A DNA stretch of 64,000 bases from NCBI GenBank assembly GCA_951406725.2, contig OX597832.1:48794001-48858000 (forward strand), read 5' to 3'. The position numbers and the translations under genes were made by a program. Below the pieces are notes generated by a model, which made no database searches, was not told where the DNA came from, and saw only the letters and a list, made by a program, of their open reading frames with translations. How positions within the stretch are numbered: the first letter of the stretch is position 1; every line of letters begins with the position of its first letter. Positions 1 to 64,000 of this stretch are shown one piece after another. Source of the DNA: Octopus vulgaris (taxonomy: Eukaryota).

Positions 1-1299
1 AGTAGGTAGTGGTATCTAGCACCGATGTTACAATGAGCTTTCAAGTGCATCTAACAACATGACATTACACTTTGTCAAAAGATAAGCAGCCTTAATGCGA
101 AGAGAAGTTAAGTGTTACGGGTGGGTAAAACGAGATAGGTGGGAGGCACTGCATTAAAAACTCAAAGGGATGAGAGGAATGTTACGGTTTTGGAGATTGG
201 AGCTCGGAGTAAATAAATAAGCTTAGTTTTCTTTTTACACTATTCAGTTAGAGAAGGCAGGCTCCTTATTATTATTTTTTTGTATCGTATTGTTTATTTT
301 TATTCTTTTTTGTGTAAGTTTTCTTTCATTTTTTATTATCTTGTAGATGATAAAATATCAGATGAGAAACCTAACTGTTGTTTGTGATAAAACATAAAAC
401 AGAGACCAATAAAAAAAAGCCCCGAATACTTTTATGGATTCATATATCTTCATTCTCCTCTCTCCTTTTCTTACTTTGTCTCTCACTTAATCTTCTCCAC
501 TTGCTCTTTTTTGCTATCATCTTCCTGTCACTCTCGACGCGCCCACATATATGAAGTCCATTTAAAAATATTCGTGCAATTTATTAAACACACATTCTGA
601 TTTTAACAAACATTTTCATATATGGTATAACATAACATGCATATGCAAGATATCATTAATTTAGGAGTTCACATATATCATTAAAGTAACATGAAAAACT
701 TCAACCAATTGAGATTATCCAAGGAATCAGTAGCAAAAATATAAATTTTCTGTGTGACTAGACAAGACCTAAAATTCAACAAAAGAGAAAGGAAAACAAA
801 AGGAAAACCAGCTGGTTGAATTTTTTACCGCAAATGATAAAGGCAACGCAAATTAAAGTAAATTTGGTGTTTAAAGCTAATTGTTGAAAGCAACATAAGA
901 GGTTTCAGAATTATTAAATCTCTTCAGTGAATTAATTTCCTTGGTTGTTAAACTAACAGTGACCACTATGGACAGACGGAAATCTAAAACGTGGATTATG
1001 AATAACAGCAATACGGATTACGGAAAATAACTCAAGGCTGTATTACTATAAATAAGGCTAGACTTTAAATACCAGATTCACTCCATTCTACACTGACCAA
1101 GTTGTCTATGGTTTCTAAAAATTTCCATCAACTGATCCTATTCGAGTTATCCTACTTGGTCATTGCCTTTTGATTTTCAACACCGCCAGAGGGAGTCTTT
1201 GTGTCTTGGTAACTGATTGGATATTCACATGTGATTGAAATTTTTAATTTCCTATATTATATGTGTAACTCCCTCCCATATTTGTATTTCATATGAAGG

Positions 1300-1406
<107 letters not shown>

Positions 1407-1537
1407 TCATATACATATCTCAGTTATATAATTCTAAATTCAAATGAAAAGGTCTTGTTTGTTACTTAGAAGTTGGTCCCGTTGATATTGCTAGGAAACT
1501 CGAAAAAGAAAACCGACATAGCATACAGGTAAGAATA

Positions 1538-1569
<32 letters not shown>

Positions 1570-1904
1570 TATGTGTGTGTGTGTGTGTGTGTGTGTAAAC
1601 AGCATGGATCTTAGGCATGTCACATCGGCATCGGGTGACTATCCATTCTTTCAAGTAATCAATGCCGCTGCCAAGAACTTGTCATCAATACAATTATCTT
1701 CGTTGGATTAATGCAACGAAACACCCATTTGCAGTAGATCGTTGTCAGAGATCGAGAGAGGAAATTAAACTGATAATTAACCCGAGGATTATTTCTACAT
1801 AGGCCATGTCACACACAAGCAAACTAATTGTCATTAGACACAAACTATGATGCATTAAATCCAAACTGAGAGTCGTAAATCAAAAGATTTGGCATTGCAA
1901 TAAA

Positions 1905-2300
1905 TTAGAAGCCGGCAGAATCGTTAGGACGCTGAACAACATGCTTTGCGGTATTTCGTCTGCCGCTACGTTCTGAGTTCAAATTCCGCCGAGGTCGACT
2001 TTGCCTTTCATCCTTTCGGGGTCGATTAAATAAGTACCAGTTACGCACTGGGGTCGATGTAATCGACTTAATCCGTTTGTCTGTCCTTGTCTGTCCTCTC
2101 TGTGTTTAGCCCCTTGTGGGTAGTAACGAAATAGGTATTTCACACGTCGTTACGTTCTGAGTTCAAATCCCGCCGAGATTGACTTTGCCTTTCATCCTTT
2201 CGGAGTCGATAAATAAAGCACCAGTAGAGTACTGGGAGTCGATGTAACCGACTTAATCCCTCCCATTAAGTTTCAGGCTTTAAGACTATAGAAGAAAGGA
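1905..2300 (+). mobile_element. SINE family A (tRNA-like head plus ~180-bp body, dimeric)
   Basis: Head 'ggcagaatcgttag' with B-box-like 'ttctgagttcaaattcc'; core 'gtcgactttgcctttcatcctttcggggtcgat' occurs twice; more than ten related copies in the window. Confidence 0.85.
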
Positions 2301-2336
2301 TTATAATAATTTGGAAAAACCGAGGATGACCAGGGA

Positions 2337-2416
<80 letters not shown>

Positions 2417-2559
2417 TGCAATACAATTTCTTATCGTCAACAGGTCCTGCTCTTTTTCAGATTGTTCATAAAAAGATCAAAGAGGAAAAGGATCCCATCA
2501 CCTTTAAACGCGGAATCTGGACAAATATCAACAAATATATATATATAGTTGAAATTTAC

Positions 2560-2745
2560 AGAAAAACAAAAGACGAAGACAGGTGTCTGAACAAGAAACA
2601 GCTGTATTAGTTCGACGCTCGGGAAAATGAGAAAGTATTTTACATTTCGAGCCGTCGCTCTTCAATTGAAAAGAAGAAGAGAAATCAAAAGAAAGAGAGA
2701 AAAAAAACTTCTGGATTTATCGATCAAGCATGGCGACATTTCTAC
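2560..2745 (-). mobile_element. Degenerate copy of Penelope-like small repeat (family also at ~37600 and ~44170)
   Basis: Reverse complement reads 'gaagagcgacggctcgaaatgtaaaatac...cccgagcg...ctaatac...cacctgtcttcgtcttttg', matching the other two copies. Confidence 0.6.
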
Positions 2746-2755
2746 ATATATACAC

Positions 2756-2809
<54 letters not shown>

Positions 2810-3852
2810 TTTATTTAAAGCAGCAGAAAATTCAACAAAACCTGTTACTCTGAGTCCCCTGCCCACGTGGTGAGTTGTAATGCAAAACATATTAGATAAA
2901 AGATGGAAGTTGCACAGAATTTACAAAACTCTTTCATTTAAAATATATTAACACTATGTAAACTGTGTGCATTTTCCTTCTTTTATTTTATATTTATATA
3001 TTCATGTGTGTGTGCCTGTACATACATATATAACGTACACGCGCACACAAAACACACACATAACACACATAACACACACACACACACATTGACTTAGATT
3101 GGGATTTGCATTGCCCATGCTCAGTGCAATGCATGACGATGTCCTCAGAATGTTCTCCCTGCCAATCACGATCTGATGTTGAGGCCGTGAATTTGAGCCT
3201 ACTCTGCCACACTAGTTCGTTGTAGCTTTAATATTCTTACCCAGAAGTAGTTAAGTTGATTACATCAACCCCAATGCTCTTTTATGGTACTTATCCTATT
3301 GACCCCGATAGGATGAAAGACAATGTTAATCTCAGTGGAATTTGAACTCAGAACGTAAAGACGGGAAAAATGCTTAGCGGCATTTCGCCCGGCGTGCTAA
3401 ATCAATCAAGGCACTGCTCCAGTACAGCCACACGTCCGATACTGAAGTAAAAGATACAAGATACATGTAGTACTTTTGGCTTGAAAGTACTTCTCTACAT
3501 TTACGAGGAGACAAACTGCTGAACAGGCAAAAAGAAATAAGTTTGAGACTGTACCAAACAACTCCTTATTAACAAAGCTGTATCAGTGACGGCTATTTAG
3601 TGTATGGCTAGGCTCTTTGTAAGGATGCTTGTAAATGCCTTTCGCTCGTGAATATAAGAATCACTAAACCTTGCAATGTTTCCACCTGTAACGGTCGATG
3701 AAGATTTACTGCGAGGTAGTTTTGCAAGATATGTAAAATATCCTGTTTGAGTTTCGTAGGAGAAAAACCTCAAGAAACTACATTTACACAATTAAAAATC
3801 TGCATAGGACTACATTTACATAGAAACTACATTTACACAATTAAAAATCTGT

Positions 3853-4110
3853 AGAGGCGCGTGGCTTAGTGGTTAGGATGTCAGCATCATGATCATAAGT
3901 TTATAGTTTCGATTCCTGGACCGAGCGACGCGTTGTGTTCTTGAGCAAAACACTTCATTTTACGTTGCTGCAGTTCACTCAGATGGCAAAAATGAGTAAC
4001 ACTGCGATGGACTGGCGTCCCGTCAAGGTGGGGAACACATACGCCATTGAAACTGAGAAACCGGGGCCATGAGCCTGGCTAGGCTTTAAATGGGCGAATT
4101 TATTTTATTT
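3853..4110 (+). mobile_element. tRNA-derived SINE with V-domain-like central region
   Basis: A-box 'tggcttagtgg', B-box 'gtttcgattcc'; central 'ctgcgatggactggcgtcccgtc' shared with 39609-39914; its 3' half recurs at ~4215-4330. Confidence 0.75.
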
Positions 4111-4854
4111 TAGGTGGTACTTGACAATGGTGTGGTGGCAACCAGGCAGTGGTAGTTTAGTGTTGGCTAGGTAATAGGTTGACACTGATTTAGTAGTAGA
4201 GAGTGCAGAGAAAGTGAGTAACGCTACGATGGACTGGCCTCCCGTCCAGCTGGGGAACACATACGCCACTGAAACCGGGAATCCGGGTCCATGAGCCTGG
4301 CTAGGCTTTAAAAGGGCGCATTTATTGTTTATTTATAGGACATGTACATACAATCAGATCTGTGAATTCATGTATTAAAGAAGTGTATAAACACACATTA
4401 CATGAATATGAAATATATGAACACATGTGCTTAAAATTACACCGAGACGAATACATTCAGACTTCCATCCATCCCTAGAAATACTGTTTCAAACGAAATA
4501 TAAAGGACCTTTTCGTTTGGTAGTGAACCAGTTTGCAATCGGGATAGTAGAGTTTAAATAAATCTCAAACATGAACCATACACACATGAACATATACTCA
4601 CATAGAAACATTTCAATACTGCGTGAAATACATGCATACAAATATATATACACTCTTAACAACGTATATAGATTCAAACAACATAGAACGAACATGAAAA
4701 GAAAAATCTATCACAAATCAAGAGGACACCAAACTCACCCCCTGTTTGTCCACATTAGATCTCTCTCTCTCTCTCCCTCACTCCTTCTCTCAACTCTTTC
4801 TCCCCCTCTTTCTCTTCCTATCTATATCTTATATCTTTCTTTATCATATATGTG

Positions 4855-4925
4855 AATACACACGTACACACGAATGTATAAGTACAGGTGCATATGTAAT
4901 ATATATGCATACATGCATGCATACA

Positions 4926-4959
<34 letters not shown>

Positions 4960-5063
4960 CATACATATATATATACATATATGTAAACACAAATATACAC
5001 ACGAATATATAAGTACAGGGGCATATGTAATATATATGCATACATGCATACATACATACATAC

Positions 5064-5095
<32 letters not shown>

Positions 5096-5161
5096 GTAAA
5101 CACGAATATACACACGAATATATAAGTACAGGGGCATATGTAATATATATGCATACATGCA

Positions 5162-5228
<67 letters not shown>

Positions 5229-5230
5229 GC
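4855..5230. repeat. Three-copy ~115-bp minisatellite with internal (CATA)n
   Basis: Unit 'cacacgaatatataagtacaggggcatatgtaatatatatgcatacatgcatacat...' repeated at ~4867, ~4997 and ~5111. Confidence 0.85.
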
Positions 5231-5599
5231 ATATATACATAAATACATATATACATACACGTATAATATATGTACGTATGCATGTATATACGCATGCACA
5301 CAAGCATGCAAATATGCAAACACACCATAAACCTGGAGAAGCGAAAATATCAGCATATCTTGTCACAAATTGCGAAGAGAATTACACAAGCATAAAGAGA
5401 AATTTATTAGTTATGTTCATATCAACAGTTTACACAAGCAGTGTCATAGACAAAAGAGCACGCGCGCACAGCCACACCCACAACCACATCCACTCACAGG
5501 CACACACACACATATATACATACATACATACATATATGTATGTGCGAGTGTGTGTGTGTGTAATTACATACACACACTCACACAGGGGCATAATCAGAC

Positions 5600-5610
5600 A
5601 CATATTAATG

Positions 5611-5664
<54 letters not shown>

Positions 5665-5667
5665 CAT

Positions 5668-5718
<51 letters not shown>

Positions 5719-5723
5719 CACAC

Positions 5724-5790
<67 letters not shown>

Positions 5791-5894
5791 TATACATATA
5801 TATAGATAGATAAACATATACATACGCATACACACACAGACACATATATATATGTAAGCATATATATGTATATATATATGTGTGTATATATATG

Positions 5895-5931
<37 letters not shown>

Positions 5932-5992
5932 GTATGTATATATGTATATATGTATGTATATATGTATATATGTATGTATATATGTATATATG

Positions 5993-6043
<51 letters not shown>

Positions 6044-6140
6044 ATATGTATATATGTATGTATATATGTATATATGTATGTATATATATATATGTATGTA
6101 TGTATATATATATATATATATACATACACATATATATATG
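5600..6140. repeat. Compound (TA)n/(TATG)n microsatellite (representative of dozens in the window)
   Basis: Direct inspection; source of the spurious YI/HT/CV-rich ORFs. Confidence 0.95.
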
Positions 6141-6748
6141 TATATACCTGTATGTTTATGTGTGCGTGCATGAGTCGATATGCATGACTGTGCATATAGA
6201 AAGATACCAACAGCCACTACACACACAACAACTAACATACACACACACACAAACAAACAAACAGACACAAGCACACACACACACACGCACACACACATAC
6301 AGACAGACACAATACACACCCAATATTAGGCAAGAACGATGGAAGAAAGAAAAAGATAACAAACACACGACGAAGATGTGCAAAGCAAAGCAAAGCAAAG
6401 CAATGCAACGCGCCATTGTTTGAGGCGAAACACTTCAGAGATAAGCGAAATAGTACATCAAACTGCCAAACAACATGTCAGAAGGCTTTACCGTCATTTT
6501 GTGAAGCAAGAAATTCTATTGCTTAATAATGTGTCTTCACAGCAACCGGATTATGAACATTTTGCTCTGTGGAGTGTATCGATGCTGCAATAAAAACACG
6601 ACAAATGCAAGTGTGTGTATGAGTGTTCGTGTATGTATGTATATGCGTATCTTCATTTTCATGTACATTTTTGCAGGGCCGCTAATGCGTGCGTAAGATT
6701 TGTCTGTGTATGTTTGCGTCTATAAATAAATAGATATATAAATAAATC

Positions 6749-6824
<76 letters not shown>

Positions 6825-6917
6825 TGTGTGTGTGTGTATTATATAATATGTATATATTTATATATACATGTGTATATATATATATGTATACATACACACG
6901 CACACACATATATATAT

Positions 6918-6948
<31 letters not shown>

Positions 6949-6978
6949 CATACATACATACATACATACATACATACA

Positions 6979-7053
<75 letters not shown>

Positions 7054-7166
7054 TTTTTCGGGGGTATAATGGTTCTGGAAACAATATTTACATGCAATTC
7101 TCTCTCTATATATATGTATACATATATATATTTATATATATATACATATATATATTTGTATATATG

Positions 7167-7198
<32 letters not shown>

Positions 7199-7614
7199 TG
7201 TGTTTATATATATATGTGTGTGTGTGTGTGTGTATATTTATACATATACATATATATATATCATATATAGAGAGTTGTATTATGTGGATGGGTTATGTAA
7301 CTTCCACGACGGGACACTCTCCTTTCTCTTTCTTTCGCCCCCTCCTCTCTCTCTCAGCCGGAGTTTTCCATGCTTTCAACACCTTCGACAGGTATCGCTT
7401 CATGTAGCGGTACTCAGCAACATGGATGCTGCTAGTTAACAGTCTTTTCCGCCTCCACGCGGTTTGCTTTAATTAGCCATACAGAAAGCATACCTTACCA
7501 GGTGTGCTGTAACCATATCGCCCACACCACCAACTGTTTCATTAAACTGTAATAGTAGTCGCGAGTGATTCTTTGTTCCCAATTTTGTTTCACAACACCT
7601 ACCCGCCACTGCTT

Positions 7615-8212
7615 ATGTTTTTTATTGCCCACAAGGGGATAAACAAAGAGGGAGCAAACAAGGAGAGACAAAGGGACTAAGTCGATTACATCGACTCCGG
7701 TGTGTAACTGGTACTTATTTAATCGACCCCGAAAGGATGAAATGCTAAGTCGACCTCGGTGGAATTTGAACTCAGAACGTAGCGGCAGAGGGAATACCTA
7801 TTTCTTTAATACCCACAAGAGGCTAAACGCAGAGAGGACAAACAAGGACAGACAAACGGATTAAGTCGGCTTTATCGGCCACAGTGCGTAACTGGTACTT
7901 AATTTATCGACTCCGAAAGGATGAAATGCTAAGTCGACCTCGGTGGAATTTGAACTCAGAACATAGCGGCAGAGGGAATACCTATTTCTTTAATACCCAC
8001 AAGAGGCTAAACGCAGAGAGGACAAACAAGGACAGACAAACGGATTAAGTCGATTTTATCGGCCACAGTGCGTAACTGGTACTTATTTAATCGACCCCGA
8101 AAGGATGAAAGGCAAAGTCGACCTGGGCGGAATTTGAACTCACAACGTAACGGCAGACGAAATACCACTAAGCATTTCGCCCAGCGTGCTAACGATTCTA
8201 CCAGCTCGCCGC
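7615..8212 (-). mobile_element. SINE family A, trimeric
   Basis: One head ('ccagctcgccgc' at ~8200) with three tandem ~180-bp bodies on the minus strand. Confidence 0.9.
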
Positions 8213-8490
8213 TTCTGCCATGCTGAAGCATTTTCTACTATTTTAGTGCTGTAGATAGTGAGTGTACTGCGGACAACCCTAGATTTAGCCGTCCGCACCA
8301 CATAGGACGCCCGCAAGTTTATGCAAGCTCAAACCGCAGAGCCAAAATCGTAGCTCGGAGCTAGTGTTCCACTTCCCCATTCATTTCGCTAATCACTGCT
8401 CTATTCTCCATTCTAAATACAATGCTGACCATGTAGCACACCGTATCCCTACCTCCAAATATACGACATCCCACTTGTACAAGAAGCACC

Positions 8491-8878
8491 GTGGAGGCGC
8501 AATGGCCCAGTGGTTAGGGCAGCGGACTCGCGGTCATAGGATCGCGGTTTCGACTCCCAGACTGGGCGTTGTGAGTGTTTATTGAGCGAAAACACTTAAA
8601 GCTCCACGAGGCTCCGGCAGGGATGGTGGTGATCCCTGCTGTACTCTTTCACCACAACTTTCTCTCACTCTTACTTCCTGTTTCTATTGCACCTGTATTT
8701 CAAAGGGGCCGGCCTTGTCACTCTCTGTGTCACGCTGAATATCCTCGAGAACTACGTTAAGGGTACACGTGTCTGTGGAGTGCTCAGCCACTTACACGTT
8801 AATTTCACGAGCAGGCTGTTCCGTTGATTCGGATCAACCGGAACCCTCGTCGTCGTAACCGACGGAGTGCTTCCATCC
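8491..8878 (+). mobile_element. SINE family C (tRNA-Arg-like head), tail type a, full length
   Basis: A-box 'tggcccagtgg', B-box 'ggtttcgactcc', TCG in the anticodon-like loop; 12-bp TSD 'acaagaagcacc' at 8479-8490 and 8879-8890; near-identical copy at 31710-32092. Confidence 0.92.
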
Positions 8879-9353
8879 ACAAGAAGCACCAAATAATACC
8901 CGCATCGTTGCACAGTGACAATAAACGATTCGTGATATTTTTAGCTTGCTTTTTTTCTTTCTACCTTATACAAGTATGTGCTCTTCCCACTGGCTGTATG
9001 GAGAATATCTCTTTTTATCGCATTGCTGTACCGTGTATTTAGATGGGCTGGTTCTTCTTTTCAGCAATTCTTTTCTGTGTACTTATTTATTTTGCCTTTA
9101 AGCCATTCATCGTCTGCTTCTATTTGGGTTGGCCTCTTCTTTGTATGAATACAGCTACCTCAAATCTGGCTCGACACATTCCATGGATGACAAAGATAGA
9201 CTTGCTTGTATCTCTAGATACCGATCTCTTTCAAACACACACATAAGCACACACAAATTCACAAACACACAGACAGAACACACAAGAGCATACACGAATG
9301 GAATAACATTTCAATACATTCATATAATCTCTCTCTTCCTCACTCTTTATTTC

Positions 9354-9416
<63 letters not shown>

Positions 9417-10083
9417 ATATATATATATATAAATAATCACACATACATATACACGCACACACACACACATATATATATGTGTAAGTGCATACTAATATAT
9501 ATATGTAAGTATAGATAGATACATATAGATCTATATGTATATATATATATATATGTATGTTTGTATGTATATATATATAAATATAAATAGATATACATAC
9601 ATATATATATATCTTTTCATATAGATTACGTACATATATATATATATATGTGTGTGTGTATATACACATATATGTATTTATATATATGTGTGTTGTGAGT
9701 GTGTGTGTGTGTATTCTCCAATGAAAATATATATATACATATATATGCTTATATATTGTAAATATAGTAGAAAATTTTATTTTGAATACCAGAAAGCAGG
9801 AATAGAGAATGTAGCATCTAATAACTGCATCAAAACCGGTGAATTGTCCATTGATATTATTATTACAACTGCCAGACAACCAGGATGCGTACCAACAATG
9901 CTACAGGTGTGTGTATGTGTGTGTGTATACGTGGTATGTATGCATGTACAATGACGAGGATTATGTTGATAAAATCAAACATATTCAGGTAGATTTAATC
10001 TGTATCCCTTGAAATGATGCATTTATGAATATATATATATGTATATATGTATGTATGTATGAATGTTTATGTGTATGTATATA

Positions 10084-10122
<39 letters not shown>

Positions 10123-10137
10123 ATACCCACACTCATT

Positions 10138-10197
<60 letters not shown>

Positions 10198-10628
10198 CAC
10201 ATGCACACACACATAAACACAAACACTCACATACACACACTTATGGGTGTGTATATGTATTCAAAAATAAGGAAGGAAAAAATCCTAATAGAAAAACATT
10301 ACATGAACAGACATGAAATATTAAATGAACAATGGGCGAGGTGTGATGAAAATACTTGATTGATTGAAACTTGGAGAAAAATATTGAAAAGAAAAAATGA
10401 AAAAATGAAAGATTAAAAAGATGAAGGAAGGAAAAAAATATTAGTAGTCGAAAAATATCGAAAAACTGAGGAAAATGATTAAAAAATTGAGAGAATGTAT
10501 AAAAAAGACGAGAAAGAAATATGAAGAAAATATATAGCAACTGGTTGGGAAAAATTGATAAAAATAGAGATATGCAGAAAAATAGAGGATGGAAACAGTT
10601 AAAAAAGATAACAAGAAAACTGGAGAAA

Positions 10629-10793
10629 GGCGTAGGAGTGGGTGTGTGGTAAGTAGCTTGTTTACCAACCACATGGTTCCGGGTTCAGTCCCACTGCGTG
10701 GCATCTTGGGCAAGTGTCTTCTGCTATAGTTCCGGGCCGACCAATGCCTTGTGAGTGGATTCGGTAGACGGAAACTGAAAGAAGCCTGTCGTA

Positions 10794-10841
<48 letters not shown>

Positions 10842-11075
10842 TGTGTGTGTATATGTTTGTGTGTCTGTGTTTGTCCCCCTAGCATTGCTTGACAACCGAT
10901 GCTGGTGTGTTTATGTCCCTGTCACTTAGCGGTTCGGCAAAAGAGACCGATAGAATAAGTAGTGGGCTTACAAAACAATAAGTCCCGGGGTCGAGTTGCT
11001 CGATTAAAGGCGGTGCTCCAGCATGGCCGCAGTCAAATGACTGAAACAAGTAAAAGAATAAAGAATAAAGAATAA
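10629..11075 (+). mobile_element. SINE family B (tRNA head, CORE-like 'cttgggcaagt', internal (TA)/(TG) microsatellite, LINE-derived tail)
   Basis: Head with 'ccgggttcagtccc', tail 'ggcggtgctccagcatggccgcagtcaaatgactgaaac' followed by (AAGAATA)n; many copies in the window. Confidence 0.9.
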
Positions 11076-11577
11076 AGTAAGACATTTTGAAAGAATCGAA
11101 CATGTTTTATAAAAAGCAGAGAGAAAAGAAAAAAATATATATACGTGAATAAATATTGAAGTCAGGAAATAAGAATTGCAGTATAGAGAATGAGAGAATA
11201 ACAGAATAGAGAAATTCAATAAAGGAGAAGGTATGATAATGTTACGTTGAATTTGAATCAGAATAAAATGGAGCAGAATGTGCTGGTGGAAAATAATGAA
11301 CGTAGAAATTATCACAGAAATACGGAAAAGAATATTTAATGAATTTTTCAAATGTGTGACGTAATGAAGGACTACAGTCAGTGGCAGAAAGGAAGAAGAT
11401 GATATATTATAATGAAATTATATTTGAATTTTATCAGGATTGATATAAGAATGAAAAAACACAGAGCTAAACTGCCCTATTTTAAAAAAAATTAGATTTC
11501 TGTTTATCACTTATATTAAAATAATAATCATTTTACGAAATTCTATAACAGTGTAAAAATTTTAGCTGTAAATTAAG

Positions 11578-11655
<78 letters not shown>

Positions 11656-11722
11656 ACGTGTGTGTGTATGTGTATGTGTGGGCGCGCGCGTGTGTATTTA
11701 TATTTATGTATATTAGTATATA

Positions 11723-12187
11723 CAGTGATTGAACAAAATAATGGGAACACCTAGCATCATAGCACCCTAATTTTGAAATATCTATAAAACCACCAAAAGC
11801 TTGTTTATTTTTATGGTTTTTCATTTATTATTAGTGTTGCTTAATATGTTTTGCTAAAATTGCTGTTTCTCTTCAGATATCATTACAAAAAGGTAATTAA
11901 AATTCATTAAAATGACACATCTATCAGATTTTCAAAGAGGCCAAATTGTTGGTGCTCGTATGGCAGGCGGTAGCGCAACGAAAACTGCCGAAATGTTTGG
12001 TGTATCAAGAGCTACTGTCTCCAAAGTAATGACAACCTTTGAGAAAGAGGTAAAGAACCCCTCGTCGAAACAAAACTCCGCAAGAAAACCAATACTTTCA
12101 GATAGGGACCGTCGAACTCTTACGTGAATTTTTAGTAAAGATCACAAAAGTACAGCTCCCAAAATTATTGCAGAGCTTAATGACCAC

Positions 12188-12190
<3 letters not shown>
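11723..12190 (+). mobile_element. Tc1-family DNA transposon, 5' fragment (TIR plus N-terminal HTH of transposase pseudogene)
   Basis: TA followed by 'cagtgattgaacaaaataatgggaacacc' terminus; ORF 11912-12127 'LSDFQRGQIVGARMAG..AEMFGVSRATVSKV..LSDRDRRTL' is a typical Tc1 paired-like HTH; in-frame stop, then truncation at (TA)n. Confidence 0.85.
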
Positions 12191-12242
<52 letters not shown>

Positions 12243-12289
12243 TACACACATACACACACACACACACACACACATACACAGAAGAAGTA

Positions 12290-12487
12290 CAATTCTATAT
12301 TTAAGAGATGAGGAATTATGTACATTATTTACATTATTTACATTTAACTGGTATTTGCCCTCATCTTGTTTGTTCTTAACACAACGTTTTGGCTGATATA
12401 CCCTCCAACCTTCATGAGGTGTCATGGGCCGTAGGAGTTAAGAGCGCGGGCTACTAACCCCAAGATTCCGAGTTCGATTCCAAGCAG

Positions 12488-12565
<78 letters not shown>

Positions 12566-12726
12566 GTAATAATAACATCGAAAAATACCTTGGGAATGAG
12601 GACCCAGTTCGAAATTTCCCCAAGACACCTGATGAAGGCTGGAAGGTATGTCAGCCGAAACGTTGAGTTAACAACAAACAAGATGAGGTTAAATATCCAT
12701 CAAATGTAAATAATGTAAATAACGTA
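12290..12726 (+). mobile_element. tRNA-headed element with hammerhead-bearing 3' module and upstream inverted copy of that module
   Basis: tRNA-like head 12426-12490 (B-box 'gagttcgattcc'), (AAT)n 12490-12575; inverted arms ~12321-12428 and ~12619-12726. Confidence 0.75.
12624..12669 (+). ncRNA. Minimal type I hammerhead ribozyme motif (Penelope-like)
   Basis: gacac-CTGATGA-a-ggctg-[10 nt]-cagcc-GAAA-cg-TT-gagtt; helix II GGCTG/CAGCC; palindromic ACGT helix III; the inverted copy supplies 'gtgtt' for a full helix I. Confidence 0.7.
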
Positions 12727-13391
12727 GAATAAGTACAAGTCTTATAAAATGTACTGGGGCTGATTCGTTCTACCAAAATTCTTCAAGGTCGTGTCCCAGC
12801 ATGGCCGCAGTCTAATGACTGAATCACACACAAGATAAAGGATATAAGGATATATATATATATATATACACATATAATATATTAATAAATAAAACATATG
12901 CATATATATGTACATATATGTACGTACCTACCTCTACATGTATATATACACGCATATATGAGTACAGGACATAAAAAAAAACGTCGAACACAATGAGAAA
13001 CGAAAACATAGACACAAACACAAGGAACTGGACATTTTTCTTAAACAACAAAAAAAGAGTACAGGACAAATAACACAAGGAAAAAAACCCTTCTTCAGTC
13101 GCCATGGTTTCATCTCCTCTACGTTTCGAAATATATATATATATATACACATATATCATTACTGGAGCAGCTTTGTGTTGGTATCTTGCATATAAGTTGA
13201 TATACTTACGATTTATTAACATTTATATTTAGGCCCGCTGTATAAATAACCTATATTTACACAGCGTGGCTGAATGTATCTTTATAAAACAATCGTGTGT
13301 ATCTTATTTTCATACATACATACACATAAATGTTCACCTTTGCCCGTGCACCAATACACACACAGACACAGACAGATACATACACAAACAC

Positions 13392-13464
<73 letters not shown>

Positions 13465-13608
13465 TACATAAATACGCGCGCACTCGCTCGCGCGCGGATG
13501 CGTACACAAGAAAAGCTTAAAAGACACACGTATGGATGTATATATATATTTCGTTTTTGGATTTGGTTTGCGAGATTCTTTATATGAGTTCGTGTGTTGA
13601 AGCATATT

Positions 13609-13748
13609 CTGTTGTGTCTGGGGAGAGTCATTCTCTTTTAGTACCTCATTATTTAATACAATCACCGGTAAAATTTCCATTTATTTCCTCTTTTTATTTT
13701 CCTAAAATTTTAGGTACTAAAAGAAAATGACTTTCCCCAGACACAACA

Positions 13749-13749
<1 letters not shown>
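13609..13749. repeat. 38-bp inverted repeat pair (36/38 match), 65-bp spacer
   Basis: 'ctgttgtgtctggggagagtcattctcttttagtacct' at 13609-13646 versus its reverse complement at 13712-13749. Confidence 0.85.
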
Positions 13750-13792
<43 letters not shown>

Positions 13793-13906
13793 ATATAGCT
13801 GTAGCGATATATTTATATGATATACATGTATTGGTGTATAACGGCAACATGTACAGTTAATGATACACACATACACACACACACATTATATATATAGAGA
13901 GAGAGG

Positions 13907-13955
<49 letters not shown>

Positions 13956-14374
13956 GTACGAGGGTATAATATATGCATGTTTATATTTTGTATGAGTCTG
14001 CATAAGTGTGTATAAGTGTGTAAAAGAGACAATTAACTGAAGTCTGTCTCCAACAAAAGTATGTATTGGCGCCGTTTCATCATACACCAAAGTTTGGAAG
14101 TTGGTCTTCACGTATGGAATCAGCCTGGTGAGTGAAAGAGTAAATGCGTTATACCATATAACTAAAAGTTTTGAAATAGATCTAAAATGATATAATTACA
14201 TTGATATAGATAAGATTATGAGTTATAGATATATTTATATAACGATAAATACGATTACAAGATATAATTATAATGGTTGGTTACCCAATATATTATTCAC
14301 ACTATGATTACGCCGCTCCAGTTCTCTTCGTCACAACTCTGCCTTTTGCACCATATATATATATATATATATGC

Positions 14375-14429
<55 letters not shown>

Positions 14430-14434
14430 TATGC

Positions 14435-14497
<63 letters not shown>

Positions 14498-14527
14498 CAT
14501 ATATATATGTAATAAAAGATATATATA

Positions 14528-14562
<35 letters not shown>

Positions 14563-14593
14563 GTATTCATATATATACATACATATACGTATG

Positions 14594-14646
<53 letters not shown>

Positions 14647-14840
14647 TGTATGTATGTATGTATGTATATGTATATGTGTGTCTGTGTGTGAATATATAAG
14701 CATTTCAGTAAATATATATATTATATATTCACGTACGGTTAGTGCTAACATTTCTAGGATTATCTCAGCAGTTGCAGGAAACAAGGAAATTAATGTCATT
14801 CACAATACTTTTGGTTGTGGCCATAAGTTGCATTTGTGTA

Positions 14841-14920
<80 letters not shown>

Positions 14921-15041
14921 GCACGATTTATTCGTGATCAGAGGCGTTCGTAAACCGAGGTACAACTGTATTAAATTTAATATGAGAAAGACAGAAGATA
15001 AAGTGCGATTTATTCGGGATCAGAGTTGTTGGAAAACCAAG

Positions 15042-15085
<44 letters not shown>

Positions 15086-15088
<3 letters not shown>

Positions 15089-15362
15089 GTTTTCAGCTCT
15101 GAGCTGCGGCCATGCTGATGCACCGCCGTTTTGTGCTACACTGTTATTACTAAGAGCCTCATCTTATATGTGGCACTTGGTGAAGAATGGAGTTTGATAT
15201 AGCTACCCTCATTTGAACCTCTTGCCGTGAGGTAGGTTCATCTGGGACTCTCGACAGGACGAAGTCAAGCTTTGATTTAAAAACCGCTACATCTACTTTG
15301 TGCAAGTTCCTCAGACTCTTTGGGAGAATATTAAAAAGCTGTGGGCCCTTGAAACCCAGGCT
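15086..15362 (-). mobile_element. 3' end of a CR1/L2-group LINE (ORF2 C-terminus plus 3' UTR)
   Basis: 'SLGFKGPQLFNILPKSLRNL..FKSKLDFVLSRVPDEP' resembles the post-RT C-terminal motif of CR1-group LINEs; tail 'ggcggtgcatcagcatggccgcagctcagagctgaaa'; flanked by (TA)n. Clade assignment is tentative. Confidence 0.75.
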
Positions 15363-17138
15363 ATATATATTAGAGACATTCACACAAATTTTATATACAT
15401 ATTAAATACGTGCAGTTGTCTCTGCTGCATTTTTGACAATAATCATCTAGATAACGGTTGCGCTTATCCAGAAAAAAAAAGGTTATTTTAATTAGTTAAA
15501 ATTCACTTAAAAGTATGCTAATGATCAAATTCTTACTGATTACTCATACGCAAGGTGCCTCTGGTATCCTTTCACTTAAATCTTTTCTTTACACACAGAA
15601 ATATAATCATACAGAAATACGTACATTTTAATAGAAATACATAAAATTTGTATTTCGCAATATGTTTATGACATTCTGCATAATTTTGCATATCGACGTG
15701 CATTTAAATAACAGCAGTTAATTTGTACAGGCAAATATCATTAATGCTAAATCAAACAGTTTGTTAAGTTTCGCCAATCGAGTTTCTTTCTCGAACAACA
15801 TGAACAGAATTTTAATCTGTCAGAAATTGCTGCCTCCTTCCTCTCTTCATCTCTTCATCTCATCTTATACAAAAATTCTTTAATCCAAAACAGCTGTTAT
15901 ACGTCATTTCATTTAAATTTTTATTTCTTCCAGAAACCGCATACATCTACCGACCACATCAACCCACCATCTCTGTCCTAGACGTACCCGGATTATGAAA
16001 TCACCCCAAACAACACAATGTACCGTAGTAGTTTTATTCTGTGGTATCTCATTTAAAAATTTTGTTTTCTCTTTTCTTATCCTATTTTTTCAATTTATAT
16101 CAGTTGGAATTTAAAAAAAAACTATGGACGTCATGTTTTTTTTATCGTTATATAATAATACAGACGACAGATAAGGATAATGATGACGGAAAGGTTGTGA
16201 TGAGGATGAGGATGACGCTGATGACATCATCATCATCATTGCCATCAGCATCAAGATAATGCATTATAAAACACTTTTAAAACCTTAGATACTTCTTGCT
16301 GTTGAATAGAATATATAAACCAGAAATCGATTGATTTTTACATAAACATACATAAAATAAAGAAAATAAAGACATAACACTGGAGAATACACCAGAGTCA
16401 ACTGAAAATCAAATACAGTGGGAGGAAATGTGCGCAAAATATTCAGTACTATGTATATATACAAAAAGAGTTCCTTGGAACAGAAAAAAATGTGTATTGT
16501 AGCAACGTAAACGTAACCCGACATAGCCAACAAGGAATTCATCTACACATTATGAATAACAAATAACCAGATTGTCAAAGTTATTCATTTTTTGTTAAAA
16601 CACGTGACCAGTCGTCATGGGAATGTGATAGTAGAATCCAATAAATGTTGATTGAATGCTGGAGAGAAGCATGAATTCTCTATAACAAAAAAAATGGTGG
16701 TGGGAGGGGAGAGAAAACATCAGAGACTTCTACTGGACAACTCTGCGATTGTCTAGATGACTTACAAGTTTATGCGACTTTGTGAGATCATGATATAAAT
16801 TCAATCGGCCTCATATTCTCCAAGGTTACCTCAGCACTGACCAATTACCTAAATTGTGCCGCGAAAGTTGTACCGTTCTGGTAAGTGACATCGTCATCGA
16901 TTTCCTTCTTGTAGTTCTTCCCAAATACTTTGAGAATAGATTACGAGTTTTTGTGTTTTTTTTGTATTTTGGGGGCTTGCACTTCCGCCTGTCCTTTATT
17001 TTCAAGATAACATCTGTGCTATCATACACTCTGCCTCTACCAAAAAACGAAGTGTTGTATGCAACAGTTCACGTTTTAGTAAGTGACATCGTCATCGATT
17101 GCCTTCTTGTAGTTCTTCCCAAATATTTTGAGAATAGA

Positions 17139-17461
17139 GTGGTTGCATAATGTCACCATAACGTGACGGTCCCGTAAAGGGAATTACACCACCGCTATAT
17201 AGCCCTAGGAAGCATCGACGCTTCCTGTCGGCCTTGACACATTTCCTGTGCCCTTATATTTGCAAAGAGGAGGCAAGCACCCCCACCAGCTAGGACTAGC
17301 AACCTGAAGACATGCATGTTTCTGGGTCTTGCCCGTCATCAGTCCAGGGTATCGAGTCCCCGCTAGTGGTGATACTTGCCAAGCCTCCGCAATATATATA
17401 TATATATATTTACAGTGAAATCTATTCACTGGTCACCGTAATTAGAAATATTTCTAAATTG
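17139..17461 (-). mobile_element. Non-autonomous hammerhead-carrying retroelement (Penelope pLTR / retrozyme-like)
   Basis: Flanked by 9-bp direct repeat 'gagaataga' (17130-17138, 17462-17470); same family terminus at 62319-62507; contains a hammerhead motif. Confidence 0.75.
17303..17348 (-). ncRNA. Type I hammerhead ribozyme motif
   Basis: Minus strand: cctgga-CTGATGA-cgggcaagaccca-GAAA-catgcatg-TC-ttcagg; 6-bp helix I, GGG/CCC helix II, perfect palindrome ACATGCATGT for helix III, GUC cleavage triplet. Confidence 0.85.
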
Positions 17462-18195
17462 GAGAATAGATTACGAGTTATTGTGTTTTTTGCATTTTGA
17501 GGGCTTCCACTTCCGCCTGTCCTTTATTTTCAAGATGAAATCAGTGCTATCAAACACTCTGCCTTTACCAATAAACGAACAGTCGTTTGCAACTGTTCCT
17601 TCTCAAGGATAAGCAAAGCAACCGTGGCCCTAATGAAACAAGTAAAGTTATCCTTTTTCTTTCGCATGCCACTAATAGATTGTGGCAGGCTCATGCCTGT
17701 TTTGAGAACAAATGTTGCCAGGCTTTTGTATTTTCAATAAAGTATGTCATATCTAAAGTTTTCTTGTTCGAAGGTACACCTGCAATGAGAATGAGAGGCG
17801 TTGATGTTGCATTGTCGGTTTTTTAAAAATCCTTTCTTTACGTTTTGAATGTCATATATTTCTTTCATTGCTTGGAGTTTGTTTCTTAATTCCTAAATAT
17901 TAGTTTGATATTTATTTTGTTTTTCTGATCGCTGTTTTACTCTGCACAATGTAATTTTTTTTCTCTATTCGTGGTTACCTTATAATGAAATGGAGCTTTA
18001 GCGTGAAATAAAGAAATGGAGGAAATCTTTAAGAAAATTTCCTTTTTGCTTAACCCTGGAACGATATACTCTTTCAAAATGTTCAGTAAATATCCCCGTC
18101 GACAATGGAATCTGGAATATAAATGAATTTCTTCTTTTATGCTTGTCAAATGCAAAAAAGAAAAAAAAAAGCAGGCGCAACTTAGAACCACAGGG

Positions 18196-18505
18196 AGAAG
18201 AGGAGGAAGAAGAAGAAGAAGAAGAAGAAGAAGAAGAAGAAGAAGAAGAAGAAGAAGAAGAAGAAGAAGAAGAAGAATTAGAAGGAGGAGAAGAAGAAGA
18301 AGAAGAAGAAGAAGAAGAAGAAGAAGAATTAGAAGAAGAAGAAGAAGAAGAAGAAAAAGAAGAAGAAGAAGAAGAAGAGGAAGAAAAAGAAGAAGAAGAA
18401 GAAGAAGAAGAAGAAGAAGAAAAGGAAGAAGAAGAAGAAAAAGAAGAAGAAGAAAAAGAAGAAGAAGAAAACGAAGGAGAACAACAACAACAACAAAAAC
18501 AACAA
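18196..18505. repeat. (GAA)n polypurine tract followed by (CAA)n
   Basis: Direct inspection; generates poly-E/R/S ORFs. Confidence 0.95.
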
Positions 18506-18523
18506 CTGCAACCAGAACTGCGA

Positions 18524-19014
18524 GTGGAGGCGCAACGGCCTAGTGGTTGGGGCAAGCGGACTCGCGATCGTAAGAACGCGGTTTCGATTCCCAGACCAGG
18601 CATTGTGAGTGTTTATTGAGCAAAGACACCTAAGCTCCACAAGTCTCCGGCGGGGTGGGGTGGTGAACCCCGCTGTACTCTTTCACCACAACTTTCTCTC
18701 ACTCTTTCTTCCTACTTCTGCCACAAAGCAGAGGAACCATGGTGTAACCCACTATGGTGTGGTGTGATAAACTTTCAGACCCTAGTCTAGATTGCGAATC
18801 CTCTGTACCCCAGAATGGTTCAGCTCTCCAATCGTTAAAAGCAGTGTCATGATGCAATCTATAGAGCACACGTCTATTATAAAACCACGACAAGCGACCA
18901 TTTACGGGATGAGGATAACAACGTAGGTTTCGCGCCCGTGCAACCACCAGTCTATCGCGTGTGGTGGGTGGATCTTCAAGTTGCCACACGCATTCTTAAT
19001 AGCTTAGAGTAGGC
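18524..19014 (+). mobile_element. SINE family C head with tail type c
   Basis: Same tRNA-Arg-like head followed by a distinct ~290-bp tail 'gccacaaagcagaggaaccatggtgtaacc...agcttagagtaggc'; inverted copy at ~32830-33212. Confidence 0.8.
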
Positions 19015-19224
19015 AAATCATATTACTACATCAATTTACAATTGAGTCATCATAATTCAATATAATCAATCACATCATTATACAATAATTCATTCAGCTA
19101 CTGATTCATAGTCATGTGCTATTTAAGGTCTCCCCCCCCCCCATAACAGATGTTGAAGATGACTTCGGAATTGAGTAAAAAAACTCTATGCTCACCGACC
19201 GTGCAATCAAATGAATATATTTGT

Positions 19225-19720
<496 letters not shown>

Positions 19721-20060
19721 AGTAAATGGGCAAGTTGGGCGTGTCCATTTGAGCACATTTTCATAATGGAAATAAATGACAGCCAAGAATCGAATATGCT
19801 ATTTTGTTTAAACGGGATAATTGTCCATGTTATCAATTAGCTTTTCAGTAAGTTACTAGCAAAAGGATTTACGGCTGCTTGCTTTAGTTAATCAGATGAT
19901 AAGATGTGGCGACACTTTTAGCGACTTTTTGTAAGACGTACAAGTAGACTTATTGTCTAGATTTTTATTCTTACACAGTTGATCTATTGCATCTGACAAC
20001 CTTTAAACTACTTCCATCTTACAATCACTCGTATTTAATTTCTATGTCTCCTTATAAACA

Positions 20061-20270
20061 CGCAAGAGTGGCTGTGTGGTAAGTAGCTTGCTTACGAACT
20101 ACATGGTTCCGGGTTCAGTCCCACTGCATGGCACCTTGGGCAAGTGTCTTCTACTATAGCCTTGGGCAAACCAAAGCCTAGTGAGTGGATTTGGTAGATG
20201 GAAACTGAAAGAAGGCCGTCCTTTGCTGGCCATTGATAAAAATTTTTCGAAAATTTTTATCTTATATTAG

Positions 20271-20346
<76 letters not shown>

Positions 20347-20429
20347 ATGCTTGTGTGTGTGTGTGTATATGTTTGTGTGTCTGTGTTTGTCCTCCCAACA
20401 TCGCTTGACAACCGATGCTGGTGTGTTTA

Positions 20430-20475
<46 letters not shown>

Positions 20476-20586
20476 GCTCGCTTAGCCAGCGGGGTGGCGT
20501 CATTCGAAGGCTAAAACAATGCGAACGCATTGTGACCAGCGATGTGTAGCAACATCTGATGGTCTGGTCGGTCAGGTGATCACGTG

Positions 20587-20588
<2 letters not shown>
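20061..20588 (+). mobile_element. Fragmented SINE B followed by SINE C tail type b
   Basis: B head 20061-20220, B body ~20370-20430, type-b tail 20472-20588 ending 'ggtcggtcaggtgatcacgtgata'. Confidence 0.75.
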
Positions 20589-20618
<30 letters not shown>

Positions 20619-20731
20619 TTGTGTGTGTATGTATATGTATATATGTGTATATATATATGTGTGTGTGTATGTATATATATATATATGTATATATATATTT
20701 ATATATATACATATATATATATATGTATATG

Positions 20732-20840
<109 letters not shown>

Positions 20841-21659
20841 ATTTATCTATGTATATGTGCAGGCATGTATGTTTGCTTACTTGTGTATATGATAGTGGAG
20901 GTTATTCGCAGGTCACCTTATGTACACAGTAACACAACCGGCCGGTACGCCATTCTCGTTGGTATCTTTGTATCTTTCTTCTCTTTATACACGCTCTTGT
21001 GGATATCGTACAGCTGTGTGTACCATCGTGCATAGGTGACGACATGACAGAACATGTCTGATGAGCGCTAATACCTAGTGTTATACCGTATCATCACGAT
21101 TGCAACCTTTAACGATCGCCCGAAACAAATTAATGGGGTCAATATAATATAGCCAAAATGGACGCAAGTCTGATGTCAGAAAACAATAACGCAATGAATG
21201 AAAAACTAAAGGAATGTATTTGTAACATTATTTTTTTCATTGAACTCTTTGAATGCTTTGATTGCTTTTGAATATTTCCCTGGACATGTGTGGCTTCACA
21301 CAGACTTTTAGATTACGTTCATTCCTTGAACTAGTATATACAATATAAAATTGCAAAAGGTGTAATGGACCATGCAGCAAACTGACGGCAAATACATTGA
21401 TCGGACATCCGTAAATTGTTAAATCAATAATACAATATTCCGCGATTGCATTGATTTCATGTAATGCATTCGAAAAGAGAATAAAAAAGAAAAAAAAAAG
21501 AATTCGAAGAAGTAAATACAGTTCATGATGTTAGGAGTAGGTATTTGAATTAGCCGGTATAAGTAATTATTTCCGTTTTTGAAGTGTGATTGTTACACGG
21601 AATTCAAATACATTCACTGATGAACAATTTCTAAACAAAATGAATTGGGTATTATGCAC

Positions 21660-22030
21660 GCATGTATGTATGTATATGTGTATGTATGTATGTATGTATG
21701 TATGTATGTATGTATGTATGTATGTATGTATGTACGTATGAATGTATGTATGAATGTATGTATGTATGTATGTATGTATGTATGTATGCATGTACGTATG
21801 AATGTATGTATGTATGTATGTATGTATGTATGTACGTATGAATGTATGTATGAATGTATGTATGTATGTATGTATGTATGTATGTATGCATGTACGTATG
21901 TATGTATGTATGTATGTATGTATGTATGTATGTATGCATGTACGTATGAATGTATGTATGAATGTATGTATGTATGTATGCATGTATGCACGTATGTATG
22001 CATGTATGTATGCATACATGTATGTATGGA
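21660..22030. repeat. (TATG)n microsatellite with higher-order variant pattern
   Basis: Recurrent 'tgtacgtatgaatgtatg' variants within the array. Confidence 0.9.
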
Positions 22031-22069
22031 TGTATTATTCAGTTTTACTTCAATATTTCTTGCTAAAAG

Positions 22070-22270
22070 AGGCAGCGAGCTAGCAAAAACGATAGCACGC
22101 CGGGAAAATGCTTAGTGATATTTCGTCTGTCTTTACGTTCAGAGTTCTAATTCTGCCGAGGTCGACTTTACCTTTCATCCTTTTGGGGTCGATAAATTAA
22201 GTACCAGTTGCATACTGGGGTCGATCTAATAGACTGGCCCGTTCCTCCTTGTGCCTAGAGTAGAAAAGAA
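22070..22270 (+). mobile_element. SINE family A monomer
   Basis: Head and core match family A. Confidence 0.8.
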
Positions 22271-22486
22271 TTTTTTTGCCAATAAAAAGACACATTCTAA
22301 CCTAGATCCAAGCCTTCTTCATTGGAATTTCAACATGTATGTATGTATGCATGTACCCATGTATGTATGTATGTATGTATGTACTATGTATGTATATATA
22401 TATGAGGGAAGTAGTAATATTTCAGAAGAGCATTCTGCTTACTTTTTTTAACGTGGGACATGTTGTACGAAAGGAACCATACATAC

Positions 22487-22555
<69 letters not shown>

Positions 22556-23329
22556 CATCAGCCAAATTAGAAAAGAATAAGTTTTTGCTAATGAAGAGAA
22601 AAATTCTGTGTAGGGCTAAGTCGGTTTCATTGACCCCTGTACTCAACTTGTGCTTATTTTATCGGCCTTGAAGGGGATAAAAGGTAAAGTTGAACTCAGC
22701 GGCATTTGAACTCAGGACGTAAAAACGGACGGAAATGCCCGTAAGCAATTTTACTCGGAGTACTAACAATTCTGCCAGCTCGCCACCTTGCGGGAATAAT
22801 AGATATTAATAAGACAGAGAGCGGCTAACTGCATACACAATTATGGTGAAGGTAAGGTATAAGTTCACTTTTGGTGCTCAAATGCGTTTCTTTGCTATCC
22901 AGGTTCGATTTACGTCGAGAACGGCCTTACCACTTTAATTCTTACATTGAGTCAAAAGGAAGCAAAGAAATTACTAGTCGAGATTGCATTCGATATAATC
23001 ATGTCTGGCTTTATATTTTAGTTAAAAATCAATACGTGCAACAATATTTATACTCTTTATGCTAGGTTTTTAAAATATTCAAGAAAATCAAAAATCAAGT
23101 ATTAAGGAAATATGAAATAATATGACTTGGAGAGAAAAAATAAATGAAGACTTAAAAGAGAAAAGGGATTAATTCTAGCGGTTTATGCTGTTTCTTTGTA
23201 GAGGATATTTTCAATGTTTAATTCTTAATACGGGAGGCGGAAGCTACGTGGCATAAAAGTATTTATTGAAGTCAGCCTTCTGAGAATACGACCCAAGTTA
23301 ATATACGTTCAAAATACAATAATAATGCT

Positions 23330-23395
23330 AACAAAAAATAATGATCAGAATAATAATGATAATAATTGTAATAAATAATAAATAACAACAACAAC

Positions 23396-23427
<32 letters not shown>

Positions 23428-23519
23428 TAATAATAATAATAATAACAATAATAATAATAATAATAATAATAATAGTAATAAAAATAGTAATAATAGTAAT
23501 AATTATAATGATGATAATG

Positions 23520-23565
<46 letters not shown>

Positions 23566-23606
23566 TAATAATAATAATGATAATGATGATAATAATGATA
23601 ATGATG

Positions 23607-23668
<62 letters not shown>

Positions 23669-23670
23669 CA
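23330..23670. repeat. (TAA)n/(TGA)/(CAA) compound trinucleotide microsatellite
   Basis: Direct inspection; similar blocks at ~24245-24500, ~25540-25770, ~30275-30640, ~48110-48445 and ~55270-55680. Confidence 0.95.
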
Positions 23671-24304
23671 TTACAGCAAAGTATCATCAAAAAGGGATTC
23701 AGACTCGACAAAGAATGCAAACGTAATACAATGCTTGGATTGTAATTTCCAAGAAAATATAACTAAATATAAGTCTATACACACACACACGCACACACGC
23801 ATACACACACACAAACACACATACACACATACACACATACACACAAACACATGTATATATAAATATATTTATATATACACACACATTTATATCTATGTAT
23901 GTATGTCTGTGTGTGTGTGTAATATTCTAAACCTGACTAGAAAAGCTGCTAAAGGTAAAGAGGAAAAAACGAAAAGAAGAAGAAGAACAACAACAACAAC
24001 AAGGAGAACAAGAAGAAGAACAAGAAGAACAAGAACAAGAATGAGGAAAAGAAGAAAGAATGAGAAAAAAGATGGAGGAGGAGAATGAATTAAAAGAAGG
24101 TAAGAGGGGGGAGGAGGAGAATGTGAAGGAAAGGACGAAAGGGGAGAAGGAGGAGTAACAGGGCAATGAAAAGAAGGAGGAGAGAGAAGAGGTTCGGGAA
24201 GAGGAAACAAAGCGGGAGAATGAGGAAATGGAGGAGGAATAGGATAATAATGATGATAATAATAATAATGATATAAATGATGATGATAATAATAATAATA
24301 ATAA

Positions 24305-24335
<31 letters not shown>

Positions 24336-24427
24336 AAGAAGAAGAAGAAGGAGAAGAAGAAGAAGAAGAAGAAGAAGAAGAAGAAGAAGAAGAAGAAGAA
24401 GAAGAAGAAGAAAAAGGAGAAGAAGAA

Positions 24428-24499
<72 letters not shown>

Positions 24500-24814
24500 G
24501 GAGAAGAAATCATCAACAGCAGCAACAACACTAGCAACACTGAGTATAAACAAGAGAATCGCAGCTGGATTAAAGCTCGTCACATCATTCATGGTGTCCA
24601 GAATCGAATTTATATTCAAAAACCAAACAAAAACAATCAATCAATCAAACAAACAAGCAAGCAAAGACCGTTAAAACTTCAAAAAAAAAAAAAAACCCAG
24701 ATCTTTTTTTCTCATTTCTGCCTTGTATTTTATTGTTGGTATTATTATAACCGCGTTCGAGCTAATGCTGTTGTTGTTGTTGTTGTTTTGGTGTTGTTGT
24801 TGTTACTGTTGCTT

Positions 24815-25205
24815 ATACTCTTTCACTTGTTTCAGTCATTTGACTGCGGCCATGCTGGAGCACCGCCTTTAATCGAGCAAATCGACCCCGGGACTTATTC
24901 TTTGTAAGCCCAGTACTTATTCTATCGGTCCCTTTTGCCGAGCCGCTAAGTGACGGGGATGTAAACACACCAGCATCGGTTGTCAAGCAATGCTAGGGGG
25001 ACAAACACACACACACACACACTTATATATATAAACATATATACGACAGGCTTCTTTCAGTTTCCGTCTACCAAATCCACTCACAAGGCATTGGTCGGCC
25101 CGGGGCTATAGCAGAAGACACTTGCCCAAGGTGCCACGCAGTGGGACTGAACCCGGAACCATGTGGTTGGTTAGCAAGCTACTTACCACACAGCCACTCC
25201 TGCGC
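24815..25205 (-). mobile_element. SINE family B
   Basis: Reverse complement of the 10629 element. Confidence 0.9.
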
Positions 25206-25542
25206 TAGGAGCGATTGTTGTGATGTTTCGTGGGAACGATGGGGAATGCTTGTGAGGATGGCTGTGTGTTGCTATTTGTTTTGGACTGATTTTTTTAGTT
25301 TTTTTCATTAATGTATCAATGTGTTTGTTTTGTTTTGTTGTAGTTACCATTCTTCTTCTTATTATTATTATTATTGTTGCTCTTGTTGCTGTTGTTGTTG
25401 CTGTTGTTGTTGACTATTATTATTTTTTTTTTTGTAGTTGACGCCAATCTTTTCATATTCTGTTCTGACTTCCGCTTCAATGGTGTTCCTTTGAAATGAT
25501 TTGAATAATAGATATGTCAAAACAGTTGTAACCTCGAAAATG

Positions 25543-25691
<149 letters not shown>

Positions 25692-25710
25692 TATAATAAT
25701 AATAATAATA

Positions 25711-25759
<49 letters not shown>

Positions 25760-26240
25760 CGATGATGATGATGGGAGTGGCGGTGGTGGTGGTGGTGCTG
25801 GCGCTGGAGCTGGCGATGGTGGTGAAGATGTGGACGACGATGATGATGAAAAGGTGGAGATTGATGACGATCAAGAAGAAGAGGAGGAGGAGGAAGAGGA
25901 GATGGAACGGAAGGAGTGTGCTCATGATGGGGATGAAGTCGGTGAAGTTGCTGATGGTAGGTCTCGGTAATGATGATATTGATAGTAGTAGTAGTAGTAG
26001 TGATCATCCTTTCTTCTATAGGCACAAGACATGAAATTTTAGGGGAGGTGTAATCGATTTCATTGACCCCAGTGCACGACTGGTACTTATCTCACCGGAC
26101 TTGTAAGTCAACCTTGGCGGAATCTGAACTCAAAGCATGGAGATCAGGAGGGGATACCATGAAGGAATTCAGCCCGATGCACTAACGACAAAGTCAGAAG
26201 CATCAAGTCACAACCTTTCATAATAATAATTAATTAATTA

Positions 26241-26316
<76 letters not shown>

Positions 26317-27891
26317 GATATGAAATTTGGATTAGAAAAATGCGCCAAAGTAACCATGAAAAGAGGAAAACTAGTTAAGAGTAACAACATCACACTAGAT
26401 AAAACCAATGAAATAAAAGAATTAGACCAAAGCCAAACTTACAAATACTTAGGAATCCATGAACTAGATAAGACACAACACACACAAATGAAAGAGAAAA
26501 TAAAAAAAGAATATTATAGACGAGTTAGATCAATACTAAACACAGAGCTCAATGCTAAAAACAAGATAATAGGTATCAACACTTTAGCTGTCCCAGTTAT
26601 AAGTTACAGCTACAATATCCTTAACTGGACACGAAATGAACTGACCAAAATAGATAGGAAAACAAGAAAAATAATGACAGGATCTAGGATGCATCACCCA
26701 AAATCTGACATAGAAAGACTATATATACAACGTATGGAAGGTGGTAGAGGCCTTATACAACTGGAAAACTACTATAAAATAACCACCATAGGACTGCAAA
26801 AATATCTACTTCAGAAGGAAGGAAAACTGATCCAGATAGCGGCAAAACACGAGCAAAACAAAAAACTGTTCTCAGTATTTAAGGAAGCTGACAAATACAA
26901 ACAAGAAATCATACCACCTAATAAACATGAAGAAGAAGAAGAAGATGAAGAAACAACAAAAGCTATAAAACAAATGAAATCCAAACTAAAAACAGAACAG
27001 CAACGAACCATGATAAAACGATGGCAAGAAAAGCCCTTCATGGTAAATACTGCACTAAACTAAACGCAAAAGAAATAGACAAAGAAAAATCCCAGCAATG
27101 GTTGAGAAGCTCAGGACTCAAAGCAGAAACAGAGGGATTTTTAATTGCAGCACAAGACCAAAGCCTCCCCACCAGAAATTACCAAAAACATGTAATGAAA
27201 AGAAATATTACAAGTAACTGCAGAATATGTGGAGATGGACAAGAAACAATAAATCATATTATCTCTAGCTGCCCAGTCCTGGCTAAGAAGGAATATATTC
27301 ACAGACATGACAGAGTTGGAACCTACATACATTGGAAGCTATGCCAACATTATGGAATAACAACAGAAAAAAGATGGTATAGGCACACACCAGAAAAGGT
27401 CACAGAAAACGAGAAAGCAACCATACTCTGGGATATGCCGATACACACAGATAGAGAAATTAAGGCCAACAGACCAGATATAGTTGTCAGAGATCATGAA
27501 GAAAAAAAATGCTTTTTAATTGATGTATCAATACCGGCAGATGACAACGTGTCTCTAAAAGAAATGGAGAAACTCTCAAAATACAAAGACCTGGAAATAG
27601 AGGTAACTAGAATGTGGAATCTGAAAACAGAAACAATTCCTATCATAGTAGGTGCATTAGGCATGATAAAAAAATATTCAGACAAATACATAACAAAAAC
27701 ACCAGGACTTACAAACACATATAACATACAGAAAATTGCACTACTAGGCACTGCCCACATCCTACGCAGAACACTTTCCATACAATAACCATCAGAGCAT
27801 CACAACAAATCACAGCACATACCCAAGGCACACAGAGCTGCGCTCGGTAGTGAAGTGAAAGCACGCTATAAAAATAAAAATAAAACTACTG
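26317..27891 (+). mobile_element. 5'-truncated R4/Dong-clade non-LTR retrotransposon with restriction-like endonuclease
   Basis: Flanked on both sides by (AAT)n; coding region plus ~100-bp 3' UTR. Confidence 0.92.
26320..27788 (+). pseudogene. C-terminal RT/thumb, CCHC zinc knuckle and PD-(D/E)xK endonuclease, one frameshift near 27035
   Basis: Motifs MKFGLEKC, YKYLG, GGRGL, ETEGFLIAAQDQ, CRICGDGQETINHIISSC, RHD, RPDIVV..LIDVSIP, KLSKYKDL; ORFs 26320-27063 and 27021-27788 join if one base is restored (WQEKPLHGKY). Confidence 0.93.
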
Positions 27892-28119
27892 AATAATAAT
27901 AATAATAATAATGATAATAAATGCCCTGATGCAGTGCCAGGCAGTGGCTCTCGTGGCTTCTCATCTTAACTGATTGTACATTGTTTTGTCTTGGTATAAA
28001 TGATAGGCAACAGCAAATATTCTGCTCAATACCACAGATCTACTTGTCAGTTGTTTGACCATAACCAGTTGAGCATGTCCCTTAGTGGCTGACGATATGT
28101 GCATCTCTGATCATGAGCC

Positions 28120-28166
<47 letters not shown>

Positions 28167-28992
28167 GCATACATACATACATGCATACATACATACATAC
28201 ATACATACATACATACATACACAAATACATGCATACGTACATAGTATATGCACTTGAAATATTGTGGCAATTTATTAAGCGTGCCTTACTCGGAATACTG
28301 AGTACCTTATGGAGTACCTAAGTACTTCTACAAATAACTTAGGCTCAAGTAGACTTCTGTTTGTAGTAGGTGTAAAAAACCAGCAACACAATCACCAGCA
28401 GCAGTAGCAGCAGCAGCAGCACCAACAACAACAACAGCAACACCACTACCACTACTACTGTCTTTGCTGCTGTCGCTACTTTCGCTTTTGCTTCTCCAGC
28501 TGTTTTTGTTTTCGGTGTTACATATTCCTAATTATTCATGTATGTATATATGTCCGTGTGAGAATATTTGTTATTTATAATAATGAAGTTCTCGTTAATA
28601 GATTAAGAGGAATAAACGTTAATTCAAATTTACATTCTTATACAAATAAATTCCAATGATAAATCCACCTTATTATGTTCACAAAATTGAATGCTAATCT
28701 GATTTAATGCAAAGATTGTATTCCTACATGCAACGCTATTAACGATGCATGCGTGAGAAGCAATACCAATGTTTGCAGTTCTTAATAGGAAAGGAATTAT
28801 GTCTTTATATTTTCAATTAATTTTCTGGTGACTGACTTCTTCTTGTGATTATGTTTTTACTTTAATGCTAATAATTATACATCGATGATTTTGCGGCGAC
28901 TTCATCGTTGTTTAACACCAGTCAGCTCAACACAAGCAGATCCAAGTAAACGATGTTATAATGTTATCTTTTTATTCCTATTGTTAAGGCCT

Positions 28993-29860
28993 AAGGCGGC
29001 GAGCTGGCAGAATCTTTTGCGCGCCGGGCGAAATCTTTAACGGTCGCTACGTTCTGAGTTCAAATTTCGCAGGGATCGACTTTGCCTTTTATCCTTTCAG
29101 GGTCAATAAATTAAGTACCAGTTATGCAATGGTGTCGATGTAATCGACTTAATCTCTTTGTCTGTCCTTGTTTGTCCCCTCTATGTTTAGCCTCTTGTGG
29201 GCAATAAAGAAATAAGAATCGTTAAGGCGGCGAGCTGGTAGAAACGTTAGCACACCGGACGAAATGCTTAGCGGTATTTCGTCTGCCGTTACGTTCTGAG
29301 TTCAAATTCCGCAGAGGTCGACTTTGCCTTTCATCCTTTCGGGGTCTATAAATTAAGTACCAGTTACTCACTGGGGTCGATGTAATCGAATTAATCCGTT
29401 TGTCTGTCCTTGTTTGTCCTCTCTGTGTTTAGCCCCTTGTGGGTAGTAAAGAAATAGGTATTTCGCCTGTCGCTAGGTTCTGAGTTCAAATTCCGCAGAG
29501 GTCGACTTTGCCTTTCTTCATTTCGGAGACGATAAATTAAGTACCAGTGAAACACTGGGATCGATGTAATTGACTAGACCCCTTCCAGCAAATTTCAGGT
29601 CTTGTGCCTATATTAGAAAACATTATTATTATTAAGGCAGCGAGCTGGAAGAATCGTTAGCGCGTCGGACGAAATGCTTATCTGTATTTCGTCTGCCGCT
29701 ACGTTTTGAGTTCAAATTCCACCGAAGTCGACTTTGTCATTCATCTTTTCGTGATCGATGAAATAAGTACCAGTTACGCACTGGGCTCGATGTAATCGAT
29801 TACCCCCCCCCCCCCTTCCCACCAACATTTTCAAGGCTTTGTGCCAAGATTAGAAATAAT
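28993..29860 (+). mobile_element. Cluster of SINE family A copies (three heads, four bodies)
   Basis: Heads at ~28993, ~29224 and ~29634, all on the plus strand. Confidence 0.88.
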
Positions 29861-30271
29861 CTAGGCACGATGTATTTAGGACTACGTCTAGCCTACCAAA
29901 GAGTCATTCCCTTTTCTTTTCGACACGAACATGTGATTTGAGAATGATTCAGGAGCTAATTTTAGCCGGTCAATAGATCGTGCAGACGCTTCCTCGTTGA
30001 CTGGTAAAACTGTGTTGCGGCAGAAAGCAAGTTTTATCAAATTGTATGTTGAGATGCTCAAAGTCTCACCTATTACTAAGGCACTTAGATTACAGCAATA
30101 TCACACGTGAAGATTTTGAATCAAACTTTAGGAAAGACTACAAATGAATGGAGGAGCCATTTCTCCGTCGTAGCATCCATTTCATACGATTCTCATTGCA
30201 CAGAAAATTTAGCTGAATCAGTACAGGTTCGTTGTATTTGAGGTACAAATTCATCTTGTTCATGATTTCTT

Positions 30272-30305
<34 letters not shown>

Positions 30306-30330
30306 GTCATCATCATCATCGTCATCGTCA

Positions 30331-30362
<32 letters not shown>

Positions 30363-30454
30363 ATCATCATCATCATCATCATCATCATGGTCATCATCGT
30401 CATCATCGTCGTCGTCGTCATCGTCGTCATCATCATCATCCTCTCCTTCTTCTG

Positions 30455-30485
<31 letters not shown>

Positions 30486-30539
30486 CTTCTTCTTCTTCTT
30501 CTTCTTCTTCTTCTTCTTCTTCTGCTTCTTCTTCTTCTT

Positions 30540-30646
<107 letters not shown>

Positions 30647-30714
30647 AAGGACATGATTTGATCGGGAATCAAATTTCGGTGCAAAGAATTGATGCATGTT
30701 AGATATAGGGTTAG

Positions 30715-31105
30715 ACAAGCGTAGTTGTGTAGTTAAGAAGCTCGCCTTGCAATCACGTGGTCTTGGGATCAATTCAACCGCACGGCACCATGCGCATGTT
30801 TCTTCTACCGTAACACTGGGCCGACCAACGCCTTGTGAGTAAATGTGATAGATGGGAACTTTGTGGAAGATTACCGTAAATATCTGTGTGAGAGAAAGAG
30901 AATGTGTGTGTGTGTGTGTGTGTGTTTGTCCCCGTCACTGCTCCACGACCGGTGTTGGTTGCTTGCTTACGCCCTTGCCCCAAACTTAGCCATTTGTTCA
31001 AAGGTAGTCGATAGAATGAGTAGCAGATCTTAAAATGTAAGTACTGATGCGGTACCCCAGCTTGGCCGCAGTCCAGTGACTGAAACAAGTAAAAGGTAAA
31101 AGATG
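30715..31105 (+). mobile_element. Diverged SINE family B
   Basis: Recognisable 'gggccgaccaacgccttgtgagt' and tail 'ggccgcagtccagtgactgaaacaagtaaaag'. Confidence 0.7.
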
Positions 31106-31709
31106 CGGCTATAAAATGGCGATAGACATCATTACACGGTGAGAATCATCGAATACACTTTCGTTATAACCATCCGCTATTTTTATGGTTTCAAGGTTAA
31201 AGGTAATTCTGAATTAAACCAGGTAATTTGCGAGACAATTGATTTTAAATTCTTGAGATCGATTTTGATAAATAATCGTTTTATTTTGAAGCTTGATGCT
31301 AATTACAAGTTAAAGTAGATAATTTGCCAGACAATTGATTATTAGTTGTGCGGATCGAATTTAAATCCTGATTGTCGTCTCTTCAATAATTGAATTTGTA
31401 TGAACTGAATGCATAATTACAGACTGAATTTCGAATTGGATCGAACAGGAATTAGAGAAAAATATCTTCTTCCTTCTTACCCAATGGAGAGGAAGCTAGA
31501 CTATATCGAGGAATACAGCTGGAACAGAAAATCAATTATAGAAGTTTGGGTTACTTCCACTTATAATCAACGAGACGTAATTAGAGTTTAATTCCAGTGA
31601 TTTCAAAGGATTTACTTTTCCATTTAAATTTCAGTTTCATGTTCTTCAAAGATTTTATATTTTACTATAACAAAAATTTAACCATAAGACTTATTACATG
31701 CGCACTATT

Positions 31710-32092
31710 GGAAGCATTCCGTCGGTTACGATGATGAGGGTTCCGGTTGATCCGAATCAACGGAACAGCCTGCTCGTGAAATTAACGTGTAAGTGGCTGA
31801 GCACTCCACAGACACGTGTACCCTTAACGTAGTTCTCGGGGATATTCAGCGTGACACAGAGAGTGACATGGTCGGCTCCTTGAAATACAGGTACAACAGA
31901 AACAGGAAGTAAGAGTGAGAGAAAGTTGTGGTGAATGAGTACAGCAGGGATCACCACCATCCCCTGCCGGAGCCTCGTGGAACTTTTAGGTGTTTTCGCT
32001 CAATAAACACTCACAACGCCCGGTCTGGGAATCGAAACCGCGATCCTATAACCGCGAGTCCGCTGCCCTAACCACTGGGCCATTGCGCCTCC
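31710..32092 (-). mobile_element. SINE family C, tail type a, full length
   Basis: 14-bp TSD 'acatgcgcactatt' at 31696-31709 and 32093-32106. Confidence 0.93.
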
Positions 32093-32602
32093 ACATGCGC
32101 ACTATTACACACTCATTCAGTCATGCAGACACGCAACTTTACTTATATAGGTGAGATTATAAATAAGAGAAAGCGAATAAATACGAAGCGATATCTGAAT
32201 TTTTCATACACAGACACACACACACACATATATTACTTTGCTTTTAGTTATTTAAAATCTTTGAGGAAGGAGCTGGTATCTAATATAGATACAAAACTTG
32301 TCGTTGGAATGTAGATTGCAAGAACAAATTCAGATTTTAAATTTGGGAAAAGTTTTGCATAGTTTTACAGTTCCACTTATTGTCTGTATTCTTAGATTAC
32401 AAATGCACAGCCTTCGATGTGTGATGCAGCGATCACGAATCCAAGAGAAGCTGCACGCCATGTCGATATTACCATCTACTTCCATGCTTCAGGAAGCATA
32501 CCCTTTGCCATTGTCTCTTTTTGATATGCTGAGCGTTTCACATCTAGGTCTTCATTGAAATTTGTTAGTCCAGCCGACACGAAGGATTTTGTTCTCTCCA
32601 CT

Positions 32603-32785
32603 TTTCTTCTTCTTCTTCTTCTTCTTCTTCTTCTTCTTCTTCTTCTTCTTCTTCTTCTTCTTCTTCTTCTTCTTCTTCTTCTTCTTCTTCTTCTTCTTTC
32701 TTCTTCTTCTTCTTCTTCTTCTTCTTCTTCTTCTTCTTCTTCTTCTTCTTCTTCTTCTTCTTCTTCTTCTTCTTCTTCTTCTTCC
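32603..32785. repeat. (TTC)n tract of ~180 bp
   Basis: Direct inspection. Confidence 0.95.
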
Positions 32786-32829
32786 AATGAAGACTCACGC
32801 CATTAGCCACAAAGAATAATCTCAAATTC

Positions 32830-33212
32830 GAGCCTACTCTAAGCTACTAAGAATGCGTGTGTAGCAACTTGAAGATCCACTCACTACATGCGATAGACTG
32901 GCTGTTGCACGGGCGCGAAAGCTACGTTCTTATCCTCATTCCGTAAACGGTGGAGAGCTGAACCATCCTGGGGTACAGAGGATTCGCAATCTATAGTAGA
33001 GTCTGAAAGATTATCACACCATAGTGGGTTACACCATGGTTCCTCTGCTTTGTGGCAAACGTAGGAAGACAGAGTGAGAGAAAGTTGTTGTGAAAGGGTA
33101 CAGCGGAATAAAAGAAAGAATATCTGTCTGGTTTAGCATCTGCAACTCCCGCCGGAGCTTCGTGGAGCTTAGGTGTTTTACTTAATAAACACACACAATG
33201 CCCGGTCTGGGC
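32830..33212 (-). mobile_element. SINE family C, tail type c, 5'-truncated with internal deletion
   Basis: Reverse complement of 18590-19014, lacking roughly 70 bp of the tail. Confidence 0.8.
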
Positions 33213-33927
33213 ATAATATTCTCGTGTCACTGTCTTTATCCACAGCATCTTGGTATAAGTTTTCTACAATGCATTAGTATTCGTATCATTCTTTGTGTGG
33301 AGTTGGAGGTATTGTTAGATCGTTAATGTTCAGGTTTTGTGTGCAGGTGACTGATTTCCCACATTCAGCAATCAAATACGAAAATTTGACTAAATTCTAT
33401 TTGCTATGTCAGCTGAAAATGTTGTAATTAACATCAGCTTTTTCTTTTCTCTTCAGGTCACCTTCCGAAAAATTAATATCTCAAGCTATTGCAGACCCTA
33501 GAATATAGCCATGGGATTTTTGTCGCAAGAATGATAATGAAATTTATGCCGAAATGAACAGAATTACAGAACAACTATATTCTTTGGAATATCACCTTTG
33601 GGGGAAGGGTAAGTCGATTACCTCGACGCCCAGTGTTCAATTGGTACTTACTTTATTGACACCGAAATGATGAAATGATAAAAAGCAATGTCGACCACGA
33701 TGGAATTTGAAATCAGAACGTGAAGACAAGCTAACGATTCTGCCAGCTCACAAAGATTACCTTTGAAATATCAGTAACATTGGGATCAATTATTCTGCTC
33801 TCAGTTCTAAGTGTGAGAATTGTTGTCTAGATATTTGTACGCATAAAAGTATGTATGTGTACATGTGTATATGTGAGTGTATATGTATAACGTGTCTATA
33901 TATAAATCTCTCTCTCACACACTTCCT

Positions 33928-33978
<51 letters not shown>

Positions 33979-33984
33979 ATATAT

Positions 33985-34017
<33 letters not shown>

Positions 34018-34054
34018 CTGTAAATGTAATATGTGACAATTATTCGGTAGCTAT

Positions 34055-34115
34055 GATAAAACTCCGAGTTTCGGATGTCGTGGCGGAAACCCACGCCGCC
34101 ATCTCTTCAGTTATC
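34055..34115 (-). ncRNA. Type I hammerhead ribozyme motif with extended helix II
   Basis: Minus strand: gataa-CTGAAGA-gatg-[gcgg cgtgg gtttccg ccacg a]-catc-c-GAAA-ctcggag-TT-ttatc; helix I GATAA/TTATC. Confidence 0.7.
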
Positions 34116-34286
34116 GGGCCATTGAAAAAAATGCTATGAAAATGACCGTTAAACAAAGGGAAATTACTGTGTGATTGACCGTTATTAAGACAAAAGAGCT
34201 ATTATAATGACCGCTAAGTGAGGGGCGGGAGTAAAGGTAAGGAGTAAAAATATTCAGAGTATTCGCGTATAGGGGAAATGGGATTA

Positions 34287-34336
<50 letters not shown>

Positions 34337-34357
34337 CAAACATATATATATATATAT

Positions 34358-34407
<50 letters not shown>

Positions 34408-34660
34408 AAATATTAGGGAATAAGTCCAAACTTACAGGGAAAAGTCAGATTTAGGATTAAATCCAATTTTATAGTATAAATATATTATATTATATTTATC
34501 TCTAATTTATTGTGTTTTACTCTTTATCTTTTATTAAACTTTTAATACTTTTGATATATATTTAAAATAATATAGATTAAATTCATTTTATGTATTGGCT
34601 TATGTTTTTCATTGTTTGATTTGCCTAATAGTGGTTTTATCTCTAATTTATTATAATATA

Positions 34661-34734
<74 letters not shown>

Positions 34735-35399
34735 AACATAGTCCTAGTTCCCCTATTTTTTATGTAAAATGAATTTACAAAAATGCTTTGCTTTACATAT
34801 TTACAATTTGAAAGCAATACAATCAAATTTAAATAATCAAAATGGTTTCAATCTTTGCTGGTGTTTCGAATACCTTTCAGCGTGATAATCGAAGCTGGGA
34901 TGATGGAAATCGTGTGGGGAACACTGTTGGACAAATAATCGTACTTGTAATTCGTGTTACTCATGAACAACGGTACTACACTGTATATACTCCGTATATC
35001 TAACAACAGAAATATTGAATCAATTGAGGCAACGTCTATCGTCATCATGTGATCATGTGATTTTACTGAAGTGAGTAGGACTTCTTTCGTAAAAAAAGCT
35101 CTTTATGAAATTATGCAACGTGAAAATTTTAATTCCTTTCACAAGAAATGGTTTTGGAATATTATTGATTTAAATTTGGTTAATCTTGAGTAAATATGAA
35201 GAATATGGCATCAACGCTGTTTCAAAATTTATATGTAAGCATATAATTTGCTTAGACTCGTACATACATGTGTGAGTGTGCGTGTGTGTGTATGTATTTG
35301 TGCGTGTGTGTGTGTTTGTAAGTATATATACATATATATAATACATACACATAAATATATACAAACCTACATATATATACATACAAACATATACATACA

Positions 35400-35815
<416 letters not shown>

Positions 35816-35833
35816 ATGAATACAGACGTATGT

Positions 35834-36353
35834 ACATAATAGATAATAGATAACAGATAAATGTATTTAGTCATTGTACCCATTTGTTTCCAAAAACAAC
35901 AAAGAAAGAAAATGCTTTCAATAGCAGAAAACGAGACAGTGAAAAATCGAATAAAATTAACTTTTGAAAGTATTTGACACCAAAGATTATTATGACTAAT
36001 GTTAACAAAATGCTTCTGTTTACTTGTGTATAGAAATAGAAGAACGTATATAAATATACAAGGCGATTTCGTGAACACTTTCTAAGATATTCCTCGACAT
36101 AAACATTTAGTAACCACACGCTCACATATAATTATATGGGTGGGATATATGTTGTGTGCTAAGTGTTATGTTTCTTAAGTGACATTCTTGAAGACGCAAA
36201 ACGAAATTGTGCAGAAATATATTCGTTTTTTAAATATGATATATTTAGTGTAAACGAACTCCCAAGAAATCCTTCCAGAAGAACACAGTTTACGACAGTG
36301 ATAGACATGAGTCATATCAACAAACACCATTTGTGTGTGTATGTTTGTGTGTG

Positions 36354-36388
<35 letters not shown>

Positions 36389-36541
36389 GTGAGGCAACGT
36401 CCATCGTCATCATGTGATCATGTGATTATATTGAAAGGGATAGGACCTGTTTCATTAGAAAGCTCTTTATGAAATTTTGCAATGTGAAAATTCGAATAAT
36501 TTCACAAGAAATATAATTGGAATTACGGATATGTACTTGCA
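35834..36541. repeat. Left arm of ~710-bp inverted duplication (partner 41226-41989)
   Basis: Matching opposite-strand ORFs ([16 protein letters not shown]..., [11 protein letters not shown]...) and reverse-complement identity by eye. Confidence 0.92.
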
Positions 36542-36688
36542 TTGCAAGTAACTTGATCTGAGATCATGTGCTGAAGCAAAAACAAAAAGAAAGGAAAAGA
36601 AAAGAAAAGAAATTGCAGCCTGGAAGATGTTTGTAAGCCATTCAAGAACATACAAAAACCGTTAGTTTCACTTCAGCATTTAAAATTC

Positions 36689-36781
36689 GTGTCAAAATAT
36701 TTTCGTAGCTTTGCAACCGCGAACTGTTCACTGACTGTCAGTAAAGAGGTCGCGATTTCAAGCGCCAAAATATTTCGACAC
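36689..36781. repeat. Imperfect ~93-bp palindrome centred at 36736
   Basis: 'gtgtcaaaatatttt...cactgac' t 'gtcagta...aaaatatttcgacac'. Confidence 0.75.
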
Positions 36782-36942
36782 AAATGAAATTTAGGTATTT
36801 ATTATTCGAATATTATTTGCTTAATCTAGAGTATAATCGCTTAGACTCATACATGTGCGCGTATGCGTATGTATGTATTTATGTATGTATGTATGTATGT
36901 ATGTATGTATGTATGTATGTATGTATGTATGTGTGTGTGTGT

Positions 36943-37218
36943 GAAGGCGCAATGGTCCAGTGGTTAGGACAGTGGACTCGCGGTCGTAGGATCGCGGTTT
37001 CGATTCCCAGACCGGGCGTTGTGAGTGTATATTGAGCGAAAACACCTAAAGCTCCACGAGGCTCCGGCAGGGGATGGTGGCGATCCCCGCTGTACTCTTT
37101 CGCCACAACTTTCTCTCACTCTTTCTTCTGTTGGCCTGCTCGCTTAGCCAGCGAAGCGCATTGTGACCAGCGATGTGTAGCACCATCTGATAGCCTGGTC
37201 GGTCACGGTGATCACGGA
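36943..37218 (+). mobile_element. SINE family C, tail type b (RTE-like tail)
   Basis: tRNA-Arg-like head; tail 'cattgtgaccagcgatgtgtagc...ctggtcggtcacggtgatcac'. Confidence 0.88.
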
Positions 37219-37599
37219 GATTATTGGAATATTATTTACTTAATCTAGAGTAAATAATGACGAATATGGCCTCAATTCTCTCTAAAATTTACATGTAAGC
37301 ATATAATTCTCTTAGACACATACATGTGCGCGTATGTGTATATATATGTATGTATGCATGTGTGTTTGTGTGTGTGCGTGTGTGTGTGTAGATTTAAATA
37401 TATATAAACTATTAAGGTGGCTACTTGCAATTTACAACCGAAAGGTGGCAAGTATAGTCGTTACTAGCATTGCTAGAAATAAGAGTCAAAACAACTCTTA
37501 GCCATGTGAGAGAACTTTTAACGACTGACAAGGGAGACAAGCGAAATGGAGTCATATCAACGCTGATTTCAGCTTTCATTAATGATCATTACTGACCCA

Positions 37600-37705
37600 T
37601 TACCTCCTTTCTGTGGAAGAGCGTAGGCTCGAAACGTTAAAGACTTTTTCACTTCCCGAGGGTTATACTAATACATCTACTTGTTGTCTACACCATCTGT
37701 CTTCG
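37600..37705 (+). mobile_element. Penelope-like small repeat with variant hammerhead fold
   Basis: cttt-CTGTGGA-a-gagc-gtag-gctc-GAAA-cg-TT-aaag. Confidence 0.6.
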
Positions 37706-37732
37706 AATCCACTAAATATATATATATATATA

Positions 37733-37919
37733 TCACCTTGATCACCTTGACCGACCAGTCCGTCGGGCGTCCATTTGACACCGCTAGTTACAGTACGCTG
37801 TCCACTCCTCTCTGGATCGCGTCTTTCTCATCCGCGTGATCCCAATCGTCCTCCTAAAATCGTAACTCTACCGTCGTGGAGGCCTTCCTGGTGGTCCTCT
37901 CCGCTCGCGCGGGTTCAGT

Positions 37920-37922
<3 letters not shown>
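37733..37922 (-). mobile_element. 3' end of RTE-clade LINE within (TA)n
   Basis: Minus translation '[36 protein letters not shown]' fits the RTE C-terminal R..GRP..RW.D...W..A..R..W pattern; short tandem-repeat tail 'tcaaggtgatcaaggtga'. Confidence 0.75.
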
Positions 37923-37977
<55 letters not shown>

Positions 37978-38087
37978 TATATATATACATATATATACAC
38001 ACACACACACATATATATATATATGCATATACACACACATATATATATATATATATACATACATATATATATACATATACACACAGA

Positions 38088-38118
<31 letters not shown>

Positions 38119-38140
38119 ACATATCTATATATATTCATAT

Positions 38141-38215
<75 letters not shown>

Positions 38216-39011
38216 TATGTATACACACATATATATTATACATGTATATACATATATAACACACAGGTATTATTTTAATAGATATATACACAAATACACA
38301 AATGCACAATGCATGTATTATCTGGATATATTTGTTCGTGTATGTGCCCGTAATAATACGTACGCGTTCGTATGTGCATAATAAAAATTTCAAAATTAGA
38401 TATGAACGAATTATCTTCTAGAAAATTTTTACCTAATCTTAAAACAACGCACCTCATGCAACTGTATATACTCCACCAAAATAAACAACTCGTAGTAATA
38501 AAGTCGGTATCCAGCTATCTTTCTCTCGTTAGTCAATGTCGAATATACATAATGTAGAAAAATCATGTTTCGTATAACGTTTATAGATATGAAGGCTTGA
38601 TTTATGTTCGTGAGGTAGGCAGGCATATACGATTCGGTTCTGTTTAATTTATTGGTTAGTTTTGTTAGTTTTTATCGCCATCTTGTCTCTCCATTTCGTA
38701 ACTGTTGTTGTTATTCATACTGTTGTTGGTGTTGTTGGTATTGTTGTTGTTGTTCTTATTGCTTTTACTCGCTCTTGTTTAGATGTAGTAGATTTTCATA
38801 ATATAAATCATTTAACGTAAGATCAAAAAGATAGCCTCAACGTAAAAACACGAATACACCTACACATATAAATATACACATAAAATATGCAATTATATAT
38901 GTATATTGTGTGTGTATATATACATATATCTTAATGCTTGTGTGTATATGTATATATATATGTAATGTTTGTGTGTATATGTATATATATATATACATAT
39001 ATATATATACG

Positions 39012-39050
<39 letters not shown>

Positions 39051-39419
39051 GTATGTATATATACATATATATGTGTGTGTATTTATAATGCGTAGATACA
39101 AACATATGTATAGATATATGTATATATGTGGGGGTATTGATATATACTAACAATAATATTTATACACACACACACACCTTCAATATGGTGGCCGCTCCAT
39201 TTGTTGAACAATTACAATAGTCAATAAAAATCGTCGACACCGTCAGAGATAGCATCATTATGCCGTGTGAAAAAATTTCGTCATACTTCTGTGGCCTAAT
39301 TACAGAGGAATTATAGCTGCGAGTATATCTCTTACGTCTGATGATCTCATCTGTTGGTATTTCATAATAAGATTGAAGGGTAAGTTAACGCTAAGACGCA
39401 GACGTTGGTTCACGATCGG

Positions 39420-39975
39420 ACAAGAGCAGGAAAGCTATTGTGTGGCGGCACTAAACTGGCAGCCTGAGTGGAAAAGGACAGTAAGGGCGCCGCCCTAAAA
39501 CCACATGGCGAAGGACCATTGACAAGGAAAGGAAACGAAAAGGTTAGTGACTATGGAACGAAACCAGAACAGTGGAAGACAACAGAGCTGGTTGGAGACA
39601 TCATGTTGTTGTTTGTTCCTTCTCGAGCCATGTCTGGCTCATAAGGGCCGGTTTCCCGGTTTCTTGGCGTATAGGTTCCCCAACTAGACGGGACGCCAGT
39701 CCGTCGCAGGTGAGCTGCAAGATGCAGGAGGAAAGAATGAGAGAAATTCGTGGCGGAAGAGTCAGCAGAAGTTTCGCCATTACCTTCTGCCGGAGCCGCG
39801 TGGAGCTTAGGTGTTTTCGCTCATAAACACACACATCGCCCGGTCTGAGATTCGAACCCGCGATCCCTAGACCGCGAGTCCGCTGCTGTAACCAGTAGGC
39901 CACGTGCCTCCACAGGAGACATCGTGTTGCGGCCTTGTGTTCCTTATGTCTCGGAGAGAACTAACTGAACTAAGT
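39420..39975 (+). mobile_element. 3' end of a second RTE-type LINE, interrupted by a SINE
   Basis: 'ALNWQPEWKR..GRPKTTWRRTIDKERK..WNE...DNRAGWRH.VAALCS' with frameshifts; tail 'aactaactgaactaa'. Confidence 0.75.
39609..39914 (-). mobile_element. SINE family C head with V-domain-like body (tail type d)
   Basis: 15-bp TSD 'ggagacatc(a/g)tgttg' at 39594-39608 and 39915-39929; (ACA)n tail. Confidence 0.9.
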
Positions 39976-40019
39976 TAAATTTCATACGCGATCTTGTTTC
40001 TGTAATGTACTAAAAGCGA

Positions 40020-40685
40020 AGCAGGGGTTGAATAATTGCATCATTTTCCGACACATTGCTTTGCGATGCACTTCTTGCAGTGATCCATAAGATTTCTTAT
40101 TCCACCGGAGAAGATACTTTGATTGTTGTGCAGCCATTTATGCACCGTTTCCGGCACTTCTTCGTCCATAGCGGATCGACGACCACTTAAAGACTCTTTG
40201 AGCGGTCCAAAGACGTGATAGTCAGAAGGGGCGAGATCTGGGCTGTATGCAGGGTATTCTAGCAACAAGAAGCCCAAATTTTTTATAATGCTTTCAATAG
40301 TGTGGGCGGTCATATGTGGGCGTATATTGTGCAACAATAACACTTAATTAGACAATAGACCTCGACGTTAGATACAAATTACTGATCACAGGTTGCAGGC
40401 CAGCGTTTTGCTGCAGCCTACACTGGTGAATATAGAGCCCCTTTTCCAGGTATGTTCAGGTACGGGTGCCTTTACGTCCCAAGACAGCAGTTAGTATCAC
40501 TTATTCTACAGAAATTTCTTTTTCGTTGGCGATTCCGAGTGTTGCCACTCCATACTCTGCCGTTTGGATTCTGGCTAAAATTGAAGGATTCACGTCTCAT
40601 TTCCTTTGACTATTCTCTCTAAAAATGTTTCGCCATTATCGCTATTGAGGTCGCGTAGGCGTGGAAAGATCTCCTCACGAACGCA
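40020..40685 (-). pseudogene. Mariner transposase remnant
   Basis: 'LLLHNIRPH', 'YSPDLAPSDYHVFGPLKESLSGRR' catalytic C-terminal motifs; disrupted upstream. Confidence 0.85.
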
Positions 40686-41015
40686 CCTTGGGTAAGTGTC
40701 TTCTACTATAGACACGGGCCGACCAAAACCTTGTGAGTGGACTTAGTAGACGGAAACTGAAAGAAGCCCGCCGTATATATGTATGTGTGTGTATGTGTAT
40801 GTGTGTGTTTGTGTTTGTCCTCCACCAATCTCTTGACTACCGATGTTGATGTGTTTACGTCCCCTTAACTTAGCGTACGGGCAAAAGAGCACGATAGAAT
40901 AAATACTAGGCTTACAAAGAATAAGTCCTGGTGTCAATCTGTTCGACTTAAGGCGGTGCTCCAGCATGGCCGCAGTCAAATGACTGAAACCAGGGAAAAA
41001 GTAAAAGTATAAAAG
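40686..41015 (+). mobile_element. 5'-truncated SINE family B
   Basis: Begins at 'accttgggtaagtgtcttctactata'; intact tail. Confidence 0.85.
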
Positions 41016-41027
41016 AATATATATATA

Positions 41028-41063
<36 letters not shown>

Positions 41064-41111
41064 GAGAGTCAGTCAGACGGCGAAAGAAAGAGACATAGAT
41101 AGACAGAAGGA

Positions 41112-41155
<44 letters not shown>

Positions 41156-41225
41156 GAGTATGAAGGGAGAAAGAAGGGGACAGAGAAATTGGTAAGAATA
41201 AGTAAAAAATTTATAACGGAAAAAT

Positions 41226-41370
41226 TGCAAGTACATATCCGTAATTCCAATTATATTTCTTCTGAAATTATTCAAATTTTAACATTTCAAAATTTCATGA
41301 AGAGCTTTCTAATGAAATATAATCACATGATTACACGCTGACGATGGACGTTACCTCATACACACATACA

Positions 41371-41408
<38 letters not shown>

Positions 41409-41422
41409 GCGCGCGCACACAT

Positions 41423-41487
<65 letters not shown>

Positions 41488-41989
41488 GAAATGGTGTTTG
41501 TTAATATGACTCATGTCTATCACTGTCGTAAACAGTGTTCTTCTGGAAGGATTTCTTGGGAGTTCGTTTACACTAAATATATCCTATTTAAAAAACGAAT
41601 ATATTTCTGCACAATTTCGTTTTGCGTCTTCAAGAATGTCACTTAAGAAACATAACACTTAGCACACAACATACATATCCCACCCATATAATTACATGTG
41701 AGCGTGTGGTTACTAAATGTTTATGTCGAAGAATATCTTAGAAAGTGTTCACGAAATCGCCTTGTATATTTATATACGTTCTCCTATTTCTATACACTAG
41801 TAAACAGAAGCATTTTGTTAACATTAGTCATAATAATCTTTGGTGTCAAATACTTTCAAAAGTTAATTTTATTCGATTTTTCACTGTCTCGTTTTCTGCT
41901 AATGAAAGCATTTTCTTTCTTTGTTGTTATTGGAAACAGATGGGTACAGTGACTAAATACATTTATCTGTTATCTATTATCTATTATGT
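41226..41989. repeat. Right arm of inverted duplication (partner 35834-36541)
   Basis: As above; internal (CA)n is longer in this arm. Confidence 0.92.
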
Positions 41990-42700
41990 GTCTCTTGCTG
42001 ATGTTTGTAGGAAACTGTATTTTTAAATCTATGTTGGTGATGTGTGGACAGCTTCTAAAACATTCGTCGCTGACATGCAGACTGTTGTGTGTCATCGTGT
42101 ATAAACGCCTCGATATATACGACGAAACACCCACATATATGACGTCAATAGTATCGAAACACAATATTTAAATATGATTCATATTTTATACCTTAAAATG
42201 CATACAATTTAAATTGATATCTGTTTATATATATAATATATTCCATCTGATGTATACTTACAGCAAAACCTAGAGTTGGTACAGATAACACCATATTAGT
42301 ACAGGTATAGAGATATTTCGAACTACCTATATAATCTGAATATATACATGCCTTACACACAGACACATACACTTATACACATATACACAAAGCCTCCCTG
42401 CCGGCAGCTGTGTATACAACAACACAGAAATACGTATATTCCTTTTGTACATCTATATATGTGTGTGAGACTTCGTGAGAAAGACCACATATGTGTGATG
42501 CGCGCGTGGCGCATGCATATGTTGTTATATATATATATATGTTTATATATATATGTTTATATATATATGTCTAGGAGGGTAATATGTCTTGTGTCTAGGA
42601 GGGTAACTTTCTAGGTGCAATCCCATGGTCATTCATGACCGAAGGGGGTATTTACCTTTATATATGTATATATATATATATATAGTCAGTTAAAAACATA

Positions 42701-42764
<64 letters not shown>

Positions 42765-42768
<4 letters not shown>

Positions 42769-43056
42769 AATAATGGCATTCTACTTTGAAAATTGATCGG
42801 CAACGACGGGATACTGAGTAGAACTAGTATAAAGTTGGACAGAAAATCTAGAGGATAATAGACCATGGGATGTAAGGATATGTAACTACATATACACACA
42901 AACACAATCTCTCTCACACACACACACACACACTCAAACGCATACATGTATACATACATACGTACGCATTCATATGTAGTGTTGTGTAATCATTTATATA
43001 CATATTAATGCTGGCGTGCAACAAACTACAAGAATAAAGAAAATCGCAAACTAGTT
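42765..43056. repeat. Direct duplication, partner 44922-45791 (partner has ~600 bp (CATA)n expansion)
   Basis: 'ttaaataatggcattctactttgaaaattgatcggcaacgacggg...' and '...catatgtagtgttgtgtaatc...cgcaaactagtt' occur in both. Confidence 0.9.
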
Positions 43057-43374
43057 CATATATATATATATATATATATATCTGTGTGTGTGTGTGTAAG
43101 CATCAACAAATGGAAAACAGACACAGAAGGTCACCAAATCCTCATCAGTTATCGGACAAAGGATCTCAGCAATTTCGCGCTTTTAACGATAATGATGTTC
43201 TCTTCTGGAGGCCGCAGCCTCGAGAAGCCGCTGGGAGATAGCGAGTCAACGGACAAGGGACCAAATATGACAAAGTGAACATAAAAACGGGAAATAAATA
43301 TGCAATATACAATTTACAAACGAAATAATAAATACACACTCACACACACACACATATACGTATATGCATATGTA

Positions 43375-43453
<79 letters not shown>

Positions 43454-43533
43454 TTGTGTGGAATTTGATTTAGTATTTCTAAATTGAATTCCTTTTCTTT
43501 GTAAGTTTGGATTTTATTCCCTCAAATAATAAT

Positions 43534-43666
<133 letters not shown>

Positions 43667-44099
43667 GTTTATACACACACATATATTAATAAACATAGTG
43701 TTTATTGATTGCTCATAAGCTTATGCATTTCCTACTTGAACCATTCCTTCCTTTCCCGTCTGTCCAATTTAATTCGTCTGTTTCTATATATTTTAATATC
43801 CTACGCTCTCGAATATGTATATGAAATATATATTCTCAAGATACAAAGCAAAATGAAAGCTCTGATGTAAATATTTTTTATTATTGGATAAATAAAAATG
43901 CATAAGACTAGAAACGGGGAAACTATAAATGAGTTTAGGTCGAAAGACATGCAAGACGCATATACGAGTAGCAAACAGACTGCGAAACCGATATAGAAAC
44001 CAATTACATTTGTATTAAGCCAAAGAACTACTGCATTGGTTATTTGCGCTTGAAGCTATGTGTGTATGTTTGTATGTAATGTAACAAGTATATAAATGA

Positions 44100-44305
44100 G
44101 AGTCGCCATGATAGCTCGTTAGCCACTACACACATTTTTCTCTCTCTTATTTTCTCTCCTTGTTTTTTCTGTGTCTTTTTCTGTAGAAGAGCGTAGGCTC
44201 GAAACATAAAAGACATTTTCTATTCCTGAGCGTTATACTAATACATCTGTTTGTTTTGTACACCACCTGTCTTTGTCTTTTATTTTTTTCGTAAACTCTC
44301 CCTAT
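44100..44305 (+). mobile_element. Penelope-like small repeat with variant hammerhead fold
   Basis: gtcttttt-CTGTAGA-a-gagc-gtag-gctc-GAAA-ca-TA-aaagac at 44173-44214. Confidence 0.6.
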
Positions 44306-44649
44306 ATATGAGAGTGTATATGCGAATGGATGTGAATATGTCATGGAAGGCTCCGAAATGGTGCGCCCTCGAGAAAAAACAGATTTGGTTCTTTATTTTA
44401 TTTGCGATATCTGCGACCCAATGACAAAGTATTCAGTTATAATCAATGAAAGAATTTGATTTTCTACGAAAAATAACTCAACGTTTAGATTCGACAAATC
44501 TCCAGCTCTCTATCTGTGGCCGTCAAGCTCTCTCTCTCTCTTTCTATCTCTCTCTCTCTCTCTCTCTCACTCTTTCTATCTCTCTTTTTATGCCTTTCTC
44601 TCTACAGATTTACCACACTCTTTATCTCTCTCTTCCTCTCCGCTTCTCC

Positions 44650-44721
<72 letters not shown>

Positions 44722-46054
44722 AACTCGAAAGACTCTCACGAAGCATTAGCAGCGAGCTAAGAAAAATATTTACATCTATGCACCAAATGGCAAAACAAAA
44801 CCTTACTTTATCGATAAATTATAAATCGACCCAAATAATTCAGAAATCAGTCCTCATCAAGAAGCCTATCTCTCGGAGCAGACAGGGTCTGATAAGGAAA
44901 ATATATATATATATTAAAAAATTTAAATAATGGTATTCTACTTTGAAAATTGATCGGCAACGACGGGATGCTGAGTAGAACTAGTATAAAGTTGGACAGA
45001 AAATCTGGAGGATAATAGACCATGCCATGTAGAGATACGTAACTACATATACACATAAACACAATCACACACACACACACAGACACGATCATACACACAC
45101 GCACACAAACACACACACTCAAACGCATACATACATATACACACACATACATACACACATACATACATACATACATACATACATACATACATACATACAT
45201 ACACACATACACACATATATATATATACATACATACATACACACATACACACATACATACATACACACATACACACACATACATACATACACACACATAC
45301 ATACATACATACACACACATACATACATACATACATACACACATACACACACACACATACATACATACATACATACATACATACATACACACACATACAT
45401 ACATACATACATACATACACACACACACATACATATATACATACATACATACACACATACATACATACATACATACACATACATACACACACACATACAT
45501 ACATACATACATACACACATACATACATACATACATACATACATACATACACACATACATACACATACATACATACATACATACATACATACATACATAC
45601 ATACATACATACATACATACATACATACATACATACATACATACATACATACATACATGCATACATACATACATACATACATACATACATACGCACGCAC
45701 ACACTCATATGTAGTGTTGTGTAATCATTTATATACATATTAATGCCGGCGTACAACAAACTACGAGAATAAAGAACATCGCAAACTAGTTTAATTGGCC
45801 GACGTTCAATAAATGGTTTTCTCTATGTCATTGTGCAACAGTCAAGGATCAACGGTTATTTCAACGATGTAAACAAACGCCTCTCATTCTGTTTTGCTTT
45901 GATTTTTGCATAAAATACATTTCTGGTTTTCCATAACCTAGATTTGTGAAATACTGTGTGATGGTAAAAAAAAGAATGCGAGCAATATAGAGGCAGAAAT
46001 AGAGAGAGAGAAGAAGGATGAGAGACAGACAGACAGACTGGGAGTGTGGTTAAT

Positions 46055-46659
46055 ATATATTTCTTTATTGCCCACAAGGGGCTAAACATAGAGGGGACAA
46101 ACAAGGACAGACAAAGGGATTAAGTCGATTACATCAACCCCCAGTGCGTAACTGGTACTTTATTTATTGACCTCGAAAGGATGAAAGGCAAAGTCGACCT
46201 CGGCGGAATTTGAACTCAGAACGTAACGTAAGACGAAATACCTATTTCTTTATTACCCACAAGGGGCTGCACACAGAGGGGACAAACAAGGACAGACAAA
46301 GGGATTAAGTCGATTACATCGACCCCAGTGCGTAACTGGTACTTTATTTATCGACCCCGAAAGGATGAAAGGCAAAGTCGACCTCGGCGGAATTTGAACT
46401 CACAACGTAACGTCAGACGAAATACCTATTTCTTTATTACCCACAAGGGGCTAAACACAGAGGGCACAAACAAGGACAGACAAAAGGATTAAGTCGATTA
46501 CATCGACCCCAGTGCGTAACTGGTACTTTATTTATCGACCCCGAAAGGATGAAAGGCAAAGTCGACCTCGGCGGAATTTGAACTCACAACGTAACGACAG
46601 ACGAAATGCGGCTACGCATTTCGCCCGGCGTGCTAACGTTTCTGCCAGCTCGCCGCCTT
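46055..46659 (-). mobile_element. SINE family A, trimeric, young
   Basis: Three nearly identical ~180-bp bodies and one head. Confidence 0.92.
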
Positions 46660-46793
46660 AGCCAGATAGAGAAAAAAGGCGAGAGGAATGAAGAAAAGCT
46701 AGTGAGGCAAATAGTAATAAGCAGTGGTAATTTGGGAGGGAAATTGACGGGGATGAAGACAGTCGGACATAGTTATATACTCTTTTACTCTCT

Positions 46794-47210
46794 TAAGGCG
46801 GCGAGCTGGCAGAAACGTTAGCACGCCGGGCGAAATGCGTAGCCGTATTTCGTCTGCCGTTTCGTTCTGAGTTCAAATTCCGCCGAGGTCGACTTTGCAT
46901 TTCATCCTTTCGGGGTCGATAAATTAAGTACCAGTTACGCACTGGGGTCGATATAATCGACTTAATCCTTTTGTCTGTCCTTGTGTGTCCCCTCTGTGTT
47001 TAGCCCCTTGTGGGTAGTAAAGAAATAAGTATTTCGTCTGCCGCTACGTTCTGAGTTCAAATTCCGCCGAGGTCGACTTTGCTTTTCATCCTTTAGAGAT
47101 CGATAAATTAAGTACCAGTTACACACTGGGGTCGATGTAATCGACTTAATCTGTTTGTCTGTCCTTGTTTGTCCTCTCTGTGTTCAGCCCCATGTGGGTA
47201 GTAAAGAAAT
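46794..47210 (+). mobile_element. SINE family A, dimeric, TSD-flanked
   Basis: 19-bp TSD 'atatactc(t/g)tttactctct' at 46775-46793 and 47211-47229. Confidence 0.92.
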
Positions 47211-47234
47211 ATATACTCGTTTACTCTCTGGCTC

Positions 47235-47645
47235 CTTTACTTGTTTCAGTCATTTCGACTGCGTCCATGCTGGAGCACCGTCTTTAGTCGAGCAAATTGA
47301 CCCCATGACTTATTCTTTGTAAGCCTAGTACTTATTCTATCGGGTTCTTTTGCCAAACCGCTAAGTTACTGCTAAGTACGTAAACGCACCAGCATCGGTT
47401 GTCAAGCGATGTTGGGGACACACACGCACACGCACACACACGCACACACACGCACATACACACACACACATACATATATACGACAGGTTTCTTTCGGTTA
47501 CCGTCTACCAAATCCACCCACAAGACTTTCGTCGGCTCGAGACTATACTAGAAGACACTTGCCCAAGGTGCCACCGCAGTGAGTCTGAAGCCGAAACCAT
47601 GTAGTTGGTAAGCAAGCTACTTACCACAAAGCCACTCCTACGCCT
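47235..47645 (-). mobile_element. SINE family B
   Basis: Reverse complement of family B. Confidence 0.85.
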
Positions 47646-48149
47646 AAAATTTCATAAATGCTTCCTACTTACAAACTGCGCCGATCTCTGTGCAGCCATG
47701 GTACGTAGTCTTTTCTATATAAGAGTTTGCGTGATGTATTCTAAAACCAGACATTATTTTTCTTCTTATATTTTTTTTTATCTGGTTAGTCTTGTAGATT
47801 CTTTTAATCATGCAAGTTTAATAACATATCACAGAATCATCAATTTTTTAAATCGTGTTTTTTTGTGTTCGTTGCTAACTTCGGTTTTGCCATTACGTAA
47901 ATAATAATATTACTAACGTTTCTTCTTTTTGTTTTTGTTTTTTGTTTCGTGTGCTGATCACAGTCTAGCTCATTGATGCCAACCAATTTGTGTTCCAGAT
48001 TTGTTGTAAATTTATTTATCTCTGTTTCTTATATTTTTTGTATGATATCTTTTGTTCTGAATTAATCTTACTTTCTTCCAAGCTGACTCGGCGCATTTTT
48101 CTAATCTGTCCATCATCATCATCATCATCATCATCAACATCACCACCAC

Positions 48150-48208
<59 letters not shown>

Positions 48209-48221
48209 CCATCATCATCAC

Positions 48222-48277
<56 letters not shown>

Positions 48278-48281
48278 CCAC

Positions 48282-48412
<131 letters not shown>

Positions 48413-48445
48413 CCACCATCATCATCATCAGCAGCAGCAGCAGCA

Positions 48446-49265
48446 GTATTTCGTCTGTCTTCACGTTTTGCTTTCAAATTCCGCTGAGGTCGACTTTGCC
48501 TTTCATCGTTTCGGGGTCGATAAATTAACTACCAGTTTCATACTGAGGTTGATCTAATCGACTGGCCCCCTCCGGCAAAATTTCTGACCTTGTGCCTAGA
48601 GTAGAAAACAATATTTATCGAAGATATCTGTTTGGCACGAGATGGCAGAAGCATCAGCACGTCAGGCGAAATGCTTTGTCGTATTTCGTCTGTCTTTAGG
48701 TTCGAATTCCGTCGAAGTCGACTTTGCTTTTCATCCTTTCGGATTCAATAAATTAAGTACCAGCTTCATACTGGGTGGATCTAATCGACTGGCTCCTCCC
48801 CCAAAATTTCGTGCCTTGTGCCTAGTGTAGAAACGTTAAGGCGGTGAGTTGGCGGAAATGTTAGCACGTCAAGCGAAATGCTTAACGGCATTTCGTCTGC
48901 CGTGACGTTCTAAATTCAAATTCCGCTGAGGTCAACTTTGCCTTTCATCTTTATGGGGTCGATAAATTAAGTACCGGTTACGCACTGGGGTCGATGTAAT
49001 CGACTTAATCCCTTTGTCTATCCTTGTTTGTCCCTCTATGTTTAGCCGCTTGTGGGCAATAAAGAAATAAGTAATGTTAGCACACCGGGCGAAATGCTTA
49101 GTGGTATTTCATCTGTCTTTACGTTCTGAGTTCAAATTCCGCCGAGGTCGACTTTTCCTTTCATCCTTTCGGGGTCGATAAATTAAGTTTCAGTGTAATA
49201 CTAGGGTCAATGTAACTTATTAATCCCTTCCTCTCAAATTTCGAGCCTTGTGCCTATAGTAGAAA
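48446..49265 (+). mobile_element. Cluster of four SINE family A units
   Basis: Cores at ~48490, ~48715, ~48930 and ~49145. Confidence 0.85.
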
Positions 49266-49314
49266 GGTTCATCATTATTATTATTATCATTATCATTATT
49301 GAGTTAGAGAACTC

Positions 49315-49408
<94 letters not shown>

Positions 49409-49652
49409 TGTATATCAAAGCCAACTAGTTTTATTTGTTTATTTTTCATCAGTATATTCGTATCTGCTCACTTGGCTTTCCCTCAAAGACAATGTTTAGC
49501 CCGCTGACTTGATCACCGGTAAAGATTTCGCTGAAATCAAAGTTCAGATATTTTGATCGCTACAAAGAGTTTCCTATATATAGATTTCATCTCATATTGA
49601 GATCTCAATCTCATCTGTTCACTTTCTCTCTCTCTCTCCTTCTCTCTCTCCT

Positions 49653-49736
<84 letters not shown>

Positions 49737-49943
49737 TATATATTTGTGTTTGCGTGTACGTTTGTGGATACGTAAACAAATTTCCCATTGGTTTTTCGAG
49801 TTTTATTTGATTCGGGCGAAACTATTCCTTTTGATGTCAGATATGCTACCTGCGATTGTCCAACATCCTGCTGACATCACAAATTATTCGTCTATATCAT
49901 TTCAAACTAACGAAAACTACTTTAATACATAAATACATATATA

Positions 49944-50757
49944 TTAGGTTAGCAACTAAGTTCTCGCCGTTTTTTTTAAATCCAAATTTTCTACAAGGTT
50001 TAATAAAAAAAAATAATAATTATTAATTAATAATGTATTCACCCTTGTTGTTTACAACTTCTTCCCAACGTTCGACAAGATTTTCAATACCTCGTTGGTA
50101 GAAATCACCCGATTTCGACTCGAAAAAAGGATTCAACCAAGCTCTCAATTCTGCATCAATATTGAACGAAACTCCGCGCTTATCATGTGAAAGTGATCCA
50201 AAGAGGTGGAAATCCGTTGGTGCCAAATCATGAGAGTACGGCGGTTGTGGCAGCAATTCCCAGCCACGCGTTTGAATGGCTTCCTTGGTCATATTGGCAA
50301 TATGAGGGTGGGCGTTGTCGTGCAGCAGAAGAACTCCATGCTAACGATTAGGTCTTTTTGTCTTGAATAGTCGTGTTGAGTCGTTCCATCTGTTGAACAT
50401 AGAGTTCCGCGTTGACTGTTTGGTTCCGTTGAAGCAATTCGTAATGGATAATCCCTTCCCAGTCCCACCATACGCACAACATCGTTTTACGCGGATGAAG
50501 ATCTTGTTTCACCCGCGGTGTCCCTTGTTTACCGGTGCTAAGTCATTCCTTACGCTGCTTCGTATTGATGTACAGGCACCATTTTTCGTCGCCAGTAACG
50601 ATTCGGTAAAGAAATCGTTGCTTGTGTCCATGAGTTGAGTGGTGACGAGCAAGCAAACCAGCGGAGATTGTGGCTCGTTGATTTTTGCTGTCACTTAAAT
50701 CATGCGGAACCCATGCTTCATACTTCTGAACCTTTCCCATCGACTGAAGATGCTTCT
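49944..50757 (-). mobile_element. Mariner element, 3' portion with TIR, frameshifted transposase
   Basis: TA followed by 'ttaggttagcaactaagttctcgccgttttt' terminus; motifs WVPHDL, IVTGDEKW, LLHDNAHPH, YSHDLAPTDFHLF spread over several frames. Confidence 0.92.
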
Positions 50758-51047
50758 CTATATATATGTATGTATATGCATATAAACATACACATATATA
50801 CATACTTACATATATATGTCTATATACGTGCATATATGGACACAGGACGCCATAAAACGGAAGCAACATGAAATACGAAGACAAAATTTTATACGCGAAC
50901 AACGAAAGAAACAAATGGAAAACATGACAAGTAACATAAAGAACGACCCTTCATCAGCTGTCGGCTGTTTGATGTCATGTACCCATATATGCATGTATAT
51001 ATACTTATATATGTACATATATGTATGTATATATGCATATATTTATA

Positions 51048-51344
51048 TCACCGTGATATCAGATGTTGCTACACATCGCTGGTCACAATGCGCTTCGCAT
51101 TGTTTTAGCCTTCAAATGACGCCACCCCGCTGGCTAAGCGAGCTGGCCAACAGAAGAAAGAGTGAGAGGAAGTTGCGGCGAAAGAGTACAGCAGGGATCG
51201 CCACCTCACTCCCCTGCCGGGGTCTCGTGGAGCTTTTAGGTGTTTTCGCTCAATAAACACTCACAACACCCGGTATGGGAATCGAAACCGTGATCCTACA
51301 ACCGCGAGTCCGCTGCCCTAACCACTGGGCCATTGCGCCTCCAC
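51048..51344 (-). mobile_element. SINE family C, tail type b
   Basis: Reverse complement of the 36943 type. Confidence 0.88.
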
Positions 51345-51498
51345 ACACACACACGCACACACACACACACATATATATACATATATATACACATACATGC
51401 ACACAAATAGCTGTATGAGAAGCTGTCTGTTTTAGACTACGAGCCAAGTAACTTCAATTTAAAACATGACAGGATAAGAACAAATTCATATACATTTA

Positions 51499-51564
<66 letters not shown>

Positions 51565-52084
51565 CGTGCGTGTATGTGCGTGTGTATGTTTCGAACCAGG
51601 AGTAGGCAGCACAAAGGAATCCCGGGCCCTAATAATCAGTTTGTAGCTTGACAGAGCTGATAACAACATAGAAGAATTAAAAACAAATAAAACGAATAGA
51701 AAATACAAAGAAACTATCCTACGTCAAATCCTTTACAGCAATTTATCACACTTGTGACACACAGACAGATCTCTGAACTCAATTAATTACCGAGCAAATA
51801 ATAGTTTCTAATTTGAGCACAAGGCACAGGGATGGCTAAGTGGTGAAGGAGCTCGGTTTTCAACCACGTGGTTTCGCGTTCAGTTCCGCTGCTCGTCATG
51901 TTGGGCAAGTCTTTTCTATCATAGCTCGGCGCCGACCAATGCCTTGTCTTGTGAGTGAACTTGGTAGGTGTGTATGTGTGTGTGTTTGTGTGAGAGGGAG
52001 TGTATTGCGTGATCCCATAAATAATGCGTTTTTTTGTATTTCTTTTAATTTTCAAAATTAAGAAAAACAAAGTTCTTTTTTAAT

Positions 52085-53030
52085 CTAAAATATACTCTCC
52101 TTCATTTTCTACAATGCTCTTCCATCTATCTGGTCGACTTGCAAGGCCATTCTTTCAAAAAATACAAAAAATACCCCTCCAGTACTGTTCTGACTTCGTC
52201 TACAGAATTCATATTTTTCTGTCCAAATAATTTTGAAGACTGTGGAATAAATGATAAGCACATGGAGCAACGTCCGGCGAAGGTGGTAGTGCTAGTGGTG
52301 CGTGAGGCATCGTTTCCCATTCAAACTACTACAGCATTTGAAATGTCATCCTCGCTTTATCCTGATGGAAGACTAGCTTTCATCTTGAAACCAAAGATGG
52401 TCGTTTTTCTTCTAGTGCTGACTTAAGCCACTTAAGCTGCTCGGCGTAAATCTCCTTTGTTATCGTTTGGTTCGAGTTTAAAAGTTCAAAGTGGACTAAA
52501 CCGTTTATATCCCACAAAACAGCTAACAACACCTTACGTGGGTGAAGACCTTCTTTAGCCTGGGGTGCCGATATTTCTCTTTTCCCTACCCACTGTATTC
52601 GGCGCTTGACATTTTTATAGAGAACCCATTTCTCGTCACCAGTCACTATTCGGTTCAAAACCAAGTTCATTCGTGAGACATGACAACAAAGAGGAGCTCA
52701 CATTCACTCTGTGCGTGCGATTAGACTCGGAAAGTTTGTAAGGAACACATTGACCCAATTTATTCGTTTTTCCGATGAGTCGCAGGTGTCGATGAATGGC
52801 TAATTGACCAAATCCAAGCTTCTTTGCTAGTTCCTCAACGGTTACGATGGGGTTTTTGTTCCACCAGGATGTGCAGGACGTCCTCGTCAAGCTCTGCTTT
52901 TCTTTCAGGACGAGGGTCGTCTTCTAGGCTGTAGTTTCCATCTCGGAATTTCTGGAACCACTGCTGACACTGGCTTACGCTTATTGTCTGTTCCCCATGT
53001 ACTGCATTAATATTCCTCGTACTGCCCATT
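52085..53030 (-). pseudogene. Second, distinct mariner transposase remnant
   Basis: 'WFQKFRDGNYSLEDDPRP', 'VEELAKKLG..IHRHL..IGK..LGQCVPYKL', 'IVTGDEKWVLYKN', 'LHPRKVLLAVLWD..GLVHFELL'; multiple frameshifts. Confidence 0.92.
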
Positions 53031-53069
53031 GCAGGTAGTTCATCCCGTACCTCTCTGACTTTTAGGTTT

Positions 53070-53108
<39 letters not shown>

Positions 53109-53344
53109 CAAAAATATGATTATAATTAAGGGCGCTGGATGCCAACGAATATACGCTAGAAGATGTCAAATTTCTACAAGCCACTCTAAATCTGTTCTCC
53201 ATTTACAACCCTAGGCCAACTGCAAAGTAATGAGGAAGAAGCTCAACAAAGTTTCGGATAATCCAATATCTTAAGATTTCGTGTTCTTTAATAAAGATCA
53301 CGTTACTCTCCTCAGTAGAGATATACCCACGAAATATGAGCGAA

Positions 53345-53655
53345 AATATATATACATACCGATAAATTTCCAAGTACAGATACCAACATATACATGCATT
53401 TCCCGCGTATATATTACGTCTAATCACCCATCTCAGCCATGTGGTTAATGTCAGAAATCATGGAGGGTGAATATAATACCACAGCATAATACAATAGCTA
53501 GACTACTCAAAATTATTTATACTTATAAATTGAGGATATAATCATTAAAATGATTACTTCTGACATTAACCACATGGCCGAGATGGGCGATTAGACGAAA
53601 TGTATACACGGGAAATATATTGGTGTCAGTACGTGGAAACCTATCGAGATGTACC
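53345..53655. repeat. ~110-bp diverged inverted repeats with ~100-bp spacer (MITE or fold-back)
   Basis: 'cgtctaatcacccatctcagccatgtggttaatgtcagaa' versus 'ttctgacattaaccacatggccgagatgggcgattagacg'. Confidence 0.8.
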
Positions 53656-53735
53656 GTATATATTCGGCTATAAGTCGCACTTTTTCTCCTTGAAATTTTC
53701 ACCTGATGTTGGGGGTACGACTTATAAGTGCAGCC
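53652..53735 (+). mobile_element. Possible Tc2/pogo-like transposon terminus
   Basis: 'taccgtatatattcggctataagtcgcac...gtacgacttata' resembles TA-CCGTA ends with an internal tataagtcg/cgacttata inverted motif. Confidence 0.45.
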
Positions 53736-53917
53736 TATTAAAAAAAAATCTTTAAATATTTTCTAGGTATAAGTCACGTCTGAAGTTCTGACACTTGGAA
53801 TAACCAAAGTAACCCGAATCGCTACTTCCGAAGCCGAGAAGTACACGGAAGATATACCACACGCTTGCATCTATATATCTATGTGTATATATATGTATGT
53901 ATATATATGTATATATG

Positions 53918-53977
<60 letters not shown>

Positions 53978-54309
53978 TCCGCTCAAATTTCGCCTGCCGA
54001 GTTCACTCACAAATCATTGGTTGAGCCCGGGCTATACACACACACACACACAAACACACACAAACACACACACACACAAACACGCACACAAACACACACA
54101 CACACGTATGTATATACATTTATATACGAATGTTTGTATATCCTTATTTCAAGAATTGTTACACTTTCATCAGTAACACATCAAACCCAGCAACTATTTA
54201 CAAACGCATTGCTTAAATATCAACCGAGCTTAACGTTGTAGCACTACTGAACAGACCAATTTACATATCAAACACATTCCTGGAAGCTGCTGCGTAAATA
54301 TCGGTTTGA

Positions 54310-54507
54310 AATTTTAGCACAATGACATCAGTTTTGTGGAAAGGCCAAGTCCATTAAATCGACCCCAGTGCTCAACCGGTACTCATTTTATTGAGCCCGA
54401 TAGAATAGAAGGCAAAGTCAAATCGGCGGAATTTGAACTCAGAACGTAGAGACAGACGCAATGCCGCCAAGCATCTTGCTTGGTGTGCTAACGATTCTGT
54501 CAGCTCG
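54310..54507 (-). mobile_element. Diverged SINE family A
   Basis: 'ggcggaatttgaactcagaacgt...ctaacgattctgtcagctcg'; similar remnants at ~3250-3400, ~22615-22790, ~26030-26190, ~33610-33750 and ~62640-62820. Confidence 0.75.
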
Positions 54508-55299
54508 TACTGCCATTAGCAGATACGGTGGAATTAATAACCAGCAAAAATGCAATATTTCATTTCGCATTCATTATATAAAAGTCAATATTACGTCTTA
54601 CTTTTTGCTTTAGCAGTACATTCTCATTTCTAAGTAATAAACTAGAGGCATTCTTTCGTTTTAACACGAGTAAATGATTGTTACTTTATTTTATCGACCT
54701 CGGATGTATGGAAGGCGAAGTTGACCCCGGCGGGATGTGACCGAAGAAGCATAAATATCGTAAAAGTTTGTCGCGAAATCACGAAAGCGCATCCGTTGTT
54801 ACTCCTCCTCCTCCTCCTCCTCCTCCTCCTCCTCTTCCTCCGCCTCTTCCTCCGCCTCTTCCTCCGCCTCTTCCTCCTCCCTGCCGCCACCACCGCCGCC
54901 CCGGCCTTATCTCGCACCACCTTACGTCCCTCATTTTTCGCGTTGGATGTGAACTGACACCGTTCTTCACGACTACCAAAAATAAAGATATTGTTTATTT
55001 TTGAAAATGAAAAGGAAAAGTGTTGATGTTGTTGTTGGTGGCGGTAGGGGTAGTGATGGTTGGTGCTGGTGGTGGTGGATAAAGAAGAAGAAGGACGAGA
55101 AGAAGATGTGGAAAAAGAAGATAAAAGAAGAAGCAAAGGAAGAAGAAAAAGAAGAAGAAATACAATTAAACTTAACAAAACTAAATAAGGAGAGTCAAAC
55201 CCAAAATACAATGAGGTTCAAAATAAGCCAAAAGTTAAAAATATACTTTTTGTTGCTGTGGTTGTTGTCCTTCTTCTTCTTCTTCTTCTTCTTCTTCTT

Positions 55300-55390
<91 letters not shown>

Positions 55391-55442
55391 TTTTTCTTCA
55401 TCATTTTTTCCTTCGTCATCTACTACTACTACTACCACCAGC

Positions 55443-55519
<77 letters not shown>

Positions 55520-55639
55520 TACTACTACTACTACTACTACTCCTACCACCACCACCACCACCACCACTACTTCTACCACCACCACCACAACCACCATCAC
55601 GACTACTACTGCTACAACCACCACCACCACTATTACCAT

Positions 55640-55678
<39 letters not shown>

Positions 55679-56010
55679 ATTTTTTTTTTTCGTAATTATT
55701 GTGTCGCTGTTGCTCGTCTGCGGTGGTTGTTTACTCGGTTATTTCGAGCTCTGTCAGATTAGTTCGGCCTGTTGTTCTGTAGCCGTGTACCGAACACATC
55801 GTTTCGTGTTCCTAATTACGTTTCGCTCCTTCTCATCATCATCATCATCGCCAATGACATTTGCCTAATAATGCATTCACCCCTTTTGTTTTTCACACAC
55901 TATCAACAATACAGATAAGAAGAACAACAACAACAACGGCAAACAAACGAAACTGGAGGAATATCTATAACAGAAACAACAAAGAATTACAATAAATGGA
56001 TACGCATAGC

Positions 56011-56041
<31 letters not shown>

Positions 56042-56094
56042 GTATATGTATGTATATGTATATGTATGTATATATATGTATATGTATATATATG

Positions 56095-56202
<108 letters not shown>

Positions 56203-56518
56203 ATGCATGTATGTATGTATGTATGTATGTTTTAATCGAACGTCTCTGTAGAAAGAGAATGCTTATTTCTGGAGTCGGTAATTGTGAATAGAAAACAAAA
56301 AGTTACTGAACTGAAGAAAAAGACTAAGGTAATCATATGTACATGTATATATGGAAGTGCTTGCGTTAGTGTGTGAACATAGACACGCATACGCACTCAC
56401 ACATAGAAGCACGAATGCACACGCACATATATGTGTGTATGTTGCGTGAAAGTTTTAATGTGTATTTATACATACATGCGTATACAAAACGTACACACAT
56501 ATACATATGTACATTATA

Positions 56519-56610
<92 letters not shown>

Positions 56611-56802
56611 AATATATGTATACATATATATATGCACGTTTGTATATATATATATATATATATATATATACAAACGTACATATATATATGTATATATATA
56701 TATGCATGCATATATACATATACATATATATTTGTATATATATATATATATGTATATATATGTATACATATATGTGTATATATATATATATATACTTATA
56801 TA

Positions 56803-56853
<51 letters not shown>

Positions 56854-56987
56854 ACAAGTATATATTAACACACCAATATACAGTATATATTGACAGATGT
56901 TGAAATTTGTGTGTATATGTACATATACATTCATACATATTCACACATACACACACATATACATACATACATACATACATACATACA

Positions 56988-57018
<31 letters not shown>

Positions 57019-58084
57019 GAACGCGCATTCACATGCACAAAACAGACGTAAAGACAAATGCATTTAAATTTGTGTTTTTTCTTTGTCTCCTTATGTTTTT
57101 GTTAGCCTGTTTGAAACAAAATACACGCTGATGAAATACGTGCTCCTAATATGTCTTTTAAATACAAAAAAAAAAAAAAAAACCCAGAAAAACCAACCAA
57201 AATAACCATCAGTGTCACATTCATTTCTTTATATTGATTTCGCCCTTTTCCATGAACAGCGAATCACTTACTCGGGCAATACATCATTTCAGCTTGTCAA
57301 TTAAGCTTTTATTTAAACTTGTTGACCAAAATATCAGAATGTCAAAGTGTCACAAGCACAAAGAAGAAAACACAAAGTGTTTCTTTCTAGTAAATTTTCC
57401 GTGTTTGAAAATAGAGCTAAGAAGTCTAATGATGGAATACGGAGCTATCGTAGGTTATTTATTGTAAGATCAAAAGAATTTGCTTCGCCTTTTTTCCTCT
57501 GTTGCTTTCTCTCTTTCGGATTTTATTTTTATATCAACCCTCAAACAATTATACATACACACACATATATGTGTATATATATATATATGTATGTATATAT
57601 ATATATAAACATATATGGAAGTATATGTGTGTGTGTGTTTACAAACAAATTAACAAACATAAAATCATTTTGCTTTTCCCCATTTTATATATGAAGATGT
57701 GTGTGTCTAGCTGAGTGTGTATAACATGTAAATAAGCGCGTGTAGTATATATATATATATATCTTTGTACACGCACAAACACACTCGCACACATTCTCTC
57801 TCGATCTCTCCTATTGGTGTACAGTATTCTGGTTGAACACCGGTGTTTCGGCATATTGTGTCCCCTCAAACACAAGTAACCGTAACCTTAAGACTAGCCA
57901 AAGCCCATATTTTGATTATACTTTCAGCAAACGGAAATTTTTAGTGACCGGTCCTTGTAGCTACCATCCGATAAAAAAAAATCATTGTTGACAACTTCTA
58001 CAGTGAAATCAATGCTGAATATTTCCAAATTTACTCTTAACACGTCTAGAAAGATTCAGGGGCAAAATATGTTGGGTGCTCTAG

Positions 58085-58148
<64 letters not shown>

Positions 58149-58399
58149 GGACCTCGAACCCACAAGAGTAAACAAGAGAGACAGACAGGCAGAAACAAGG
58201 AAAATGTCACTTATTTCTGAACACTATACAAATATTCTTTAAAAAAAAACTTTTCTTTTAATTTTTCTAAATTTAATTATTTAATCGTTTCAGTTGAAAA
58301 ATTCTCTCAATTACTGAAACCGGTACTGAAAAGTTTTTTATAAAACTATTTTAGCATCTTTTATCTTGACTTTTTTCCCATATATATATATGTTTATAT

Positions 58400-58727
58400 A
58401 CATGAATGCCCTCCCCTCGTGAGCGAGGAATACAATTGCTGACCTTTAGGAACATTGTGTGATCTAGGACCAACTTAAATTTTGCATTTACAGCTTTGTT
58501 GATGGCTAAAGAGCCGTGCACTTGACAAGCATACACGACTGCAAACATTGCAAACCCAGCTTGCCCCATTCACTATGCTAGCAGTGCGCTTTGGAGTAGC
58601 ATGCTCAAACTCTTCATGAAGAATACGTGATGTTTCAAAGGTGTGGACTGCAAAGGTGTGGAGCGCAATCGGATGGAGGATGCCCGAGATCCTAGAAGAC
58701 ACACACAGATACAGACAGAACGGATTT

Positions 58728-58740
<13 letters not shown>
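58400..58740 (-). mobile_element. Possible non-autonomous Helitron-like remnant
   Basis: Minus strand starts 'tatataaaatccgttctgtctgtatctgtgtg' and ends near hairpin 'cctcg-ctca-cgagg'; no clear CTAG end; single copy in window. Confidence 0.3.
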
Positions 58741-58779
<39 letters not shown>

Positions 58780-59145
58780 AGAGAGAGAGAGAGACGTATA
58801 ATAGTATACGTTGATACTTTGTGAATTGAGAGATTTGTAGTATACCATCGTAGCCACTTAGTTTAAATCTACAAATTCGGAAAGTCAAGGTTGCAACACG
58901 TAAGATGTTCCAAATATCCTGGCATTGTTACAATATTTTTTTCCTGTCTTCTTCTACAAAAGTACATACATTCAGTCATGCAAAGAGAGTGTGGAGAGAA
59001 AGGTAGGGAGAGGGGGGAGAGAGAGAGGGAAAGAGCGAGAGAGAGAGAGAAACAGAAAGTGAATAATTCATATTAAAATATTTATAAATGTTCCCATATG
59101 CTGAGAAACGTAGGTAAGTACACGCACACACACACACAAACACAT

Positions 59146-59183
<38 letters not shown>

Positions 59184-59434
59184 TAACACACACTCACACA
59201 CACACACACTCACACACTCACACACTCACACACACACTCACACACACACACTCACTCACACACACACACACAAACATACACACACACACACACACACAAA
59301 CACGCACACACACGCACACATTTTTGCGGGAGGAAAAATGCGGAAATCATATTTAAGCCCAAACGAAGAATGCGATACACACAGGTCAGGATGAATATGG
59401 AGTATACGAATATGGTAGGTTGGCAATCATCATA

Positions 59435-59847
59435 AGGTGGCGAGTTGGCAGAAACGTTAGGCCTCCGGGCGAAACACTTAGCGGTATTTCGTCTGCCGTT
59501 ACGTTCTGAGTTCAAATTCCGCCGAGGTCGACTTTGCCTTTCATCCTTTCGGGCTCGATAAATTAAGTACCAGTTACGCACTGGGGTCGATGTAAGCGAC
59601 TTAATACCTATGTCTGTCCTTGTTTGTCTCCTCTGTGTTTAGCCCCTGTGGGCAGTAAAGAAATAGGTATTTCGTCTGCCGTTACGTTCTGAGTTCAAAT
59701 TCCGCCGAGGTCGACTTTGCCTTTCATCTTTTCAGGGTCGATTAAATAAGTACCAGTTACGCACTATGGTCGTTATAATCGACTTAATCCGTTTGTCTGT
59801 CCTTGTTCGTCCCCTCTGTGTTTAGCCCCTTGTGGGTAGTAAGGAAA
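59435..59847 (+). mobile_element. SINE family A, dimeric, TSD-flanked
   Basis: Perfect 19-bp TSD 'taggttggcaatcatcata' at 59416-59434 and 59848-59866. Confidence 0.95.
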
Positions 59848-60139
59848 TAGGTTGGCAATCATCATACTAGTCATATATAAAACCGAAAACATTGTATGAG
59901 AAAGATCATTTCAATCTCGTTTTGCATATACGCATGCGCAAACACACATACACACACACACACACACACGTGTACATACACAAATACACGTGTACATACA
60001 CAAAAACACAAAAACACACGCATTTTCTAATCATTTATAATTGTTTATATCCGATAATTGAATTCGTCGAGTGAGAGTCTAGTGCTGGGAAACAAACTTG
60101 TGAAATTTTGGTCATGATTTAACTCTTTAGTACACATCA

Positions 60140-60440
60140 TGAGTGGCTGTGTGGTAAGTAGCTTGCTTACGAACCACATGGATCCGGGTTCAGTCCCACG
60201 ACGTGGCACCTTGGGCAAGTGTCTTCTACTATACCCTCGGGCCGACCAAAGCATCCTGAGTGGATTTGGTAGACGGAAACTGAAAGAATCCTGTCGTATA
60301 TATGTATGTGTGTGTATATGTTGTGTATCTTTGTTTGTCCCCCCACCCCACCCCCCGACAACGTTTGACAACCGATGTTGATGCGTTTATGTTCCTGTAA
60401 CTTAATGGTTCGGCAAAAGCGAACGATAGAATAAGTCCTG
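60140..60440 (+). mobile_element. SINE family B, 3'-truncated
   Basis: Head and body match family B. Confidence 0.85.
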
Positions 60441-61054
60441 GGCTCGCAGGTTTAACCATTTTGTAGCTGAGTGGACTGAGGCAACGCGAAATGATGTATT
60501 TTGCTTAAAAAAAAAACAAAAAACAACGCCCCTTCTGATCCGGTCCTGCAATCAAAACCACTGACCCGTTCATTGCTGAGTGAACCGAAACAACATCAAA
60601 TATATTTTCTCATTATCGCAACGTACCACCTGTCCTGGGAATCGAAACCGCGGTGCTCTAATAGTGAGTGCAACACGCTAATCATCAGGCACGTGATTTC
60701 ACATACTACTTGCATAATTCATAGATAACATACCCCATTCACGTTATATGCAATACAATGCACCATATTCTTAATCATTCTGATAAATTCAATAAATACA
60801 TTCTCTAAAAAAAAATACTAGCATTATAATGCATGTCACATTTAATGGAATATACTGAAAACTTCAGTTCTTGAGAAAGCTTTGATTTAAAACAATTCTA
60901 TACAGGGATACACGTATCTATGTAAATATATACGTATTTGGGTCTGTGCATGTGTCTTTGAGTGCGTAAGTGAGTATATACACATATATACTTATATTTA
61001 TATGTAGAAAGTGTGAAAGAGATGTATGTGGGTACAAATTTTGGAACATAAATA

Positions 61055-61158
<104 letters not shown>

Positions 61159-61306
61159 CATATATATAAATATATATATATATATTCACATATGCTTAAC
61201 ATACACAAATGTTGTATAAGTGTGCACTTGTGTATCTATATGTTCATACAAATTTAGGTAATGGCTCCCTCTTTCTGTCACTCCCTCTCCCTCTCTGTCT
61301 CTCTCT

Positions 61307-61393
<87 letters not shown>

Positions 61394-61418
61394 TACATAG
61401 ATATAGATAGATAGATGC

Positions 61419-61484
<66 letters not shown>

Positions 61485-62318
61485 ATGCAAATACATATAT
61501 GTATATATGTGTGAATGTGTCTTTGCGTAAATGTGTGTGTATGTGTGTATGTGGGGGACTCTTACGTTTACACGTGTGTGTCTTTTTACACGACCATATA
61601 TATGGTCGTCTGCGTGTGTTCGAATTATTGGCTGATTTCTTATTATATTACGTGAAATAAATCTACATTTACTTATGCCTATCATATAGCCATATGTGGT
61701 TGTGTAGAAATGAAAAGGAAAAAAATATAGCAAAGGTGAAATATGAAGGAAGCCTGTCACATCCACTAGCGATTCCATTATTTATATTTATATTCATCCG
61801 AAGAGTACGAATCTGTATAACGTCAGAACATATCACTTGTAAACGGGAAACATTATTTTTTTCTCTCCAAAATTTCCAATTTGTTTTTTCATTTTCAATA
61901 AACTCCAAATAATGTTGAAAAAATTTGCAAAACGTTGTTAGATTTCAATAGAAATAAATGTCTACGAAACTGTAATTGTTTGGACAAGTCGCCACTTTAT
62001 CTAGAATCGTGTGTTGAAACTAAAGCAATTGCATGCTAGAAAAGCCGTTTTAGCAATTTCTGAAGAGCATAAATATTGTTATGTTCAAATTTCTTAAGGA
62101 GTCAATATTTTCGTTGCATTTCTGCGTCCTAGTCGCCGATATAATTCTAAGCATATGTTGAAAATCAGTTATTGGTACATTTTGAAATGCCTCTGAACAT
62201 GTCTTTTAGAGGATTTTTCTTCTCGCTTTTTGTTTCCTTTTCATTGAACTAATTATTTACTCATCAGAAATATTAAATTTCTAAATATCTCATAGAGATA
62301 TGTACGGTGGTGGAGCGA

Positions 62319-62507
62319 TAGAGTGGTTGTATACTGTCAACTTAACGTGACAGTCCTGTAAGGGAATTACACCACCACTGTTTAGCCCTAGGAAGCATCA
62401 ACGCTTCTTGTCGGCCTTGACACGTTGATGCTTCCTAGGGCTAAACAGCGGTGGTGTAATTCCCTTACAGGACTGTCACGTTAAGTTGACAGTATACAAC
62501 CACTCTA
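62319..62507. repeat. 85-bp arm near-perfect palindrome (84/85) made of the terminus of the 17139 family
   Basis: Arms 62319-62403 and 62423-62507, 19-nt spacer, single mismatch A62377/C62449. Confidence 0.95.
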
Positions 62508-64000
62508 ATTATTTACTGATTTTCCATTCAATGAAATTAAATAGATGTTAGTTACCATGCTGCGTGCAGAAAGCCATGAAGGTTTTCACACCTTATGAAA
62601 TATTTCTTTCGTATTTGGACACAAATCCAGCAATGCAGAAGGGAGTGGGAAGTTTGGTTACATCGATCTCAGTAGATGATTGATTCTTCATTTACCGACC
62701 CGAAAAGAATGAAAAGCAAAGTTTATCTCGGCGGAATTTGAACTCAGAATATAAAGACCCAGCATAATTACTGCCAAGCATTTTGTCCGACGTGCTAACG
62801 ATTCCACCAATTCACCTCCTGTCACCACAAGGAACAGTGAATATAACAATGCTCATAAAAATCTAAGTTTACTCAGAATTGAGCGGATTTTAAAATCATT
62901 AACAGATTAAACTATAACATACAGTGGATAAGTGGGTAGGCTGAAATATTATATATAGAGGATATGCGGGTATACTTCAATTTCTTGCAAACAAAATATG
63001 TGAATATAGAATATAGCTATAATATAATACATAAACAAGTGTATCGTATTCGCATATAGACTGTTGATGAACAATAATAAAGTTACTCTAAGTTGAAAAT
63101 AAAATAAATTTAGACATAGTAAAATCATATTTCGAAGTGAAAAAGAAAACCTTATATTTTCCACCAAATGTATGAAACTACGGTTCTACAGGGAAATTGA
63201 GAATGTTAAAAAAATAACCATATCTATTAAGATATAGAATTTAAAAATTATTCTATATCTTGGAGTAGATTACATATGGTTTAATGCTTGTAGCAATTCA
63301 GACGGAACAAATAGAATTTAAATGCAACATATAAACCTCGCGAACAGAAGGTTTTAAATTATTTAAATTGTCACACACTATCCGTATGCCGTATACATTG
63401 GATGAAATGGATACGGCTATGTCTGTAATGAAAATATTTGAAGTTCTTTGATAACCATACTGAACGCTATTTCATGTTTCTAGTTTCAATTTTTTAAAAT
63501 TTAAAAGAGAAAAAAGCTAAATCATTAGAAACAAAATATGGCTTCGTAAACCTTTATGCTTGTAATTCGAGTGGAGGCGTTTATATTCCCCTCTGTCTGA
63601 CTCTTTTGAAATGGTTGTTGTGTAGGCTTTGATAATTCTTGCATAATTCTCTACAAATTTATTTGATATGCGCTATTTCGAATATAAATGATGAAGTTAT
63701 ATCAACGTTAAGGAGAATTTTTTTTTAATTTCGCAAACGCTGAATGTAAATATATAAAACTCCGAAATTACAGATGGCAAAGCTTTGAATAAAAATATAT
63801 AAAACGAGCAAAGAGGATGATTAGTAAAAGCGAATATAAAACCGAAAATTGGTGATGAAATCTAACAGAACTATTGGCGTATATCTAATGTGAAAAGTGT
63901 GGAAAAGAAAGTGACGATGTAATGGTGTTCATCTATTTATTTCATTCACAACATCCAATACATTAATCATAGATGCTATATTCAGAATTGAACTTTGGAT

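Follow-up and report, generated by a model that had tools for sequence, protein, structure and literature searches.

Penelope elements are described as 5'-truncated insertions, to which an inverted copy and, at one end, a tail of 30-40 bp are often attached (PMC8557442). For example, in a Penelope element of Adineta the duplication measures 9 bp and the tail 31 bp (PMC3846280). According to the account given of the anole Penelope enzyme in vitro, this protein cuts and extends both strands, uses two internal starts that define the tail and accepts uncut RNA (PMC11167929). The hammerhead ribozymes that concern us here are of type I, which in its canonical metazoan form is reported to have a helix I of about 6 bp, a short palindromic helix III and a highly conserved G10.1-C11.1 pair, and for which a dimer model of action has been presented (PMC4209133). 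Retrozyme repeats of this kind measure 350-390 bp in mussel (PMC7229834). A 2026 preprint presents retrozymes as non-autonomous Penelope derivatives on the basis of co-occurrence and phylogeny and not of insertion marks; it also describes solo monomers, reports cleavage in one of nine dimers and samples no mollusc (bioRxiv 10.64898/2026.07.22.740005). In the papers drawn on here, support for retrozymes borrowing Penelope enzymes comes from co-occurrence, shared hammerheads and phylogeny. Among the literature matches listed there was no octopus retrozyme and no retrozyme with Penelope insertion marks, and Repbase, Dfam or the supplementary species tables may list the family that we describe below. 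The words hammerhead, ribozyme and retrozyme are absent from a paper that covers Penelope activity in an octopus genome (PMC13282606).

We analysed a 64,000-nucleotide stretch of Octopus vulgaris contig OX597832.1, referred to here as the window, which contains two copies of a family that bears insertion marks of the Penelope type and whose unit is too short for protein coding (Table 1). The reading that we favour, with reasonable confidence, is that copy 1 is a solo and worn copy of a high-copy, non-coding repeat bearing a type I hammerhead. This repeat is a likely animal non-LTR retrozyme whose unit we infer to be about 362 nt, and the reverse transcriptase (RT) and endonuclease of a Penelope-like element probably copy it in trans.

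Table 1. Coordinates of the two family copies and their surroundings in the window.
Feature	Position	Strand	Remarks
Copy 1, solo element	17135..17461	minus (RNA sense)	3' end at 17135; about 90% of the inferred 362-nt unit
Copy 1, 3' segment	17135..17260	minus	several hairpins, AC-rich end; most abundant part of the family
Copy 1, predicted rod fold extending helix I	17261..17391	minus	38 further pairs in the hammerhead-shaped fold
Copy 1, type I hammerhead motif	17303..17348	minus	helix I, CUGAUGA, helix II, GAAA, palindromic helix III
Copy 1, (TA)n run	17391..17410		between rod and 5' hairpins
Copy 1, 5' segment	17411..17461	minus	multi-copy; 17444-17459 matches the copy 2 tail
Copy 1, left target-site duplication	17130..17138	plus	GAGAATAGA; last 4 nt overlap the copy 1 3' end
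Copy 1, right target-site duplication	17462..17470	plus	GAGAATAGA
Uninterrupted host duplication copy	16874..17071	plus	holds the empty site
Copy 2, left arm	62319..62426	minus	3' ~108 nt of the family; 96/109 columns identical to copy 1
Copy 2, right arm	62423..62507	plus	inverted 3' 85 nt; a 99% complement of the left arm
Copy 2, one-sided tail	62262..62318	minus	lies past the shared 3' end; base-pairs with the body; its end matches the copy 1 5' end
Copy 2, left target-site duplication	62249..62261	plus	exact over 13 nt; 16 nt if one mismatch is allowed
Copy 2, right target-site duplication	62505..62517	plus	first 3 nt overlap the right arm 3' end

Copy 1 sits in the second copy of a host duplication, the two copies of which are identical in 63 of 67 and 109 of 125 aligned columns. 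The sequence GAGAATAGA is present once in the uninterrupted host copy and on both sides of the insert in the other, which makes it a target duplication whose empty site is known. A shared run as long as these 9 nt was found in 9 of 3000 random window pairs. All three family ends in the window stop at TAGAG, and copy 1 thus really ends at 17135 and overlaps its own duplication by 4 nt. An earlier note on this DNA had described an insertion bounded by 9-nt repeats that splits a local duplication. The repeat and the empty site bear this description out, whereas the left boundary that it gave, 17139, gives way to the family end at 17135. Copy 1 has no long direct repeat (no LTRs), and no reading frame is open across it. 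Contigs that join flank and element (17136-17186 and 17423-17650) occur in runs labelled organism A, where they cover the right junction, and in runs labelled organism B, where they cover both junctions, indicating that the insertion is common to both labels. Judged by its 12 substitutions in 108 nt relative to copy 2, copy 1 is old. On the plus strand the (TA)n run is followed 15 nt later by TCACT (17391-17429), an arrangement that could be due to chance; a similar TATA and initiator-like pair, 20 bp apart, is described for the Adineta Pen2a repeat (PMC3846280).

Several other repeats occupy the window. Two long frames on the plus strand at 26242-27788, with a zf-RVT match (E 4e-6), belong to a 5'-truncated non-LTR retrotransposon that lies between (AAT)n runs and that we take to be Dong/R4-like. 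Remnants of Mariner/Tc1 transposases are found at 52383-53068 (minus strand) and 11897-12124 (plus strand), with matches to Transposase_1 (E 4e-22), HTH_48 (E 5e-10) and HTH_23; another such remnant at about 50546-50650 (minus strand) was judged by eye. An abundant SINE-like repeat, which presumably resembles an octopus SINE, forms 184-bp tandem units at 7621-8166, 46058-46607 and 46845-47211 and has many dispersed copies besides.

The minus strand of copy 1 contains CUGANGA, GAAA and NUH in type I order. Six pairs, one of them G-U, form helix I between 17348-17343 and 17308-17303, and the core runs from 17342 to 17309, with CUGAUGA at 17342-17336 and GAAA at 17322-17319. Helix III is the 10-nt palindrome ACAUGCAUGU (17319-17310), the duplex of which has a computed energy of -13.3 kcal/mol, and the GUC site places C17 at 17309 with the predicted cut after it. 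A minus-strand hammerhead with a GUC site and a 10-nt palindromic helix III had been claimed for this element, and every one of these features is present in the sequence. In helix II, C(17335) stands opposite A(17323) at positions 10.1/11.1 and is followed by three G-C pairs and the loop CAAGA, and the alternative register, in which a G-C pair comes with an additional C and an additional A, is likewise atypical. The canonical metazoan 4-bp helix II closed by G10.1-C11.1 is absent in copy 1. The earlier note gave the C-A mismatch for this copy; the mismatch itself is confirmed, but its private status is not, as there is no row at 17323 or 17335 among the 40 variants listed out of 51.

When both strands of the window were scanned with our own type I descriptor, the copy 1 motif was the single match; the chance rate of this descriptor is 6 of 300 resampled windows before the rod and the palindrome are counted. 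An Rfam search, the route that the earlier note had pointed to for a hammerhead call, gave no hammerhead here at gathering score and none up to E 10. A 45-codon frame opens at the AUG within CUGAUGA, and its stop is common to copies 1 and 2. Directly before helix I there is a UAC (17349-17351, minus strand), which we assume to be like loop 1 of the schistosome hammerhead and which would suggest a loop 1-loop 2 contact.

The hammerhead lies at the tip of a predicted rod with a folding energy of -64.8 kcal/mol (z -5.34), and none of 200 shuffled sequences folded as well, in line with the long rod-like fold proposed before; the four outer helix I pairings proposed with it all fall within the predicted rod. 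Fold strength differs by strand, with a z of -6.14 for the minus strand vs -4.56 for the plus strand. As a single molecule the RNA is predicted to fold without an active core, with probabilities of 0.00 for helix III, 0.21-0.46 for helix I and 0.71 for helix II, and the hammerhead-shaped monomer fold is about 6 kcal/mol worse than the best fold. Two rods folded together give a double hammerhead with intermolecular helices I and III at -135.1 kcal/mol vs -128.2 kcal/mol for two monomers. This cofold was obtained in two of the three spans tried, with a different cofold in the 73-nt span. A hammerhead for which folding is predicted in the dimer alone would cut tandem transcripts to monomers, and a single copy would be inactive alone. 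By these models copy 1, being solo and mismatched, is a poor candidate for a source of self-cleaved or circular RNA and is probably inactive.

A self-search of the window returned a second family copy at 62319-62507. Its 13-nt flanking direct repeats have a chance rate of 8 in 3000 random pairs. The tail is found only on the left arm, measures 54-57 nt, and pairs with the body over 10 nt. A tRNA-derived SINE head at 62305-62378, considered for its tRNA-like look, was dropped since ARAGORN found no tRNA in the window. Outside the duplication of copy 2 there is a perfect 10-nt inverted pair (62239-62248/62527-62536) that is AT-rich and possibly due to chance.

The structure of copy 2, an almost perfect inverted repeat of 85 nt that is flanked by direct repeats, is what one might expect from a MITE-like or fold-back element that moves as DNA, with hairpins that serve DNA transposition and with no part for RNA. 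We regard this explanation as highly improbable, the least probable of those considered: copy 1 has no terminal inverted repeats, the two duplications are of unequal length (9 and 13), folding is stronger on the minus strand as given above, and sequencing depth falls steeply from one end of the element.

This depth profile comes from contigs of 4 of 24 listed public DNA runs that were placed on 16850-17650, and the summed depth of such contigs is not a copy number. Relative to the flanks, summed depth is about 10^4-fold at 17201-17227, about 10^3-fold at the hammerhead and 10- to 150-fold at 17417-17443 in all four runs. In run X1, for example, the depths are 1,063,493 (17201-17227), 69,405 (hammerhead) and 6,022 (17417-17443), with a flank depth of 49. 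This order fits a high-copy repeat in which, on the minus strand, the 3' end is fixed and the 5' ends are ragged, and many loose ends mean that part of the drop may reflect diverged subfamilies and not truncation. Strand-switch joints account for 10 of the 12 joints listed. Loose ends behind 17287 (19 contigs in X2 and 16 in X3) read GAAA-CUAG-UC on the minus strand, which by its sequence is a sister form with the same GAAA and GUC core and another palindrome, ACUAGU. A further loose end behind 17351 in X2 could be either a subfamily arm or an inversion joint. The only core variant among the 40 listed of 51 is C17 to A. At paired positions, read one side at a time, 7 of 11 listed variants keep the pair and 4 break it; with pairs read singly this table is uninformative on covariation and lends it no support, and we set it aside. 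Some runs guessed to be RNA contained 0.17-0.26 of the query words, which is no evidence either way. Scans with a 3'-end pattern gave no match in metagenome contigs and none in prokaryote genomes, and one match in a viral contig was only 18 nt and was taken as chance.

A 3'-heavy depth profile and long duplications would also fit LINE-type priming, and a LINE fragment does exist within the window. The family could then be a non-LTR retroposon, SINE-like or of another kind, that depends on a LINE for its movement, and its hammerhead could be a passenger or due to chance. We hold this to be very unlikely, as the 3' end has neither poly(A) nor a simple repeat and is fixed, and is accompanied by a one-sided tail and inverted arms, while no tRNA is present in the window. 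The motif is also infrequent by chance (the 6 of 300 windows given above, with rod and palindrome not counted), and the sister form retains a palindromic helix III.

We return to the favoured reading, a retrozyme copied by Penelope-like enzymes, and to the length of its unit. The tail of copy 2 ends in sequence that matches the 5' end of copy 1, suggesting that the sequence past the 3' end leads back to the start of the unit. The pattern shared by the two has two matches in the window relative to 0.01 expected, having been picked after both sequences were viewed. Behind 17452, the loose-end consensus in X1 (five contigs, agreement 0.7) has 15 of its first 18 letters in common with the tail when compared by eye. 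In addition, one X3 contig, which is one of the 12 listed joints and comes from one of the four runs, runs from 17452 back to 17133, head to tail. The sum (17444-17135)+(62319-62266) gives a unit of 362 nt, a length inferred from two copies, with a GC content of 45% (0.453), and the X3 joint (320 nt plus a gap of unspecified size) agrees with it. The joined circle folds at -136.8 kcal/mol, which beats 100 of 100 shuffled tails and only 89 of 100 random 53-mers from the window; as 11 of 100 random 53-mers do as well, the circular fold is weak as proof of closure and was not used as such. Closure of the unit at about 362 nt, which would leave no space for an open reading frame, is suggested by a single tail, a single loose-end consensus and a single contig joint. 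There is no tandem array within the window, and copy 1 is solo at its locus.

These results also bear on a different origin, namely that the element is a truncated pLTR of an autonomous Penelope-like element, that the 362-nt closure is due to chance or a local rearrangement, and that full copies hold an RT-endonuclease ORF between the repeats. Truncation at the 5' end, arms in inverted orientation, a tail and duplications of 9-13 nt all belong to the marks of Penelope elements, and an octopus genome is reported to contain active Penelope families (PMC13282606). Most Penelope hammerheads are reported to be single truncated motifs (PMC4209133), and the 3' end could still be common to this family and an autonomous partner. 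We nevertheless consider this origin unlikely, given that the tail enters the 5' end of copy 1 and not coding sequence, that one contig joins ends 320 nt apart, that copy 1 has no frame open across it, and that the helix sizes fit the canonical type I retrozyme motif better than the minimal Penelope motif. No match to RT or GIY-YIG was obtained in the 143 frames scanned of the 307 complex open frames of the window, and no Penelope ORF emerged among them or in the element.

Under the favoured reading, tandem or circular unit RNA would be bound by a Penelope protein, and the target DNA would be cut with a 9-13-nt stagger. The cut 3' end would anneal over 3-4 nt to a fixed internal site in the AC-rich stretch of the RNA and prime copying, which would mostly stop after about 100 nt. 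In some events both cut strands would act as primers, at two sites separated by about 55 nt, and this would give the inverted arms and one-sided tail of copy 2. Copy 1 would represent one long run through the hammerhead cut site that stopped 32 nt short of a full round. Because copy 1 crosses the cut site, the template would be uncut or re-ligated RNA, and a linear tandem transcript explains both copies as well as a circle does. The idea of a non-coding ribozyme-bearing retroelement, already put forward in the earlier note, is strengthened by the high copy level, the 3'-heavy depth, target-site duplications at both copies, the lack of an RT/GIY-YIG match in the frames scanned and the predicted dimer; copy 2 had not figured in that note.

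More tentatively, and with rather less than even confidence, we envisage a 362-nt RNA circle that would be copied straight to DNA by a Penelope RT from two fixed internal starts, one per cut strand, and through the ligated hammerhead junction. The C-A mismatch and the long rod would then be a family-wide guard that keeps the monomer circle uncut until two molecules pair. If this were true, the genomic copies would be a physical record of the proposed retrozyme cycle. The family also offers the published in vitro Penelope assay a concrete substrate.

When compared with known systems, as these are set out in the portions of the literature drawn on here, the family resembles animal non-LTR retrozymes in its type I hammerhead, absence of an ORF, unit within 150-450 bp, GC content of 45% (below 50%), absence of LTRs and duplications of more than 4 bp (9 and 13 nt here). 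It is also similar to the axolotl retrozyme in having a dimer-dependent motif, which here is predicted. Unlike animal non-LTR retrozymes, there is no tandem array at the locus, most of the depth lies in short 3' fragments, C-A replaces G10.1-C11.1 and a long rod extends helix I. Animal non-LTR retrozymes produce monomer RNA in linear and circular form, whereas the octopus family is known here from DNA alone. Plant LTR retrozymes are likewise non-coding, hammerhead-bearing and mobilised in trans, but their hammerheads are of type III and they possess LTRs and 4-bp duplications, features that do not occur here (PMC7229834; bioRxiv 10.64898/2026.07.22.740005).

The 5' truncation, inverted arm and one-sided tail are shared with endonuclease-bearing Penelope-like elements, the duplications of which are 8-10 bp, as compared with 9 nt at copy 1 and a longer 13 nt at copy 2. 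Also shared with Penelope-like elements are a hammerhead, located in theirs in the terminal repeat, and an internal RT start in an AC-rich stretch, which for the octopus family is proposed. In contrast, the octopus family has no RT/GIY-YIG ORF and has a tail of 54-57 nt, instead of 30-40, that leads to its own unit start. There is a 3-4-nt target overlap here, while the anole enzyme is reported to have started without homology in vitro (PMC11167929). Copy 1 is not an autonomous Penelope element, though it is Penelope-like at insertion. With the hammerheads of Penelope pLTRs its motif has in common the type I topology, a palindromic helix III and predicted dimer action (PMC4209133), and relative to these its extended 6-bp helix I, short helix II and 10-nt palindrome bring it closer to the canonical form of metazoans than to the minimal motif. 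We therefore file this family, from its DNA, as a likely member of the retrozymes and a likely non-autonomous derivative of Penelope elements.
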